This document shows positions 1 through 64,000 of a stretch of DNA of 64,000 bases, one piece after another. Below the pieces are notes generated by a model. It was not told the origin of the DNA, searched no databases, and saw only the letters and a program-made list of their open reading frames with translations. Each line of letters begins with the position of its first letter. Position 1 is the first letter of the stretch. This DNA comes from a bacterium. Its GTDB lineage: Bacteria > UBA8248. The DNA is taken from assembly GCA_965207065.1 (NCBI GenBank), contig OZ242260.1, positions 1,216,001 to 1,280,000 of the forward strand, in the 5' to 3' direction. Made by a program: the position numbers and the translations under genes.

Positions 1-607
1 GGGGCGGCTCGCTCAGCCACTCGGCCATCTGGGCGAGAATCTCCCGCTTGCCGAGCCCCGTGTTCGCGCTGCAGAGAATCGGGCCGGACCAGTGACCGTA
101 CAATCCGCCGCCGTCCACCATGGTTTTCACGAGCGCGTCCAGAACGCCTTTGCGCTCGTTTTGCTTCAGCTTGTCCGCCTTCGTGAGCGCCAGACAGGCC
201 GGCAGGTTCACCGCCGCGAGCCATTCGAGCAGGTGCAGGTCCATCTCCCGCGCGCCCCGGCGCGAATCGATGAGCACCACCACGCCCTGGAGCGTCTCGC
301 GGTGTTCGAGATAAGTCTCGATCATGGGCCGCCAGCGGGCCCTCTCGGCAAGCGGCACCTTCGCGTAGCCGTAGCCCGGCAAATCCACGAGGTTGAAGCG
401 ATCATCCACAGCAAAAAAATTGACGAGCTGCGTCTTGCCCGGCGTAGCGCTCGTCTTGGCCAGGTTCTTGCGGTTGGTCAGGGAATTGATGAGCGAGGAT
501 TTGCCCACGTTGCTCCTGCCTGCGAAGGCGACCTCGGGCAACGCCGCCCTCGGCCAGCCACCACGATCGGCGGCGCTTGTGATGAATCGCGCGTTTTGTA
601 TTTTCAT
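1..607 (-). CDS. engB: Ribosome biogenesis GTP-binding protein YihA/YsxC (3' end runs off the window)
   Basis: Not in the ORF track. Manual translation from ATG at 607 gives MKIQNARFITSAADRGGWPRAALPEVAFAGRSNVGKSSLINSLTNRKNLAKTSATPGKTQLVNFF...VDLPGYGYAK, with the G1/G2/G3 motifs typical of EngB. Confidence 0.93.
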   Translation of the reverse strand, partial: MKIQNARFITSAADRGGWPRAALPEVAFAGRSNVGKSSLINSLTNRKNLAKTSATPGKTQLVNFFAVDDRFNLVDLPGYGYAKVPLAERARWRPMIETYLEHRETLQGVVVLIDSRRGAREMDLHLLEWLAAVNLPACLALTKADKLKQNERKGVLDALVKTMVDGGGLYGHWSGPILCSANTGLGKREILAQMAEWLSEPP

Positions 608-617
608 GCCGCAAGCG

Positions 618-1931
618 TCAGGAGGAATCCCCTGCCGGGGGAGCGTATGCGTGAACGACGAGACCCGTGCGTATCTTGGGATAAAAATAGGTGGACTTGT
701 GCGGCATCTTCCCGCCCGCCTTGGCGATCTCGCATACCGACTCGAGGGGCGTGGGATTCAGCAAGACGGCCACCGCGCACTCCCCGCTCCTTGCGCAGGA
801 GAGCGCCAGTTCCGGGTCGGGCGTGAAGGCGATGTCCCCTTCCTCGTGAGAGGCCTGGAATGCGCCGTCCACGATGTCCGCATGGAGACGGCTCACATCG
901 AGCGCGGCGACGGCTTCTTCCACCGATGCGGTTGCCGCGTCATGCCTGCCAATCAGATAGCGGACGTTCGCGCCGCCGTCATAGACACAAAACACGCTCG
1001 CCCCGCCGTTCGCTCCGGATAACGCCGACAGCCGCTCCGCTACCCGGCCGCAGGCGCCGGCCTCGGGCGCCGCCTCTTCCAGGACATCGTATTTCCCGGC
1101 CAGCGCGGCGAGCGCTTCTCCGGTCGTAGCGGTTACCTTCTTGAGAAGCCGGTAGGTGGGGAGAATCACCATGCCCGGGTCCGCGATGTTGGCCAGGCAC
1201 ATGAGCGTGTAGTCCGCCTCACCCCCTAATGGGGCGCCATTCGCACGGGCAGCGTCTCTCAAGTCCAGGGACGTCTCATAGCGGTGGTGGCCGTCAGCGA
1301 TGAACGCCTCCCTGTCCCTTAGCGATTCCTGCGCGATTGCGATGACTTCCGGGTCGTCGCACCGCCACAGGGTATGTCGCACGCCGTCGTCCTCGAAGTC
1401 GGCGATGGGAGCGCCCTTCTCCGCATTCTTTAAGGCGTTGTTCGCCGTTTCCCGGGGCTCGTCGTAAAAGCTGAAAATCGGTCCGAGATGCGCGCCGCTT
1501 CTCCCCCACAGATCAAACAGATAACCCTTGGGCTTGGGGAAGGTCTGCTCGTGGGGATGGATTTCGCCCGCGCCGTAGGGTTCGAGCTTCACCGCCGCGA
1601 AAAACGCGTTTCTCTCCAGGCGCGTTCCGTCGGGCAGCGCGAAGCGCTGGCGGTAGGGGTAGAGCGCGGGCGTTTCGTCCAGGGTCATCTCCCCGCTCGC
1701 GCGCCAGTTCTTGAGATAATCGACCGCGCGCCCCACGCGGCCCGCGTCCCCGTCTTCACCCTCCAGTATCTCGCCCTGAATCAGCCGCACGATGTTCAGG
1801 GGGTGGCGTTCATAAAACGAACGCCTGATCTCGGACGTAAAAACGTCATAAGGCGGGGAGGAGACCTCTCCCATTTCTTCCGGTGCGATATTCGAATACC
1901 TCAGCGCGCGAAACGCCCGAACCTGAACCAC
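618..1931 (-). CDS. DUF1015 family protein
   Basis: N-terminal VRAFRALRY...SSPPYDV, IHPHEQTF, FIADGHHRYET and C-terminal MPHKSTYFYPKIRTGL are characteristic of DUF1015. Confidence 0.85.
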   Translation of the reverse strand: MVQVRAFRALRYSNIAPEEMGEVSSPPYDVFTSEIRRSFYERHPLNIVRLIQGEILEGEDGDAGRVGRAVDYLKNWRASGEMTLDETPALYPYRQRFALPDGTRLERNAFFAAVKLEPYGAGEIHPHEQTFPKPKGYLFDLWGRSGAHLGPIFSFYDEPRETANNALKNAEKGAPIADFEDDGVRHTLWRCDDPEVIAIAQESLRDREAFIADGHHRYETSLDLRDAARANGAPLGGEADYTLMCLANIADPGMVILPTYRLLKKVTATTGEALAALAGKYDVLEEAAPEAGACGRVAERLSALSGANGGASVFCVYDGGANVRYLIGRHDAATASVEEAVAALDVSRLHADIVDGAFQASHEEGDIAFTPDPELALSCARSGECAVAVLLNPTPLESVCEIAKAGGKMPHKSTYFYPKIRTGLVVHAYAPPAGDSS

Positions 1932-2163
1932 GAAAAACCCCTTTCCAGAATACGATACATAATGATGAGAACAGCGGCGAGGGGATATTAAGGTCGCGCA
2001 TCGAGCCTGTCAAAACATATCGGGAACATGAAGCGTTCTGTGATGCGCCGCACGCGTTCGGGCGTTTCAGGCAAGCGGGTTGACCCCGGTGGATGGGTGC
2101 ACTAGTTTCCTCATCATTACCCACAGGGGCGGAAACTGAAATCGTGAACGAGGAACATCAGGG

Positions 2164-3114
2164 ATGAAAACGAAATTCGGCATCAGCTTCGGCATGCACC
2201 CCGAACGCATCTTTACGCCCGAGGAATCGTATGCGTTCGTAGAGTCCGCCGAATCCCTGGGCTACGATTCCCTGTGGATAGGCGATCACATCTCCTTTTA
2301 CGGCCACTACACCGAGAGCCTCACCACGCTGGCCGCCTTCGCGGCGCGCACCAGCCGCATCACGCTGGGGGTGGGGGTCTACCTCCTGCCGCTGAGACGT
2401 CCCGCCATCGCCGCCAAGACGGCCGCCACGGTGGATTACCTCACGGGCGGGGGACGCTTCGTCTTCGGCGTCGGCGTGGGAGGCGAAGGAAAAACCGAGT
2501 TCGAGCTTTGCGGCGTGCCCGTCAAAGAACGCGGCGCGCGGACGGATGAGTCCATCGAAATCGTGCGAAAACTCTGGAGCGGCGATAAGGTGAGTCACGA
2601 GGGACGCTTCTGGAACTTTACGGACGCACGCCAGACGCCGGCCCCGGCCACGCCGGGGGGGCCGCCCATCTGGGTGGGCGGACGCAGCGACGCCGCCCGG
2701 AAAAGAGCGGCGCTCAGATGCGAGGGCTACGTCTCCTATATGTTTTCTGCTCCGCGCTTCGCCAGGGGACTGGAGGACATGAGGCAATGGGCGGAGGAAG
2801 CGGGTAGGACGCTGGACATCGAAGGGGGCGCGTGGACGCCGGCGCACCACGCGTTCATCTACGTCCACGAGGATGAGGAACGCGCCCTGCGCGAGGGCAT
2901 CAGGAATCTCTCCAGGCGCTACAACATGGATTTTGACGGCATCGCCCAAAAGTATTTATTCTATGGGCCGCGCGAGCGGTGCCTGGAGCAGATAGCGGCG
3001 TTCCAGGAGGCGGGCGCAACGCACTTCATCTTCAAGCACGCGGGTCCGGCGGATGAGGAGATGGACCAGATGGCGCTTCTGGCGGAAGAGGTGATACCCG
3101 AGGTGAGAAATTGA
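2164..3114 (+). CDS. LLM-class (luciferase-like) flavin/F420-dependent oxidoreductase
   Basis: AESLGYDSLWIGDH, AARTSRITLG, GRFVFGVGVG and PPIWVGG motifs. Confidence 0.88.
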   Translation: MKTKFGISFGMHPERIFTPEESYAFVESAESLGYDSLWIGDHISFYGHYTESLTTLAAFAARTSRITLGVGVYLLPLRRPAIAAKTAATVDYLTGGGRFVFGVGVGGEGKTEFELCGVPVKERGARTDESIEIVRKLWSGDKVSHEGRFWNFTDARQTPAPATPGGPPIWVGGRSDAARKRAALRCEGYVSYMFSAPRFARGLEDMRQWAEEAGRTLDIEGGAWTPAHHAFIYVHEDEERALREGIRNLSRRYNMDFDGIAQKYLFYGPRERCLEQIAAFQEAGATHFIFKHAGPADEEMDQMALLAEEVIPEVRN

Positions 3115-3479
3115 GCGAGACGAAAAAAGCAGGCCTCAAATGGCCCGTCTGCACCGTCCTCATCCTCGCGCTACTGGGCGGGATGATCTACTGGGGCTAC
3201 ACGGCGTTCCAGGCCGAACAAGCCATTATCCAGGCGAAAACGGCCCCGCCCGCGCAAACGACGGGGGGCGCGGCGACCGTTGCGGGGACCCAGCCCGTCG
3301 CCTACCGCTCCGCGCTGCCACTGTATTTTCTGGTGGGTTTCGCCCTCGTCATGACGGCCATCATGGGCAGCATCATCTACTTCTGGTGGTCGCTCAAGGA
3401 CTGGGAAGGCGGCAAGCGCTACGGTGACGAGGAAGCGGAAGCCCCGGCCCCCGATTCGGATAAGGTATCCGCTCCTTAG
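3111..3479 (+). CDS. Hypothetical membrane protein (2 TM)
   Basis: TTG start overlaps the LLM stop by 4 nt; two hydrophobic segments. Confidence 0.6.
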   Translation: MSETKKAGLKWPVCTVLILALLGGMIYWGYTAFQAEQAIIQAKTAPPAQTTGGAATVAGTQPVAYRSALPLYFLVGFALVMTAIMGSIIYFWWSLKDWEGGKRYGDEEAEAPAPDSDKVSAP

Positions 3480-3492
3480 GATATTCCAGGGT

Positions 3493-4626
3493 TTACGCCT
3501 GTTCGATGGCGGAGAGGAACCACGTGTTCGGCCCCTCGGGCCGCACCCATGTCCAGTGCTCCGAGAAATTCACCCGCTCCGTGCGGCTGCCTTCGACGAT
3601 ATTCCCGCTTCGCTCTTCCACCACGTAATCGCAAAGACTCGCCTCGTAGCGCACGGCGATAAAATCATAACCCTCTTCGTTCCAGGCCTCGACAATCTCG
3701 GCGCTTTTGATGTCCACGTCGTCGAGCTTGTTGATCTTGCCCTCGCTCTTCAAGCCCTCGATGTCGCGCTGGACCTCGCCGTAAATCTCCTTGTCCATGA
3801 GATCGCGGACAGGAGAAAGATCGCGCGCCGTCCAGGCGTTCTGGAAGCGGATGAAGTTCTCCTTCGCCAGGCCGACGAAGGCCTGCTCGGAAAAGGATGC
3901 GTCACTCTCGGCCATTTTCCGCAAAGCCGCATCGCTCGCGGAATCACGGTGGGTGGCCCGTTCCCCGGGGGCCGGGCCACCGCTCGAACCTCTTGCCGAA
4001 CGGGTCGACCCGCCGGCCGAACCGATATCCGGGCCGCGGTATACGCCGCCTGACCTCTCCTGCCTGCGGGGTTCTTCGTACCTGTCGTGCGGCTCCTCCT
4101 CATATCCCCCCACGCCGTAGGGGTCGGCCTCGGCGTAGCGCTCTCCCGAATAGCGCGGCTCCTGGGAAGCGGCGGCGGTGCGGTTTCTCATCATCCGGAA
4201 GATGAAGAAGATGATGCCGCCGATGAGGAGAATTTCCAGAATTCCGAATCCGCCCCCCATTCCCATACCGCCCATCCCGCCGAAGAGCATGCGTCCAATC
4301 ATGCCGCCCAGCAGAAACCCGCCGATGCCGGCGAACAGGCCCGAGCCTAAGCCCCCGCCCAGGAACGAGGACCTCCGGAGCGGTCTGCGCGAGAAGCTGC
4401 GCGCCCGGGGGCGCGAGCCGAACGAGCGCCTCGAGAAGCCCCTGCGCCCGAAGCTGCCGAACCCGCGCGAGCCGCGGAACCCGAAGGATCGGAAACCGCC
4501 GAAGCGCCTCGCCTCGGCATCCTGGGTCATGAAAACCAGACCATCCGTGGTGCGCGTGGGCGCGCCCAGGTGCGCGGGGGCCAAGAACAACAACGCGAAC
4601 AACAAGGCGATGAGAAAAGACTTCAT
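3493..4626 (-). CDS. Tim44-domain membrane protein
   Basis: Start moved to MKSFLIALL (GGAGG RBS upstream). Signal-like N-terminus, R/G/F-rich segment, Gly-rich TMs, C-terminal Tim44-like domain (FIRFQNAWTARDL...FSEHWTWVR...WFLSAIEQ). Confidence 0.85.
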   Translation of the reverse strand: MKSFLIALLFALLFLAPAHLGAPTRTTDGLVFMTQDAEARRFGGFRSFGFRGSRGFGSFGRRGFSRRSFGSRPRARSFSRRPLRRSSFLGGGLGSGLFAGIGGFLLGGMIGRMLFGGMGGMGMGGGFGILEILLIGGIIFFIFRMMRNRTAAASQEPRYSGERYAEADPYGVGGYEEEPHDRYEEPRRQERSGGVYRGPDIGSAGGSTRSARGSSGGPAPGERATHRDSASDAALRKMAESDASFSEQAFVGLAKENFIRFQNAWTARDLSPVRDLMDKEIYGEVQRDIEGLKSEGKINKLDDVDIKSAEIVEAWNEEGYDFIAVRYEASLCDYVVEERSGNIVEGSRTERVNFSEHWTWVRPEGPNTWFLSAIEQA

Positions 4627-4685
4627 GCGAAACCTCCGAATGCGGCAAAGCCCGAAAAGAAAAAGGGCCGTTCCAGGAATCTGGA

Positions 4686-4714
4686 TTATCCCAACATGGG
4701 AGAGATAAGTCCAC
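4686..4714 (-). promoter_or_regulatory. Putative sigma70 promoter of the Tim44 gene
   Basis: Minus strand reads TGGACT-17 nt-GATAAT with a TG extension. Confidence 0.4.
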
Positions 4715-5067
4715 GCAAAAAGGAAGTTTCGCCTCAGCGAGCCACTTATCCCTTGGCTCGAAAACACCCCCCCTCGCCCTCTCCTCCCCGTCATGCGAAG
4801 CCCACCGCCGCACCAGCGGGGTCAAACCCTCCCTCGTCGGGCTTTTTCAACAACCCCGTATGCGGACCCTGCAAGAAAGAAGACAACCCTGCCCGGTCGG
4901 GATCGATATCCCGCAGAACGGCCAGTCGGCATGGGGCGTGAATCCCCTGAAATCGTTGCTGGCGCATCCGCGCTTTGCTACCATCGGGGCGTCCCGCGAA
5001 ACGCATTTCGTGAAACTGTCCGGGGCCTTGAAGCGCCGGCCCCTAATCTTAAGGAAGCGCCGATTCC

Positions 5068-6267
5068 ATGAACGAAACAAAAAAAATGCCGCTCGAAGGC
5101 GTGCGGGTCATCGACATCGGCACCCTGTTCGCCGGCCCCTGGATAGCCACCTACATGGCGGATTTCGGCGCCGATGTGATCAAGATCGAGCACCCGCGCG
5201 GCGATTCCCTGAGAAACTTCGCCTCCCAGAAAGACGGCGTTTCGCTTTGGTGGAAGCTCGCGAGCCGGAACAAGAAATCCATCACCTGCAACATCTCCTC
5301 GCCCGAGGGGCAGGAGGTCCTCCGCAAGTTGTGCGAGAACGCCGACGTTTTGGTGGAGAACTTCCGCCCCGGCACGATGGAGCGGTGGGGCTTTTCCTGG
5401 GAGAGCCTCCACGCCCTGAACCCCAAGCTCATCCTCGCCAGAACGAGCGGCTTCGGGCAGAAGGGCCCCTACGCGCAAAGGCCCGGCTTCGGCACCCTGG
5501 CGGAGGCGATGAGCGGCTTCGCGCACATCACGGGATTTCCCGACGGGCCGCCCACGCTGCCGCCTTTCGCGCTTGCAGACGGCATCAGCGCGCTGTGCGG
5601 CACCTACGCCGTGATGATGGCGCTCTACCACCGCGACGTACACGGCGCGCCGGGACAGGAAATAGACATCGCCATCTACGAACCCATCACCATGGTGCTG
5701 GGCCCCCAGCCGCTCGAATACGATCAGCTCGGCTACGTTCAGATGCGCACCGGAAACGCCATCCCATTCGCCGCGCCGAGAAACGCCTACCGCTGCAAGG
5801 ACGAGCGCTACGTCGTGATATCCGCGAGTGCCGAGAACATCTTCAAGCGCGTCATGCGCGCTGTGGGGCGAGAGGACCTGGGCGACGACCCCAGGATGGT
5901 GACCCAGGCGGGCCGGGTCGAGAACATGGCCGAACTCGACGGCGCAATCCAGGCCTGGATAGGCGAGCACACGCTCGAGGAGACGATAGCCCACTTCGAA
6001 AAACACGAATGCGCCCTGGGGCCCATCTACGACGTGGCCCAGTTCATGGCGGACCCCCAGGTGCAGGCGCGCGAGACCATCACCACCGTGGAGGATGAGG
6101 AGCTCGGCCCCATCAAGATGCAAAACGTGATTCCGCGTCTGAACGGCTCACCGGGCACAATCCGCTGGGCGGGGCCTCCCATGGGCAAGCACACCGACGA
6201 GGTGCTGGAGGGAATCGGCTACGACGACTCGGCTATCTCCGCGCTCAGGGACAAGGGCATCATCTAG
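5068..6267 (+). CDS. CaiB/BaiF family III CoA-transferase
   Basis: PLEGVRVID...AGP...GADVIKIE, RNKKSI, ADVLVENFRPG, SGFGQKGPY, catalytic Asp in ALADG. Confidence 0.92.
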   Translation: MNETKKMPLEGVRVIDIGTLFAGPWIATYMADFGADVIKIEHPRGDSLRNFASQKDGVSLWWKLASRNKKSITCNISSPEGQEVLRKLCENADVLVENFRPGTMERWGFSWESLHALNPKLILARTSGFGQKGPYAQRPGFGTLAEAMSGFAHITGFPDGPPTLPPFALADGISALCGTYAVMMALYHRDVHGAPGQEIDIAIYEPITMVLGPQPLEYDQLGYVQMRTGNAIPFAAPRNAYRCKDERYVVISASAENIFKRVMRAVGREDLGDDPRMVTQAGRVENMAELDGAIQAWIGEHTLEETIAHFEKHECALGPIYDVAQFMADPQVQARETITTVEDEELGPIKMQNVIPRLNGSPGTIRWAGPPMGKHTDEVLEGIGYDDSAISALRDKGII

Positions 6268-6275
6268 CTTTCGCG

Positions 6276-7178
6276 ATGAGAGCGCCTCCCGAGCACTGCG
6301 TTTTCATCTTTCACGAAGGCTATTACGCCTACATCGGCCAGCACGTCCTGCAAGCCGAGAAATACCAGAAAACCCACACCAGACTGAGAGAAGCCGGGCT
6401 GCCAGAGAGCGCTTTTCTCGCGCCGCGCGCCGCTGAGCCGGAGGAACTCGCCCTCGTCCATACGCAGGAATATCTGGCGGACCTTTACTCGGGCGTTCAC
6501 ACAGCGCGCACGGCGCCGAGCGAGCTCCCCATCAGCAAGCAGATCATGGACGCGAGCTTTTTGGCGACGGGCGGCACGGTTCTCGCCGCGCGCGAGGCGC
6601 TCGATAGGGGCCGCGCCATCAACCTCACAGGAGGCTTCCACCACGCCTTCGCCGATCAGGCCGAGGGGTTTTGCTACGTGAACGACTTGGCGGTCGCCGT
6701 ACGCGTCCTCATAAGAGAGGGCGCGGTCGAAAGAGCCGCCGTGATCGATTGCGACCTGCACCAGGGAAACGGCACCGCCGCCATCTTCAGGCGCGAGGAG
6801 GCGGTGTTCACCTTCTCCATCCATCAGGAGAACATCTACCCGCAAAAGAAGAGAAGCGACGTCGACGTCGGTCTCTACGACCTCGCCACCGAGGATGAAT
6901 ACCTCCCCCATCTCGAAAAACACGTCCCGAGGATTCTCGATGAACACGAGCCCGAACTGGTGATGTACCAGGCGGGGGCGGACCCCTATGCGGGGGATCA
7001 GCTCGGAACGCTCAAGCTCTCGAAGGAGGGTTTGAAGCGGCGCGATGCCTACATCCTCGAAGAGTGCCGGGCGCGCGGGATTCCCGTGGCGGGCACCCTG
7101 GGCGGGGGATACGCCCTGAACCCTGCGGACACCGTGGACATCCACGTTCAGACGGCGATGTGCTTTTGGGAAATATGA
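6276..7178 (+). CDS. Histone deacetylase-family (AcuC-like) Zn-dependent deacylase
   Basis: GGFHHA, GFCYVND, DCDLHQGNGT, AGADPY and GGGY motifs. Confidence 0.9.
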   Translation: MRAPPEHCVFIFHEGYYAYIGQHVLQAEKYQKTHTRLREAGLPESAFLAPRAAEPEELALVHTQEYLADLYSGVHTARTAPSELPISKQIMDASFLATGGTVLAAREALDRGRAINLTGGFHHAFADQAEGFCYVNDLAVAVRVLIREGAVERAAVIDCDLHQGNGTAAIFRREEAVFTFSIHQENIYPQKKRSDVDVGLYDLATEDEYLPHLEKHVPRILDEHEPELVMYQAGADPYAGDQLGTLKLSKEGLKRRDAYILEECRARGIPVAGTLGGGYALNPADTVDIHVQTAMCFWEI

Positions 7179-7257
7179 TACGGCGCTTCTCCCGGAGCGC
7201 GGGCGGCGTGTATACTCCCCTCAAATTTCGTGATTCATCGCAACAATAAGGAAGCGA

Positions 7258-8565
7258 ATGTCCAGTTCCCCAGGAAACAGCCCCGCTAAAAAGCCCAGAT
7301 TCTACTACGGCTGGCTCATCGTCTGGCTCTCTTTCGCCACGCTGGGCTTCCACGTCGTCACGCGGTTTTCCTTCGGCATCTTCCAGGTTCCCCTGCTCGA
7401 GGAGTTCGGCTGGAGCCGGGGTCTTCTGAGCGGAGCGTTCTCGCTCTCGATGGCCACCTACGCCATCGGCGCGCCGTTTGCGGGCTCGCTTTTGGAGAAA
7501 AAAGGCCCGCGCGCCATCATGCCCTGGGGTTCGGTGATACTGGGCCTCACCTTCATCTCGTGTTTCTTCGTGTCCTCGCTCTGGCACCTCTACATCCTGT
7601 TCGGGCTTTTCGCAGGCTACGGCCTCTCGCTGAGCGGTTTCTCCACGCACAGCGCCATCATCCCGCGCTGGTTCGTCAGAAAACGAGGCCGCGCCACGGG
7701 CATCGCGCTCTCGGGTATCGGAATCGGCATCCTCGTCCTGGCGCCGCTGATCGAGCGGCTCATCGCGTCCGTCGGCTGGCGCTACACGTACATGATCTTC
7801 GGCCTGGTCTTGTTGTGCGTCGTAGCGCCTGCCGCATTTGTGCTCCTGCGCGACGTGCCCGAAGACGTCGGCCAGGGGCCGGACGGCGGCCCGCCGCGCA
7901 CGCCCGAGGAGATGGCGAGAGCGGGCGTCGGCCACGGCGGCGAGGGAAAGGGCGTGTGGGAGGTCTTCACGGTCGTGAGGCATGACATCCGTTTTTGGTG
8001 CCTCATCCTGATGGTCTTCGCCATCGGGCTCAACAACAACACCATCATGAGCCAGTTGCAGCTTTATCTCGTCGACGTGGGATACGGCACCGCACTGGCG
8101 GCGGTCATATTCGGCTCCGTCGGCTTCATCCGGACGTTCGGAAGCATCGGCGGCGGATGGGTGGGCGACATCATCGGGCGCGGTCGCGGGGTGGCGCTTG
8201 CAGCCGTGGTGGTGGCGGCTGGCCTGACTTTGCTGATCCTCATTCCCCATTTCGGCGGGGGCATCCTGCCGGGCTACGCCTTCGCACTCGTGTACGGGAT
8301 CGGCATCGGCGCCATGAGCGCATGCTATTCGGCCCTGGCGGGAGATTGCTTCGGGGGCCGCACCTACGGCGTCATCATCGGCTTCATGGAGATCTGCTAC
8401 GGCCTCGGAGGCGTTGTCGGCGCCCCGTTCGCGGGCTTCATGTTCGATTACACGAAAAGCTACCTCATTCCCTTCCTGACGATCATCGCCTTCATGTTCG
8501 TCTCGTTAGCCCTCGCGCTCTGGCTGCAGGCCTACATGAAAAGACACGGCCTGGAGCCGAAGTAG
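7258..8565 (+). CDS. MFS transporter (OFA/MCT-like)
   Basis: About 12 TMs; RFYYGWLIV, EFGWSR, RWFVRKRGRATG, GWVGDIIGR. Confidence 0.9.
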   Translation: MSSSPGNSPAKKPRFYYGWLIVWLSFATLGFHVVTRFSFGIFQVPLLEEFGWSRGLLSGAFSLSMATYAIGAPFAGSLLEKKGPRAIMPWGSVILGLTFISCFFVSSLWHLYILFGLFAGYGLSLSGFSTHSAIIPRWFVRKRGRATGIALSGIGIGILVLAPLIERLIASVGWRYTYMIFGLVLLCVVAPAAFVLLRDVPEDVGQGPDGGPPRTPEEMARAGVGHGGEGKGVWEVFTVVRHDIRFWCLILMVFAIGLNNNTIMSQLQLYLVDVGYGTALAAVIFGSVGFIRTFGSIGGGWVGDIIGRGRGVALAAVVVAAGLTLLILIPHFGGGILPGYAFALVYGIGIGAMSACYSALAGDCFGGRTYGVIIGFMEICYGLGGVVGAPFAGFMFDYTKSYLIPFLTIIAFMFVSLALALWLQAYMKRHGLEPK

Positions 8566-9074
8566 GGGGACGCCTTTTCAACCCTTGCTTGAAAGTTCCG
8601 GGAGCATTGGAAAAACGGCGACCCTCCCCGCCACTTGACCTGGTCTATGAATCATGAGACTTACGCTGCGCGACCAACACGAGAAATGAACTGGCTGGAA
8701 AACACCGCATCGTTAAGAGACACAGATTCGCTGGGTTTTCGCCAGAACCGGCCGGCTTTTCATATTTGAATTCTCATGCACATATATTCGTCCTGGTTTT
8801 TAGTTCCAAGGGTTAGTAGAGAAAGGTCGGTGCACCACGGAATAGAACGTTATGGTAAGAGCGGAAGGTAAGTCCCTGCCTGTTCGTCTTTTTCCAACAT
8901 AAAGAAGTCAACCAAGAGCGCCGCGCCGCCATTGCGTCTTTCGGCCTGTCCGGAAACGTGCGCGAGGACGGCAAGCTGCGCGGCTACGCTCAAGGTGCGG
9001 GTTCTCGACTGTGGAAAGCGCGGAAAATGGGTCCGGGAAAGCTATTCATCGTATTCAGACAGAGGACCCGAGAA

Positions 9075-10451
9075 ATGAACTACACGAGAAGGCAGTTTCT
9101 TAGGAACGCGGCGACCGTCTCCGCGCTCCTGGCGACCGGGTGCGTCAGCCCCCACGGACACAAGGCATCCTATACGAGCCAGATACTCAAGCCCAAAAAC
9201 CAGAACCCCGTCTTTCATTGGGTCGACGCGGCCTTACAGCAGGTGCGTGACCAAAGAGCCACCCCGCCCCTGGCGGCATACTGTTGCGCTCTGCCCATGG
9301 CCGCCGGCTTTCTCGCCGCAAACGGAATTCTCCAGGCTTACGAGGAACCCTTCGGGGTCGGCGTTGGCCCGCGCGGCGCGGACCCCGAAGTCGCCTACGG
9401 CGTGGCTTTCGCAAGCGCGGCCGCGGAAGCGTTCCAGCAGCCTTTTCTTTTTGAGCGCATGGCGTTCCTGGAGCGTTATCCCGCGGGCGAGGCGAAGTCC
9501 CTGGGCGTCAGGTGGGGCCGCGCGGCCGCCCGCAAGGTGCTGAGGATGCGGACAAACGACGGCGCCGAGCCCAGCGAGTCCCGTTATTATCTCGGACGCT
9601 ACAAACGGCGCACGGATTCGCTGCGATGGGCGCCCACCGGCCCGTTCTACGGGACGAATCCCGGCCCTGCGTTTCCCACTTTTGATCGCGGCCTCTATCC
9701 GGGACAGGGGCGAATCAAACCCTGGACCATGAAGAGCGGTTCGCAGTTTCGCGCATCGGGCTTCTACGATCCGGCGAGCCCGGAATTTGCAGACGAGTTC
9801 GACAGAATACGCCGCCTGGGAGGAATGGAAAGCACCATCCGAACCGCCGATCAGTCCCAGATCGCGCTTTTCTGGGAAGACGGTCCCTGGGGCGTCACGG
9901 CGCCGGGGCACATGATCTGCATCGCCATACAGATTCTGCAGGATAGAGGCTTGAGCTTCATCGAACTCGCACGCGCCTTCGCCTTGATCGGCATGACGCA
10001 GTGCGACGCCTCCATCAGCGCGTGGGACAACAAGTACCATCACGACGTCCTCCGTCCGGAAACCGCCATTCGCGCCCGCGCGCCCAAGCTCGGCAACCCG
10101 GATTCGCGGGTGGTGCGGCAACCCGGCTGGCGCAGCTTCGTTCCGGCTCCGGAATTTCCCTCCTTCACTTCGGGGCATTCCACCTTCGGCGCCGCCGCCG
10201 CCGAGATGATCGCGCTTATCCATGGACGCGACGACATTTCGTTCTCGGGCCGTTCGCCCGATGAGGTGCTGTGGCCGCAATTAAAAGGCGTCACCAGACA
10301 CTGGAGGAGTCTCTCCCACATGGCGGAAGAAAACGGACTCAGCCGTATCTACGGCGGCGTTCACTGGGAAATCGACAATACGGAAGCATTGAAAGCCGGC
10401 CGCGCCATCGCACGCCAGGCCTTTCTCTCCACTTTTCCGAAAAAGGCCTGA
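9075..10451 (+). CDS. Vanadium-dependent haloperoxidase (PAP2 superfamily), Tat-exported lipoprotein
   Basis: Start moved to MNYTRRQFL (twin-Arg) followed by LLATGC (lipobox-like). Vanadate-binding motifs K-x6-RP (KYHHDVLRP), PSFTSGHS and SRIYGGVHW. Confidence 0.85.
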   Translation: MNYTRRQFLRNAATVSALLATGCVSPHGHKASYTSQILKPKNQNPVFHWVDAALQQVRDQRATPPLAAYCCALPMAAGFLAANGILQAYEEPFGVGVGPRGADPEVAYGVAFASAAAEAFQQPFLFERMAFLERYPAGEAKSLGVRWGRAAARKVLRMRTNDGAEPSESRYYLGRYKRRTDSLRWAPTGPFYGTNPGPAFPTFDRGLYPGQGRIKPWTMKSGSQFRASGFYDPASPEFADEFDRIRRLGGMESTIRTADQSQIALFWEDGPWGVTAPGHMICIAIQILQDRGLSFIELARAFALIGMTQCDASISAWDNKYHHDVLRPETAIRARAPKLGNPDSRVVRQPGWRSFVPAPEFPSFTSGHSTFGAAAAEMIALIHGRDDISFSGRSPDEVLWPQLKGVTRHWRSLSHMAEENGLSRIYGGVHWEIDNTEALKAGRAIARQAFLSTFPKKA

Positions 10452-10455
10452 GATC

Positions 10456-11523
10456 ATGACAACGTGTAAAACAATTCCGGGAATTCGCCTTTTTTTGGCG
10501 GCAGTAATTTTCATTTGCGCTATCGGGGCGAAGGGGTCCGCCTCGGCTGAGGAAATGTTTTTCAATTACGATGACTTCTCAATGCTCGAAGCCCCGCTCG
10601 CCACCGAGGTAGGCGACGTAACGCTCCTCCTGAGAGGCATGATCGAGGGAGCATCGACCTTCGGCCTGGGAAACGATGACGATGACGATACGGACGAGAG
10701 CCTGGACGGCAGCTTTCAGCTAGGCGCGCAGACGCAATTGCCCAACCGCTGGCGGGTTCGCCTGACCTATCTCGGGAAATACGCCACCGACCCGGAAGCC
10801 TCCCCCGATTCGGGCTTCGCCTCCAGGGTGGATGACGAATACGAGGACGATCTCGCACTATCGGTCGGCGGCGCCTGGGGAGCGGTGGTGGGCGGAAACG
10901 TTACAGAAGTCGTACGCGAACAGACGCAGCGCACGCCCGGAGCAGGGAGAGCCTCCCTGTCCTTCGACGACGTATTCGGCTCGCTAGAGGGTTGGGGCGG
11001 CGGCTATGTGGGCCGCTTCGGCCCCTGGGTGCTCAGCACCGTGGTGGATGAGGAGGGGAACTTCGATCTCGGGGCGACGTATCAGCGTCCAATCGGCGAC
11101 AAGGACTACCGGCTGACAACGCGGTATACCGAGGGCGTTTTCACTTCCGCCGACGGGCTGAGGCAATTCGACACCAGGGCGGCCAGCGGCGTCGGTGAAT
11201 TCATCTACGGCAGCGCCTTGTTCGACTTGGGTGCGGGCTATGAACGCCTTCAATCAGCCGTTCTGGAAGTCGAGCAGTGGTATGTCTCCTCAGGCGTCCG
11301 CATCAAAATCGGGGCCGTGAGCCTCTCCCTCGAAGGCCACTACGGTGAAGTTGAAGGAGAGGAGAAAACCTCCGCCGCCCTGGGCGTTCAATACGACGTG
11401 GCGCGGGGATTGTCCGCGAACGTCGGCTTGAACTACGAAGACGCTGACGTGAGCCTCGGGGGCGTGAACCTCATCGCATCCAAAGGGACCAAGGCCGTCA
11501 TTTCGGTGAGATACGCCTTCTAG
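10456..11523 (+). CDS. Outer-membrane porin-like beta-barrel protein
   Basis: Signal peptide, alternating amphipathic strands (LGVQYDVARGLSANVGLNY), C-terminal VRYAF signature; 4 nt downstream of the haloperoxidase. Confidence 0.7.
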   Translation: MTTCKTIPGIRLFLAAVIFICAIGAKGSASAEEMFFNYDDFSMLEAPLATEVGDVTLLLRGMIEGASTFGLGNDDDDDTDESLDGSFQLGAQTQLPNRWRVRLTYLGKYATDPEASPDSGFASRVDDEYEDDLALSVGGAWGAVVGGNVTEVVREQTQRTPGAGRASLSFDDVFGSLEGWGGGYVGRFGPWVLSTVVDEEGNFDLGATYQRPIGDKDYRLTTRYTEGVFTSADGLRQFDTRAASGVGEFIYGSALFDLGAGYERLQSAVLEVEQWYVSSGVRIKIGAVSLSLEGHYGEVEGEEKTSAALGVQYDVARGLSANVGLNYEDADVSLGGVNLIASKGTKAVISVRYAF

Positions 11524-11649
11524 CCGAGGAGGGGGCGAGACGGCGCTCGTTCCCTCCCTGATCATCTTTCCCAAGTTCGCTGGGACAGAACCCACACTCC
11601 AACAACGCGGGCATATGAGAGAGATAGCCAGGGACTGAGGCTGGAGCAG

Positions 11650-12519
11650 CTATTTCAGGTTCTTGAGATATCTTTTCACCTTGTAGCGTTCGGTGAGTTC
11701 GAGAAACTTCTGGCGCATCGCTTCCTGCCTGTTGCGCTCGCCCATTTCCTTGACGATTTTCTCCTGCACGTCCAGGAAGCTGAGCTGCCTGGCCCCCTGC
11801 TTTTGGGAGGTTTTCACTACGTGCCAGCCGTAGACACTGCGAACCACGCCGCTGTGTGCGCCCGGATCGAGCGAGAACGCCGTCTGCTCGATAATCTCGG
11901 GCAGACCCGTCTTTTTGCTGTAACCCCGTTCCATCTCCCCCAGGCTCCCGCCGAGCGCGCGCTCGGGCGCCAGGGAGTACTTCTTCGCCAGTTCAGCGAA
12001 ATCCTCCCCCTTGACGATCTTCGCCAGCAGATCCTTCGCCTCTTTCTCGGATGAGACCATGATGTGGGACGCGGTGACCTTGCCCCCCTCGGTGTATTTC
12101 AACTTGTTCTGCTCATACTCCGCGAGAATTTCGGCCGCCTTGGGCCGCGCGCCCTCCTCGATTCTGCGCAGCGCCTCGCCGATGAGAATCTCGCGCCGCG
12201 CGCGCGCTATCTGCATCTTCACCCGCTCGGTGCCCAGAAAATTACTCTCATCCGCATGCCGGAGCATGAGCATGCGCTGGATCAGGGCTTCCAGGAACGC
12301 CGCCTTGTTCGCTTGCGCCTGCGCCTGGATGTTGGCCGGCAACTGTTGGATGAAGGCGTTAAATGCCTCAAGCGTTATCGGCTTGTCTCCGACGTGCGCG
12401 ACGATGGCCTCCCCCGCCGCCTTCGGGCCCATCTTGGGCGCGGCGGATGCGGTGGAGATGATAATGAGAAAAGCCGCAAGGGTGAGCGTTGCAAATTTTA
12501 CGATAGGTGGGCGCGTCAT
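11650..12519 (-). CDS. PpiC/parvulin-type peptidyl-prolyl isomerase (PrsA/SurA-like), exported
   Basis: ASHIMV, GEDFAELAKKYS, GGSLG, YGWHVVK; start at MTRPP with GGAGG RBS. Confidence 0.88.
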   Translation of the reverse strand: MTRPPIVKFATLTLAAFLIIISTASAAPKMGPKAAGEAIVAHVGDKPITLEAFNAFIQQLPANIQAQAQANKAAFLEALIQRMLMLRHADESNFLGTERVKMQIARARREILIGEALRRIEEGARPKAAEILAEYEQNKLKYTEGGKVTASHIMVSSEKEAKDLLAKIVKGEDFAELAKKYSLAPERALGGSLGEMERGYSKKTGLPEIIEQTAFSLDPGAHSGVVRSVYGWHVVKTSQKQGARQLSFLDVQEKIVKEMGERNRQEAMRQKFLELTERYKVKRYLKNLK

Positions 12520-12598
12520 GACGTGACCTCCTGAAGGTATGGCGAGTAATTGGGAAACGGTGATCATACAACAATTCACTCAGGCTTGCCTTCCACCC

Positions 12599-13312
12599 TC
12601 AATCATCCGTCTTTTCCATTCGCTTCGGCCCGATGAGCAGGACGCACTCACCTTTTATCTTTCTGTCTTTTAGTTTCTCGGCCAGCCCCTGCGCCGTCTC
12701 CCTCAGAATCTCCTCGTGCAGTTTCGTGATCTCGCGCGCAAGGGCCAGGGGCCGCGCGGGCGCGATGGCGGCGATTTCGCTTGCGAGCCTTGGCGTTCTG
12801 TGGGGCGATTCGAACACGACGACCGTGCGCTCCTCATCCAGCAGCGCCTCGATTTTTTGAAGCCTCTTGCGGCCTTTGGAAGGAAGAAACCCCTCGAATA
12901 CGAAGCTGTCCGTGGGAAGCCCCGAGGCGGTGAGGGCGGCCAGAACGGAGGATGCGCCGGGCACGGGGACGACGGCGACGCCCGCTTCTATCGCGGCGCG
13001 CACCACCCGGTAGGCGGGGTCGGAAACCCCCGGCGTTCCCGCGTCGGACACCACGGCGACCCGCTCGCCACTCATTGCGCGCCCGGCCAACTCACCTGCT
13101 CGCCTCGCTTCGTTGTGTTCGTGGTAGCTCACGAGCGGTTTCTTGATGCCGAGGCGCGAGAGCAGCCTCCCCGTGTGGCGGGTATCTTCACACGCAATGA
13201 GGTCGCACTCGCGCAATACTCTTAAAGCCCGCGCTGTAATGTCTTCTAAATTTCCAATCGGTGTGGCGACGAGATAGACGCCGGGGGAGAGGGGCGGCGG
13301 CGGTTTGGCCAT
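12599..13312 (-). CDS. rsmI: 16S rRNA C1402 2'-O-methyltransferase
   Basis: YLVATPIGNLEDIT, ACEDTRHT, VSDAGTPGVSDP, FESPHR, AREITKLHEE. Confidence 0.95.
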   Translation of the reverse strand: MAKPPPPLSPGVYLVATPIGNLEDITARALRVLRECDLIACEDTRHTGRLLSRLGIKKPLVSYHEHNEARRAGELAGRAMSGERVAVVSDAGTPGVSDPAYRVVRAAIEAGVAVVPVPGASSVLAALTASGLPTDSFVFEGFLPSKGRKRLQKIEALLDEERTVVVFESPHRTPRLASEIAAIAPARPLALAREITKLHEEILRETAQGLAEKLKDRKIKGECVLLIGPKRMEKTDD

Positions 13313-13316
13313 GCGC

Positions 13317-14519
13317 TCAGGCCACGACGCCCGCTTCTCGCAGGTTCTTTATTTCTTCCTCGCTCGTGCCGAACTCACGCAGCACTTGGTCGGTGTGCTC
13401 GCCCAACAGGGGCGCGGGCGTCCTCACGCCGACGCGCGTCGCAGACAACTTGGGCGGGAAGCCCAGAACCCGTATGCGGCCCGCCGCGGGGTGCTCCATA
13501 TCGACGCTCATCTCTCTCGCCTGAATCTGGGGATGGTCAAATGTTTCCGACATGTTCAGAATCGGCCCGCAGGGGATTCCGCCCGAATCCAGAAGCGCCA
13601 CCCAATCGTCCCGCGTCTTTTCGATGAACACCTCTTCGAGTTCGCCTGCGAGCGCGAGATAGTTCTCGCGCCTCAAGCCGTCGGTGGCGTATTCCTCGCG
13701 CTCCAGGAGGTCTTCCCGCCCGATAGTATCGCAGAACAATTCCCAGTTCCTCTGGTTGGCGGCGCCCAAAGCCAGATAGCCGTCCTTGCACTGAAAGGCC
13801 TGGTACGGGGCCGTCATCTCGTGCGCGGAGCCGAGCGGTTCCGGCGGCTCGCCCGATGGGAAGAACTGCGACGCCTGCCAGAACGTGTAGCCGAGCCCTG
13901 CGTCGGTCAGCGCCATGTCGATGCGCTGGCCCTCGCCCGTGCGCTGTTTGTGGATATAGGCGGAGAGGATCGAGAGCGCCGTGTACATGCCTGCGTTCAA
14001 ATCGCATATCGGTACGGGTATCTTCGCGGGCGCGCCGCCGGGTTCGCCCGTGAAGCTCATGAGGCTCGAGAGGCCCTGCGAAACCAGGTCGAACCCGCCC
14101 TTGCCCGCGAAAGGACCCGTATCGCCATAGCCTGAGATGGAGGCATAGACGAGGCCCGGGTTCAGTTCTTTCAAGTCCTCATAGCCCAGCCCCAGGCGGG
14201 TCATGATGCCGGGCCGTATGTTCTCGACGAACACGTCGACCCCTTTCGCGAGTTCTTTCATGAGCGCGACGCCTTCGGGCGTTTTCATGTTCACCGAAAC
14301 GCTGCGCTTGTTGCGATTCAGGTTCATGAAGCCGTGCGCCTCGCCGCCGTCGAAGTAGCGGCCCAGCCGGCGCGCGCTGTCGCCGCCGTCGGGATTTTCG
14401 ATCTTGATGACGTCCGCGCCCATGTCCGCCAGCAGGCACCCGCAGAACGGGCCGGCCATCACCTGGCAGACCTCCAGCACGCGAACGCCCTCTAGCGGCC
14501 CGCCCGTCTTTCGGCTCAT
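13317..14519 (-). CDS. CaiB/BaiF family III CoA-transferase
   Basis: GPLEGVRVLE...MAGP...GADVIKIE, LNRNKRS, SISGYGDTGP, PICD. Confidence 0.92.
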   Translation of the reverse strand: MSRKTGGPLEGVRVLEVCQVMAGPFCGCLLADMGADVIKIENPDGGDSARRLGRYFDGGEAHGFMNLNRNKRSVSVNMKTPEGVALMKELAKGVDVFVENIRPGIMTRLGLGYEDLKELNPGLVYASISGYGDTGPFAGKGGFDLVSQGLSSLMSFTGEPGGAPAKIPVPICDLNAGMYTALSILSAYIHKQRTGEGQRIDMALTDAGLGYTFWQASQFFPSGEPPEPLGSAHEMTAPYQAFQCKDGYLALGAANQRNWELFCDTIGREDLLEREEYATDGLRRENYLALAGELEEVFIEKTRDDWVALLDSGGIPCGPILNMSETFDHPQIQAREMSVDMEHPAAGRIRVLGFPPKLSATRVGVRTPAPLLGEHTDQVLREFGTSEEEIKNLREAGVVA

Positions 14520-14524
14520 CTGTT

Positions 14525-15334
14525 TTATTTTCCCCGGAATTCAGGCGTGCGCTTGTTCAGAAACGCCTCCACGCCTTCCCTGAAGTCTTCTGTGTCGAAA
14601 CAGGCGACCTCGCGCGCCCTCTCTTCTTCGGTAAGAGTGGAGAGGTTCGGATCGAGCAACACCTTCTTCACGAAACCCTTGTGCCACTTGTGAACCAGGG
14701 GCGCCAGGGAAACGATGCGCTCCGCCATCTCATACGCCGCGGCCTCCACCTCCTCGTCCGGCACGACGCGCGCCAGAAAGCCCGCGTCGAGCATCTCCTT
14801 CGACGTGAAGAGCTTGGCGGTCAGCAGCATATCCAGCGTGCGCGCGGGGCCGATGGAATACACGAAGCGCCTGAGTTCGGAATAGCCCGCCACGAGGCCG
14901 AGTTTGGCCACCGGTATCCCGAAGCGAGAACTCTCGCCCGCGACCCGCAGGTCCGTAGCGGCGGCAAGTTCCACGCCCCCGCCCACGCAGGCGCCGCGAA
15001 TGAGGCAGATGACGGGTTTCGAGAAGGCATCCACCGCGTCGAGGCCGCGAAGGAATCCTGTTTCCGAGAAATGCTTCGCTTGCTCCGAGCTGTAGCGCTC
15101 CTGCTTGAAGCGAGAGATGTCCGCCCCGGCCGAGAAGGCGCGTTCGCCGGCGCCCCGGAAGACGACGGCGCGCACCGAGTCGTCCGCGTCGAGTTCGGGC
15201 ATGAGGCTGCCGATTTCCACCCACATCTCATACTCGATGGCGTTCAGCCGCTCGGGCGCGTTGAAGGTGATCGTCGCCACCGCATCCTTGCGGGAGAGGA
15301 GTATTTTTCCGTCCGCGCGTTGTTCTTCGCTCAC
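14525..15334 (-). CDS. Enoyl-CoA hydratase/isomerase family protein
   Basis: AFSAGADI, GACVGGGVEL, FGIPVAKLGL, EDFREGVEAFLNKRTPEFRG. Confidence 0.9.
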   Translation of the reverse strand: MSEEQRADGKILLSRKDAVATITFNAPERLNAIEYEMWVEIGSLMPELDADDSVRAVVFRGAGERAFSAGADISRFKQERYSSEQAKHFSETGFLRGLDAVDAFSKPVICLIRGACVGGGVELAAATDLRVAGESSRFGIPVAKLGLVAGYSELRRFVYSIGPARTLDMLLTAKLFTSKEMLDAGFLARVVPDEEVEAAAYEMAERIVSLAPLVHKWHKGFVKKVLLDPNLSTLTEEERAREVACFDTEDFREGVEAFLNKRTPEFRGK

Positions 15335-15426
15335 GTCACTCGCCTCGATTCAATCTCTATCGGTTCGAACCGCTTCATGGCGCCAGCCGGAATTTCGCGC
15401 CGTCGTTCGATATACGGGAGATATGC

Positions 15427-15645
15427 TTATGCCTCCTGCGCATCCTTGTATTCTTCGAGCCACGCCATCTGGATGGCCTCGAGCTTGCCCTCCGTCGAGG
15501 TCTTTGGATCGTCGTCGAACTCCTCGAGTTCGCACACCCACTCGTGCAGATCCGTGAAACGGACGGAGAGCGGCTCGATCTTCGGATATTTCTCATATAG
15601 CGCGATGCCGATATCTTCGGCGTCTTCCCAGCCAAACGTGTCCAC
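15427..15645 (-). CDS. iscX: Fe-S cluster assembly protein IscX
   Basis: WEDAEDIGIALYE...VRFTDLHEWV...FDDDP...LEAIQMAWLEE; GTG start with AGGAG RBS; last isc gene. Confidence 0.92.
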   Translation of the reverse strand: MDTFGWEDAEDIGIALYEKYPKIEPLSVRFTDLHEWVCELEEFDDDPKTSTEGKLEAIQMAWLEEYKDAQEA

Positions 15646-15670
15646 CAGTTCTTCTCCTGAACCGAATTTC

Positions 15671-16027
15671 CTAATGGGCGTGCTGTTCACGGGCGGCGTC
15701 CGGGCCTTCCTGAACGAGGTTCACGTTCCAGAACGGAACCTCTATCTCGATGACTTCGTCCGTATCGGTCTCCAGCGTCGCCTGGCAAGCCAGCCGGCTG
15801 TCGAGGTCCACGTCACGCGCGTCGTCGAGCTGATCTTCCTCATCCTCGGTGGATTCGTTGAACGAATCCGCGCCCGTCCGGATTTTGACGTGGCATGTCG
15901 AGCAGGCGCACACGCCGCCGCAGGCATGATCCAGGTCGAAGCCGTTTTCAAGCGCCACTTCGAGAATGTTCTCGCCCTCATGGATCTCTATCGTCTGTTT
16001 CTCTTCTGTGAAATAAAGTTTCGCCAT
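15671..16027 (-). CDS. fdx: ISC-type 2Fe-2S ferredoxin
   Basis: HACGGVCACSTCHV...SRLACQ. Confidence 0.93.
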   Translation of the reverse strand: MAKLYFTEEKQTIEIHEGENILEVALENGFDLDHACGGVCACSTCHVKIRTGADSFNESTEDEEDQLDDARDVDLDSRLACQATLETDTDEVIEIEVPFWNVNLVQEGPDAAREQHAH

Positions 16028-16065
16028 TTTCTTCCCCTGCGCCCCGCGCGAGTCGCCTGCGGTAT

Positions 16066-17901
16066 CTAGTCGTTGAGGGCTTCGCTCACCCTCTTGTTCT
16101 CCAAGGTAGATTTCAAAACGTTATCCATCATCCGCTCTGCGAGCGGCATCGTGACTTCGTTGAGCGCGTCGACCATATCGCGAATCTGGCCTGCGTCCTC
16201 GCCCCGGCAGGATTCTTCCAGCGCGCTCACGGCTTCCTGGATTTTCGCGCGCTCCTCGGGAGAGACGGCATCGTCACCATAATCGTTCATCGCTCGTGCC
16301 GTGGCCATGAGAATGGTTTCCGCCTCGGTCCTGGCGTCCATAACCTGTCGTGAGCGGATGTCCTGCTCTGCATGTTCGAAAGATTCGATGAGCATGCGCT
16401 CGACCTGCTCGTCCGTCAGCCCGTAGGAGGGCTGCACATCCACCGAGGCCGCCTTGCCGCTCCTCAGGTCCCGGGCCGTGACGTTCAGGATGCCGTTGGC
16501 GTCGAGCAGAAACGTCACCTCCACGCGGGCGAGACCCGCAGGAGCGGGGTCGACCGCCAGGCGGAAGCGCGCGAGCGAGCGGTTGTCCTTCACCAGTTCG
16601 CGTTCTCCCTGGAGGACGTGGATATCCACGCCCGTCTGGTTGTCCTTGAAGGTGGTGTAGGTTTCCCTGGCGCTCGTGGGGATGGTGGTGTTGCGCGGAA
16701 TAATCCACCCCATGACGCCGCCCATCGTCTCGATACCCAAAGAAAGCGGCGTCACGTCGAGAAGGAGCATGTCCTTTCTGCCGCCTGAGAGGATGTCCGC
16801 CTGCACGGCCGCGCCCAGGGCCACCACCTCGTCGGGGTCCAGGTCCGCATGCGGGCGTTTTTCGAACAACTCCTCCACCATGCGTCGGATGAGGGGCATG
16901 CGGGTGGACCCGCCCACCAGAACGACCTCATCCACTTCCCCGGGCGTGAGGCCTGCGTCCGCAAGCGCGCGCTTGCAAGGCGCCAGCGTGCGCTGGGCGA
17001 TGGGCCAGAGGAGCGCTTCCATCTCCTCGCGGGCGAGACTTCCCTTGTGGGCGAGCGGGACGCCGCCGGGGTTTTCGAGGATGTATTCCGTAGAATCACT
17101 GTCTGAGAGCGTCTTCTTTACGTGTTCGGACAAAAGCGCGAGTTCGGCCAGCGCCTCGGGGATTTCGCTCAAATCCACACCATGTTCTTCGAGGATTTCC
17201 TTCTGGACGTGTCGGGATATCGCCTGATCGAAATCATCTCCGCCCAGGCGGGTATCCCCGCCGGTGGAGAGCACTTCGAACACGCCGTCCTTGATCCTTA
17301 ATAGTGAGATGTCGAACGTGCCGCCGCCCAGGTCGTACACCGCAACGACGCCGCGGTTTCGTTCGTGAAGGCCATAGGCGAGAGAAGCCGCCGTGGGTTC
17401 GTTGATGATGCGGAGCACTTCCAGGCCGGCGAGCTTGCCTGCGTCTTTCGTCGCCTGGCGCTGCGCGTCGTTGAAATACGCCGGCACCGTCACCACCGCC
17501 CGAAGGACAGGCCTGCCGAGCATTTTTTCCGCTCGGGATTTCAGGCGTCTCAGCACCAGGGCGCTAATCTCGGGCGCGCTGTAGGATCGTCCCTGCGCCA
17601 GCACGTGAACGACTTCCCGCTCATCGGGGTCCGCACAGAAGGGCAGGTGGCGCATATCATCTTTTACGTCCTCATAGCCCCTGCCCATGAATCGCTTGAT
17701 GGAAAAAATGGTGTTCCGGCTGTTGGATACGCGCTCATCCTGCGCCTCATCGCCTGTGAGAACGCTGTCGGAGCGAAAGCTCACCACGGAAGGCAGGATG
17801 CCGCGCTCCCCCTCAGGCGCGAGTATCGCCGGTTCCCCTCCCGATACGGAAGCGACCAGGCTGTTCGTCGTGCCCAGGTCGATTCCGACGATCTCGCTCA
17901 T
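16066..17901 (-). CDS. hscA: Fe-S protein assembly chaperone HscA (Hsp70)
   Basis: [42 protein letters not shown]; isc operon context. Confidence 0.93.
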
Positions 17902-18539
17902 TCACTCTCCTCCAGGGCGCGCTTGAGGCTCGTGAGGGTGTTCTCGATGTAGTTTCTCTGTCCGAGGATGGAGCGCATCTTCCTGACGACTTCAGGCGGC
18001 GCGGATTCGTTTTTTTCCATCGCTTCGTCCCATGCGGCGCCCAGCTTATCGAGCGCCGTGTGCTGTCCATCCCTGAGCGCTGAAAAACAACCCATGGCCG
18101 CGTTCAAGCGCTCGCGCAAATTCTCGGCTTCTTCCTCGTCCACGCAGCACTGAAACTCCTCTGCCGCTTCCTGGGCCTCGAATATCTCCTCGAATAACTC
18201 GGGCGGTGGCGTCCGCTCGTTCTCCTCGAGCTTTCCGCTTTCGAGTTGCACGAGGTAGATAATCCGGGCAATCGGATCCTTGAGGGTCTGGTACGCCTCA
18301 TTGATGCGGGCTGTTGCATCAAGGCTCCTGATCCGCACCGCGACGGGCGCATCCATGAAAAAATCGGGGTGAAGCTTCCGGTTCAGTTCGTAGAATTTGG
18401 TTTCGAGCGCTTCCGTGTCGAGATCGCACTTTCTCCCAACGCCCAGTAAGACGAAATGATCGACCTCGGCGGGAATGGCTTCTATTTCGCCATCTTCATT
18501 GAAAACGGAAAAAGGCTTTTCTTTCGTCGCTTCGCTCAT
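17898..18539 (-). CDS. hscB: Co-chaperone HscB (J-domain)
   Basis: HPD motif (KLHPDFF), INEAYQTLKDP; overlaps the hscA start. Confidence 0.9.
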   Translation of the reverse strand: MSEATKEKPFSVFNEDGEIEAIPAEVDHFVLLGVGRKCDLDTEALETKFYELNRKLHPDFFMDAPVAVRIRSLDATARINEAYQTLKDPIARIIYLVQLESGKLEENERTPPPELFEEIFEAQEAAEEFQCCVDEEEAENLRERLNAAMGCFSALRDGQHTALDKLGAAWDEAMEKNESAPPEVVRKMRSILGQRNYIENTLTSLKRALEESE

Positions 18540-18583
18540 CTCGCGATTCCAGGCCCGCATGAACCGCCGGGCGCATTGAACTC

Positions 18584-18631
18584 AAAAGAAAAACGCGTCG
18601 CTATCCCATATGGCATGGGCGCGGCGCGTTT
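18584..18631 (-). terminator. Possible intrinsic terminator/attenuator between iscA and hscB
   Basis: Imperfect GC-rich hairpin (AAACGCGTCGC...GCGGCGCGTTT) followed by TTTTTCTTTT on the minus strand. Confidence 0.4.
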
Positions 18632-18644
18632 CATCCCGGTTGCG

Positions 18645-19001
18645 TTACGCGGAAAAACTTTCCCCGCAACCACAGGACTGGCGTGCGTTGGGATTTTTGA
18701 ACACAAACCCCTTGCCCATCAGCCCGTCTTCAAATTCCAGCGTGGTGCCCGCCAGGAAAAAGAGACTCTTCTTGTCCACAACCACACGGACACCGTCTTT
18801 TTCGAACACCTCATCCATCAGCGGGTTGATCCGTTCTTCGCCCTCGAACTGCAGGACGTAGGAAAGCCCGGAACAGCCTCCTCCCTTCACGCCGACGCGG
18901 AGGACGTGGCTCTGCGCCCCTTCTTTCTCCCTGAAGCGGTTCACGTGCTCCACCGCCTTGTCGGTGATTTCGATGCTCAGTCTTTTCGCAGCGGTCTCCA
19001 T
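18645..19001 (-). CDS. iscA: A-type Fe-S carrier IscA
   Basis: GGGCSGLSY and NPNARQSCGCGESF. Confidence 0.93.
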   Translation of the reverse strand: METAAKRLSIEITDKAVEHVNRFREKEGAQSHVLRVGVKGGGCSGLSYVLQFEGEERINPLMDEVFEKDGVRVVVDKKSLFFLAGTTLEFEDGLMGKGFVFKNPNARQSCGCGESFSA

Positions 19002-19032
19002 ACCCTACCCCTTGCAGGTGAATCGCCCGCTT

Positions 19033-19443
19033 CTAGTGATGACCCTTGCGCTCGACGACCGGCATGCCGTTTTTCTCGCGAAAATCGTTCAGGGCGGTCT
19101 TGATGGCGTCTTCCGCCAGCACCGAACAGTGAATCTTCACCGGCGGGAGGTTCAACTCCTCGACGATCTGCGTGTTCTTGATCTCCTCGGCCTCGTCCAC
19201 CGTCTTGCCCTTGAGCCACTCGGTGGCCAGGGAACTCGAGGCGATGGCGCTTCCGCAGCCGAAGGTCTTGAACTTCGCATCCTCGATGAGGCCGCCATCG
19301 TCCACCTTGATTTGGAGCTTCATCACGTCGCCGCATTCGGGCGCGCCGACGATGCCCGTGCCCACCGTCTGGTCGGCCTTGTCGAGCGAGCCGACGTTGC
19401 GCGGGTTGTTGTAGTGATCGACCACCTTGTCGCTGTAAGCCAT
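19033..19443 (-). CDS. iscU: Fe-S scaffold IscU
   Basis: MAYSDKVVDHYNNPRNVG, APECGDVM, FGCGSAIASSS, LPPVKIHCS. Confidence 0.97.
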   Translation of the reverse strand: MAYSDKVVDHYNNPRNVGSLDKADQTVGTGIVGAPECGDVMKLQIKVDDGGLIEDAKFKTFGCGSAIASSSLATEWLKGKTVDEAEEIKNTQIVEELNLPPVKIHCSVLAEDAIKTALNDFREKNGMPVVERKGHH

Positions 19444-19527
19444 TTTCCCGTTCTCCTCTTTCCAATTGCTGCGATTCCAGGTTTCCGTGAGCCGCAGGCT
19501 CTATATCAAAATAAGCTTAACGCTCCT

Positions 19528-20748
19528 TTAATGCGACTGCCATTCCACCTTGGAGAGGTCCACCCCCTCTTTCACCATCTCATAAAGCGGGCTCATCTCG
19601 CGAAGTCTGTTCACGATGTCCGTCGTCTTCTCGGCCACGTAGTCTATCTCCTCCTCGGTGGAGAAGCGCCCGAAGCCGTAGCGAATCGACGAATGCGCCA
19701 GCTCATCGCCCCGGCCCATGGCCTTGAGCACGTAGCTCGGTTCGAGACTCGCCGAGGTGCAGGCCGAGCCTGAGGACACGGCCACGTCGCTCAGTCCCAT
19801 GATGAGCGATTCGCCTTCCACGTAGGGGAAGCTCAGGTTCAGGTTGCCCGAGAGGCGATTGGTCTCATGGCCGTTCACGTACACTTCATCCAAGCTCTCG
19901 AACATGGTGGCCTTGAACTTGTCGCGCAGGTTCGTCAGGCGGATGTTCTCCTCCTCCATCTCCTCCATGCACAACTCGGCCGCCTTGCCGAAGCCGACGA
20001 TGCCCGAGACGTTCAGCGTGCCAGAGCGCATTCCACGCTCGTGGCCGCCGCCGTCGATGATGGCGGAAAGGCGAACGCGCGGTCTGCGCCTGCGCACGTA
20101 AATCAATCCCACGCCCTTGGGTCCGTAGACCTTGTGGGCGGAAGCCGAGAGGAGGTCGATGTTCATCTCGTCCACGTCGATGGGAATCTTGCCGTAGCCC
20201 TGCGTGGCGTCGGTGTGAAAGAGGATGCCGCGGCCCCGGCACAGCGCGCCGATCTCGGCGATGGGGTTCAGCACGCCGACCTCGTTGTTCGCCGCCATGA
20301 TGGAGACGAGGATGGTGTCGTCGCGCATGGCGTCCTCGACCATCTCGGCCGTCGTGATGGCGTCCTCGGGAGGCTCGATGTAGGTGACGTCGAAACCCCA
20401 GGTCTCCAGGCGCTTGGCGGAGTCGATGATGGCTTTGTGCTCGATCGCCGAGGTGATGATGTGGTTGCCCTTTTTCTTGTACATCTCGGCGACGCCCTTG
20501 AGCGCCATGTTGTCGGACTCCGTGGCCCCGCTGGTGAAGATGATCTCGCGCGGGTCTGCGCCTATGACGGCGGCGAGCTTCTCCCGGGCGTCGTCCACAG
20601 CTTTTTCCGCCTCCCAGCCGAAGCTGTGGTTGCGGCTCGCGGCGTTGCCGAATTTCTCGTCGAAGTAGGGATTCATCTCTTCATGAACCCGCGGGTCCAT
20701 GGGAGTCGTCGCCTGGTAATCCATGTAAATGGGGAACTTCAAGCTCAT
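19528..20748 (-). CDS. iscS: Cysteine desulfurase IscS
   Basis: [19 protein letters not shown] (PLP Lys), [17 protein letters not shown]. Confidence 0.97.
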
Positions 20749-21170
20749 CTGATCTCTCCTGCCGGCGTACCGACCATGTCCTGAAGGGTCATTCCCTCAA
20801 GCACGTCGGTCACCTTTTTCTGGATCTTTTCCATGGGATAAAAAATCGTGCATTTCTCGTATTGTTCACAGCCCGTGGCGTCGCCAATCTGGCACGTCGC
20901 CATGGCGATGGGACCCTCGATGGCTCGAATGACCTCCGCCACCGAAATCGTCTCCGGTCTACGCGAGAGAACGTAGCCGCCCTTGGGCCCGTTTCTCGAC
21001 TCCACGAGTCCGTTCCTGGCCAGAAGCTGCATCGTCTTCGCCAGCAGTTCAGCAGGTATGTGGAACCTGCAAGCGATGGCTCGCGAGGTGATGGCCGCAT
21101 CCTCTTCCTGCTCCGCAAGGTAGGAGAGAGCCATCAAACCGTAATCCGTACGCTTGGCAATCGTGAACAT
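20745..21170 (-). CDS. iscR: Rrf2-family regulator (IscR-like)
   Basis: wHTH with [13 protein letters not shown], three C-terminal Cys; first gene of the isc operon. Confidence 0.85.
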
Positions 21171-21253
21171 CCCACTTACCGCCTTGAATTATACCGGGTT
21201 ATCGGTCAAATCCGACCATTTGGAAGCTGACGGCTTTTGTCGTCCTCTAAATA

Positions 21254-21315
21254 CGACCAAATTAGTCGCCGACCCATCCAGTCGCATATATACGCTTCAA
21301 TCGAACTAATGTCAA
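21254..21315 (-). promoter_or_regulatory. isc promoter (TTGACA at 21310-21315) with two tandem IscR type-1-like operators
   Basis: CGACC-AAATT-AGTCG (21254-21268) and CGACC-CATCC-AGTCG (21270-21284), just downstream of a TATATA -10 candidate at 21287-21292. Confidence 0.6.
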
Positions 21316-21386
21316 GGGTTTGTGGCTATAGAATCAACACTTAAGAAGGAATGGGGACGGTAAATCAACGCCGAATACGTTCCCCT

Positions 21387-22556
21387 CTACCTCTTCTTCA
21401 CCAACTCCCACTTCCCCTTTCGCACCTGCACCAGGACGAGGGAATCGGCGCCCAGGCCGTTGTGGTCGTTTTTGGAGAAGCCATAAGTTCCGTTCAGTCC
21501 CGTGAAATACCGCGCTCCCTCCACGCCTGCGGGGATTCTCGCCCGGTTCGCGCCCACGCCCCGGGCGGACCACGCCAATATGCGCAGCGCGTCGACGGCG
21601 GCGGCGGCCGTCTCACCCGGCTCGCTTTTGTAGGTCTTCAGATACTCGTTCCGAAACGCCGTGAGGTCCCTCTTGACGGGGTGCGATTCGGGCAGAAGAT
21701 GGGCCGCCGTTAACCACGAGGCGGGGAACACCACGCCCTCGGCCGCTTTGTCCCCGCTTTTGGAGCCGAACATCCCTGGAGACGCATGCGAGAGATAGAG
21801 CGGCATATCGAGGTCGAGCGCCGCGCGGGCGCGCACCAAATCCACGCGCGACCCCCCGCGCGCCCAGTGCACGAAGCCCCCGACGCCGCGCCGGGAGGCG
21901 CGCTTCAGAAAGGGCAGGAAATTATGCTCGCCCGGCTTGAAGGATTCGTTCAGGAGGATGGACACCCCGAAATCAGGCGCGAGCGCGGTGATCTGCTCTC
22001 GCCCCTCCGTGCCGTAGCCCAGGGAGGAACCCAGCATCGCCGCGCGCTTGATTCCCCTGTCCTTCATGTGCCCAAGCATCAGGCGAACAGGCAGCGACGA
22101 GGGCCTTGCGGTGGAGAAAACCCACTGGCGAGCCGGAACGAGAATTTCCTCGGGCGCGGACAGGGTGAAAAGCGGCACCCGTTCTTCGTGCGCCGCTTTT
22201 GCGGCGGCGATGGAGGCGTAATGATCGACGGGCCCTATCACGGCGACGGATTTGTGCTTTCGAGCGAGTTCGCGAACTGCGGCGGCAGTCCCCTCGGAAC
22301 TTCCCTTGGTGTCGAGAGTGAGGAGAAAAATGCGCCCGCCGGCGACGCCCCTGCGGTTGATTCGCGCCATTTCGAGCAACATCGCGCTCCTGGCTTCGCG
22401 CCCCTCTATCGCGCCCGGGCCTGAGAGATCAAGCGCCAAGCCGACGACGATTCTCTCGGCCGCGACCGTATCCACGGCCCATGCGCAGACGCAAAAAAAA
22501 GCCGCCAGGGCCGTCATGCACCTGATGCGCCATCCGTTTTTGTTCGCCACGCTCAT
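21387..22556 (-). CDS. LivJ/LivK-type (periplasmic binding protein type 1) ABC substrate-binding protein, orphan
   Basis: Signal peptide; VGLALDLSGPGA, INRRGVAGGRI, AVIGP, FTGLNGTYGFS. Confidence 0.8.
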   Translation of the reverse strand: MSVANKNGWRIRCMTALAAFFCVCAWAVDTVAAERIVVGLALDLSGPGAIEGREARSAMLLEMARINRRGVAGGRIFLLTLDTKGSSEGTAAAVRELARKHKSVAVIGPVDHYASIAAAKAAHEERVPLFTLSAPEEILVPARQWVFSTARPSSLPVRLMLGHMKDRGIKRAAMLGSSLGYGTEGREQITALAPDFGVSILLNESFKPGEHNFLPFLKRASRRGVGGFVHWARGGSRVDLVRARAALDLDMPLYLSHASPGMFGSKSGDKAAEGVVFPASWLTAAHLLPESHPVKRDLTAFRNEYLKTYKSEPGETAAAAVDALRILAWSARGVGANRARIPAGVEGARYFTGLNGTYGFSKNDHNGLGADSLVLVQVRKGKWELVKKR

Positions 22557-22631
22557 GTTCTATCATTACCCCGAAACTTCGAGCGCCGTCATTGGAAACC
22601 CTAACACGCTTGATAACGGCTGGCCCGACGC

Positions 22632-23783
22632 ATGTCAAACAAAACGAAAAACAACCCGGATAGCCTGCGGCTCACTCCCCCCGAGCGCAGAAGGTTCCGA
22701 AGGCGCATCCTGAGCTGGTACGAGCGGGAGAAAAGAGAACTCCCCTGGCGCGGGGAGAAAGACCCCTACCGGATATGGGTGTCGGAGGCCATGCTCCAGC
22801 AGACCCGAGCGGGGACCGTTCGGCTACGCTACCCCGCATTCATCGAGCGGTTTCCGACCCTGGCCGCCCTGGCCGACGCGCCCCTGGACGCCGTCCTGGC
22901 CGAATGGCAGGGCCTCGGCTATTACGGCCGCGCGAGAAACTTACACCGCGCCGCACAGGAGGTGATGAAATTTGGCGGGAGTGCGATACCTAAGACGCGC
23001 GATGCATTGCTGGCCTTGCCGGGGGTCGGCCCCTACATGGCGGGGGCGGTCGCCAGCATCGCCTTCGGAGTGCGCTGCGCGGCCATTGACGGGAACGTCC
23101 TAAGAGTAATGAGCCGGATTCTCAACCTCTCGCTCCCCGTCGACACTCCACCCGCCCAAAAAACCATCCACGAAGAAACACAAGCGCTGGTTCCTCGCGC
23201 AAGGCCCGGCGACTTCAACCAGGCGCTGATGGACTTAGGCGCTAGTATCTGCCTGCCCAGAAACCCCGATTGCGCGCAATGCCCCGTCCGGGTTCTGTGC
23301 GCGGGGCACCTGGCCGGGACCCAGAACGCCCTGCCGGTGAAAACCGCCAAAAAGCCGCCCGAGCCCTATACCCTCTTTCAGTTCCGGGCGGAACGAAATG
23401 GACTGGTTCTTCTCACCCAAAGGGAGAAAACCGGCCTCTTCGGCGGCATGTGGGAGCTGCCCGGTTTTATGGTAGAGGGCCACAAAGAGAAGGCCGCCCC
23501 CCGCTGGTTGAGAGAACAGTGCGCGCTGCTCCTCGGTCCAGGCTGGCGGCCGGGACGCGAACTCGCCAGAATCACCAGAACGCTTACCCACAGGAAAATT
23601 CTGTTCGTCGTGCATCTGGCGGAAAATTTCGAGAAGACCTCGCCGCAAGCAGACCGCAACGGATTGCTGTGGGCGTCTGAGGAAGATTTCCGCACACTGG
23701 CCGTCTCCACCGCCCAGCGGGCTGCGTGGAGTGCTGCCAAAAGCGCGCTTCATAACCTGGAAGGAAAAAAGAACGATCGCTGA
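22632..23783 (+). CDS. mutY: A/G-specific adenine glycosylase
   Basis: RELPWR, WVSEAMLQQT, WQGLGYY, LPGVGPY, IDGNV, 4Fe-4S motif C-x6-C-x2-C-x5-C. Confidence 0.93.
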   Translation: MSNKTKNNPDSLRLTPPERRRFRRRILSWYEREKRELPWRGEKDPYRIWVSEAMLQQTRAGTVRLRYPAFIERFPTLAALADAPLDAVLAEWQGLGYYGRARNLHRAAQEVMKFGGSAIPKTRDALLALPGVGPYMAGAVASIAFGVRCAAIDGNVLRVMSRILNLSLPVDTPPAQKTIHEETQALVPRARPGDFNQALMDLGASICLPRNPDCAQCPVRVLCAGHLAGTQNALPVKTAKKPPEPYTLFQFRAERNGLVLLTQREKTGLFGGMWELPGFMVEGHKEKAAPRWLREQCALLLGPGWRPGRELARITRTLTHRKILFVVHLAENFEKTSPQADRNGLLWASEEDFRTLAVSTAQRAAWSAAKSALHNLEGKKNDR

Positions 23784-23826
23784 GGCACGGGGGCGCGCGC
23801 CGCCCCATGGATCTGTCCCTTGAAAC

Positions 23827-24729
23827 CTACCTGCCGAAGTGATCTGCCAGATAATTCTCGAGCGTTCTGGGCGTGAGGCCGAATGCTTCTTTCATGGGCG
23901 CCGGGTCGCACACGTTATCCTCGCCCAGCATCGTTATCTGATCTTCGGTGAAGGGGGGCTTCATCGGGAGCAGGTTGAACAGCTTGGCCTGTAAGCGCGC
24001 GACGGGCGTGGGCAGGGGCACGAGCAGCCTCTTTTTGCCCATCGCCTTGACCAGCATGGAGAGGATATCCCTTATCGGATACGCGGTGTCTCCACCCATA
24101 TCGTAGGTTTGTCCGATGGTCTCCGGCATGTTCAGGGACTGCGCGAAACAACGGCACACATCCTCCACCCAGATGGGCTGGAGCTTACCCCTTCCTCCGC
24201 CGATGAGGGGAAGGGCGGGCGCCATACGCGCGATGCCGGCGAAGGTGTTCAGGAATTCGTCGTTCTCACCGAATATGATGGAGGGCCTGAATATCGTCCA
24301 GTCCAGATCGCTTTCGCGCACGAACTGCTCGGCGGCGAATTTGGATTTATGGTAGCGGGCGACGGCGTTCTCCCGCGTGCCCAGAGCGCTCATGTGCACG
24401 AAACGCTTCACCCCCGCCTGTTCGGCGGCGGCCACCATTCGGCGCGTTCCCTCGGGATGAACCATCTCGAAACCGGGCGTTCCCTTCTCGATGATGATGC
24501 CCACGAGGTGCACCACGGCGTCTTGTTTCTTCATCAACTCGGCGAGTTGATCGACCGAATACTCCGTGATGTCGCCGCGCACGGGAAAGGCCCCGCTCAT
24601 CGTGGCGAGGCGCTGCCTCGCCGGTTCGGGGTCGCGCGAGAGCACCCTCGTCTCATGGCCCGCCAGCGACAGAAGCGAGAGAAGCGTGCCGCCGACATAT
24701 CCTGTTCCGCCCGTCAGAAAAACCTTCAT
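23827..24729 (-). CDS. Complex I NDUFA9-like atypical SDR (NAD-dependent epimerase/dehydratase)
   Basis: VFLTGGTGYVG, VHLVGII, HMSALG, YHKSK, FRPSIIFG, LQPIWVED. Confidence 0.85.
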   Translation of the reverse strand: MKVFLTGGTGYVGGTLLSLLSLAGHETRVLSRDPEPARQRLATMSGAFPVRGDITEYSVDQLAELMKKQDAVVHLVGIIIEKGTPGFEMVHPEGTRRMVAAAEQAGVKRFVHMSALGTRENAVARYHKSKFAAEQFVRESDLDWTIFRPSIIFGENDEFLNTFAGIARMAPALPLIGGGRGKLQPIWVEDVCRCFAQSLNMPETIGQTYDMGGDTAYPIRDILSMLVKAMGKKRLLVPLPTPVARLQAKLFNLLPMKPPFTEDQITMLGEDNVCDPAPMKEAFGLTPRTLENYLADHFGR

Positions 24730-26009
24730 GATTCACTTCCTCCCCGTTCATCTCCGATGCGCGTGACGGCGCCCACCGGAGGTTCGTTCTTCGTCAACTC
24801 ACGCAATACCTCGCTCGCATAGGACCCCGGCGGCAACATGAAGCCGAGGCGCAAACCCTCCTTGACCGGCCTCAGGCTCACCTCTTTCATTTGTATACGA
24901 TACGGACGCCTGGAGCCATGAAGCTTCAGCCTCTCCAGCCCGTCGAGAATCCCCGGATCCCCGACGCCGAAGGAGTCTAGCACGCTTCGTTCGAGTTTTC
25001 CCGCCTCCCCGCGGGCTTCGATGAGTTTACGGCCAATCAGGGGTCCCGCCGGGCTCACGTTAAATCGCTCAAGCGCGAGCGCCTCCGCCTCGGGCGCACC
25101 CACCCTCCTGGTCTTGCCCGTTTCGTGGTGAAAAATCACGTCGCCTGCCCATATGCGATCGTGCGCGCGCGCTTCGAGTCTTCTTGCGAGACACAGGTTG
25201 AACACGCAAGCCTGAAACGCGCCGCCATACAAGACCCGCTCCCTCAACGGAATCGAGGCCGCCGCCTGCCTGGGAGAAGCGCCTTGCTCCAAACGTGAGA
25301 GCGCTCGTCTTTCCGCCTCCCATGAGGGGGGATAGAGTTTCCTCGCCTCCTTGAAATCTTCCGCTTCATACTTGCGGGCGGCTTCCAAGAGGCGGGCGTC
25401 GACATCATCCGGCGCGAGGGAAAATCGCGCGTGACCCAGGAGCGCATCGAGAACGCCCCGCCAGTCTCCCCTCACGAGCGCAAACCCGACTTGCGCCGTA
25501 TGGCCGTGAACCCCGAATCTCTGATCACCGAACGCATTGGGCAATCCCCTCGCGGTGAGGCAATCCAGAATCTCTCGCGCTTTTTTCTCGGAATCGGGCG
25601 CGACGTCTCGAAGCAATATATCGAAGCGATTTCCCGCGAGCGCACCCCGCCTTATACGGGTTCGAGACCTGGCCAACTCCAGAATCCGGATTCCCTCTTG
25701 CTCCAGCCTCGAGACGGTGTCGGGAACCTTCTGTGTTTTCGTCCTGAAGGAAAACCACTGCCGCGTCACCGCATTGGCGTCTTTCATGCCCGCATAGCCC
25801 GCCTCCGCCTCGGGGGCGTCCAGTGTTCGGCACAAGGCGCGCATCGCCTCGATGGTGGAGACGCCCCGTTTCTCCACCCACAAGTGAAGATGTTCCCCAT
25901 CGCCGCTCGGAGGCGCGGACGGAATCTCTTCCACCCGGAAATCTTCCGGCCACGCGCGCGCGCGCCCGCCGATGCCGGGCACGGAATCGGTGAGATAAAC
26001 TCCCGCCAT
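24726..26009 (-). CDS. truD: tRNA pseudouridine(13) synthase
   Basis: PEDFRVEE, GYAGMKDANAVTRQW, GNRFDI, PNAFGDQRFG, LPPGSYA. Confidence 0.92.
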   Translation of the reverse strand: MAGVYLTDSVPGIGGRARAWPEDFRVEEIPSAPPSGDGEHLHLWVEKRGVSTIEAMRALCRTLDAPEAEAGYAGMKDANAVTRQWFSFRTKTQKVPDTVSRLEQEGIRILELARSRTRIRRGALAGNRFDILLRDVAPDSEKKAREILDCLTARGLPNAFGDQRFGVHGHTAQVGFALVRGDWRGVLDALLGHARFSLAPDDVDARLLEAARKYEAEDFKEARKLYPPSWEAERRALSRLEQGASPRQAAASIPLRERVLYGGAFQACVFNLCLARRLEARAHDRIWAGDVIFHHETGKTRRVGAPEAEALALERFNVSPAGPLIGRKLIEARGEAGKLERSVLDSFGVGDPGILDGLERLKLHGSRRPYRIQMKEVSLRPVKEGLRLGFMLPPGSYASEVLRELTKNEPPVGAVTRIGDERGGSES

Positions 26010-26170
26010 TTTTCTCTCCCCCGATATCAGGTGAAACGCTATTCCATCGCCTTCTTGCTAAAATCCGCCGGTTCGGTTCACTCGGTACGCCCCTTGGGGC
26101 TATACTCACCATTCCTGCCGAGCGGATTCCACCGGCGTCATTTACGGTTCACTTTCCATGAGGAACGAAC

Positions 26171-26689
26171 ATGTCCGGCATTTTCGACAAGACCTCTCTT
26201 TTTCTCGCGAGCATCGCGCTGCTCCTTGCGTTTCTGGCGTATCAGAAATCCGGCGAACTTCCCTGGGCTCCTGCGGGCCGCGCGGGAAGCCTCATCGTGA
26301 CCATTCTTCCCAAGCTCGTGATCGGCATGTTCATCGGCGCGCTTGTGGCCGAGGTGCTCCCCAAGGAAATCCTGCAGAACTGGCTCTCCGATCGCTCCGG
26401 CTGGCGCGGCATCTTCATCGGCTGGCTGGCGGGGTTCATGTTCCCCATGGGCGCGCCTTTCGTCCTCTACCCGCTCGTGGCCGGGCTGATGCAGGGAGGC
26501 GCGGGCTTCGGGCCGATGATAACAATGCTCACCTCGGCCGCCCTGATCGGTCCGGTGCGCGCGTTCGCGTATGAAATTCCCATTCTCGGAACGGAGTTCT
26601 TCACCTTCCGCGTCATCTCTGTATTCTGGATCCCGCCATTGGCGGGCATCGTCGCGCAAACACTCTGGCGCGCCCTGAAAAGCGGCTGA
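26171..26689 (+). CDS. Predicted permease (DUF318/ArsP-like)
   Basis: About 5 TMs; LPKEILQNWL...GW.GIFIG..AG...P.GAPF...P. Confidence 0.65.
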   Translation: MSGIFDKTSLFLASIALLLAFLAYQKSGELPWAPAGRAGSLIVTILPKLVIGMFIGALVAEVLPKEILQNWLSDRSGWRGIFIGWLAGFMFPMGAPFVLYPLVAGLMQGGAGFGPMITMLTSAALIGPVRAFAYEIPILGTEFFTFRVISVFWIPPLAGIVAQTLWRALKSG

Positions 26690-26713
26690 GCTGCGCAGGA
26701 TCTGATTTGAAGG

Positions 26714-27619
26714 CTACGCGCTTCGTTTGGGAACCTCGATGGGTAAATCTTCCCTGTCGCCCCACTCCTTCCAGGAGCCGAGATAGTTCCTGATCCTCGG
26801 GTAGCCGAGCAATCGGTAGACGAGATAGGCGTGCGCCGAGCGGTAGCCGCCCTGGCAGAGCGGCACCATTTCCTTATCGGGCGTCAGGCTCCTTGGTTCG
26901 AGCAGCCCCCGTAGTTCGGAAGCGGGCTTGAGCGAGCCATCCTCCGCGATGGCCTCGCTCCATTCCAGGTGGATCGAACCAGGAACCGCCCCGCCGCGTG
27001 CGGCCCGGACGTTCTCGGCGAAATACTCGCCCACCGAGCGCGTATCGTGAACCGCAACGTCCGAGTCGCCCAGATGGTTCAGTATGTAGTCCGCCGTGGC
27101 GATGCGGCCTTCCTCGCAGGACTTTAAGCGGCTCGCGAACGAGGTTCTCAGGATGCGCCTGTGCCCCTCCACGCCGGCTTCGTAGGGACCTCCCGCCATC
27201 GGCCAGGCGTCGCGCGTTACGGGCAGCCCTTCGGCCTTCCAGGCGTCGATGCCGCCGTCGAGGATGTGGACATCTTCATGGCCGAGATATTCCAGGAACC
27301 AGAACCCTCTCGCGGAGCGGAAACCCGAGTTTTCCTGATAGAAGACCACCGTCTTGCCGTAATCGACCCCTCGTATCTCCATGAGATAGGCGAGCATCCA
27401 GGTGAAAGCGGCCAGTGCCTGCGGACGGGTGTCGTTGAGCGAAATTCCGTAGAGGTCCAGATGCGCGGCGCCCTCGATGTGTCCCGCGCAAAACTCGGGC
27501 GCTTGCCGCGTGTCGATGATGACGAGATCGTCGCCCTTGTGCTCACCGATACGCTCTTTGAGTTGCGCGGGCGTGAGGGCGAGACCCGGATTCGCGTAGC
27601 CCTTTTGGTTCAACGGCAC
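26714..27619 (-). CDS. Tandem-domain rhodanese/thiosulfate sulfurtransferase
   Basis: GHIEGA, ILDGGIDAW, catalytic CQGGYRS, NYLGSWKEW. Confidence 0.9.
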   Translation of the reverse strand: MPLNQKGYANPGLALTPAQLKERIGEHKGDDLVIIDTRQAPEFCAGHIEGAAHLDLYGISLNDTRPQALAAFTWMLAYLMEIRGVDYGKTVVFYQENSGFRSARGFWFLEYLGHEDVHILDGGIDAWKAEGLPVTRDAWPMAGGPYEAGVEGHRRILRTSFASRLKSCEEGRIATADYILNHLGDSDVAVHDTRSVGEYFAENVRAARGGAVPGSIHLEWSEAIAEDGSLKPASELRGLLEPRSLTPDKEMVPLCQGGYRSAHAYLVYRLLGYPRIRNYLGSWKEWGDREDLPIEVPKRSA

Positions 27620-27624
27620 GACCC

Positions 27625-28164
27625 TTACCGGAACTCGCGGGGGCTGAGCGGCTCAAGCCTGTCCGTGAGCTCCCTCGTCGTCGGCGAGGGCTGTAGCGGT
27701 CGCACGTACAATTTCGCCTTTCCCTCAGGGGTGACGAAGCGGTAGCTCAGCTTGGCTACCTGGTCGTAATTGTACCAGACATGCGTGTTGCGCTCCCCGC
27801 CGTAGGCCAGAATCAGATGAATCATCTCGACCGCTCCGCCGGGACCGGTGATGATTTCGAGCCGGTCGATATCGTGGGAAAAGGTTTCGTCTTTTCCTGT
27901 CGCCAGAACGATGGTGACGATGAGGTCGACGGGACGCTGGGGCTGCGCCGGCGTAAGCGGCGCCTGCAGCGGCGTCGCGGGCGCGGGAGGCGCCAGAACA
28001 GGAGCCGCCTGGGGCTGGCCAGGAACGGCCCCCGGTGGAGCAGGCTGCGTTTCGGGAGGGGTCAGCGGCGGCGTCAAGCTCTGGGCCTGGGCGCTCAAAG
28101 CAAGAAGGAACACCCCAAACACTGCGAGCAGTGACAATAAGAGCAATTTCTTTTTCGGGCGCAT
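27625..28164 (-). CDS. Hypothetical exported protein with Pro/Ala/Gln-rich linker
   Basis: Signal peptide (…SAQA), GGAGAG RBS, 5 nt upstream of the rhodanese gene. Confidence 0.65.
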   Translation of the reverse strand: MRPKKKLLLLSLLAVFGVFLLALSAQAQSLTPPLTPPETQPAPPGAVPGQPQAAPVLAPPAPATPLQAPLTPAQPQRPVDLIVTIVLATGKDETFSHDIDRLEIITGPGGAVEMIHLILAYGGERNTHVWYNYDQVAKLSYRFVTPEGKAKLYVRPLQPSPTTRELTDRLEPLSPREFR

Positions 28165-28242
28165 GATACTCTCCTTTTCGGGGGAGTCGTGAATTGTAAA
28201 TTATTTTTATTTATGACGTATCTGAGATTATACCCACATATC

Positions 28243-29838
28243 TCATTCCGGCGCATCCGCTGCGCAGCGAAACCCGTATGCGGGCAAACGGCGGTCGGGG
28301 AGGTCGCCCGTTCTGTGCGATGAGGCCAGCGCCCACCACCCGTTCACCCAGGAGCCGCCTTTGAGCGTTCTCAGCGGCCGGCCGTTTCTGCTTATCGGCC
28401 GGGCGTCTCCGGGCTTCGTCCTGAACTCATCCTCGACCCACTCCCAGACGTTCCCGGCCAGGTCCTCGACCCCGTGAACACTGGCGCCCTCAGGACGCCT
28501 TCCCACGGCCTTGGGGCCTCCCGCGTCAGGGCTCAAGCCGAAAACCGCGTTCCTGTCTCGCTGCGCGTTGCCCCAGGGATACCGCCTTCTCTTCCCCGCG
28601 CCCCGGGCGGCGTATTCCCATTCGGCCTCCGTGGGAAGCCGCTTCCCGGCCCACGCGCAGTAAGAGCGGGCCTCATCCCACGTCACCCCCACCACGGGCA
28701 GATGCGGACCGGTGAAGTGGACTTTCCGCCAAAAGGGAGGCTCTGCCTCACCCGTCGCCCGCACGAAATCCTCGTAAAGAGCGTTCGTTATCTCGAACTT
28801 GTCCAGACGAAACGACGCGACCTCAACGGGGCGACCGCCCTTTGCCCTGAGAGTCACGCGTCTGCGGCGTCTGCGCCTGCTCTGGCCGGTGAACTCAACG
28901 CCCATCGTGAAGCGCCCTCCGGGAATGTTCACCATTCCCTCGAGAGAGGGCTTGCGGACGGGTGGGAGCGGCCCAGGAGGTTCTTCATGTGAAGTCGGCG
29001 GTTTCATCTCTTCAGGTGCAGGCTCGGGGGGTGAGCGTTTCACGATTTCGGACCTGGACTCTGTTTTCGGCGTTTGTTGCGGCCCGGTCGACGGTTCTTC
29101 CGGCTCATGCTCTAAAGGCGCAGATTTAGCCGGGGATTCCGCGGGTTCTTCCTGTTTGCTTTCTTCCATCGGCAACCGTGGAGCGGGCAGGCCCTTGATG
29201 GCGCGCGCCTTGAGTACATGTTCGATATTGGCGAGTTCGGGCCACCTCGTCTTATCGAGTGAACCGAGCAGCGCTTTCGCCTCTTTCATCCGTCCGTAGC
29301 GATAAAACAGATATGCGAGTCCACGTCGTGCGCTGCCGCTTTCGGGGTAGCGCTCATTCGCACGATGAAAAATGAAAAAGGCTTCATCGGGACGATTCGA
29401 GTCATACAGGGTCCAGCCAAGGCCGGTAAGGGCATGGAGCAGCTCCGGCTCGTAAGCCAGCGCCTCGCGAAAATTCTTCTCGGCGAATTTGTAATCCTCT
29501 TGCCGGTACGCCGATTCTCCTATCGCGCTCAATGCTTCGGCTCGGCTCGGCTGGGGCGGCTCAAGATCCAGCGATGGTTCCGATTCCGCCGCGGACGCAG
29601 ATTCCCGGGGAGATAACGGCTTGCTCTCTGATGGTGGCGTAATTCGTGGTGCTGGAGAAAGTGTTCGATTGAGGGCTTGGACGGAAAGAGAGGCGGCCTG
29701 TTCCGTTTTCTGCTCCGGCACCGCCGCTTCCCCGCTGAGCGGCCCGGAGCCGCCGCATCCGGCAACCGTAATGGCAAGCGCGAGGAAACTCACCGACAGC
29801 CGAGACGGAAGCCTCGCCCATTCATTCTTTTTTTGCAT
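28243..29838 (-). CDS. Lipoprotein with TPR repeats and a C-terminal FGE-sulfatase (SUMF1-like) domain
   Basis: Lipobox VAGC; TPR-like helices; IPGGRFTMG, RLPTEAEWEYAARG, DLAGNVWEW, YGFRCA. Confidence 0.82.
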   Translation of the reverse strand: MQKKNEWARLPSRLSVSFLALAITVAGCGGSGPLSGEAAVPEQKTEQAASLSVQALNRTLSPAPRITPPSESKPLSPRESASAAESEPSLDLEPPQPSRAEALSAIGESAYRQEDYKFAEKNFREALAYEPELLHALTGLGWTLYDSNRPDEAFFIFHRANERYPESGSARRGLAYLFYRYGRMKEAKALLGSLDKTRWPELANIEHVLKARAIKGLPAPRLPMEESKQEEPAESPAKSAPLEHEPEEPSTGPQQTPKTESRSEIVKRSPPEPAPEEMKPPTSHEEPPGPLPPVRKPSLEGMVNIPGGRFTMGVEFTGQSRRRRRRRVTLRAKGGRPVEVASFRLDKFEITNALYEDFVRATGEAEPPFWRKVHFTGPHLPVVGVTWDEARSYCAWAGKRLPTEAEWEYAARGAGKRRRYPWGNAQRDRNAVFGLSPDAGGPKAVGRRPEGASVHGVEDLAGNVWEWVEDEFRTKPGDARPISRNGRPLRTLKGGSWVNGWWALASSHRTGDLPDRRLPAYGFRCAADAPE

Positions 29839-29852
29839 TACACACCCAGCGT

Positions 29853-32282
<2,430 letters not shown>

Positions 32283-32588
32283 GCTATCGAATTTCTCCTG
32301 CTGACGGCGCGAGTCAGAGGCCGTCCCAAAGGTGTGATGACCAGGCAGGGGCGAACCTAGGTGGGCGGAACGCAAACACTATCTTATACCACAAAAAGGG
32401 TTGCGTCGGCAAACCAAAGCAACTACTTGCGCTGCTTTTCCGGAGGGCGCAAGCGCCCTTTTTTCAAGGGTTTCAGGACTTGCGTTTTACTCGCCCGCCA
32501 GATTGCCCAAGAGGCTTCGTTCGTGGACAATAAGGCCACAACGCCTTAGTCAATTCCCGGTTTCTCCCTCTTGTCTTGGAGGAAAATC

Positions 32589-33056
32589 ATGCGGCCTCCC
32601 GAGAGATTCAAGCCTTTCGTCTCATTCACTCGCCTTGTTGTGGCCATCATCTTTGCGGTGGCTTTGCTCACCTCCTCGGTAGCGGTGGAAAGTCACAAGG
32701 ACGACCAAGAAGGGACTCACTCACCGGAAGTGGGGGACCTGATGGAAAAACTCGACGCGGATTTCGGCGCGCTTGTGAAGGCCGCCCTCATCGCCTCGGT
32801 TCAGGAACTCGTGAGCGAGACGCCATATGCGGCCATCGAAAAACAGGCGGTGTCCATCGCCGCCACGGCGAAAGTCCTGCCGAACGTAGAAGAATTCCGA
32901 GGGGATAATTCGATGCTCGTCCTCTCACGCCAACTCGAAGCCGCCGCCGATGGCCTTGCGAAGGCGGCAAGGAACAAAAACCTGGACGCGACCGTCAAGG
33001 CGCTGGTGGCAATACACGGCGCATGCGTACGCTGTCACGAGGACGCGCGCTTCTAG
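32589..33056 (+). CDS. Exported class II (c'-like) cytochrome c
   Basis: Signal peptide, helical body, single C-terminal CxxCH (CVRCH); GGAGGA RBS. Confidence 0.75.
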   Translation: MRPPERFKPFVSFTRLVVAIIFAVALLTSSVAVESHKDDQEGTHSPEVGDLMEKLDADFGALVKAALIASVQELVSETPYAAIEKQAVSIAATAKVLPNVEEFRGDNSMLVLSRQLEAAADGLAKAARNKNLDATVKALVAIHGACVRCHEDARF

Positions 33057-33100
33057 GTTTCGTGGGACCATCAGGCCTTCGCGCGCAGCGGGAGAGAGCG

Positions 33101-35608
<2,508 letters not shown>

Positions 35609-36724
35609 TCAATCTACCCTTTCAACCGTTGCGTCTCGAACCAGAAAAATTCTTCCGTCTATCTCATTTTCGTTTAACCGCGGCTCCTCGGTCGACGTGA
35701 TGAACGTCTGCGCTCCCAGGGAACCCAGGAACAACAACACCCTCTTTTTCCTGCCCGCGTCGAGCTCCGAGCCCAAATCATCGAGCAGCACGACGGGAGC
35801 TTCCTTTCTCCTTCTCTTGTATTCCTCAGCGTTCGCCGATACCAGCAATATCGTGATGAGACGCTGCTCTCCCTGGGAAGCGACCTCTTTCGCCCGGCGC
35901 CCGTCCCACGACAGGTGAAAATCATCGAGCTGCGGCCCCCAAAGCGTCGTCCTTCTCGCCATTTCCTCCTTTGCGAGTCTCTGCGCCGTCGCTCGCAAGC
36001 CCTCTCGTATTTCTCCTTCCGCGTCTTCGTCTCCACTCTGGAAACCCCTGGCTTCATACGAAACGGAAACCCTGGCTTCTCGCGTTTCTCCAAATAAATT
36101 CTCCAGGTGGTTCAGCCGGTTTTTCAGAGAATGTATATAACTTTTCCTGCGGACGATAATGCGGGCGGCCATCTCGATTAGTCGCTCTTGCCACACCTGA
36201 ATCATAGCAGATTCGCCCCCGTTTCTCAAAAGGTGATTCCTCTCGGAAAGCAGTTTCAAATACCCTCTGGAATCCTCGATATGCTGCGGTTCGACAGCCG
36301 CTATCGCTTGATCGAAAAACCGCCTTCTCGCTCCGGGGCCCTCCTTGATGACTTGAGGCGTTTCGGGGAAAAAAACGATAACGTGCGAACTATCGAGATA
36401 GGGCAGCAGGCCCCGCAGTTCCTGGCCATCTTTCTTGTATTTTCTCTCGCGTCCGTGGAACGCTGCTTCGAGCCTCGTTTCTTTCGCGCTCCCCTCATCG
36501 ATGAACACGCCGGACGCATACATTCCCTCGCCGCCGTGCAACACCATCTTCTCTCTTGATATCCGGCGGAAAGAACGAAGGTGTGAGAGATAATAAATGG
36601 CTTCCAGCAAGTTCGTCTTGCCCGATCCGTTGTTGCCGTAAATATAGTTAAATCCGGGGTGTGGCCTGATATCGAGTTTTGGATAGTTCCTGAAGTTTTT
36701 GAGAGTAAGTTTAGCGAGGCGCAA
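35609..36724 (-). CDS. recF: DNA replication/repair protein RecF
   Basis: NFRNY, Walker A GNNGSGKTNLLEAI, SQGEQR, LLDDLGSELD. Confidence 0.93.
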   Translation of the reverse strand: MRLAKLTLKNFRNYPKLDIRPHPGFNYIYGNNGSGKTNLLEAIYYLSHLRSFRRISREKMVLHGGEGMYASGVFIDEGSAKETRLEAAFHGRERKYKKDGQELRGLLPYLDSSHVIVFFPETPQVIKEGPGARRRFFDQAIAAVEPQHIEDSRGYLKLLSERNHLLRNGGESAMIQVWQERLIEMAARIIVRRKSYIHSLKNRLNHLENLFGETREARVSVSYEARGFQSGDEDAEGEIREGLRATAQRLAKEEMARRTTLWGPQLDDFHLSWDGRRAKEVASQGEQRLITILLVSANAEEYKRRRKEAPVVLLDDLGSELDAGRKKRVLLFLGSLGAQTFITSTEEPRLNENEIDGRIFLVRDATVERVD

Positions 36725-36739
36725 AGGATATCCTCAGAC

Positions 36740-36945
36740 ACGGGTTCTTTTAAGACTATATAGATCATTTAAAAAGTAGTGGTAGTAGGAACGGTGATAT
36801 TGTGGATAACCTCGCAACGCATTCAAAAAAGAGTTCTTGTCCGGTCGGGAAGGTGTGCGGTAATTTGTGATTCGGGGCAGATAAACGGGAGTTCCCTCCC
36901 AGGACATGAAAAAGACAGGGAGTTCAACGGTTTTATCCACAATTG
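36740..36945. other. oriC unwinding subregion (DnaA boxes, DnaA-trios, AT-rich DUE)
   Basis: Perfect DnaA boxes TGTGGATAA (36801-36809) and TTATCCACA (36933-36941); trio-like GTAGTGGTAGTAG (36776-36788); AT-rich tract around 36746-36775. Confidence 0.85.
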
Positions 36946-36959
36946 TTACCACGAGTGTT

Positions 36960-38321
36960 TCAAGAGAGGTCTATTTTTTGTTCGAGCGCTTGGATGGTGG
37001 GAGGGAGGGACGGGTCTGTCTTGAGCAGGTTCTCGATTTTATTTGTGGAGTGGATAACCGTGGAGTGATCCTTGCCGCCGAAGCGACGGCCGATTTCCGT
37101 GGTCGAGGCGCGCGTGAGCTTCCTCGCGAGATACATGGCAATCTGGCGGGGGACCGCGAATGAGCGTGAGCGGTTTTTTGATTTCAGATCGGTGACCCGG
37201 ACCTGGAAGTGTTCGGCGACGATCTTCTGGATGTTGTCCACCGAAGAATTCCGGGAGGGGTCTCGAATAATGCCTCGCAACACTTCCTGTGCGACAGGAA
37301 GATCGATCTCCATGTCGTGCAAAGAGGCATGAATGCCGAGTCTTATAAGGCAACCCTCGAGTTCCCGGACGTTGGAGCGGACTTTCTCCGCGATGTAGTG
37401 GGCGACCTCCCTGGGGAGGGTAAGCCCCTGCTCATCAGCTTTTTCCTGCAGGATGGCGACCTTGGTCTCGAAATCCGGCGCGCCGATATCCGCTATCATC
37501 CCCGAGACGAAGCGCGACCTGAGGCGTTCCTCCAGCCCAGGCGTATCTTTGGGCATGTTGTCACTCGTAATGACGATCTGCTTTCTTGCATCCTGCAAGG
37601 CGTTGAAAGTGAAGAAAAACTCCTCCTGGGTGCGCTCCTTCCCGGCAATAAACTGGATGTCGTCTATCATCAGGATGTCCACTTTCCGGTATTTGCTCCT
37701 GAAAGCAGCCATCTGGTTCTGCCTGATTGAGGAAATGAGATCGTTGGTGAAACTTTCGGATGAGGTATAGAAGACGCGCGTCATCGGGAGTCGATCGAGA
37801 ACATGATGGGAGATGGCATGCATCAGGTGCGTCTTTCCGAGCCCCACCCCGCCGTAAATGAACAGAGGGTTGAGGGCAACTCCTTTGCCTTCCGCCAGGC
37901 GGAGGCTGCAGGCGTGGGCGAACTCGTTCGAACGACCGACCACAAAGTTCTCGAAACGGTACTTGGGATTGAGGAAATCCGGTCGCTTTACAAGAGGCTG
38001 GGATCTCTCCTTGAGAGCCCCGCCTTCTCCTGCCGGAACCACTCCGGCTGGGATATGCGATGGATTGGCCCCGTTGATCGGCAGATCGCTCGCTGATACG
38101 GTAAGTACGATGTTGGGCCCGGCTACCTGTTCAAGCACGTCCGTGATAATACCCCAATAGCGCGATCGCAAAGTGTTCGCCGTGAACGGATCAGGGACCT
38201 CAATCGCGAGTGTAGATTCGCTTGCATCGAGTTGTTTGATGCCCGCAAACCAGCGGGTGAACGTCTGGGGGGAGACTTCCTGTTTTATTTGGTCCGCGCA
38301 ACGATGCCAGAGAGTCGTCAT
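36960..38321 (-). CDS. dnaA: Chromosomal replication initiator DnaA
   Basis: LNPKYRFENFVVG, NPLFIYGGVGLGKTHL, IDDIQF, SNVRELEG, GGKDHSTVIH; likely start MTTLW. Confidence 0.98.
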   Translation of the reverse strand: MTTLWHRCADQIKQEVSPQTFTRWFAGIKQLDASESTLAIEVPDPFTANTLRSRYWGIITDVLEQVAGPNIVLTVSASDLPINGANPSHIPAGVVPAGEGGALKERSQPLVKRPDFLNPKYRFENFVVGRSNEFAHACSLRLAEGKGVALNPLFIYGGVGLGKTHLMHAISHHVLDRLPMTRVFYTSSESFTNDLISSIRQNQMAAFRSKYRKVDILMIDDIQFIAGKERTQEEFFFTFNALQDARKQIVITSDNMPKDTPGLEERLRSRFVSGMIADIGAPDFETKVAILQEKADEQGLTLPREVAHYIAEKVRSNVRELEGCLIRLGIHASLHDMEIDLPVAQEVLRGIIRDPSRNSSVDNIQKIVAEHFQVRVTDLKSKNRSRSFAVPRQIAMYLARKLTRASTTEIGRRFGGKDHSTVIHSTNKIENLLKTDPSLPPTIQALEQKIDLS

Positions 38322-38384
38322 TTGGTAAACCAATTCATAACGTTCTTTGCGTGACGGGGCTCCCATCGCCACGAAAAAACATAG

Positions 38385-38464
38385 TTTTCCACAGGGCGAG
38401 ACAAGAGCCAATCAGATAAGGCATTTTTCCACAAACGGCTGGCAGGGGCAAGGGGTTTTCCACA
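38385..38464. promoter_or_regulatory. DnaA box cluster upstream of dnaA (second oriC subregion/autoregulation)
   Basis: Three identical TTTTCCACA at 38385-38393, 38425-38433 and 38456-38464. Confidence 0.75.
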
Positions 38465-38601
38465 AAAAATCGCAAGATCGCTTGTTTTTTGTTCTTTTTA
38501 TTGACGAAAACACGCAGCTTTTATAGGTTATGGGGCCGTACGCAAAGAGAATGCCTGGGCACCTGAACCCTTTGGATTCAGACGCTCCCTGCATGTGGTT
38601 C

Positions 38602-38630
38602 TTGACAATCATGGATTTGGTGGCTACTTT
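38602..38630 (+). promoter_or_regulatory. Putative sigma70 promoter for the rpmH operon
   Basis: TTGACA-17 nt-TACTTT; a second candidate, TTGACG-17-TAGGTT, starts at 38501. Confidence 0.55.
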
Positions 38631-38714
38631 ACGCTCGGCTTCTCGGGAAGCCTTTTCTATTGTTTATATGGCGGTTTGCGTATCCGGCCTTTGGGCCGGC
38701 AGATGGAGTCTTTG

Positions 38715-38855
38715 TTGAAAAGGACTTACCAGCCGAACAGAAGAAAACGGGTGAAGACACACGGGTTTCGTCGCCGGATGAAGACCACTGGCGGACGCGC
38801 GATCATCAGGCGCCGCCGGGTAAAGGGCCGAAAGCGTCTCGGCGTTTCCGCCTAA
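38715..38855 (+). CDS. rpmH: 50S ribosomal protein L34
   Basis: TTG start; [42 protein letters not shown]. Confidence 0.97.
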
Positions 38856-38899
38856 GCGTCTCGCCGGGCTTGCCATTCCTCGACCGGAAGGGCGCAGGC

Positions 38900-39247
38900 A
38901 TGGACGTTAGCCTCCCGCCGGAGCGTCGAATCCGCAAAGGGAGCGAGTTCGCCGCCGTTCTCAGAAAAGGGCGCAAGCGCAGGTGTCCGTTATTCACGCT
39001 GTATATCCTGCCGGCTCCTTCGCGGGATCGCGCGCGGCTCGGCATTATCGCGTCACGCAGGGTGGGCGGCGCCGTTCAGAGAAATCGCGCCAAGCGGCTT
39101 CTCCGCGAAGTGTTTCGGCTTCATGGCTCTCAATTACCTGCGGGAGTGGACCTTGTGGCCGTGGCGAGGAACTCGATCGTCAGGGCGAGGCTAGAGGATG
39201 TTGAAAGGGCGTTCCGCAACGCTTTCCACGGAAAAACGAATTCCTGA
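38900..39247 (+). CDS. rnpA: Ribonuclease P protein component
   Basis: RLGIIASRRVGGAVQRNRAKRLLRE (RNR motif). Confidence 0.93.
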   Translation: MDVSLPPERRIRKGSEFAAVLRKGRKRRCPLFTLYILPAPSRDRARLGIIASRRVGGAVQRNRAKRLLREVFRLHGSQLPAGVDLVAVARNSIVRARLEDVERAFRNAFHGKTNS

Positions 39248-39485
39248 AAGAGAGATTGCTCCCATCTCCCGGGCGATCTGTGTTCTGGCAACGGCTTTGA
39301 TTCGGGGGTATCAGCTCATTTTGTCTCCCGTGATGCCGGGCAGTTGCCGATTTTCACCCTCTTGTTCTTGTTATGCGCTCGAGGCGTTTCGGCGCCACGC
39401 TCCCGCGCGGGCCTTGTGGCTCACCGTGCGACGCATCGGGCGTTGCCATCCATTTCACCCCGGGGGAAACGATCCGGTTCCCTGA
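39198..39485 (+). CDS. yidD: Membrane protein insertion efficiency factor YidD (start uncertain)
   Basis: IRGYQLILSP...CRFSPSCSCYA...RCHPFHPGGNDPVP. Confidence 0.9.
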   Translation: MLKGRSATLSTEKRIPEREIAPISRAICVLATALIRGYQLILSPVMPGSCRFSPSCSCYALEAFRRHAPARALWLTVRRIGRCHPFHPGGNDPVP

Positions 39486-39511
39486 GGGGTCCGGCGGAGG
39501 CACTTTACATC

Positions 39512-41155
39512 ATGGAAAGAAACGCGATTATCGCCGCCGTATTATCGATGGCGATACTGATCGGCTGGCAATACCTCATCGTAAAGCCGATGGAGGACGA
39601 GCAGGCTCAGAAGGAGAAGGTGGCCAAGGCGCGCACGGCGGCCCGGAACAAGGAGCGATCGAGCGCCGCGAGCACGCCGCTCAAAGCGCCCGCCTCCGTC
39701 GCCGGCCAGCCGTCCGCACCCGCCGCTCCTTCTTCGCCGACGGCAGCCGCTCCCGGCCGGCGTGTTCGGGTGGACGTGGGCGACGCGGTGTATGAGCTGA
39801 CCAACCGGGGCGCGGGCTTCTTGTCCGCGCGTCTTCTGAAATACAAACAGGGCGAGAAGAACTTCGTCCAGCTCGTGCCCCCGGGCCGCCCGGACGTGCG
39901 GCCTCTTTATTTCTGGGGCGGCCAGACGGCGCAGAAGCTCAACGAGGCCTCCTACCAGGTCGAGGGCGGCGACCTCTCGCTCTCAAGGGCGAATCCGGAA
40001 GGAACGATTCGCTTCATCTACCGCGGCGCCGACGGCCTCTCGGCGGAAAAGGCGCTCACTTTCCGCCACAACGAATACAACATCCGCACGAAAATCAGCG
40101 TCACCCGGCCCTCCGGGACCGAGGCGATGGGAGTTGTCTGGGGCCCGCGTGTGGGCGGAAGCGACGGCAACACTTATGGCGGCGTCATCGAGGGGCCGAT
40201 GAGCTTCGTGGGCGATGAGCTCGAATATGACTATCCCGAGGAAGGAAAGTCCGTCACCCACGGGGAGAGCCTCAAGTGGACTTCGCTCCAGTCGAAGCAC
40301 TTCATCGCGGCCCTTATCCCCCGGGGCGGTGCGGGCGGAGCGGAGATTCGCCTCCTCTCCAAGACGGACGACCTCAGCGATTACGCCGCCATCGTGCCCT
40401 TCGCGCGCGGGAAGAACGTCGATGCGGACTTCGACGTCTACGTGGGGCCCAAGGCGTTGGCCCACCTCGAAAAGCTCAAGGTCAACCTCGAGGATTCCCT
40501 GGACTACGGGATGTTCTCGTTTATCGCCAAGCCGCTCATGTCGATTCTGAGGTTTTTTCACGCGTTCGTGGGCAACTGGGGGGTTGCCATCATCCTGCTG
40601 ACGATCGTGGTGAAGATTATCTTCTACCCTCTCACCCACGTCAGCATGCGCAACATGAAGGAGATGCAGAAGCTCCAGCCGCGCATCACGCAGCTGCGCG
40701 AGATTTACAAGGACGACAAGAACAGGCTCAACGAGCAGACCATGGCCTTATATAAGGAGCACAAGGTCAACCCGATGATGGGCTGCCTGCCGATGCTGAT
40801 ACAGATTCCCGTCTTCTTCGGGCTGTATGAAGCGCTCCTGGTGTCGATAGAGCTTCGCAACGCGCCCTTTTTCGGCTGGGTTCAGGACCTCTCGGTGCAG
40901 GACCCCTACCACGTGTATACGATACTCATGGGAGCGTCGATGTTCCTGCAGCAGAAGATGACGCCCACCGCGGGCGACCCCACCCAGGCGAAGATGATGA
41001 TGTTCATGCCCATCGTCTTCACGGGCATGTTCATCTTCTATCCCGTGCCCGTGGGGCTGGTGATCTACTGGCTCGTGAACAACCTGCTCTCCATCGCGCA
41101 GCAATTCTACGTGAACCGTTCCGTGCAGCCGCCCAAGCTGGCCGAGGAGAATTGA
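39512..41155 (+). CDS. yidC: Membrane protein insertase YidC
   Basis: GNWGVAIILLT, NPMMGCLPMLIQIPVF, GLVIYWLVNN; start MERNAII with GGAGG RBS. Confidence 0.96.
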   Translation: MERNAIIAAVLSMAILIGWQYLIVKPMEDEQAQKEKVAKARTAARNKERSSAASTPLKAPASVAGQPSAPAAPSSPTAAAPGRRVRVDVGDAVYELTNRGAGFLSARLLKYKQGEKNFVQLVPPGRPDVRPLYFWGGQTAQKLNEASYQVEGGDLSLSRANPEGTIRFIYRGADGLSAEKALTFRHNEYNIRTKISVTRPSGTEAMGVVWGPRVGGSDGNTYGGVIEGPMSFVGDELEYDYPEEGKSVTHGESLKWTSLQSKHFIAALIPRGGAGGAEIRLLSKTDDLSDYAAIVPFARGKNVDADFDVYVGPKALAHLEKLKVNLEDSLDYGMFSFIAKPLMSILRFFHAFVGNWGVAIILLTIVVKIIFYPLTHVSMRNMKEMQKLQPRITQLREIYKDDKNRLNEQTMALYKEHKVNPMMGCLPMLIQIPVFFGLYEALLVSIELRNAPFFGWVQDLSVQDPYHVYTILMGASMFLQQKMTPTAGDPTQAKMMMFMPIVFTGMFIFYPVPVGLVIYWLVNNLLSIAQQFYVNRSVQPPKLAEEN

Positions 41156-41239
41156 CGCGGAAAATGCGCTTTCGACTCCGGAATCAACCCGGCCTGCCTG
41201 CCAGGCGTAGTTCTCCCCGGAAGTCCTGGAGACGAGAAA

Positions 41240-42331
41240 ATGAATTTTAGCGGCGATGGCTGGGCTGATGGCGGCATGGGAGGTCCGGGCTTTCATTACT
41301 TCTCCCCCGGCGAGAATCCCGACCTGAGCCCCTTCGCGGAAATGACAGGCCGTGCGCTCAGGCGCGTCATCGAGCGCATGGACCTGGAGGTCCTCGTCCT
41401 GGCGCTTCGCGATGCGCAGCCGCGCGTGGTGGAGCGGGTGCTCAGGAACGTATCCTCCAAGAACGCGGCTCATATCCGCGAGGAAATCGAGCGCTCGGGC
41501 TCCGGGGAGAGCGAGCGGAGCGTCGAGGCGCGCCAGATGTTGATGCAGACCGCCTACGCCATGAAACACCACGGCGACATTACTTTCGACGGCCCTGCCG
41601 ATGACGCCATTCCCCCGTTGGACCGGGCGCTCGAAGAGGGGCTCGCCGCGTTTCACTCTTCCGAGAGCAAGGCCGAAAATGCCGTATCGCTCATTGTCGC
41701 TCTGGCCGCGCGGGCGGAGCAGCACGGGTTGCTCTCTCTGGAACCGGCCCTCGAAAGGAGCCCGGACGGGATTTTCTCCACCGGTCTTCGAATGCTTGTG
41801 GATCAGGCGCCCTGGGATGAGGCCGAGATGATCCTCGCCCGGCAAATCGAGTCCTCCCTCGCAGCAATGGTAAGAAACAATGAGGTTGCCATTGAGGGCG
41901 CGCTGGCGATACTCGAGGGTGTAAGCGAAGGTCGCGCCCGCGCGCGACTCGTCGCTTTCCTGCCCGAGGGCGAGGCGGATTATGAACGCTTGCCCGGCGT
42001 CCGCTTTTCTCCTTCGGCCCAGGCAACGGTCGACATCATCAGCCTGTGCGTGGAACTTGCAGGCCTTGCCTCCCGCGATGAGGGCGGAGCGATTGCGGAG
42101 CGACTCGAATGGATTCAGGAACCACTCCTCAAGACGGGGCTCAAGTGGGCGCTCGAGGGCGCCACGATAGAAGACGTCGAAAGGCTCCTCAGCCGAAAGG
42201 GGCAGACGCGCCTTGACAGAGAACGCAGAAAGCTCGAATGCCTGGCGGAGGGCTTCATGCTCATCAGAGAAGGGCACCCCGAGGACTTTATCCGTGAGGC
42301 CATCGGCGGCTATCTCGAGGATGAGGCTTGA
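41240..42331 (+). CDS. FliG C-terminal domain fused to two MotA-like cytoplasmic repeats (uncharacterised)
   Basis: aa ~28-116 resemble FliG_C (VLALRDA..VVERVLRNVSSKNAAHIREEI...EARQ...GDI); aa ~148-242 and ~263-359 resemble MotA cytoplasmic segments (GLLSLE...FSTGLRMLVD...IEGALAILEG). Confidence 0.7.
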   Translation: MNFSGDGWADGGMGGPGFHYFSPGENPDLSPFAEMTGRALRRVIERMDLEVLVLALRDAQPRVVERVLRNVSSKNAAHIREEIERSGSGESERSVEARQMLMQTAYAMKHHGDITFDGPADDAIPPLDRALEEGLAAFHSSESKAENAVSLIVALAARAEQHGLLSLEPALERSPDGIFSTGLRMLVDQAPWDEAEMILARQIESSLAAMVRNNEVAIEGALAILEGVSEGRARARLVAFLPEGEADYERLPGVRFSPSAQATVDIISLCVELAGLASRDEGGAIAERLEWIQEPLLKTGLKWALEGATIEDVERLLSRKGQTRLDRERRKLECLAEGFMLIREGHPEDFIREAIGGYLEDEA

Positions 42332-42924
42332 GCGAGGCCGCCGCACGCAAGCAGTGGACGCTTCCCGTCCGAAACCGCCACCTCCTGCTTACCAGGGGAA
42401 GGCGGCGGGCCATGCCGCCCGTCAAGACGTTGCGCGCTATTGGCCTTAAGCGCGGCATGCGTTTCCTGGACGTCGGCTGCGGACCCGGATACTTTGCGGT
42501 TCCCGCCTGCGGCGTGGTGGGGAAATACGGCCGTGTGCTCGCCTGCGACGTTTCTCCCGTGATGATCGCCGAACTTCGGGCAGAGGCCGAAAAGCGAGGC
42601 TATTCCAACCTGACGGCGAAGCGAAACCAGGGTTCCCGAATTCCCTTTCCGGATGCGAGTGCGGACTTCGTGCTCATCGCCTTCGTGCTGCACGGGTTGG
42701 CGGACATCCAGCCTCTGCTCGCAGAATCAAGGCGCGCGATGAAAAAGGGCTCCGCCATCACGCTGATCGACTGGCACAAGAAGCCCATGGATATGGGGCC
42801 GCCCCTCGAGGCGCGCTTCGAGCCCGAAGAGCTCGTTGCGCAGTTGCGCGATGCAGGCTTTCGCAATCCGCGCTGGTGGGATTTCGACGGCAACACGTAT
42901 TTCGCTGCCGCGGAGGGGCCCTGA
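42328..42924 (+). CDS. Class I SAM-dependent methyltransferase
   Basis: FLDVGCGPG, ACDVS, IPFPDASADFV, IDWHKKP..MGPP; overlaps the upstream stop by 4 nt. Confidence 0.85.
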   Translation: MSEAAARKQWTLPVRNRHLLLTRGRRRAMPPVKTLRAIGLKRGMRFLDVGCGPGYFAVPACGVVGKYGRVLACDVSPVMIAELRAEAEKRGYSNLTAKRNQGSRIPFPDASADFVLIAFVLHGLADIQPLLAESRRAMKKGSAITLIDWHKKPMDMGPPLEARFEPEELVAQLRDAGFRNPRWWDFDGNTYFAAAEGP

Positions 42925-43050
42925 CGGCTGTCAGGGCGGAGGCGATGCGCTATAATCCGGCCATTGCCGGCGGGCCGTGCGGGACTTCTGCTTGAGTGGC
43001 GGCGGCGTGAGACGATGAGCGGCCCGGGCGTTTCGTCGGGAGGAGGGAAC

Positions 43051-43434
43051 ATGCGCTCGCAAGGGGGTATCCTTGTTCTGGCGGTTGCGCTCGCTCTGAT
43101 GCTCAACAACCTGTATTTCGCGGTCAGCCCCAAGGCGGCCAAAGGTGTTTTTCATTGGCTTGATGCAGCCGTCATCGCCGCGCTGGTTTTCGTTCTTGTC
43201 GCGAACATTCGCGGTTTGATGAGCAACGAAGCCGTATGGCACCGGGTCGTGGCGGCGATAGCGGCTGGTGTTCTGGTGAATTTTTACGCCTATAACTATC
43301 TGGCCAAGATGGCGGACAGCGGGCTGGAGAGCGGGACCCTGTGGCTGGTTCTGGTGCCTTTCACGGTTCCCATGCTCGCCTATGAGGGGTTTTTGATGAT
43401 TCGCACGTCCGGACGGGAGCGAGATGGAAAATAA
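43051..43434 (+). CDS. Hypothetical 4-TM membrane protein
   Basis: GGAGG RBS before ATG at 43051; four hydrophobic segments. Confidence 0.6.
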   Translation: MRSQGGILVLAVALALMLNNLYFAVSPKAAKGVFHWLDAAVIAALVFVLVANIRGLMSNEAVWHRVVAAIAAGVLVNFYAYNYLAKMADSGLESGTLWLVLVPFTVPMLAYEGFLMIRTSGRERDGK

Positions 43435-44185
43435 ATCCTCGATTCAAGGACACGTGGCGCTCGTCACGGCGGGTGCGGTGGGAATCGGCGAAGCGACCGC
43501 CGAGCGCTTGGCGTACGAGGGCGCGCGCGTCGCGCTGCTCGACCTCGACGAGGCGAAGGGCGAGGCCGCCGCGCGGCGGATACAAGCCGAGGGCGGGGAG
43601 GCGCGCTTCATCAATACAGACGCCACTTCGTCGAACGAGATCAAGGCGGCCGTGGAGGCGGCGCTCCACGCCTGGGGACGCATCGACATTCTCGTGAACT
43701 GCGCCGGCGGTTTCGTGGAGAATCCCGCCATCGAGGATCTGGACGAAGCGCAGTGGCGCCGCGTCGTGGACCTCAACCTGAAGAGCGTCTTCCTGTGCGC
43801 GCGCGCCGTTATGCCCTTTATGAAGAAAGCGCGCTACGGCCGCATCGTGAACATCGCCTCCCAGGCGGGCCGTGACGCCGTCGCGGAGACGGGCCTCGCC
43901 TACGGCGCGGCCAAAGCGGGCCTGTTCGGCTTTTGCAGGCGGCTGTCGGTCGAGGTGGCGCCCCACGGCGTCACCGTGAACACGGTGGCCCCGGGCGTGG
44001 TGCTCACCCCGAGGACGGCCGTGGTCCATAAGGACAGAATACCCGAGATAGTCGCGAAAATACCGGTGGGCCGCGTGGCGGACGCCGCGGACATCGCCGA
44101 CGCCGTATGGTTTCTCGCCAGACCCGAAGCGCGCTACGTTACGGGCGTGACGCTCGACGTCAACGGCGGCAGGTACGTCCACTAG
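43424..44185 (+). CDS. SDR family oxidoreductase (FabG-like)
   Basis: VTAGAVGIG, DILVNCAG, YGAAK, VNTVAPG, DVNGG. Confidence 0.92.
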   Translation: MENKSSIQGHVALVTAGAVGIGEATAERLAYEGARVALLDLDEAKGEAAARRIQAEGGEARFINTDATSSNEIKAAVEAALHAWGRIDILVNCAGGFVENPAIEDLDEAQWRRVVDLNLKSVFLCARAVMPFMKKARYGRIVNIASQAGRDAVAETGLAYGAAKAGLFGFCRRLSVEVAPHGVTVNTVAPGVVLTPRTAVVHKDRIPEIVAKIPVGRVADAADIADAVWFLARPEARYVTGVTLDVNGGRYVH

Positions 44186-44198
44186 AAAGGGAATTCAC

Positions 44199-44957
44199 GT
44201 GCATGAGCGATCCTCCATCAAAGACCACGTCGCCATCGTCACCGGCGCGACGGACGGCATCGGCCTGGCGACGGCGATACGCTTCGCGGACGAGGGCGCG
44301 AAGGTGGCCATCCTGGGGAGAGACCCCGAGCGGGGATCGGCGGCTCTGGCCCGGGTGAGTTCGCACGGCGAGGCTATTTACGTTCAGGGCGACGCCGCGC
44401 GGAAAGAGGACATCGACCTTCTTTTCGCTCGCGTGCTCGGCACCTGGGACCGCCTGGACATTCTGGTGAACTGCGCGGGCGGCTTCGTGGAAGTGTCCGA
44501 CATCGAGGACCTCGACGAGGCGGAGTGGGAGAAGATCGTGGACTGGAACCTCACGAGCTGCTACCTCGCCACACGGGCGGCGGCGGTCCCCATGAAGGAG
44601 CGCGGCTACGGCCGCATCGTGAACATATCCTCCATCTCCGCGCGCGACGCCCTGGCGAACGTATCGCTGGTGTACAGCGCCGCGAAATCCGCCATGCAGG
44701 GCTTCACGCGGCGGCTCGCGGTGGAGCTCGCCCCTCACGGCATCGCCGTGAACGCCGTGGCCCCCGGCGTAACGCTCACCAAACGCTTTCGCCTCATCCA
44801 CCAGGAACGCGTGCCGCAGATAGTGGCGAACCTGCCCGTGGGCTTCGGCGGGGAGCCGGAGGACATCGCCGACGCGATATGGTATTTCTCCACTCCCGGT
44901 TCAGGCTACGTCACGGGTGCGACCATTGACGTCAACGGCGGCCAATATGTGAACTGA
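44199..44957 (+). CDS. SDR family oxidoreductase (tandem paralog)
   Basis: VTGATDGIG, DILVNCAG, YSAAK, VNAVAPG, DVNGG. Confidence 0.92.
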   Translation: MHERSSIKDHVAIVTGATDGIGLATAIRFADEGAKVAILGRDPERGSAALARVSSHGEAIYVQGDAARKEDIDLLFARVLGTWDRLDILVNCAGGFVEVSDIEDLDEAEWEKIVDWNLTSCYLATRAAAVPMKERGYGRIVNISSISARDALANVSLVYSAAKSAMQGFTRRLAVELAPHGIAVNAVAPGVTLTKRFRLIHQERVPQIVANLPVGFGGEPEDIADAIWYFSTPGSGYVTGATIDVNGGQYVN

Positions 44958-45069
44958 CGGGCGCCTTCAATCATTTCGGTTCTGAACACCTGAAATTCCG
45001 ATATTTCGCGGATTCGTGGTATCATCTGAGGTCACGAGAGTTCCAAGCCGTCTAAACACCTGAGGAGCC

Positions 45070-45474
45070 ATGCAAATGCGATATCCCCTGCTTATGTTTG
45101 GTTTGGCCTTGCTCGCCGCCGTCCTGGTTTTGCCGCAGGCCGCGACCGCCCTGGAAGGGTGGAAGCCCTATGACGCCAAGGCGTTCGCCCAGGCCCAAAA
45201 GGATGGAAAGACGATTTTCGTAGCCGTCCACACCGACTGGTGAGGGACGTGCAGGCAGCAGGTGCCGCTGCTTCAGTCACTGGTTAAAGAGAAGGAATTC
45301 GCAACCGCCGCCGCGTTCGAGTTGGACTACGACGCCCAGCGCGATTTTGCGAAGGCGCTCGGCGTTCGCTGGCAATCGACGATCATCGTCTTCAAGGGCG
45401 CGCAGGAAAAAGGCCGCTCGACGGGCGACGTGGATATTGCGAGCATCCGGAGCCTCATGGAACGCGCGCTATAG
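45070..45474 (+). CDS. Exported thioredoxin-family protein with in-frame TGA (probable selenocysteine, WUGTC)
   Basis: GAGGAG RBS, ATG at 45070/45076. Reads MQMRYPLLMFGLALLAAVLVLPQAATALEGWKPYDAKAFAQAQKDGKTIFVAVHTDW-[TGA 45241-45243]-GTCRQQVPLLQSL...LGVRWQSTIIVFKGAQEKGR...ERAL*. Confidence 0.82.
45244..45280 (+). promoter_or_regulatory. Putative bacterial SECIS hairpin
   Basis: Stem AGGCAGC/GCTGCTT, loop AGGTGCC starting 17 nt after TGA with G at position 2; bulged lower stem GAC..TG/CA GTC. Confidence 0.65.
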
Positions 45475-45523
45475 AACGGGCGTTCCGGCGCATCAAGGGC
45501 CCGCTTCGGCGGGCCTTTGCGTC

Positions 45524-46579
45524 TTACCCGAGCGGCGAGACGGAGACCTCCCCGTCCCTGACGGCAATTTCCGTCCCGTAAGGGGCAGAGAATCTCTGCA
45601 TCATCTCCACGATCACGCGGCCCTCTCCTCGCTTCGGCGAAAGAAGCCTAGGCGCGCCGCCCACGCCGCAGTAGCAGGGAATGAGGTGGAGGTCGCTCAA
45701 CCCGTCTTTATCCATCCGCCCGCCCAGCAGAAAAGTCTGAAGCGTCGCATCCGTGAAGAAAGGTTCGACCTCGTCAAAAATCAGATTCCCGCTGCAGTGA
45801 ACAATGGGCCGGCCATCGTAGAACTCGATCGCCGAGAGAACGTGCTGGTGCCCGCCGAAGACGGCGCACGCGCCCGCGTCGATTGCCGCTTGCCCGATCT
45901 CCCTTTGATGCTCATGCACCTCGTGACGCATGCTCGCCCCCCAGTGCTGGTAGACGAAAACCAGGTCGACCTGTTCCTTGAGCCGCACAATGTCTTCTTT
46001 CATCCGCGCGAGGTCCTCCGCTACCGCCCAGGAGTGGATGACGGGTTCAGAAGCCGGGTATTCGTCCAGGTTTCTGAGCGGCGTGTAGGACGTTCTGACG
46101 CGCAGCGGGTTCACGCCGGGTTCGTCCGGCCCGGCCGCGTGGCCCTGCGGCAGTACGGACGAGTAGGCGAGAAGGGCCACCCTCAACCCCCCGCGCTCCA
46201 GGACAACGGGGGCTCTCGCTTCTTCTGATTCCATTCCCGCGCCCGTAAACGGGATGGCGGCGCGTCGCAGGGTCAACATCGTTTCCTCGAGCGAGAGCAC
46301 TCCGTAGTCGAGCAGGTGGTTGTTCGCGATTCCCACTGTATCGAAGCCGGCATCCACGAGTCCCGCCACCAGCGAGGGGTGCCCCCGGTGCTTGGTCGCC
46401 TTTCCCTTCATGAGTTCGCCGCGCGTCGATAGCGCGTTCTCGAGGTTCGCGAAAGAAAAATCTGCGTCACGGAGCAGTTTTCCCAGTTGGCCGAACATTC
46501 CCTTGGCCGAAGCCCTGTCGGGCGCAATGTCGCCTCCCGTGAGAAATGAGGCGGTGTTTTGCGTATTCTTTTTATTCAT
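45524..46579 (-). CDS. CapA family (poly-gamma-glutamate synthesis-like) metallophosphatase
   Basis: GGDI, ANLE, IANNHLLDYG, HWG, GGHQHVL, SGNLIF. Confidence 0.88.
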   Translation of the reverse strand: MNKKNTQNTASFLTGGDIAPDRASAKGMFGQLGKLLRDADFSFANLENALSTRGELMKGKATKHRGHPSLVAGLVDAGFDTVGIANNHLLDYGVLSLEETMLTLRRAAIPFTGAGMESEEARAPVVLERGGLRVALLAYSSVLPQGHAAGPDEPGVNPLRVRTSYTPLRNLDEYPASEPVIHSWAVAEDLARMKEDIVRLKEQVDLVFVYQHWGASMRHEVHEHQREIGQAAIDAGACAVFGGHQHVLSAIEFYDGRPIVHCSGNLIFDEVEPFFTDATLQTFLLGGRMDKDGLSDLHLIPCYCGVGGAPRLLSPKRGEGRVIVEMMQRFSAPYGTEIAVRDGEVSVSPLG

Positions 46580-47630
46580 GGCTGGGTCCTCTGTGAAAAC
46601 AGGCAGAAAATGATGCGACGTGCTCCCCGGGGTCAAGGCTTCTTAGTCTATCGGCGGCGCACTCTGGAGCCACTTCGTTGATGTGCGCGCCAAGGCCCGT
46701 CTCCAGACCCGCCAGGGGCGTGAGGCGCGGGAAAAGCTCGATGTGCCAGCGATGCGCCTTAAGGTTTTCTTCGGAGCCATTCGCTGCGAGCAGAAACGAG
46801 AGGTTAACGGGCGGGTCGTGGAGAAGCTTCTTATAGCGCCTTAAGGTCCGCGCCAGCGCGGCTCCGACGGTGGCGAGCGTCTCGGGCGCGCTCTCGGTGA
46901 ATAAAGTTTCCGTCGGCCAGGGGGTAATGCAGGTGAGATAGGGAAAGCGCGAGCCCCAGGGGCAGAACACGGCGGCACCTTCTTCCCCCATCTCCACCAT
47001 CCTCTCTTCTTGCGCACGCTCCTCCTCTATCATGCGGCCCAAAAGCGTGCTCTTTCGTTCCTCGTAAAAGACCGCCTCTCGTTCGAGTTTCTTCTCGACA
47101 CCGCCCGTCCCGACCGGGAGGCCGAGTATCTGAAAATGGGAGTGGAGGATGGACGCGCCCGCCTTTGCGCCGTGATTCTTGAAGGCATAGACGCAGCGAA
47201 TGCCGGGGGCCCCGGCGAGCGCCCGCGCCCTCTCCTGCAGCAGGCCGATGACAACACCCGCGTGCGCTTCTCCCAAATCAGCGAGGCTCTTCGTGTGATG
47301 GGGCGAATCGATGAGAACCTCGTGGCGTCCACCGCCGCGCAGGGACGTAAAAAAACCCTCTCCTTCGCGTTCAATCTCCCCGCTTCCCGCGGCGGGAAAT
47401 TTGTTCGCCACGCAGCGCGCGCGCCAGCCGGGCGCGTTCTCCACGCTCTCGTCCCTGATGGCTGCGACCTCGGGCGGTGTTTCGCTCTCGTTGCCCGGGC
47501 AGAAAGGGCAGGCCGGGTCTTCTTCTTTGGGCGTAGCGTTCGCGAAATGCGCCGGATGGGGCCGCGCGCGCCTGCCCGGCGCGATGAGCGTCCATTCCCC
47601 GCGATGCGGATCGTATCTCGACTCGGGCAT
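46572..47630 (-). CDS. galT: Galactose-1-phosphate uridylyltransferase family protein
   Basis: CPFCPGNE, NKFPA, GRHEV, FKNHG..AGAS.LHSHFQ (HxHxQ), HWH-like RWHIE. Confidence 0.85.
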   Translation of the reverse strand: MPESRYDPHRGEWTLIAPGRRARPHPAHFANATPKEEDPACPFCPGNESETPPEVAAIRDESVENAPGWRARCVANKFPAAGSGEIEREGEGFFTSLRGGGRHEVLIDSPHHTKSLADLGEAHAGVVIGLLQERARALAGAPGIRCVYAFKNHGAKAGASILHSHFQILGLPVGTGGVEKKLEREAVFYEERKSTLLGRMIEEERAQEERMVEMGEEGAAVFCPWGSRFPYLTCITPWPTETLFTESAPETLATVGAALARTLRRYKKLLHDPPVNLSFLLAANGSEENLKAHRWHIELFPRLTPLAGLETGLGAHINEVAPECAADRLRSLDPGEHVASFSACFHRGPSHE

Positions 47631-48010
47631 GAGCGCCTCGTTTTTTATGGATATAAATACATAAACAATGTAGCATGATTGATGATTATTGAAAGAAAAA
47701 ACAGTTGGCAGCGCAATAAAGACGAAAGCCTGTTCGTCAGGTTGCTGTTTTTAGTCCTGTGCGGTTTTCTCTTTGGTGTGCGATGGTTTCACGCATGTCC
47801 CGGACGTATGCCGGTTTGCGTTTTACCGTTGATTCGCACTAGAATTTTATGCGGCACAAAAATCAGACACGGCGGCTTGAGAGTCGCCACACGTTCAGTC
47901 TGCAGCGAACTCGCAGGGGCCTTGGGAGAGGGGTTGGACTTTCTCTTGCGCGAAGGCTCCATTTTTTCTTCGAATCGACCGGCTTACACAACGAGAACAG
48001 GGGGCCAACC

Positions 48011-49048
48011 ATGAAATCCAGAGTATTGCTTATCTTCGTTTTGACTCTCGCTATCGGGGCGTCAGCGCTCGTATCCCTCCCCAGCAAGGCCGATGCCGCC
48101 TGCAGTGTCCGCATCGGCGACCTGAACTGGGACAGCGCCAACTTTCACGATCAGGTGACCGCGTTCATCCTGAAGCACGGCTACGGCTGCCGGGTGCGGC
48201 TCATCTACGGCGGCACGCTGCCGATCATGACGGCCCACTACGAGGGCAAGAACGACATTGTCATGGAGCTTTGGTACGACAACGTGAAGGCGCAGTATGA
48301 CCCCGCCATGAAGAGCGGCAAGGTCAAACAAGTGGGGGTCAACACGCCCGACAGCATACAGGGCTGGTTCATCCCGCGCTTCGTCCAGAAGGCGAATCCG
48401 GGTCTCAAGTCGGTCTTCGACCTGCCCAAATACAAGTACCTCTTCAAGGACCCCGAAGAACCCTCCAAAGGCCGGTTCGTGAACTGCATCCCCGGCTGGT
48501 CCTGCGAGGTCATCAACACGGTGAAGCTGCGCGCCTACGGGCTGGAAAAACACTTCACCAATTTCCGGCCCGGCTCGGGCGGCGCGCTCGCGGCGGCCAT
48601 CAAGGGCGCGTATCTCAAGAAAAAACCCGTACTCGCCTATTACTGGGCGCCGACGCCGCTCCTGGGACAACTCGATCTCGTCCAGCTCGAAGAGCCTGCA
48701 TGGAACGAGGCCGACTGGAACGTTGTAGTGAAACACATGGACGCGCTCAAGAAGGGCGGAATGGAGGCTTTGGGGAACCCGAAGAAAGCGACAGCCTACC
48801 GGACGGCGGAACTGCCGAAATCGGTCACGACAAAGTTCGCGGCCAAGCATCCCGAGATCGTCGCCTTCATCGAGAAATACACGCTCCCGTCGAAAGAGGT
48901 CTCAAAGATGCTGGCCTATCTCGAGACCAAAGCCGGCGGCGACGCCAAAACCACCGCCATCCATTTCCTGAAGACCAACAAGGTCTGGAAGAAGTGGGTT
49001 CCGGCCGACGTCGCGAAAAAGATCGAGGAGGCGCTCAAATCTGCGTAA
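48011..49048 (+). CDS. proX: Glycine betaine/proline ABC transporter substrate-binding protein
   Basis: Signal peptide; LNWDSA, ELW, FKDPEEPSKGRFVNCIPGWSC, YYWAP. Confidence 0.85.
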   Translation: MKSRVLLIFVLTLAIGASALVSLPSKADAACSVRIGDLNWDSANFHDQVTAFILKHGYGCRVRLIYGGTLPIMTAHYEGKNDIVMELWYDNVKAQYDPAMKSGKVKQVGVNTPDSIQGWFIPRFVQKANPGLKSVFDLPKYKYLFKDPEEPSKGRFVNCIPGWSCEVINTVKLRAYGLEKHFTNFRPGSGGALAAAIKGAYLKKKPVLAYYWAPTPLLGQLDLVQLEEPAWNEADWNVVVKHMDALKKGGMEALGNPKKATAYRTAELPKSVTTKFAAKHPEIVAFIEKYTLPSKEVSKMLAYLETKAGGDAKTTAIHFLKTNKVWKKWVPADVAKKIEEALKSA

Positions 49049-49109
49049 GCCGCGCCCGCGCGATGCTTTTCACTCGTGAAGCAGCGTTAAATCCCGGGGA
49101 GGTCCGCCC

Positions 49110-50018
49110 ATGATGAACTTTATCCGCGGACTGTTCCCGGAGTGGGCGGTCGAGTGGCCAAAGAATCTCAACCTGCCGCTCAACAAGTGGACCAACGATT
49201 TCGTGGAGTGGCTGGTCACCGAGTACGGGGTCATCTTCGAGACCGCCTCGGACGCCATACTCGTGGTGCTGGTGGGCCTGGAGCGCTTCCTGCGCGACCT
49301 CCCGTGGGTTGTCGTGTTCCTCGGCGTGGGCGCGCTCACCTTCTTCTCCAGCGGGCGCAAATGGGGCCTGACCGCGCTCGTGGCCGCCTGCATGTTCTTC
49401 ATCGGCCTCACCGATCCCAGGCTTTGGGATTTGTCGATGATGACCCTTTCGGTGATGCTTGTCTCCACCCTCATCTGCATCGGAGTTGGCGTTCCGGTCG
49501 GCATCGCGATATCGAGAAACGACCGGATGCGCGACATGGTGCTGCCCGCACTCGACCTGATGCAGACCATGCCGAGCTTCGTCTATCTCATTCCGGCGAT
49601 CATGCTATTCGGCCTGGGCGCGGTGCCCGCCGTCTTCGCCACGGTGATCTACGCCATCCCGCCGGTGATACGCCTGACCGACCTGGGCATCCGCCTGGTG
49701 GATGAGGACATCGTCGAAGCTTCCGACGCCATGGGCGCGAGCAAGAGGCAGAAGCTCCTTCGCGTGCAGATACCGATGGCGCTGCCCAACATCATGCAGG
49801 GGGTCAACCAGACGACGATGATGGCGCTCGCGATGGTGGTGATCGCCTCGATGATCGGAACGCGGGGGCTTGGCACCGAGGTGCTCATCGGCCTCCAGCA
49901 GCTCAACGTCGGCCGCGCGCTCGAGGCCGGCGTGGCCATCGTGCTGCTCGCCATCGTCATGGACCGCGTCACACAGGCCTACGGCGGGCGTTTCATCCGC
50001 ATGGACGGGAGGGGCTGA
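49110..50018 (+). CDS. proW: Glycine betaine/proline ABC transporter permease
   Basis: LDLMQTMPSFVYLIP, GVNQTTMMALAMVVIASMIG.RGLG. Confidence 0.92.
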   Translation: MMNFIRGLFPEWAVEWPKNLNLPLNKWTNDFVEWLVTEYGVIFETASDAILVVLVGLERFLRDLPWVVVFLGVGALTFFSSGRKWGLTALVAACMFFIGLTDPRLWDLSMMTLSVMLVSTLICIGVGVPVGIAISRNDRMRDMVLPALDLMQTMPSFVYLIPAIMLFGLGAVPAVFATVIYAIPPVIRLTDLGIRLVDEDIVEASDAMGASKRQKLLRVQIPMALPNIMQGVNQTTMMALAMVVIASMIGTRGLGTEVLIGLQQLNVGRALEAGVAIVLLAIVMDRVTQAYGGRFIRMDGRG

Positions 50019-50022
50019 GCCG

Positions 50023-51051
50023 ATGGCGTTGATCGAGGTGCGAAACGTCTACAAGATATTCGGAACGGGACGCGCGCTGGACACGGCGCTCGACATGGCC
50101 CAAACGGGAGCCGAGAAGAACGACGTGCTGGTCGAGACCGGCTGCACCCTGGGCTTAAAGGACGTGAGCCTCTCCGTCGAGCGAGGTGAGATATTCGTGG
50201 TCATGGGCCTTTCGGGTTCGGGAAAATCGACCCTGATCCGCCACATCAACCGGCTGATCGACCCGACGACGGGCCAGATACTCGTCGACGGGCGGGACGT
50301 TCTCGAATTCTCGACCGAGGAGTTGCTCGCCTTCCGGCGGGGCGCCGTGAGCATGGTCTTTCAGCGTTTCGCGCTCTTTCCGCACTTGACGGTCATAGAG
50401 AACGTGGGCTACGGCCTGGAAGTCCAGGGGGTGGAACCTGCCGAGCGGCGCCGGCGCGCGATGCGGTGGATAGAGGACGTGGGCCTCATCGGCTATGAAA
50501 ACGCCTACCCGGCCCAGCTGTCGGGCGGCATGCAGCAGCGCGTGGGTCTGTCGCGCGCGCTGTGCACGGACCCCGAGATTCTCCTCATGGACGAGCCATT
50601 CAGCGCCCTGGATCCGCTGATCCGCAAGCAGATGCAGGAACACCTCATCGCGCTCCAGCGCGACCTCAAGAAGACCATCGTCTTCATCACTCATGATCTG
50701 GACGAAGCGCTCAAGCTGGGCGATGACGTCGCCATTCTGAAGGACGGCGTGATCGACCAGATAGGCGGGCCGGAGGAGATTCTGCTCAACCCGGCCACCG
50801 AATACGTGCGCGAGTTCGTGCGCGACGTGAAGCGGGGCCGCGTGGTGACGGCGGCCTCCATCATGACGCCGCCGAAAGGCGACGCGAACGGGCCAACCGT
50901 TTCGTACGACACCGTGCTTCAGGACATGCTGCCCAAGTGTATCGATAGCGATGCGCCGCTGCGGGTGGTGGACGAGGCAGGAGCCGTCGTCGGCGCTGTT
51001 TCACGCAGAACCCTCCTTCGCGGACTGGCGGACCATGGCGTGAAAAAGTAG
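50023..51051 (+). CDS. proV: Glycine betaine/proline ABC transporter ATP-binding protein
   Basis: GEIFVVMGLSGSGKST, LSGGMQQRVGL, LMDEPFSALDPLIR; C-terminal CBS-like part. Confidence 0.93.
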   Translation: MALIEVRNVYKIFGTGRALDTALDMAQTGAEKNDVLVETGCTLGLKDVSLSVERGEIFVVMGLSGSGKSTLIRHINRLIDPTTGQILVDGRDVLEFSTEELLAFRRGAVSMVFQRFALFPHLTVIENVGYGLEVQGVEPAERRRRAMRWIEDVGLIGYENAYPAQLSGGMQQRVGLSRALCTDPEILLMDEPFSALDPLIRKQMQEHLIALQRDLKKTIVFITHDLDEALKLGDDVAILKDGVIDQIGGPEEILLNPATEYVREFVRDVKRGRVVTAASIMTPPKGDANGPTVSYDTVLQDMLPKCIDSDAPLRVVDEAGAVVGAVSRRTLLRGLADHGVKK

Positions 51052-51094
51052 GGGCGGGTTCCAGCGTCCGAGATGACGGTGTTCCAAAAAGGTT

Positions 51095-51124
51095 TGTAGG
51101 GACAGGTCGCGACCTGTCCCTACA
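51095..51124. repeat. GTAG-type REP-like perfect 30-bp palindrome
   Basis: TGTAGGGACAGGTCGCGACCTGTCCCTACA; related copies at 55679, 60269 and 62911. Confidence 0.8.
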
Positions 51125-51165
51125 TATTCCAGACAGGCAGACCGGATTATGCCCCACCTTTGCGC

Positions 51166-51189
51166 GGGCCGTTCGCGAACGGCCCCTAC
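51166..51189 (-). repeat. GTAG-type REP-like palindrome (second family)
   Basis: Minus strand GTAG-GGGCCGTTCGCGAACGGCCC. Confidence 0.65.
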
Positions 51190-51361
51190 GGCCTCTCCCT
51201 GATTGCCGGAATCGACCCCACGGGCCGCATGCCTGCGGCCCTCCCCCCATACGCCTACGCCCGCGCGGCCTTGCAATAAAGCCGCAAATCCGCTTCATTA
51301 CGGACGAATGCGGCCCATGAGGGCCAGCGTGCACCCTCAAGCGATGGAGACAGTAAGGCGG

Positions 51362-52786
51362 ATGAGCGATTTCAAGAGAGAGACCATCGTCGCGCTCTCG
51401 ACGGCTCCCGGGCGCGGGGCCATCGCTGTCGTCCGCCTGAGCGGGGCCAAGTCGCTCTCCATTCTCACGGGTATTTTTCATCCCAACAAGGAAAGAAGCG
51501 CCTTTCCCAAAGGCCGGCCCGTGCTGGGGCGCTTTGTGGATGGGGCCCAGGCGTTCGATGAGGGCCTCGCGCTCTATCATCAGGCGCCTGATTCGGTCAC
51601 CGGCGAGGACGTGGCAGAGATGCACTGCCACGGCGGACCGGCCATTGTGGGGGCGATTCTGCGCCTCGCCCGAGAGATGGGCGCCAGGCCGGCCGCAGAG
51701 GGCGAGTTCACCCGCCGCGCCTTCCTGGAGGGCAAGATAGACCTGGTGCAGGCCGAAGCGGTGGCGGACCTTGTGACCGCACAGACCGAAAAGGCGGCGA
51801 AGGCCGCGCTTCATCACCTGGAAGGACGCCTCTCGAAGGCGCTGGAAGGCGTGTGGGAAAAAATCGTGGAGGCGGGGGCGCACATCGAGGCGGCCATTGA
51901 TTTTCCCGATGAGTTCGAGCCGGGTGCAGGCCCCTCGGTTTCGGGCGCGCCGATGGGAAGCGCAGAGCTGGCCGCGCTTTTCGCGGAGATTGAAGAAGCG
52001 CTCGGGAGGCTCATCGAGAGCTACCGCTACGGCAGAATCCTGAGAGAAGGCGCGCGCGTGGCCATACTCGGCAGGCCCAACGCGGGGAAATCCACGCTTT
52101 TGAACGCGCTTCTGGGGGCGGACCGCGCCATCACGAGCGAGATTCCGGGCACAACGCGGGACACGGTGGAGGAAGTCTGCGACTTCGGCGGCGCGCCGGT
52201 GCGCCTCATCGACACGGCGGGCCTGCGCGACACGGGCGACCCGGTGGAACTCGAAGGCACCGAGCGCGCCCGGAAGGCGGCGGAAGAAGCGGACTTGAGC
52301 CTGATGGTCCTGGACGTCACGGCGGGCGATTCGGAAGTGGCGTGGGCGACCAGGGAGGCGGGCGGGCTGAATAGCGATAACCTTTATATATTCAATAAGA
52401 TGGATAAATCCTCCCTCGAGGTGAAAGAGCGAGCCTGCGCGTTTCTCAGCGAGCTTGCGCCGGATGCCTGTGAGCCGCTCTTCATCTCGGCGCTCACGGG
52501 CGAGGGGCTGCCAAAGTTGCGCGAAGAGGTGGCGCGTGTTCTGATGGATGAGGACAGGCTCTCGGGCGCGGTGTCGGTGCTCACACGGGAGCGGCACCAC
52601 GGCCAGATAGCGAAGTGCCTGGAAGCCGTGAGAAGCGCCAGGGCGGGGGCGGAAGGAGATCTTTCCCCCGAACTGGTGGCGGTTCACCTGAACGAGGCGC
52701 AAACCGCGCTATCGGAACTCCTGGGCCGGGACTACGGGCAAGCGCTTCTGGACAGGATTTTTTCCACGTTCTGCATCGGAAAATGA
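51362..52786 (+). CDS. mnmE: tRNA modification GTPase MnmE/TrmE
   Basis: ETIVALST, TGEDVAE..CHGG, GEFTRRAF, GRPNAGKS, GTTRD, DTAG, C-terminal FCIGK. Confidence 0.97.
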   Translation: MSDFKRETIVALSTAPGRGAIAVVRLSGAKSLSILTGIFHPNKERSAFPKGRPVLGRFVDGAQAFDEGLALYHQAPDSVTGEDVAEMHCHGGPAIVGAILRLAREMGARPAAEGEFTRRAFLEGKIDLVQAEAVADLVTAQTEKAAKAALHHLEGRLSKALEGVWEKIVEAGAHIEAAIDFPDEFEPGAGPSVSGAPMGSAELAALFAEIEEALGRLIESYRYGRILREGARVAILGRPNAGKSTLLNALLGADRAITSEIPGTTRDTVEEVCDFGGAPVRLIDTAGLRDTGDPVELEGTERARKAAEEADLSLMVLDVTAGDSEVAWATREAGGLNSDNLYIFNKMDKSSLEVKERACAFLSELAPDACEPLFISALTGEGLPKLREEVARVLMDEDRLSGAVSVLTRERHHGQIAKCLEAVRSARAGAEGDLSPELVAVHLNEAQTALSELLGRDYGQALLDRIFSTFCIGK

Positions 52787-52859
52787 AAATAATATAATTT
52801 ATGGCGTTTCTTGCGACACTTACTCATTGTTAGATGAGGACAACCACGAGGAGAAGGAC

Positions 52860-53525
52860 ATGAAGAACCTGCGCACGATAATGCTGACTCTTCTTGTCAG
52901 TGGGTTGTTTTTTGGATTCGTAACGTCAACATGGGCCGAGGAGACGGCGGCCCGGAGTTTTCACAAGCTCGCATGCGCGGATTATCCGCCGAGCAAGTCC
53001 CCATGGCGCGTCAAAAACATCTACGATTGCAAGACACGCGAATTGTTCGTGCCGTATCAGCTCTGGACCGGCGCAAAGTGGAATGGCCGAAAAGACGGGC
53101 CATGTATGCACAAAGCCGATACCACCTTCACGGTCAACAACAGGAGCGAGACGAGAATATGGGGCCCAAAGAAATGGATGAATCCCAAAACGGACAAGGA
53201 AGAAATGGTTTGGGTCCGGGAAAAGGTTCAAGGGTGGAAGGAGCAGTACTTCACCTGCCACGAAAAGGGGATCGGCAGGCTGTATGACAGCCGGAAGCCA
53301 CGATATTACCGGGTTGGGCGTTGCAAGTTCCCGGCCGGTCATGGCTGGAAAATTGGCGTTAAGACAGACTGCGTCAAGACTTCGTTGAAAATCACCCACG
53401 TCGGTCTGGATGATAAAGGCCACTTGAGTGAGATAAAGTTCGAGTATTGGTCCAGGAGGGAGAGGCTGGATCATATTTATCGCTACGTCCCCAACCAGGG
53501 CATGACGAACGCTTGGAAACAGTGA
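52860..53525 (+). CDS. Hypothetical exported Cys/Trp/Lys-rich protein
   Basis: AAGGA RBS, signal peptide (…STWA), visibly lower GC than its neighbours. Confidence 0.7.
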   Translation: MKNLRTIMLTLLVSGLFFGFVTSTWAEETAARSFHKLACADYPPSKSPWRVKNIYDCKTRELFVPYQLWTGAKWNGRKDGPCMHKADTTFTVNNRSETRIWGPKKWMNPKTDKEEMVWVREKVQGWKEQYFTCHEKGIGRLYDSRKPRYYRVGRCKFPAGHGWKIGVKTDCVKTSLKITHVGLDDKGHLSEIKFEYWSRRERLDHIYRYVPNQGMTNAWKQ

Positions 53526-53683
53526 AGGCGACGTGAATCATAAATGAGCGGCGATAGTTCCAGGGGTTGTATATTTTTCGTTATTCAGGCAAGAGAGCGG
53601 TATCACTTTGGATGGGGCATGCATAAATATAGACAATCCTGTGCTACATTAAAAACAATTTGTGATTTTCTGGAGGTTTTGGG

Positions 53684-55603
53684 TTGAAAGTCAAGTATGA
53701 CGTCATCGTCGTTGGCGGCGGACACGCCGGATGCGAGGCGGCCCTGGCAGCGGCGCGCATGGGCGCTCGGACCATGATGCTCACGATGAACCTGGACACG
53801 GTGGGCCTGATGTCGTGCAATCCGGCTATCGGCGGTCTGGCGAAGGGCGTCCTGGTGCGCGAGGTGGACGCTCTCGGAGGCGAGATGGCCCGCGCCATCG
53901 ACGCCACGGGCATCCAGTTCCGGATGCTCAACACGAAAAAAGGCCCAGCCGTGCAGGCCCTGCGCGCCCAGGCGGACAAGCAGCGCTACCGCGCGTATAT
54001 GAAAAACGCGGTCGAAAGCCAGGCGGGCCTCGATCTCAAGCAGGGGATGGTGCAAAAACTCCTGGTGAAAGACGGGGCGGTAGCGGGCCTTCAGGATCAT
54101 TTTGGCGTTACCTGGGAGGCCAAGGCTGTCGTTCTGACGCCGGGCACCTTCACGCGCGGGCTTCTCCACTATGGGGACAGGAAGGTGGAAGGCGGTCGTG
54201 CGGGCGAGGGTTCCGCGAACGAACTCACGAAGCAACTCGTTTCGTTCGGCTTCGCCATCGGCCGCATGAAGACGGGAACGCCGCCCCGGCTGGACGCGAA
54301 ATCCATTGATTTTCAAATACTTGACGTTCAGCCCGGCGACGAACCCCCGCTTCCGTTCTCATACCGCACAAAGGCCATCGAACAGGAGCAGATACCCTGC
54401 TGGATCACCTACACGAACCCGGCGACGCACGAGGTCATCCGGCAGAACATCGAGCGCGCACCCATGTACAACGGGCAGATCGACGCGATCGGCGTGCGCT
54501 ATTGCCCGAGTATCGAGGACAAGATCATGCGCTTCGAGGGCAAGCAGGAGCACCAGATATTCCTGGAGCCCGAGGGACGCGAGACTTGCGAGATCTACGT
54601 GAACGGGCTTTCCACCAGTCTGCCGGTGGACGTGCAAACCCGTATGTTAAGAACAATCAAAGGCTTGGAGAGAGCCGAGATGATGCGTCCGGGCTACGCC
54701 GTCGAGTACGACCACGTGGAGCCGACCGAACTCGGGCCGAGCCTGATGACGAAAAAGATGCCGGGGCTATTCCACGCCGGCCAGATCAACGGGACGACGG
54801 GTTATGAGGAGGCCGCCGCCCAGGGGATCATGGCTGGGATCAACGCCGTTCACTACCTGGGCGATAAGGAGCCTGTCGTATTGAGCCGTGAAGAGGCCTA
54901 CATCGGCGTTCTGGTGGACGATCTCATCACCAAGGGAACGGCCGAGCCTTACCGGATGTTCACCAGCCGGGCCGAGCACAGGCTCCTGCTCCGCCACGAC
55001 AACGCGGATTTCCGGCTGATGGAGCTCGGCCACAGGGTCGGTTCCCTGGATGAGGCCACCTGGCGCGCCTTTGAAGACAAGTCGAAACAGGCGAAAGAGG
55101 CCATCGCGTATCTCGAAACCACGACGGTGAACCCCAAACCGGACGTGCGGAGCGCGATGGAGACGGCGGGTTCCCGGCCGCTCAAGAAGCCGTCCGCACT
55201 TGCCGATATCCTGAGGCGCCCCGAGGCGGGGCCGGAACTGGCGATCCGGGTCGATTCCATTGATAAAGGCCGTTTCCGGGCGATTTGGGAGGCCCTGTGC
55301 CGCGAATCGCGGCGCTACGTGCTGGCGGAAGTGAAATACAAGGAGTATTTCGAGCGGGAATACCAGCAGGTTCACCACCTGAGGATGGCGGACCGGGTGA
55401 AGATACCCGAGAGCATCTCCTATTCAGACGTGGGCCACCTGACGGCGGAAGTAAGGCAGCGGCTCGAGCAGATACGCCCCAAAACCCTCGGACAGGCGAG
55501 CCGCATCTCGGGCGTGACGCCCGCCGCCGTCGCCGTGCTGGAGGTCTACATCCGCAAACAGAGCGGAAATTCGCGGGAGGAGGCCTCAGCGACTGTTTCG
55601 TGA
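53684..55603 (+). CDS. mnmG: tRNA uridine 5-carboxymethylaminomethyl modification enzyme MnmG/GidA
   Basis: [58 protein letters not shown]. Confidence 0.98.
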
Positions 55604-55678
55604 GCGTCGTCGTTTAAAAAAGCATTTCTCCCTGAGCGGGCATCGAAGAAATTCTCCCATTTTTGTCGATATTGCCCC

Positions 55679-55725
55679 GTAGGGACAGGTCGCGACCTCG
55701 GACAGGCACGGGGGCCTGTCCCTAC
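55679..55725. repeat. Composite REP-like element
   Basis: GTAGGGACAGGTCGCGACCTCGGACAGGCACGGGGGCCTGTCCCTAC. Confidence 0.75.
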
Positions 55726-55768
55726 GAGAGCCCACCCCCCCCCCCCCCGCTTCGCCAAAATTCCTCAC

Positions 55769-55784
55769 TGTTCCACGTGGAACA
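55769..55784. promoter_or_regulatory. parS site
   Basis: TGTTCCACGTGGAACA, a perfect match to the chromosomal parS consensus, upstream of parA. Confidence 0.93.
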
Positions 55785-55811
55785 TTTTCTCCTCTTATTA
55801 GCCGAAAAATA

Positions 55812-55827
55812 TGTTTCACGTGAAACA
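55812..55827. promoter_or_regulatory. parS site
   Basis: TGTTTCACGTGAAACA perfect palindrome. Confidence 0.93.
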
Positions 55828-55904
55828 TCCGGTTGTATTTTCAGGTGTGGTGTGAGAATCTTTGTTTATCGGTAGCCATTTTCACCCGCCCTGAAACAGA
55901 ATAT

Positions 55905-56750
55905 ATGGAAATCACACCCGGAGCGACCATCTCCCCGAGCGTTCCCGAGGCCGGAGAAAATGCGGCCCCATGTACGGTCGTGGCCGTCGTGAACCAGAAA
56001 GGCGGCGTCGGCAAGACCACGACGGCCGTCAACCTGGCGGCCTGCCTCGCCGTGGCGGACCAGCCGACACTTCTGGTCGACATGGACCCGCAATCGAACG
56101 CGACGAGTAATTTCGGTATATTTTCGCCTTCGTCTTCTCTCTACCGGGCGCTCGTGCTGGGCGAGCCGGTAGACGAAAATTCCTTGTATAATACTGATAC
56201 TAAAGGCCTTAAGGTTTTTCCTTCCTCCATCGATCTAGCGGGAGCGGAGGTGGAGATCGCGGATTTGCCCCAAAGGGAAAGCCGTTTGCGGAACATTATC
56301 GAGCCGCTCCGGAGCCGGTTCCGCTACATCCTCATCGACTGCCCGCCCTCGCTGGGTTTTCTCACCTTGAACGGCCTGCGGGCGGCGGATGAGGTGCTCA
56401 TTCCCATTCAGGCGGAGTATTTTGCGCTCGAGGGGCTGGCCCGGCTGATGAAGACGGTGGAGCGGATACGCGGGAGCGTTCATCCGGGCTTGAAAATAGG
56501 CGGAATCCTGCTCACGATGTATGATTCGAGGACGAACCTTTCGCGTCAGGTGAGCGAGGACTTGCGCTCCCATCTGCCGGAGTTGACCTACCGGGTCGTG
56601 ATTCCCAGGAACGTGCGCCTCGCCGAGGCGCCGAGCCACGGGAAGCCGGTAATCACCTACGACATCTCCTCGCCGGGCGCACAGGCGTATCTCGCGCTGG
56701 CGAGCGAGTTCATCATGCGCTCGAAGGAAAGGATGAGAAACCAGATATGA
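55905..56750 (+). CDS. parA: Chromosome partitioning ATPase ParA/Soj
   Basis: NQKGGVGKTTT, DMDPQSNAT, IDCPPSLG, PRNVRLAEAPSHG. Confidence 0.96.
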   Translation: MEITPGATISPSVPEAGENAAPCTVVAVVNQKGGVGKTTTAVNLAACLAVADQPTLLVDMDPQSNATSNFGIFSPSSSLYRALVLGEPVDENSLYNTDTKGLKVFPSSIDLAGAEVEIADLPQRESRLRNIIEPLRSRFRYILIDCPPSLGFLTLNGLRAADEVLIPIQAEYFALEGLARLMKTVERIRGSVHPGLKIGGILLTMYDSRTNLSRQVSEDLRSHLPELTYRVVIPRNVRLAEAPSHGKPVITYDISSPGAQAYLALASEFIMRSKERMRNQI

Positions 56751-57673
56751 CGACCATTCGGAAAAAAGTGCTCGGACGCGGCCTGGACGCGCTCCTGGCC
56801 TCCCAGGACGCGCAAGACCCCGCGCCGGCGGTGCTGGACCCTCCGAGAACCACCGCTGAAGAAGCGGGGATTCTGATGCGGCTCTCTCCCGCCCGCCTCA
56901 CCCCCGGCGTTCACCAGCCGCGCGTTGATTTCGACGAGGAAGACCTGGCCGAACTGGCCGAATCCGTGAAGCGCCACGGAGTTATCCAGCCCCTTCTTAT
57001 CCGGCGTGCCGCGAGCGGGGGATACGAGATCGTTGCCGGGGAGCGGCGCTGGCGTGCCGCGCGGATGGCGGAAGTCGACGAGGTTCCCGCCATCCTCACC
57101 GACGCGGGGGGAGACGAAGCGCTCGAACTCGCCATCGTCGAGAACGTGCAGCGCGCCGACCTGAACCCCATGGAAGAGGCGGCCGCGTACGCGAGCATGA
57201 TGGAGCGCCTCGGCCTCACGCAGGAGCAAGTCGCCGCGCGCGTGGGCAAGGATCGCTCCACCGTAGCGAACTACATCCGCCTGCTCAATCTGCCACCCTC
57301 GGTTCAGGAGAGCGTGGCCGCTGAACTCCTCTCCATGGGGCATGCCAGGGCGCTCCTGTCCTTGCGTACGGATGAAGAAATGGAGGGCCATGCCAGGGCC
57401 GCTACAGAAAAAAGACTCTCCGTGCGCCAGCTGGAGATGCGCGTGAGAAAAGCGCTTGAGGGGAAAAATGAGGCGAAGGAAGCCTTCCGCCAACCCGCTC
57501 CGCAGAACGGGCCGTCGGGGCCGCAGGCGCTTTATCTACGCGAGGCGGCGGGGCGGCTCAGAAGCGCGCTGGGAACGAAAGTCGCAATTACAGGCGATGA
57601 GGAGAACGGAAAGATAGAAATAGAGTATTATACGAGAGAAACACTCGAGGGATTGCTCCAGCGGCTTTGTTAG
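56747..57673 (+). CDS. parB: Chromosome partitioning protein ParB/Spo0J
   Basis: LGRGLDALL, QPR..FD, GERRWRAA, ENVQRADLNPMEEA, HTH. Confidence 0.96.
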   Translation: MTTIRKKVLGRGLDALLASQDAQDPAPAVLDPPRTTAEEAGILMRLSPARLTPGVHQPRVDFDEEDLAELAESVKRHGVIQPLLIRRAASGGYEIVAGERRWRAARMAEVDEVPAILTDAGGDEALELAIVENVQRADLNPMEEAAAYASMMERLGLTQEQVAARVGKDRSTVANYIRLLNLPPSVQESVAAELLSMGHARALLSLRTDEEMEGHARAATEKRLSVRQLEMRVRKALEGKNEAKEAFRQPAPQNGPSGPQALYLREAAGRLRSALGTKVAITGDEENGKIEIEYYTRETLEGLLQRLC

Positions 57674-57712
57674 CTCTGGTTTTTCTATCGGGATTCATGC
57701 GAGGATCGTTGG

Positions 57713-58153
57713 ATGGCGAAAAACTACGAGAAGAGCATTCGCGCCTTTCTGGGAGAAGGCACCGAGTTCAAGGGCGTCATCACCTTCGAGGGAACCGTGC
57801 GCGTGGACGGCATCCTCGAGGGAGAGGTCATCACGGATGACACCTTCATCATCGGGACGGCGGCGAAGGTGAAGGCCGAGGTCAAGGCCGGCGTCGTCAT
57901 CGTGATGGGCCGGATGGAAGGCAAGATAGAAGCGAAGGAAAAGTGCGAGGTGAGGGTCGGCTCCCACGTGAGCGGGGAGATTTACACGCCGAGCATCTAC
58001 ATCGAAGAAGGCGCGGTGTTCGAGGGGACCTGCCACATGACGGGCGACGGCAGGGGCTCGGTTTCGAGCGCCGAGGAAGCGGAGGAGAACTCCGGGGTGG
58101 AGGAGGCTCCCGGGGAGGGTGAACCCCCGGCGCCCGCTCCCGAGGCGGACTGA
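57713..58153 (+). CDS. Bactofilin (polymer-forming cytoskeletal protein)
   Basis: FLGEGTEFKGVITFEGTVRVDG...IEEGAVFEGTCHM beta-helix; acidic tail. Confidence 0.88.
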   Translation: MAKNYEKSIRAFLGEGTEFKGVITFEGTVRVDGILEGEVITDDTFIIGTAAKVKAEVKAGVVIVMGRMEGKIEAKEKCEVRVGSHVSGEIYTPSIYIEEGAVFEGTCHMTGDGRGSVSSAEEAEENSGVEEAPGEGEPPAPAPEAD

Positions 58154-58190
58154 GCGCCCGCTTCGGGACGGCTAAAGAAGGCGGCTGGAG

Positions 58191-58460
58191 ATGGCAAACG
58201 GTCGATCGGCTCTGGGAATTTTAGCAGGGTTTGTTTTCTGGTTGGGCATCGCATACTACTTCTACCAACGAGATTTTACGGGAGCGCTCTGGTTCGTCGC
58301 GGCCTTCGGTCTGATATACGGCGTCTATCGTTTGATCGCCCACCTGCTGGCCTCGAACCCGAAGCCCCGCCACATGCAGGATGAGGACGTCGACCCGCCG
58401 CCCCGCTCGGATCTGCCCGAGTATGATTTCAAAGACGTGGAACCGAAGGATTTCGAGTGA
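58191..58460 (+). CDS. Hypothetical small membrane protein
   Basis: GGAG directly upstream; two TMs and an acidic tail. Confidence 0.6.
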   Translation: MANGRSALGILAGFVFWLGIAYYFYQRDFTGALWFVAAFGLIYGVYRLIAHLLASNPKPRHMQDEDVDPPPRSDLPEYDFKDVEPKDFE

Positions 58461-58490
58461 TGTTCCTCCCGAGAGACTTATAAGGCCCAT

Positions 58491-58865
58491 ATGTCCCAGT
58501 TCGTCATATACGCCCACAGCGGCGAGCCCGAGCGCATCCACCAGATAGCCACCCTGTCGGCGAGCGCCGCCGCGAACGGGGATGAGGCGCACGTGATCCT
58601 CTTCTTCGGTGCGCTCAGGCGATTCGTGGACGACGAGCTGGACTCATGCCTTCCGGCGGGAGAGGGAGCGCGCGGGGCGCATTCGGCGGAGGAACTCATC
58701 GAGTCCGCCAGAAGACTCGGCAAGCTCAAGATATACGCCTGCGCCGCGCAGCCCAAGCTCCTGGGCCTCGCGCCCGAGGACGTGGCGGACGTCGTGGACG
58801 AGGTAATCAGCCTCCCTGAGTTCATGCGGAAAACAAAAGGGGCGGAGACCAAGCTTTTCATTTAA
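58491..58865 (+). CDS. DsrE/DsrF-like (peroxiredoxin-associated) protein
   Basis: AAANGDEAHVILFFGAL...KIYAC...LGL...VDEV...LFI pattern. Confidence 0.7.
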   Translation: MSQFVIYAHSGEPERIHQIATLSASAAANGDEAHVILFFGALRRFVDDELDSCLPAGEGARGAHSAEELIESARRLGKLKIYACAAQPKLLGLAPEDVADVVDEVISLPEFMRKTKGAETKLFI

Positions 58866-59005
58866 GCAGGTTCCTTCGCAGATTTCCCGCGCCGGTTTTC
58901 TCCCGGTGCATATAATGTGCTAGACAAGGATGAGCGCGGCTGCGTTACATGCCGCAATGCGCATGACGTTTTGAATTTCTTATCCAATCTCGACAGGAAG
59001 ACGAC

Positions 59006-59866
59006 ATGAAATTTCTGGCGGCAGCGGCCCAGATAGGTCCGAGGCTTGGAAATCTCGACGCGAACCGTGAACTGCTGGTCGAAGAAGTGAGAAAGGCAGA
59101 GGCGGAAGGCGTCGACCTCCTCGTTTTTCCCGAACTCTCGCTCACGGGTTATTTCCTGAAGGACATGGTTCCCGAGGTGGCCGTCCGGCGCAACACCTCG
59201 GCGATAAAGGAAATCGCCGCCTTGAGCCAGAACCTCTCCCTGGTGGTGGGCTTCGTGGAGGAATCCGGCAGGCACGGGTTTTTCAATTCCGCCGCTTATT
59301 TCGAAAACGGTGAACTGCTCCACGTGCACCGCAAGGTGTACCTGCCGACATACGGTCTGTTCGACGAGAACCGCTACGTGGGCAAGGGAGACAAGGTGCG
59401 CGCCTTCGACACGCGGTTCGGCCGCGCGGCGATTCTCATCTGCGAGGACGCCTGGCACCCGAGCCTGGCGGGCATCGCCTCGTTAGACGGGGCGGATTTG
59501 CTCATCGTTCCCTCGGCGAGTCCGGCGCGCGGGGTGAGCAAGGCGAACGGCGAGGGCGGCCTCGCGATCCAGCGCGTCTGGCAGTCGCTCACGAGAACCT
59601 ACGCCGCGTCCTACAACCAGCACGTCGTCTTCAGCAACCGGGTGGGCTATGAGGACGGCATCAACTTCTGGGGCGGTTCGGAAATCCTCGCGCCCAGCGG
59701 GGAGCCCCTCGCCCAGGCGGAGCGCGCGAGCGAGCAATTGCTCGTGACCGAAGTGGACACGGCGAACGTGCGCCGCGCGCGCATCGCATCTCCCACCCTC
59801 CGGGATGAGGACTTACACCTCACCCTGCGCGAACTCCGCCGCATCCAGCGCTCGCGCGAGGGGTAA
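59006..59866 (+). CDS. Carbon-nitrogen hydrolase (likely stand-alone glutaminase partner of NAD synthetase)
   Basis: E-K-C triad: VFPELSLTGY, HRKVYLPTYGLFDE.RY, ICEDAW; SASP; NRVG. Confidence 0.85.
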   Translation: MKFLAAAAQIGPRLGNLDANRELLVEEVRKAEAEGVDLLVFPELSLTGYFLKDMVPEVAVRRNTSAIKEIAALSQNLSLVVGFVEESGRHGFFNSAAYFENGELLHVHRKVYLPTYGLFDENRYVGKGDKVRAFDTRFGRAAILICEDAWHPSLAGIASLDGADLLIVPSASPARGVSKANGEGGLAIQRVWQSLTRTYAASYNQHVVFSNRVGYEDGINFWGGSEILAPSGEPLAQAERASEQLLVTEVDTANVRRARIASPTLRDEDLHLTLRELRRIQRSREG

Positions 59867-60375
59867 GGCCCGAGCGGGGAGGGGTTGTTGAAAAACCCTA
59901 ACGCCGTGAGCCAATCCTCTCTACCTTGCAGAGTGTCAATAACCATTCCCCCCGCAGTGATGCGCCCCCGCCGGGTAGAGGGGGCTTTGCTTTTTCTTGC
60001 CCCCCTGACAAGGGGGGGTAGGGGGGGTTGCTTCTGACGAGGAAAATCGGGGGTTCGTGCGGAAGCGGACTTCCCGCTAGAGGTGATGTCCCCAGACAAG
60101 GAATTTTCTTCGGGCATTCCCCTCGGAATGCCCGACCCCCTCAATGAGGAGTGAAAACTCCTTCCTCCCCGGTCGGGTTTGACGCCGGAACGACGATCAT
60201 AACGACACCGATGGGAAAGGTCCGTTCCCAAGAATTCAAGTGTTGATTGAATCCTAGGGACAACCCCTCCTCGGACAGGCACGGGGGCCTTGGACAGGTC
60301 ACGACCTGTCCCTACAAGAGCCTTACGAATCGAGACGGGCGGACACGCGGGTTCGTCCCTACGGATGGTCTCCTC
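59867..60375. repeat. Mosaic intergenic cluster of palindromic repeats
   Basis: GGGGTTGTTGAAAAA (59881), CCCCCCTGACAAGGGGGGGTAGGGGGGG (~60000-60030), TCGGGCATTCC-CCTC-GGAATGCCCGA (60110-60135), REP-like units at 60269-60315 and 60337-60362. Confidence 0.7.
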
Positions 60376-61155
60376 TCACGCGTCGCGCCATTCGGTTCTG
60401 GAGGGCAGCGAGCCGCCCCGGAAGTTGAACAAGGTGGCGGGAGCGTCGCTCGCGTTGTGCACGGTGTGCCAAGCGCCGCCGGGCGTATGGACGAGGTCGC
60501 CCACCGACGCCTCGATGGTCTCGTCTTCGATGATGATGTTCATGCGTCCTTCCAGAACGAGTGTTCCCTCGTCAATCGTTTCCTGGTGACGATGGACGTG
60601 CGGCCTCCCGCCGGGCGGGAAGGAGACGATCTGGCATTCCAGGAATTCGGTGGCGATGGCGCGCGTGAGACCCTTCTCCTTCACGGAGCCTGCGTCGAAC
60701 GGCCCCGTGAGCGAGGCGACGTCGCCCTTGATGTAGGGGACGGGAGGCGCCATGGGATTTTCCACCGACTCGGGATCGGGACTGGGGGGCGGATCGCCCG
60801 GCGGCATGAGGAAGCCCGAAGGCATCCGGCCGCCCCTGAAGTTGAACTCGATCAGCTCGTCGTTGCTTATGTTCTTCATGTTGTGCATCGCGCCGCGCGG
60901 GTTCAGGAGCACGTCGCCCTTCGAGACTTCGAACGTCTCCCCATTGTTGAGGATAAGCCCGCGCCCGTTATAGATGAGGTAGCCCTCGTCCATCTCTTCG
61001 TGATGCGCGTGATAGGGAGGGTAGGCGCCGGGCGGAAGGACGATGGCCCGCACTTCCAGGTTCGGCGTATTGATGAGGATGGGCGAGCCTTTCTCTCTCG
61101 CTTCTTCCTCGTCGTAGACCCATTTTACGTCTTCGATGTTTCCCACGTATGGCAT
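60376..61155 (-). CDS. Bicupin (two cupin domains)
   Basis: Repeated motifs PPG..PP.HAH..EMDEG...G..H and PPG.RPHVHRH.ETIDEG...GAWH; both halves end in FNFRGG. Confidence 0.85.
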   Translation of the reverse strand: MPYVGNIEDVKWVYDEEEAREKGSPILINTPNLEVRAIVLPPGAYPPYHAHHEEMDEGYLIYNGRGLILNNGETFEVSKGDVLLNPRGAMHNMKNISNDELIEFNFRGGRMPSGFLMPPGDPPPSPDPESVENPMAPPVPYIKGDVASLTGPFDAGSVKEKGLTRAIATEFLECQIVSFPPGGRPHVHRHQETIDEGTLVLEGRMNIIIEDETIEASVGDLVHTPGGAWHTVHNASDAPATLFNFRGGSLPSRTEWRDA

Positions 61156-61307
61156 AAGGACTCCAGATATTCGGTGGATGGATGAGAGAAAGGTATCCTC
61201 AGGCCTCGTGCGGGGTCAATGGCCAGGAGGCGTTGCGCAGCGCGCGGACGGGAGGCATGATAGGGCCTGGTTTGTCACGCGATCACTTTTTGTTCTGGAG
61301 ATACGGT

Positions 61308-62159
61308 TTGCTGGACGAAGGACTCATCGAAGGCGCGATGGCGGAACTGGAGCTCGACGGCGAACTCGCCGCCGGCCTGCTGGCGGGCTTCATCAGGGAC
61401 GAAGTCACGAAAGTAGGCGTGAAGAAGCTCGTCCTGGGCCTTTCGGGCGGGATTGACAGCGCGCTCTCCGCATTCCTGGCCGCACGCGCCATGGGCCCCG
61501 AGAACGTGACGGGCGTCATCATGCCCTACCGCCTCTCGAACCCTCAGAGCGAAGCCGACGCGCGCGCGGTGGCCGAGGCGAGCGGAATCCACATCCGCGT
61601 GGTGGACATCTCCCCCCAGGTGGACGCGTATTACGAGCGCTTCCCGGACGCGGACAATCTCCGCCGGGGCAACAAGATGGCGCGCGAGCGGATGACGATT
61701 CTCTATGATCACTCGGCCTTCCTCGGCGCGCTGGTCGTTGGCACGAGCAACAAGACCGAACTCCTGCTCGGCTACGGGACCTTGTTCGGGGACATGGCGA
61801 GCGCGGTGAACCCCATCGGCGATCTGTTCAAGACGCAGGTGCGCCAGCTCTCGCGCCACGTCGGCGTGCCCGCGCAGGTGGTGGAGAAAGCGCCGAGCGC
61901 GGACCTCTGGGTGGGCCAGACCGACGAGCAGGAACTCGGCTACACCTACGAGGTGGCGGACGCCGTCCTGTACCGGATGATCGACTGCCGCTACACGCGC
62001 GAGGAGCTGCTCGGGGAGGGCTTCCCGCCCGAACTCGTGGACGGCATTCAGCGCCTCGTGCAGCGCAGCCAGTACAAAAGACGCCTGCCGCTCATCGCCA
62101 AGCTCAGCCAGCGCACCATCGACCGCGACTTCCGCTACGCGCGCGATTGGGGGCTCTAA
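61308..62159 (+). CDS. nadE: NAD+ synthetase (synthetase domain only)
   Basis: [57 protein letters not shown] start with GGAG RBS (ATG at 61338 is an alternative). Confidence 0.93.
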
Positions 62160-62298
62160 CGCCGAGCGCGCTTGAAGTCTGCTCTCACCTGTGGCATTAT
62201 AATCTTCCGAACGTCGATTACTCCTGCTTTATCTCAAACATGCGGCTCAAAGCGCGTGGTTTTTTTGAACTCTAGGACTGCAACAACAGGAGGGCGAA

Positions 62299-62757
62299 AT
62301 GGCAGCACTCAAAGAAGGAGCAAAAGCCCCCGCCTTCGCCTTGAGGGATGAGAACGGCAAGGTGCACCGGCTCTCGAAATACAAGGGCCAGAAGGTCGTG
62401 CTCTACTTCTACCCGAAGGACAACACGCCCGGATGCACGGCGGAGGCGCAGGACTTCAACAAGCAACTGCAGCGGATACAGAAGAAGAACGCGACCGTAA
62501 TCGGCGTCAGTCCGGACAACGAGGTCAGCCACAAGAAGTTCTCCCAGCAACTGGAGCTGGACTTCACCCTGCTGGCGGACCCCGACGGTTTGATCTCCTC
62601 AAAATACGGGGCCTACGGCGAGAAGACGCTGTTCGGCGAGAAGTTCAACGGCATCTACCGCACGACCTACATCATCGACGAGACCGGCGTCATCGAGAAA
62701 GTCTTCAAGGACGTCAAGGTGGCCGGACATACGAAGGACGTGCTGAAGGCGCTATAG
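62299..62757 (+). CDS. bcp: Peroxiredoxin Bcp/PrxQ
   Basis: VVLYFYPKDNTPGCTAEA, GVSPD..SH.KF, RTTYIID. Confidence 0.93.
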   Translation: MAALKEGAKAPAFALRDENGKVHRLSKYKGQKVVLYFYPKDNTPGCTAEAQDFNKQLQRIQKKNATVIGVSPDNEVSHKKFSQQLELDFTLLADPDGLISSKYGAYGEKTLFGEKFNGIYRTTYIIDETGVIEKVFKDVKVAGHTKDVLKAL

Positions 62758-62776
62758 GCGGGCTTATCAATTCCAT

Positions 62777-62812
62777 ATCGCCTCGCTCTTCCGGGAGCGG
62801 GGCGATTTTTTT
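62777..62812 (+). terminator. Rho-independent terminator after bcp
   Basis: ATCGCCTCGCTC-TTCCGG-GAGCGGGGCGAT followed by a T run. Confidence 0.8.
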
Positions 62813-62826
62813 GTGGTACGGAGCTG

Positions 62827-62938
62827 TTGAGGGCCGGGCTTCCCGAGGGGAATGCCCGATGAAAAAGTTCCGATTTCGCAACCAGGCGAATGAAACCAAC
62901 CGGGGGGTCCATAAGGACAGGTCGCGACCTGTCCGAGG
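62827..62938. repeat. Inverted copy of the 60100-60144 repeat plus a REP-like palindrome
   Basis: 62827-62871 reverse-complements to GGAACTTTTTCATCGGGCATTCCCCTCGGGAAGCCCGGCCCTCAA; GGACAGGTCGCGACCTGTCC at 62915-62934. Confidence 0.72.
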
Positions 62939-63274
62939 CAAATGTCTTTCTCGATGAACAGCACCTCGTTGAATCGCGGGTCGCCCGCTCCGCCGCGGCG
63001 GTTCGAGAACCCACGCCCCCGGGCTGCGCCCCGGAACAGGGAATGCCGACAGAACCGGAAGAACTTGACGCGCCATGCCGAAATCCCCCCGTGCAAGCCT
63101 TCTGGCCGCTCCCTCATCTTCTTTGAACGGCTTTCAGCGCGAATCCACCTCCCCCGGTTCCGAATTTCCGAAAAATTAGATAAAATCAGATAAATTCACA
63201 ATGTTTTCTGATAAATAACCGAAAATTCACGATGCTCTAAGTATCTGAATAGTAACCGGATAAGGGGTTTTGGG

Positions 63275-64000
63275 TTGAAAGGTAAGGTGAAGACGGATCT
63301 GGACGCTCTCATCGTCGGCGCGGGTGTCGCCGGTCTTTTCATGCTCTACAGGCTGCGCTCGCGCGGCTTCAGGGCGCGCGTGTACGAGGCGGGCGGCGAC
63401 GTGGGCGGCACCTGGTACTGGAACCGCTACCCGGGCGCGCGATGCGATACGGAGAGCGTCCAGTACTCCTATCAGTTCTCCGAAGAACTCCAGCAGGAAT
63501 GGGAGTGGAGCGAGCGCTACGCGAGCCAGCCGGAGATCCTGCGCTATGTCAACCACGTGGCCGAACGCTTCGATTTGCGGAGGGATGTCGTCTTCAACAC
63601 GCGAATCGTCTCCGCCGTTTTCGATGAGGAGGCGAGCCACTGGGTCGTCGAGACAGACGGCGGCGCGCGAATTTCGGCCAACTTCTGCGTGATGGCCACC
63701 GGGTGTCTCTCCTCGCCCAATATTCCCGCCTTCGAGGGGCTCGACACCTTCGACGGCCCCGTGCACCACACCGGCCTCTGGCCGCACGAGAAGGTGGATT
63801 TCTCGGGAAAACGCGTGGGCGTCATCGGCACGGGCTCATCCGCCATGCAGTCCGTCCCCATCATCGCGCGCGAGGCGGACGACGTGTTCGTCTTCCAGAG
63901 GACGGCGCACTACGCCGTACCCGCGCACAACGGCCCCATCCGTGAGGAGCGGGTGCGCGAGGTGAAGGCGAATTACGCGCAAATCAGGGCGAGAGCCAAG
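63275..64000 (+). CDS. Type I Baeyer-Villiger monooxygenase (cyclohexanone monooxygenase-like), truncated by the window end
   Basis: Not in the ORF track. MKGKVKTDLDALIVGAGVAG...GGTWYWNRYPGARCD...ATGCLS, fingerprint FDGPVHHTGLWP, VGVIGTGSS. Confidence 0.92.
   Translation, partial: MKGKVKTDLDALIVGAGVAGLFMLYRLRSRGFRARVYEAGGDVGGTWYWNRYPGARCDTESVQYSYQFSEELQQEWEWSERYASQPEILRYVNHVAERFDLRRDVVFNTRIVSAVFDEEASHWVVETDGGARISANFCVMATGCLSSPNIPAFEGLDTFDGPVHHTGLWPHEKVDFSGKRVGVIGTGSSAMQSVPIIAREADDVFVFQRTAHYAVPAHNGPIREERVREVKANYAQIRARAK

Follow-up and report, generated by a model that had tools for sequence, protein, structure and literature searches.

A single forward-strand reading frame occupies positions 45070 to 45474 of the window (the whole stretch of 64,000 nucleotides analysed here). 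By direct reading, it runs from one of two ATG codons, at 45070 or 45076, to a TAG at 45472-45474, and its sole interruption is a TGA at 45241-45243, around which the translation is ...HTDW-U-GTC.... A Shine-Dalgarno-like GAGGAG is found at 45062..45067 (+), 2 nt from the ATG at 45070 and 8 nt from that at 45076. These elements and the frame hidden behind the TGA had been pointed out in the original prediction and are all present, as is the 70-aa fragment at 45262-45474 that it took from the ORF list; the only other piece of the gene in that list is one of 57 aa at 45070-45243. The length of 134 aa given there has to be revised. The ATG at 45076 is kept across orthologs, while that at 45070 is replaced in most of them, and because of this conservation and the 8-nt versus 2-nt spacing we favor the start at 45076, so that a precursor of 132 aa is more likely. 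The resulting coding sequence of the Sec-thioredoxin gene, 45076..45474 (+), comprises 132 codons plus TAG with one Sec-encoding UGA (translation, Pfam).

The N-terminus has the appearance of a putative Sec-type signal peptide (45076..45150, +), with M-R, a hydrophobic core and A-T-A before a presumed cleavage in front of LEGW. The orthologs have the same kind of N-terminus, in which a basic residue is followed by a hydrophobic stretch of about 17 residues and by small residues at -3/-1 (AxA, SxA or TxA), and putative n-, h- and c-regions with AxA are common to orthologs and homologs; this assignment was made by eye. We infer from it that the protein is exported to the periplasm. In the AlphaFold model, pLDDT is 55-57 over residues 1-30, and the fold proper starts at residue 31. 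Behind the TGA, the frame is intact. Over the 76 downstream codons of 21 orthologs there are no in-frame stops, whereas the two remaining frames contain 34 and 19, and the variable sites number 53, 42 and 72 of 76 at the three codon positions, that is, with an excess at the third.

Downstream of the gene, a terminator-like GC-rich hairpin, GGGCCCGC-UUCG-GCGGGCCU followed by UUUGCGUCUU, was read directly at 45497..45516, between the Sec-thioredoxin gene and a convergent gene at 45524-46636 (-). Its T-run is too weak for the consensus, which is why a terminator scan passed over it. The promoter scan found no sigma-70-like promoter for the Sec-thioredoxin gene.

The read-through protein, with U read as C, matches the Pfam Thioredoxin family PF00085 with 40.5 bits (cut-off 23.5). 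The Sec-encoding UGA (45241..45243, +) is residue 58 in the 134-aa numbering used below and residue 56 from the start at 45076, and the active-site motif U-G-T-C (TGA GGG ACG TGC; 45241..45252, +) covers residues 58-61. The AlphaFold model has thioredoxin topology, with a mean pLDDT of 87.7 and values above 95 for residues 31-134. In it, U58 immediately precedes the helix of residues 59-72, in the place of the nucleophilic Cys of thioredoxins. The best Foldseek match is 5zf2 (TM 0.94 normalised to the target, rmsd 0.8, 30% identity), and the best 50 matches are thioredoxins or protein disulfide-isomerase-type chains. Likewise, the family profile finds 5zpv and 5zf2 with E = 1.6e-32 and 6.6e-32, whereas generic thioredoxins reach about 1e-15. 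The Pfam match and the alignment of homologs agree with the prediction of a thioredoxin fold in which TGA replaces the first Cys of WCxxC, and together they show that the in-frame UGA stands for the N-terminal nucleophilic Cys of this site.

A SECIS-type hairpin is located at 45253..45273 (+), directly behind the active-site codons. Its 7-bp stem AGGCAGC/GCUGCUU (45253-45259 and 45267-45273) carries the 7-nt loop AGGUGCC (45260-45266), which begins 16 nt after the UGA, so that its first base is the 17th nucleotide and a G stands in loop position 2, followed by G-U. The spacing, loop, stem and loop G had been predicted in the same form. According to PMC13188914, bSECIS elements have a loop of 3-9 nt, a stem of 4-16 bp, a G in the first two loop positions, a distance of 16-37 nt from the UGA and a folding energy of -7.5 kcal/mol or lower. 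The present hairpin falls within these limits (7 nt, 7 bp, 16 nt), with -8.7 kcal/mol when it is folded alone, and it forms the apical element of a fold of -15.2 kcal/mol comprising the UGA and 42 nt. Like the fdhF-type SECIS of E. coli, it is a stem-loop directly downstream of the UGA and inside the coding region; its sequence does not resemble those of the E. coli elements, as is usual for bSECIS. In contrast to the fdhF-type element and the bSECISearch consensus, the stem of this clade exists in two alternative registers, with the loop either AGGUGCC or AGGU/AGUU.

Folding thus bore out the geometry, but not an exceptional stability or a strong covariation. The local fold energy is unremarkable against shuffled sequences (z = -1.18; 26 of 200 shuffles fold equally well). 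The covariation score in the predicted register was reached by 164 of 500 shuffles, and that of the alternative register by 30 of 500, the latter resting on one compensatory pair. RNAalifold gave no consensus hairpin on the 75-nt alignment (-3.5 kcal/mol, no covariation). A lower stem that would extend the hairpin (columns 13-17 with 45-49) was considered and dropped: 83% of its cells are paired, yet no compensatory change occurs in it, and the sequence of the window interrupts it, as do those of the divergent members. We scored the hairpin per sequence in place of the RNAalifold consensus, with the Cys forms of the family as control.

The TGA occurs at the same column in all 21 orthologs including that of the window (20 genomes of genus g1 and one of genus g2), which share 50-87% identity; the active site reads W-U-G-T-C in 18 of them and W-U-S-T-C in three. 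An extra TGA form (L107) was found in a MAG labelled Tectomicrobia. More distant homologs have Cys instead, at the TGA column in 20 of 20 aligned full-length sequences and as TGC or TGT in all 54 parsed Cys-form loci. The patterns used in the locus search favor Cys forms, and the motif pattern missed 24 of the resulting 80 loci, which are outside the Sec/Cys and hairpin counts. In the dipeptide between the two active-site residues, Cys forms have P-T/V/I and Sec forms G-T or S-T. A bSECIS-type hairpin of -7.5 kcal/mol or lower was detected at 22 of 23 TGA loci, in each case with a spacing of 16 nt, and at 5 of 54 Cys loci, only one of which had it at the 16-nt spacing. The GC contents of the two groups are similar (0.57 and 0.59). 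This per-sequence comparison is what ties the hairpin to the TGA; in one ortholog (L035) the hairpin reaches just -6.5 kcal/mol. Joint conservation of the UGA and the hairpin 16 nt downstream is therefore shown across two genera and the Tectomicrobia-labelled MAG. The homolog comparison suggested with the prediction came out in its favor: close relatives carry TGA, instead of all having Cys without a hairpin, and the distant homologs with Cys mostly lack the hairpin.

The TGA is not an assembly error. A DNA contig of 16,964 nt from an independent assembly (X3) covers the locus and has the TGA unchanged, as do contigs from RNA libraries that bridge it (X19, 45049-45316; X15 and X16, 45178-45477); neither TGC nor TGT was read there. 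X15 and X16, being identical, may represent a single data set, and none of these RNA-library contigs proves transcription, since DNA can occur in such libraries. That X15 and X16 stop at 45477 gives a weak hint only of a terminator at 45497-45516. In public protein sets, the gene exists only as two 'hypothetical' fragments, of 51-57 aa and 70 aa, just as had been anticipated for standard pipelines, and no full-length relative above 50% identity was found in these sets.

The genome also has the means to decode the UGA. It encodes a tRNA-Sec (75.9 bits, cut-off 47; called SeC with anticodon TCA by ARAGORN), selA (579 bits), selB (386 bits) and selD (334 bits), the last three each above its curated cut-off, so that the Sec-decoding trait predicted for the lineage is a property of this genome. 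The selD gene has an in-frame TGA of its own and is thus Sec-containing; behind this TGA, a 7-bp hairpin with a G-rich loop keeps the same spacing, 16-17 nt. Among the 21 TGA-carrying genomes, selB was found in 20 and was not found in G018 (79% complete); nor was it found in the 2.3-Mb MAG carrying L107, for which completeness is not given. Table 2 of PMC13326102 seems to include the lineage among the bacteria richest in selenoproteins. Taken together, we are confident that 45076-45474 is a single, intact gene, which encodes a thioredoxin-fold selenoprotein with predicted export.

Two other explanations of the in-frame TGA have to be weighed against this reading. The locus could be a pseudogene, in which a nonsense mutation or an assembly error hit the catalytic Cys codon next to a chance hairpin. 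The splitting of the locus into two fragments by gene callers would be in line with this, and so would the unremarkable fold energy and the weak covariation of the hairpin. Nevertheless, a TGA column fixed in all 21 orthologs, with identities as low as 50%, effectively refutes it, and the frame is intact, free of downstream stops in the 21 sequences and varied in excess at third positions, the independent assembly has the same TGA, the hairpin accompanies the TGA forms (22 of 23) much more than the Cys forms (5 of 54) and the genome has full Sec machinery. We consider a pseudogene hardly credible. It could also be that the UGA is not, or not only, decoded as Sec and that the thioredoxin is made at low yield, for example by near-cognate read-through with Trp or Cys, or by insertion of Cys on tRNA-Sec when selenium is scarce. 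Cys is evidently tolerated at position 58, where all distant homologs have it, and one clade member (L056) has TGT despite selB in its genome. However, TGA is used as an ordinary stop in this genome, as at the end of the upstream SDR gene (44955-44957), while selA, selB, selC and selD are all intact, and a bSECIS-conformant hairpin is kept with the TGA at the place that SelB requires. Moreover, the TGA has been maintained over two genera although a one-base change would give Cys, which argues for selection for Sec. Such alternative decoding is, in our view, very improbable, though slightly less so than a pseudogene.

With regard to the family, the Sec protein has the signature of a Trxlp-like subfamily, W-C/U-x-x-C-x-x-Q, D-x-D, STxIVFKG and GRSxGD, and W57, C61, Q64, D86, D88, IVFKG and GRSTGD are invariant between it and homologs linked to CcdA. 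In 74 of the 80 family loci, a CcdA-type gene (PF02683 39.6 bits, PF13386 38.5 bits) lies directly downstream on the same strand. This neighbor is absent at the Sec forms L055 and L107 and at L056, and also at the window locus, where the next gene is the convergent one at 45524-46636 (-). A CcdA protein from a Cys locus gave no match as a query in the window's genome, whose one DsbD_TM gene (45.7 bits, Pfam search) is located at about 315-316 kb of the contig, at a distance of some 0.9 Mb. The pairing is thus broken in the Sec lineage, and a link to such a partner would be by analogy with the Cys homologs.

From these features, we propose the following scheme for the exported selenoprotein. 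SelB with Sec-tRNA(Sec) would bind the hairpin at 45253-45273, whose apical loop starts with A-G-G-U, while the ribosome is on the UGA, and Sec would be inserted. The precursor would then be exported via the Sec translocon and cut after A-T-A to give a periplasmic protein of about 107 aa, which probably acts as a thiol/selenol-disulfide reductase. Its selenolate would attack a substrate disulfide (or a sulfenic or otherwise oxidised species), and Cys61 would resolve the intermediate, leaving a selenenylsulfide. For its re-reduction, electrons might pass from cytoplasmic thioredoxin through a membrane conduit of the CcdA/DsbD type; we propose this because, in 74 of the 80 loci, the gene of the Cys-form homolog is directly followed by a CcdA-type gene.

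A real Sec-thioredoxin could also serve in a role other than that of a CcdA-fed reductase, such as a DsbA-like periplasmic oxidant, a scavenger of peroxide or hypohalite, a protein for selenium or metal(loid) handling, or one anchored in the membrane via an uncleaved N-terminus. The absence of the CcdA neighbor at all Sec forms examined and at L056 would fit such a role, as would the shift of the dipeptide from P-T/V/I to G-T or S-T, since the active-site dipeptide tunes the redox potential in the thioredoxin fold. Furthermore, the nearest solved relative, Trxlp of Edwardsiella piscicida, has been assigned a quite different role in its host in PMC6636751. On the other hand, the fold and the invariant residues are shared with CcdA-linked homologs, suggesting that the partner surface is also the same, a DsbD_TM protein is encoded in the genome, and Trxlp itself is reported in that paper to reduce DTNB and insulin in vitro. 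We regard a different role as unlikely but as a far more serious alternative than the two discussed above, and keep the CcdA-fed reductase as the preferred function.

Thioredoxin-fold selenoproteins with UxxC are already catalogued, and this gene is a further example; Table 1 of PMC13188914 lists 'Thioredoxin (Trx), PF00085, UxxC' as an experimentally verified selenoprotein. As far as the description in that table allows a comparison, our protein is alike in PF00085, in UxxC with Sec first and in a UGA with a bSECIS directly downstream, but differs in its predicted N-terminal signal peptide and in belonging to a subfamily with CcdA-paired Cys members. The same table names the selenoprotein thioredoxin-like models SaoT, HUIPC, VPGUxxT, GOS_C and TsoB. 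In the NCBIfam scan (E <= 0.001), SaoT (NF040730), HUIPC (NF047660), VPGUxxT (NF041383) and GOS_C (NF045500) were not listed, and TsoB (NF045694) scored 20.7 bits, far under its cut-off of 805. The protein also misses the cut-off of the thioredoxin equivalog TIGR01068 (48.7 versus 96.8 bits), and it differs from canonical cytoplasmic TrxA in its predicted signal peptide and in having G-T instead of G-P in the motif. By profile and fold, the closest solved structure is that of Trxlp/TRX3 (PDB 5ZF2, 5ZPV), which according to PMC6636751 has a thioredoxin fold with a CXXC site and acts as a disulfide reductase in vitro. Unlike our protein, Trxlp has Cys and not Sec, and it comes from a gammaproteobacterial fish pathogen and is described there as a host-cell effector; nothing suggests an effector role of this type for the Sec-thioredoxin.

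Periplasmic reductant thioredoxins that depend on CcdA or DsbD are represented by the CcmG/DsbE, TlpA and ResA type. The Sec-thioredoxin resembles this type in its small thioredoxin fold and predicted export, and its Cys homologs do so with W-C-P-T/V/I-C encoded upstream of DsbD_TM/CcdA, a gene pairing that has the architecture of a membrane electron conduit with a periplasmic acceptor. It differs from DsbE, TlpA and StoA in NCBIfam scores (19-22 bits against cut-offs of 123-230), and the CcdA gene that adjoins the Cys homologs has been lost next to the Sec forms. Within the 64-kb window, we saw nothing that connects the gene with those for cytochrome c maturation.

In a quick tree search with SH-aLRT support, the Sec clade is nested inside the Cys-form family. 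L056, the clade member that reads TGT in a selB-containing genome, is a nested Cys form in which the hairpin is retained, so that it is probably a Sec-to-Cys reversion with a fossil SECIS. According to PMC13188914, such reversals are rare among bacteria, with FdhA and SelD as the main documented cases. The window and L056 were also compared for synteny, and no relationship was seen for either of the flanking genes (E = 1.3 and 0.12). Our searches for literature on thioredoxin-like selenoproteins of sponge symbionts, or on a Sec periplasmic thioredoxin with CcdA, returned nothing relevant, and among the matches listed on sponge selenoproteomes none dealt with bacterial symbionts. For selenoproteins of Nitrospinae, the search led to the BSepDB paper. 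The text of one BSepDB supplement contains no thioredoxin, UBA8248, PF00085 or UxxC, though the gene may already be among the entries of that database. We tentatively suggest, with somewhat less than even confidence, that the gene is the first Sec form to be recognised in the Trxlp-like subfamily of exported, CcdA-paired thioredoxins, and that this form arose by a single Cys-to-Sec conversion, was uncoupled from CcdA and reverted in L056, where a relic SECIS hairpin and the Sec machinery have been kept. The host lineage in this suggestion may be sponge-associated and selenoprotein-rich, and is labelled Nitrospinota or Tectomicrobia.

Finally, the gene leaves the knowledge of Sec decoding and of UxxC protein function unchanged. 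What it adds to the thioredoxin-fold selenoproteins is a member with predicted export, and one small family in which a SECIS is cleanly associated with TGA, compared with Cys forms without SECIS. In this symbiont lineage, selenoproteome counts, redox-pathway reconstructions and homology searches will miss the gene unless a Sec-aware tool is used. If the tentative history of the subfamily is true, its members would provide a natural matched pair of Sec and Cys forms, with and without SECIS, for probing the benefit of selenium to a periplasmic reductase, and this question would be set in an oxygen-exposed symbiont.

The Sec-thioredoxin gene was read as a single frame on the forward strand (sequence 44900-45600), running from either of two candidate ATG codons (45070 and 45076) behind an RBS-like GAGGAG (45062-45067) to the stop TAG (45472-45474), with TGA at 45241-45243 as the sole interruption. 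A mechanical ORF list splits it into 45070-45243 (57 aa) and 45262-45474 (70 aa), and translation with the TGA as U gives MQMRYPLL...HTDW-U-GTCRQQ...MERAL. The frame, RBS, both ATGs and the TGA at the first Cys of WCxxC were thus all found where the original prediction had placed them. Its single read-through product stands, but not the length of 134 aa. Because ATG 45076 is the only start conserved in orthologs (mostly K/T-Q-M-R-R) and is better spaced from the RBS than ATG 45070, the start is taken as 45076, with a predicted product of 132 aa; residues are numbered here from ATG 45070.

With regard to the segment after the TGA, the frame has no stop in 76 codons across 21 sequences (34 and 19 in the other frames), and variable sites at codon positions 1, 2 and 3 among the 21 orthologs number 53, 42 and 72 of 76. 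Because of this absence of in-frame stops and this pattern of variability, the segment 3' of the TGA is under selection as protein. An assembly error is contradicted by independent data: a sponge-metagenome DNA contig of 16,964 nt spans the whole stretch and differs from it at three sites, the TGA not among them, and RNA-library contigs (X19, 45049-45316; X15/X16, 45178-45477) bridge it unchanged. X15 and X16 carry different study codes but yielded the same 300-nt contig at the same depth, so they may be one data set deposited twice and were counted once. The RNA-contig differences are strain-like, two being synonymous (45141 C>A, 45375 A>G) and the third (45334 G>A) giving Thr as in many orthologs. 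Fourteen runs contained half or more of the words sampled from the locus, and parts of the locus were present in six RNA-library runs belonging to three studies. Together the RNA-library contigs reach almost exactly from RBS to stop codon, a weak hint at transcript extent, since neither transcription nor its end points can be proved from contigs. Downstream of the gene, at 45497-45516, lies a GC-rich hairpin whose loop is UUCG; the consensus terminator scan did not call it, and a scan found no sigma-70-type promoter at the locus.

The TGA is also conserved among relatives. When the read-through protein was searched against a set of 41 genomes, made up of the window's own plus 40 relatives, 21 orthologs were found, with 50-87% identity to the window's copy. 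They occur in the window's own genome, in 19 of the genus's other 22 genomes and in a single sister-genus genome. The coding part of every ortholog contains one in-frame TGA, which extraction and alignment assign to one shared column throughout; two rows were flagged for extra stops, and these fall 5' of the start codon. The active site reads W-U-G-T-C in 18 orthologs and W-U-S-T-C in the other 3. Three genomes of the genus (G001, G007, G012) gave weak generic thioredoxin matches alone with this query and no ortholog, despite carrying selB, and two of them are single-contig and 99-100% complete. Because of these three, the gene is widespread in the genus without being universal, and is dispensable there.

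The genome encodes the machinery for such decoding, as the Sec-decoding trait of the original prediction had implied. The window occupies 1,216,001-1,280,000 of a single 4.48-Mb contig, and the genome carries tRNA-Sec (75.9 bits, cut-off 47; SeC with anticodon TCA by ARAGORN), selA (579 bits), the adjoining selB (386 bits) and selD (334 bits). With all four present, the lineage is able to decode Sec. The selD gene is itself a selenoprotein gene (locus L019, G000:C1:543537-544499 in the window's own genome, reverse strand), with one in-frame TGA in the context GG-U-GSK and a 7-bp hairpin with a G-rich loop 16-17 nt downstream, the same geometry as in the Sec-thioredoxin. Elsewhere this genome uses TGA as a normal stop codon, as at the end (44955-44957) of the SDR gene upstream of the Sec-thioredoxin. 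Among all genomes searched, selB was found in 35 of 41, and in 20 of the 21 carrying the TGA form, the exception (G018) being 79% complete.

The main evidence for a functional hairpin comes from the natural control offered by TGA and Cys forms. The window's hairpin has arms AGGCAGC (45253-45259) and GCUGCUU (45267-45273) and loop AGGUGCC (45260-45266), 16 nt from the UGA; arms, loop and spacing are exactly those of the original prediction. According to PMC13188914, bSECIS elements have a loop of 3-9 nt, a stem no shorter than 4 bp, G in loop positions 1-2 and a spacing of 16-37 nt from the codon. Each locus was scored for the best perfect hairpin obeying these rules, with an energy cut of -7.5 kcal/mol. 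A hairpin at or below the cut was found in 22 of 23 TGA-form loci (segment GC 0.57), always at 16 nt and with loop AGGUGCC, AGGUUCC, AGGU, AGGC or AGUU, the lone exception (L035) having one of -6.5 kcal/mol, vs 5 of 54 Cys-form loci (GC 0.59), four at 18-34 nt and one at 16 nt. Because the hairpin is bound to TGA forms and mostly missing from Cys forms, it is probably functional. The local fold alone is unremarkable (z = -1.18, 66-nt stretch vs dinucleotide shuffles). Classical covariation is weak, since the sequences resemble one another closely and the stem is also coding sequence: the register first proposed is paired in 89% of cells, its score being reached by 164 of 500 shuffles, and an alternative register (loop AGGU/AGUU) reaches 83% paired cells (30 of 500), with a single C-G to A-U exchange as its compensatory change. 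Sequences whose fifth codon after UGA is CAG fit the first register, and those with CGG or AGG there fit the second. RNAalifold on the ortholog hairpin region was uninformative.

That the product is a thioredoxin is borne out by Pfam (PF00085, 40.5 bits vs cut-off 23.5, U entered as C) and by AlphaFold with the family alignment, which gave thioredoxin topology with pLDDT >95 over residues 31-134 and placed U58 directly before helix 59-72, the nucleophile position. Its export, also predicted originally, is read from the N-terminus: in residues 1-30, of low model confidence, M-R is followed by some 17 hydrophobic residues and then A-T-A before L-E-G-W, with small residues at -3 and -1 recurring across orthologs, which suggests a Sec-type signal peptide and an exported protein. 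The best solved relatives of the family profile are 5ZPV (E = 1.6e-32) and 5ZF2 (E = 6.6e-32), with generic thioredoxins at about 1e-15, and 5ZF2 ranks first in Foldseek (TM 0.94 normalised to target, rmsd 0.8). Both are Edwardsiella piscicida thioredoxin-like protein Trxlp, described as having a Trx fold, a CXXC site and DTNB and insulin reduction in vitro (PMC6636751). Trxlp is thus the nearest solved structure by profile and fold, but its site is CXXC. NCBIfam gave no family-level name for the read-through protein: thioredoxin TIGR01068 scored 48.7 bits, below its cut-off of 96.8, the DsbE, TlpA and StoA models scored far under theirs, and TsoB alone was listed among selenoprotein-specific Trx-like models (20.7 bits vs 805).

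In the wider family, a search of a large protein database gave 33 near-length homologs (86-150 aa, ≤50% identity), from sources including Xanthobacteraceae and Magnetospirillum. All 20 aligned homologs have Cys at the window's U column, mostly as W-C-P-T-C, and the alignment has the invariant signature W57, C58, C61, Q64, D86, D88, T104, IVFKG, E113, R116, S117, G119, D120 and L129. A scan of species-representative genomes confirmed 518 relatives, and the 80 best were retained; the motif pattern parsed 56 of these 80, and 24 were left out of the Sec/Cys counts. The codon at the Sec column is TGC in 32, TGT in 22 and TGA in 2, proportions uninformative on Sec-form frequency since the scan patterns are biased toward Cys forms. 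The TGA loci are L055, the same protein as in the related genome G016, and L107, from a 2.3-Mb groundwater MAG labelled Candidatus Tectomicrobia in which selB was not found. The question raised with the original prediction, whether homologs carry Cys or TGA here, is answered by both: TGA in 21/21 orthologs and Cys in 54/56 parsed loci of the family.

A membrane electron conduit of the CcdA type and a periplasmic thioredoxin acceptor form a classical pair. In 74 of the best 80 of 518 relatives (L055-L134), a same-strand ORF of about 240 aa directly follows the thioredoxin gene; the one scanned as an example, L129:3378-4094, matched PF02683 (DsbD_TM, 39.6 bits) and PF13386 (38.5 bits). The two genes form a conserved redox module in the Cys-form family. 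The 6 loci without a CcdA neighbour include both Sec loci and L056, and the Sec-thioredoxin stands alone in the window. Tandem SDR/FabG-like genes precede it (43424-44185 and 44199-44957, forward strand; NCBIfam FabG-type subfamily 238, 207 bits) with no evident functional link, though the order of second SDR gene and Sec-thioredoxin is apparently kept in several orthologous loci with shared upstream reading frames. On the reverse strand lie a convergent gene of 370 aa (45524-46636; weak MslH epimerase model match, 90.9 bits vs cut-off 700) and a GalT-like uridylyltransferase gene (46572-47630; 95.9 bits vs 448), both ordinary-looking and apparently unrelated. A single DsbD_TM gene (298 aa, 45.7 bits) was found in the window's genome, near 315-316 kb of the contig; a CcdA protein from a Cys locus as query had no match in this genome. 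Because Cys homologs are paired with CcdA genes and this genome has a DsbD_TM gene, we propose a CcdA-fed periplasmic reductase, in which Sec58 would be the attacking selenolate, Cys61 the resolving thiol, and a CcdA-type protein would serve for re-reduction. Of this proposal, the decoding is strongly supported; we infer the export, the CcdA partner and the direction of electron flow.

A quick maximum-likelihood tree (76 mature-domain sequences, 105 columns, midpoint root) separated all 22 Sec forms and L056 from the remaining sequences by a branch with SH-aLRT 99. L056 (L056:3163-3195), a family member in a Nitrospinota-labelled MAG, has Cys (TGT, W-C-S-T-C) and pairs with the sister-genus Sec form (SH-aLRT 98), and it has the hairpin CGGAGGC-AGUU-GCCUCUG (-10.6 kcal/mol) 16 nt after the Cys codon. 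Sec-to-Cys reversals are described as rare in bacteria (PMC13188914). Since L056 is nested in the Sec clade, keeps the hairpin at 16 nt and comes from a genome with selB, it is probably such a reversal with a relic SECIS. On the simplest reading, Cys gave way to Sec once, at the base of the clade, and this reversal came later; both steps rest on a short alignment, a quick tree search and a midpoint root.

Thioredoxin-fold UxxC selenoproteins are long established. 'Thioredoxin (Trx), PF00085, UxxC' is listed as experimentally verified, beside many Trx-like UxxC families (PMC13188914), and BSepDB is reported to hold 57,630 bacterial selenoproteins in 111 families, with three GTDB UBA8248 genomes, labelled Nitrospinota or Nitrospinae by NCBI, among the ten selenoprotein-richest at 48-54 genes each (PMC13326102). 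Because close fragments of the Sec-thioredoxin are labelled 'Nitrospinae bacterium' in NCBI, the window's genome may belong to this selenoprotein-rich lineage. In the papers searched, we found no report of the subfamily as a selenoprotein. The full-length protein is not in general protein collections, where a near-length search gave nothing above 50% identity; a search for shorter proteins gave 33 fragments of 51-70 aa (57-100% identity), one named 'hypothetical protein'. Public collections hold the gene and its orthologs only as two short proteins, of 51-57 aa and 70 aa. The truncation by pipelines that was predicted is therefore seen both in the ORF list and in these fragments.

Finally, the original observation and its interpretation stand, as a real exported Sec-thioredoxin gene missed by annotation. 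We consider the finding slightly above routine on three counts: TGA and SECIS go together cleanly within a single family, the Sec clade has lost its CcdA neighbour, and one member is a probable Sec-to-Cys revertant with a fossil SECIS.
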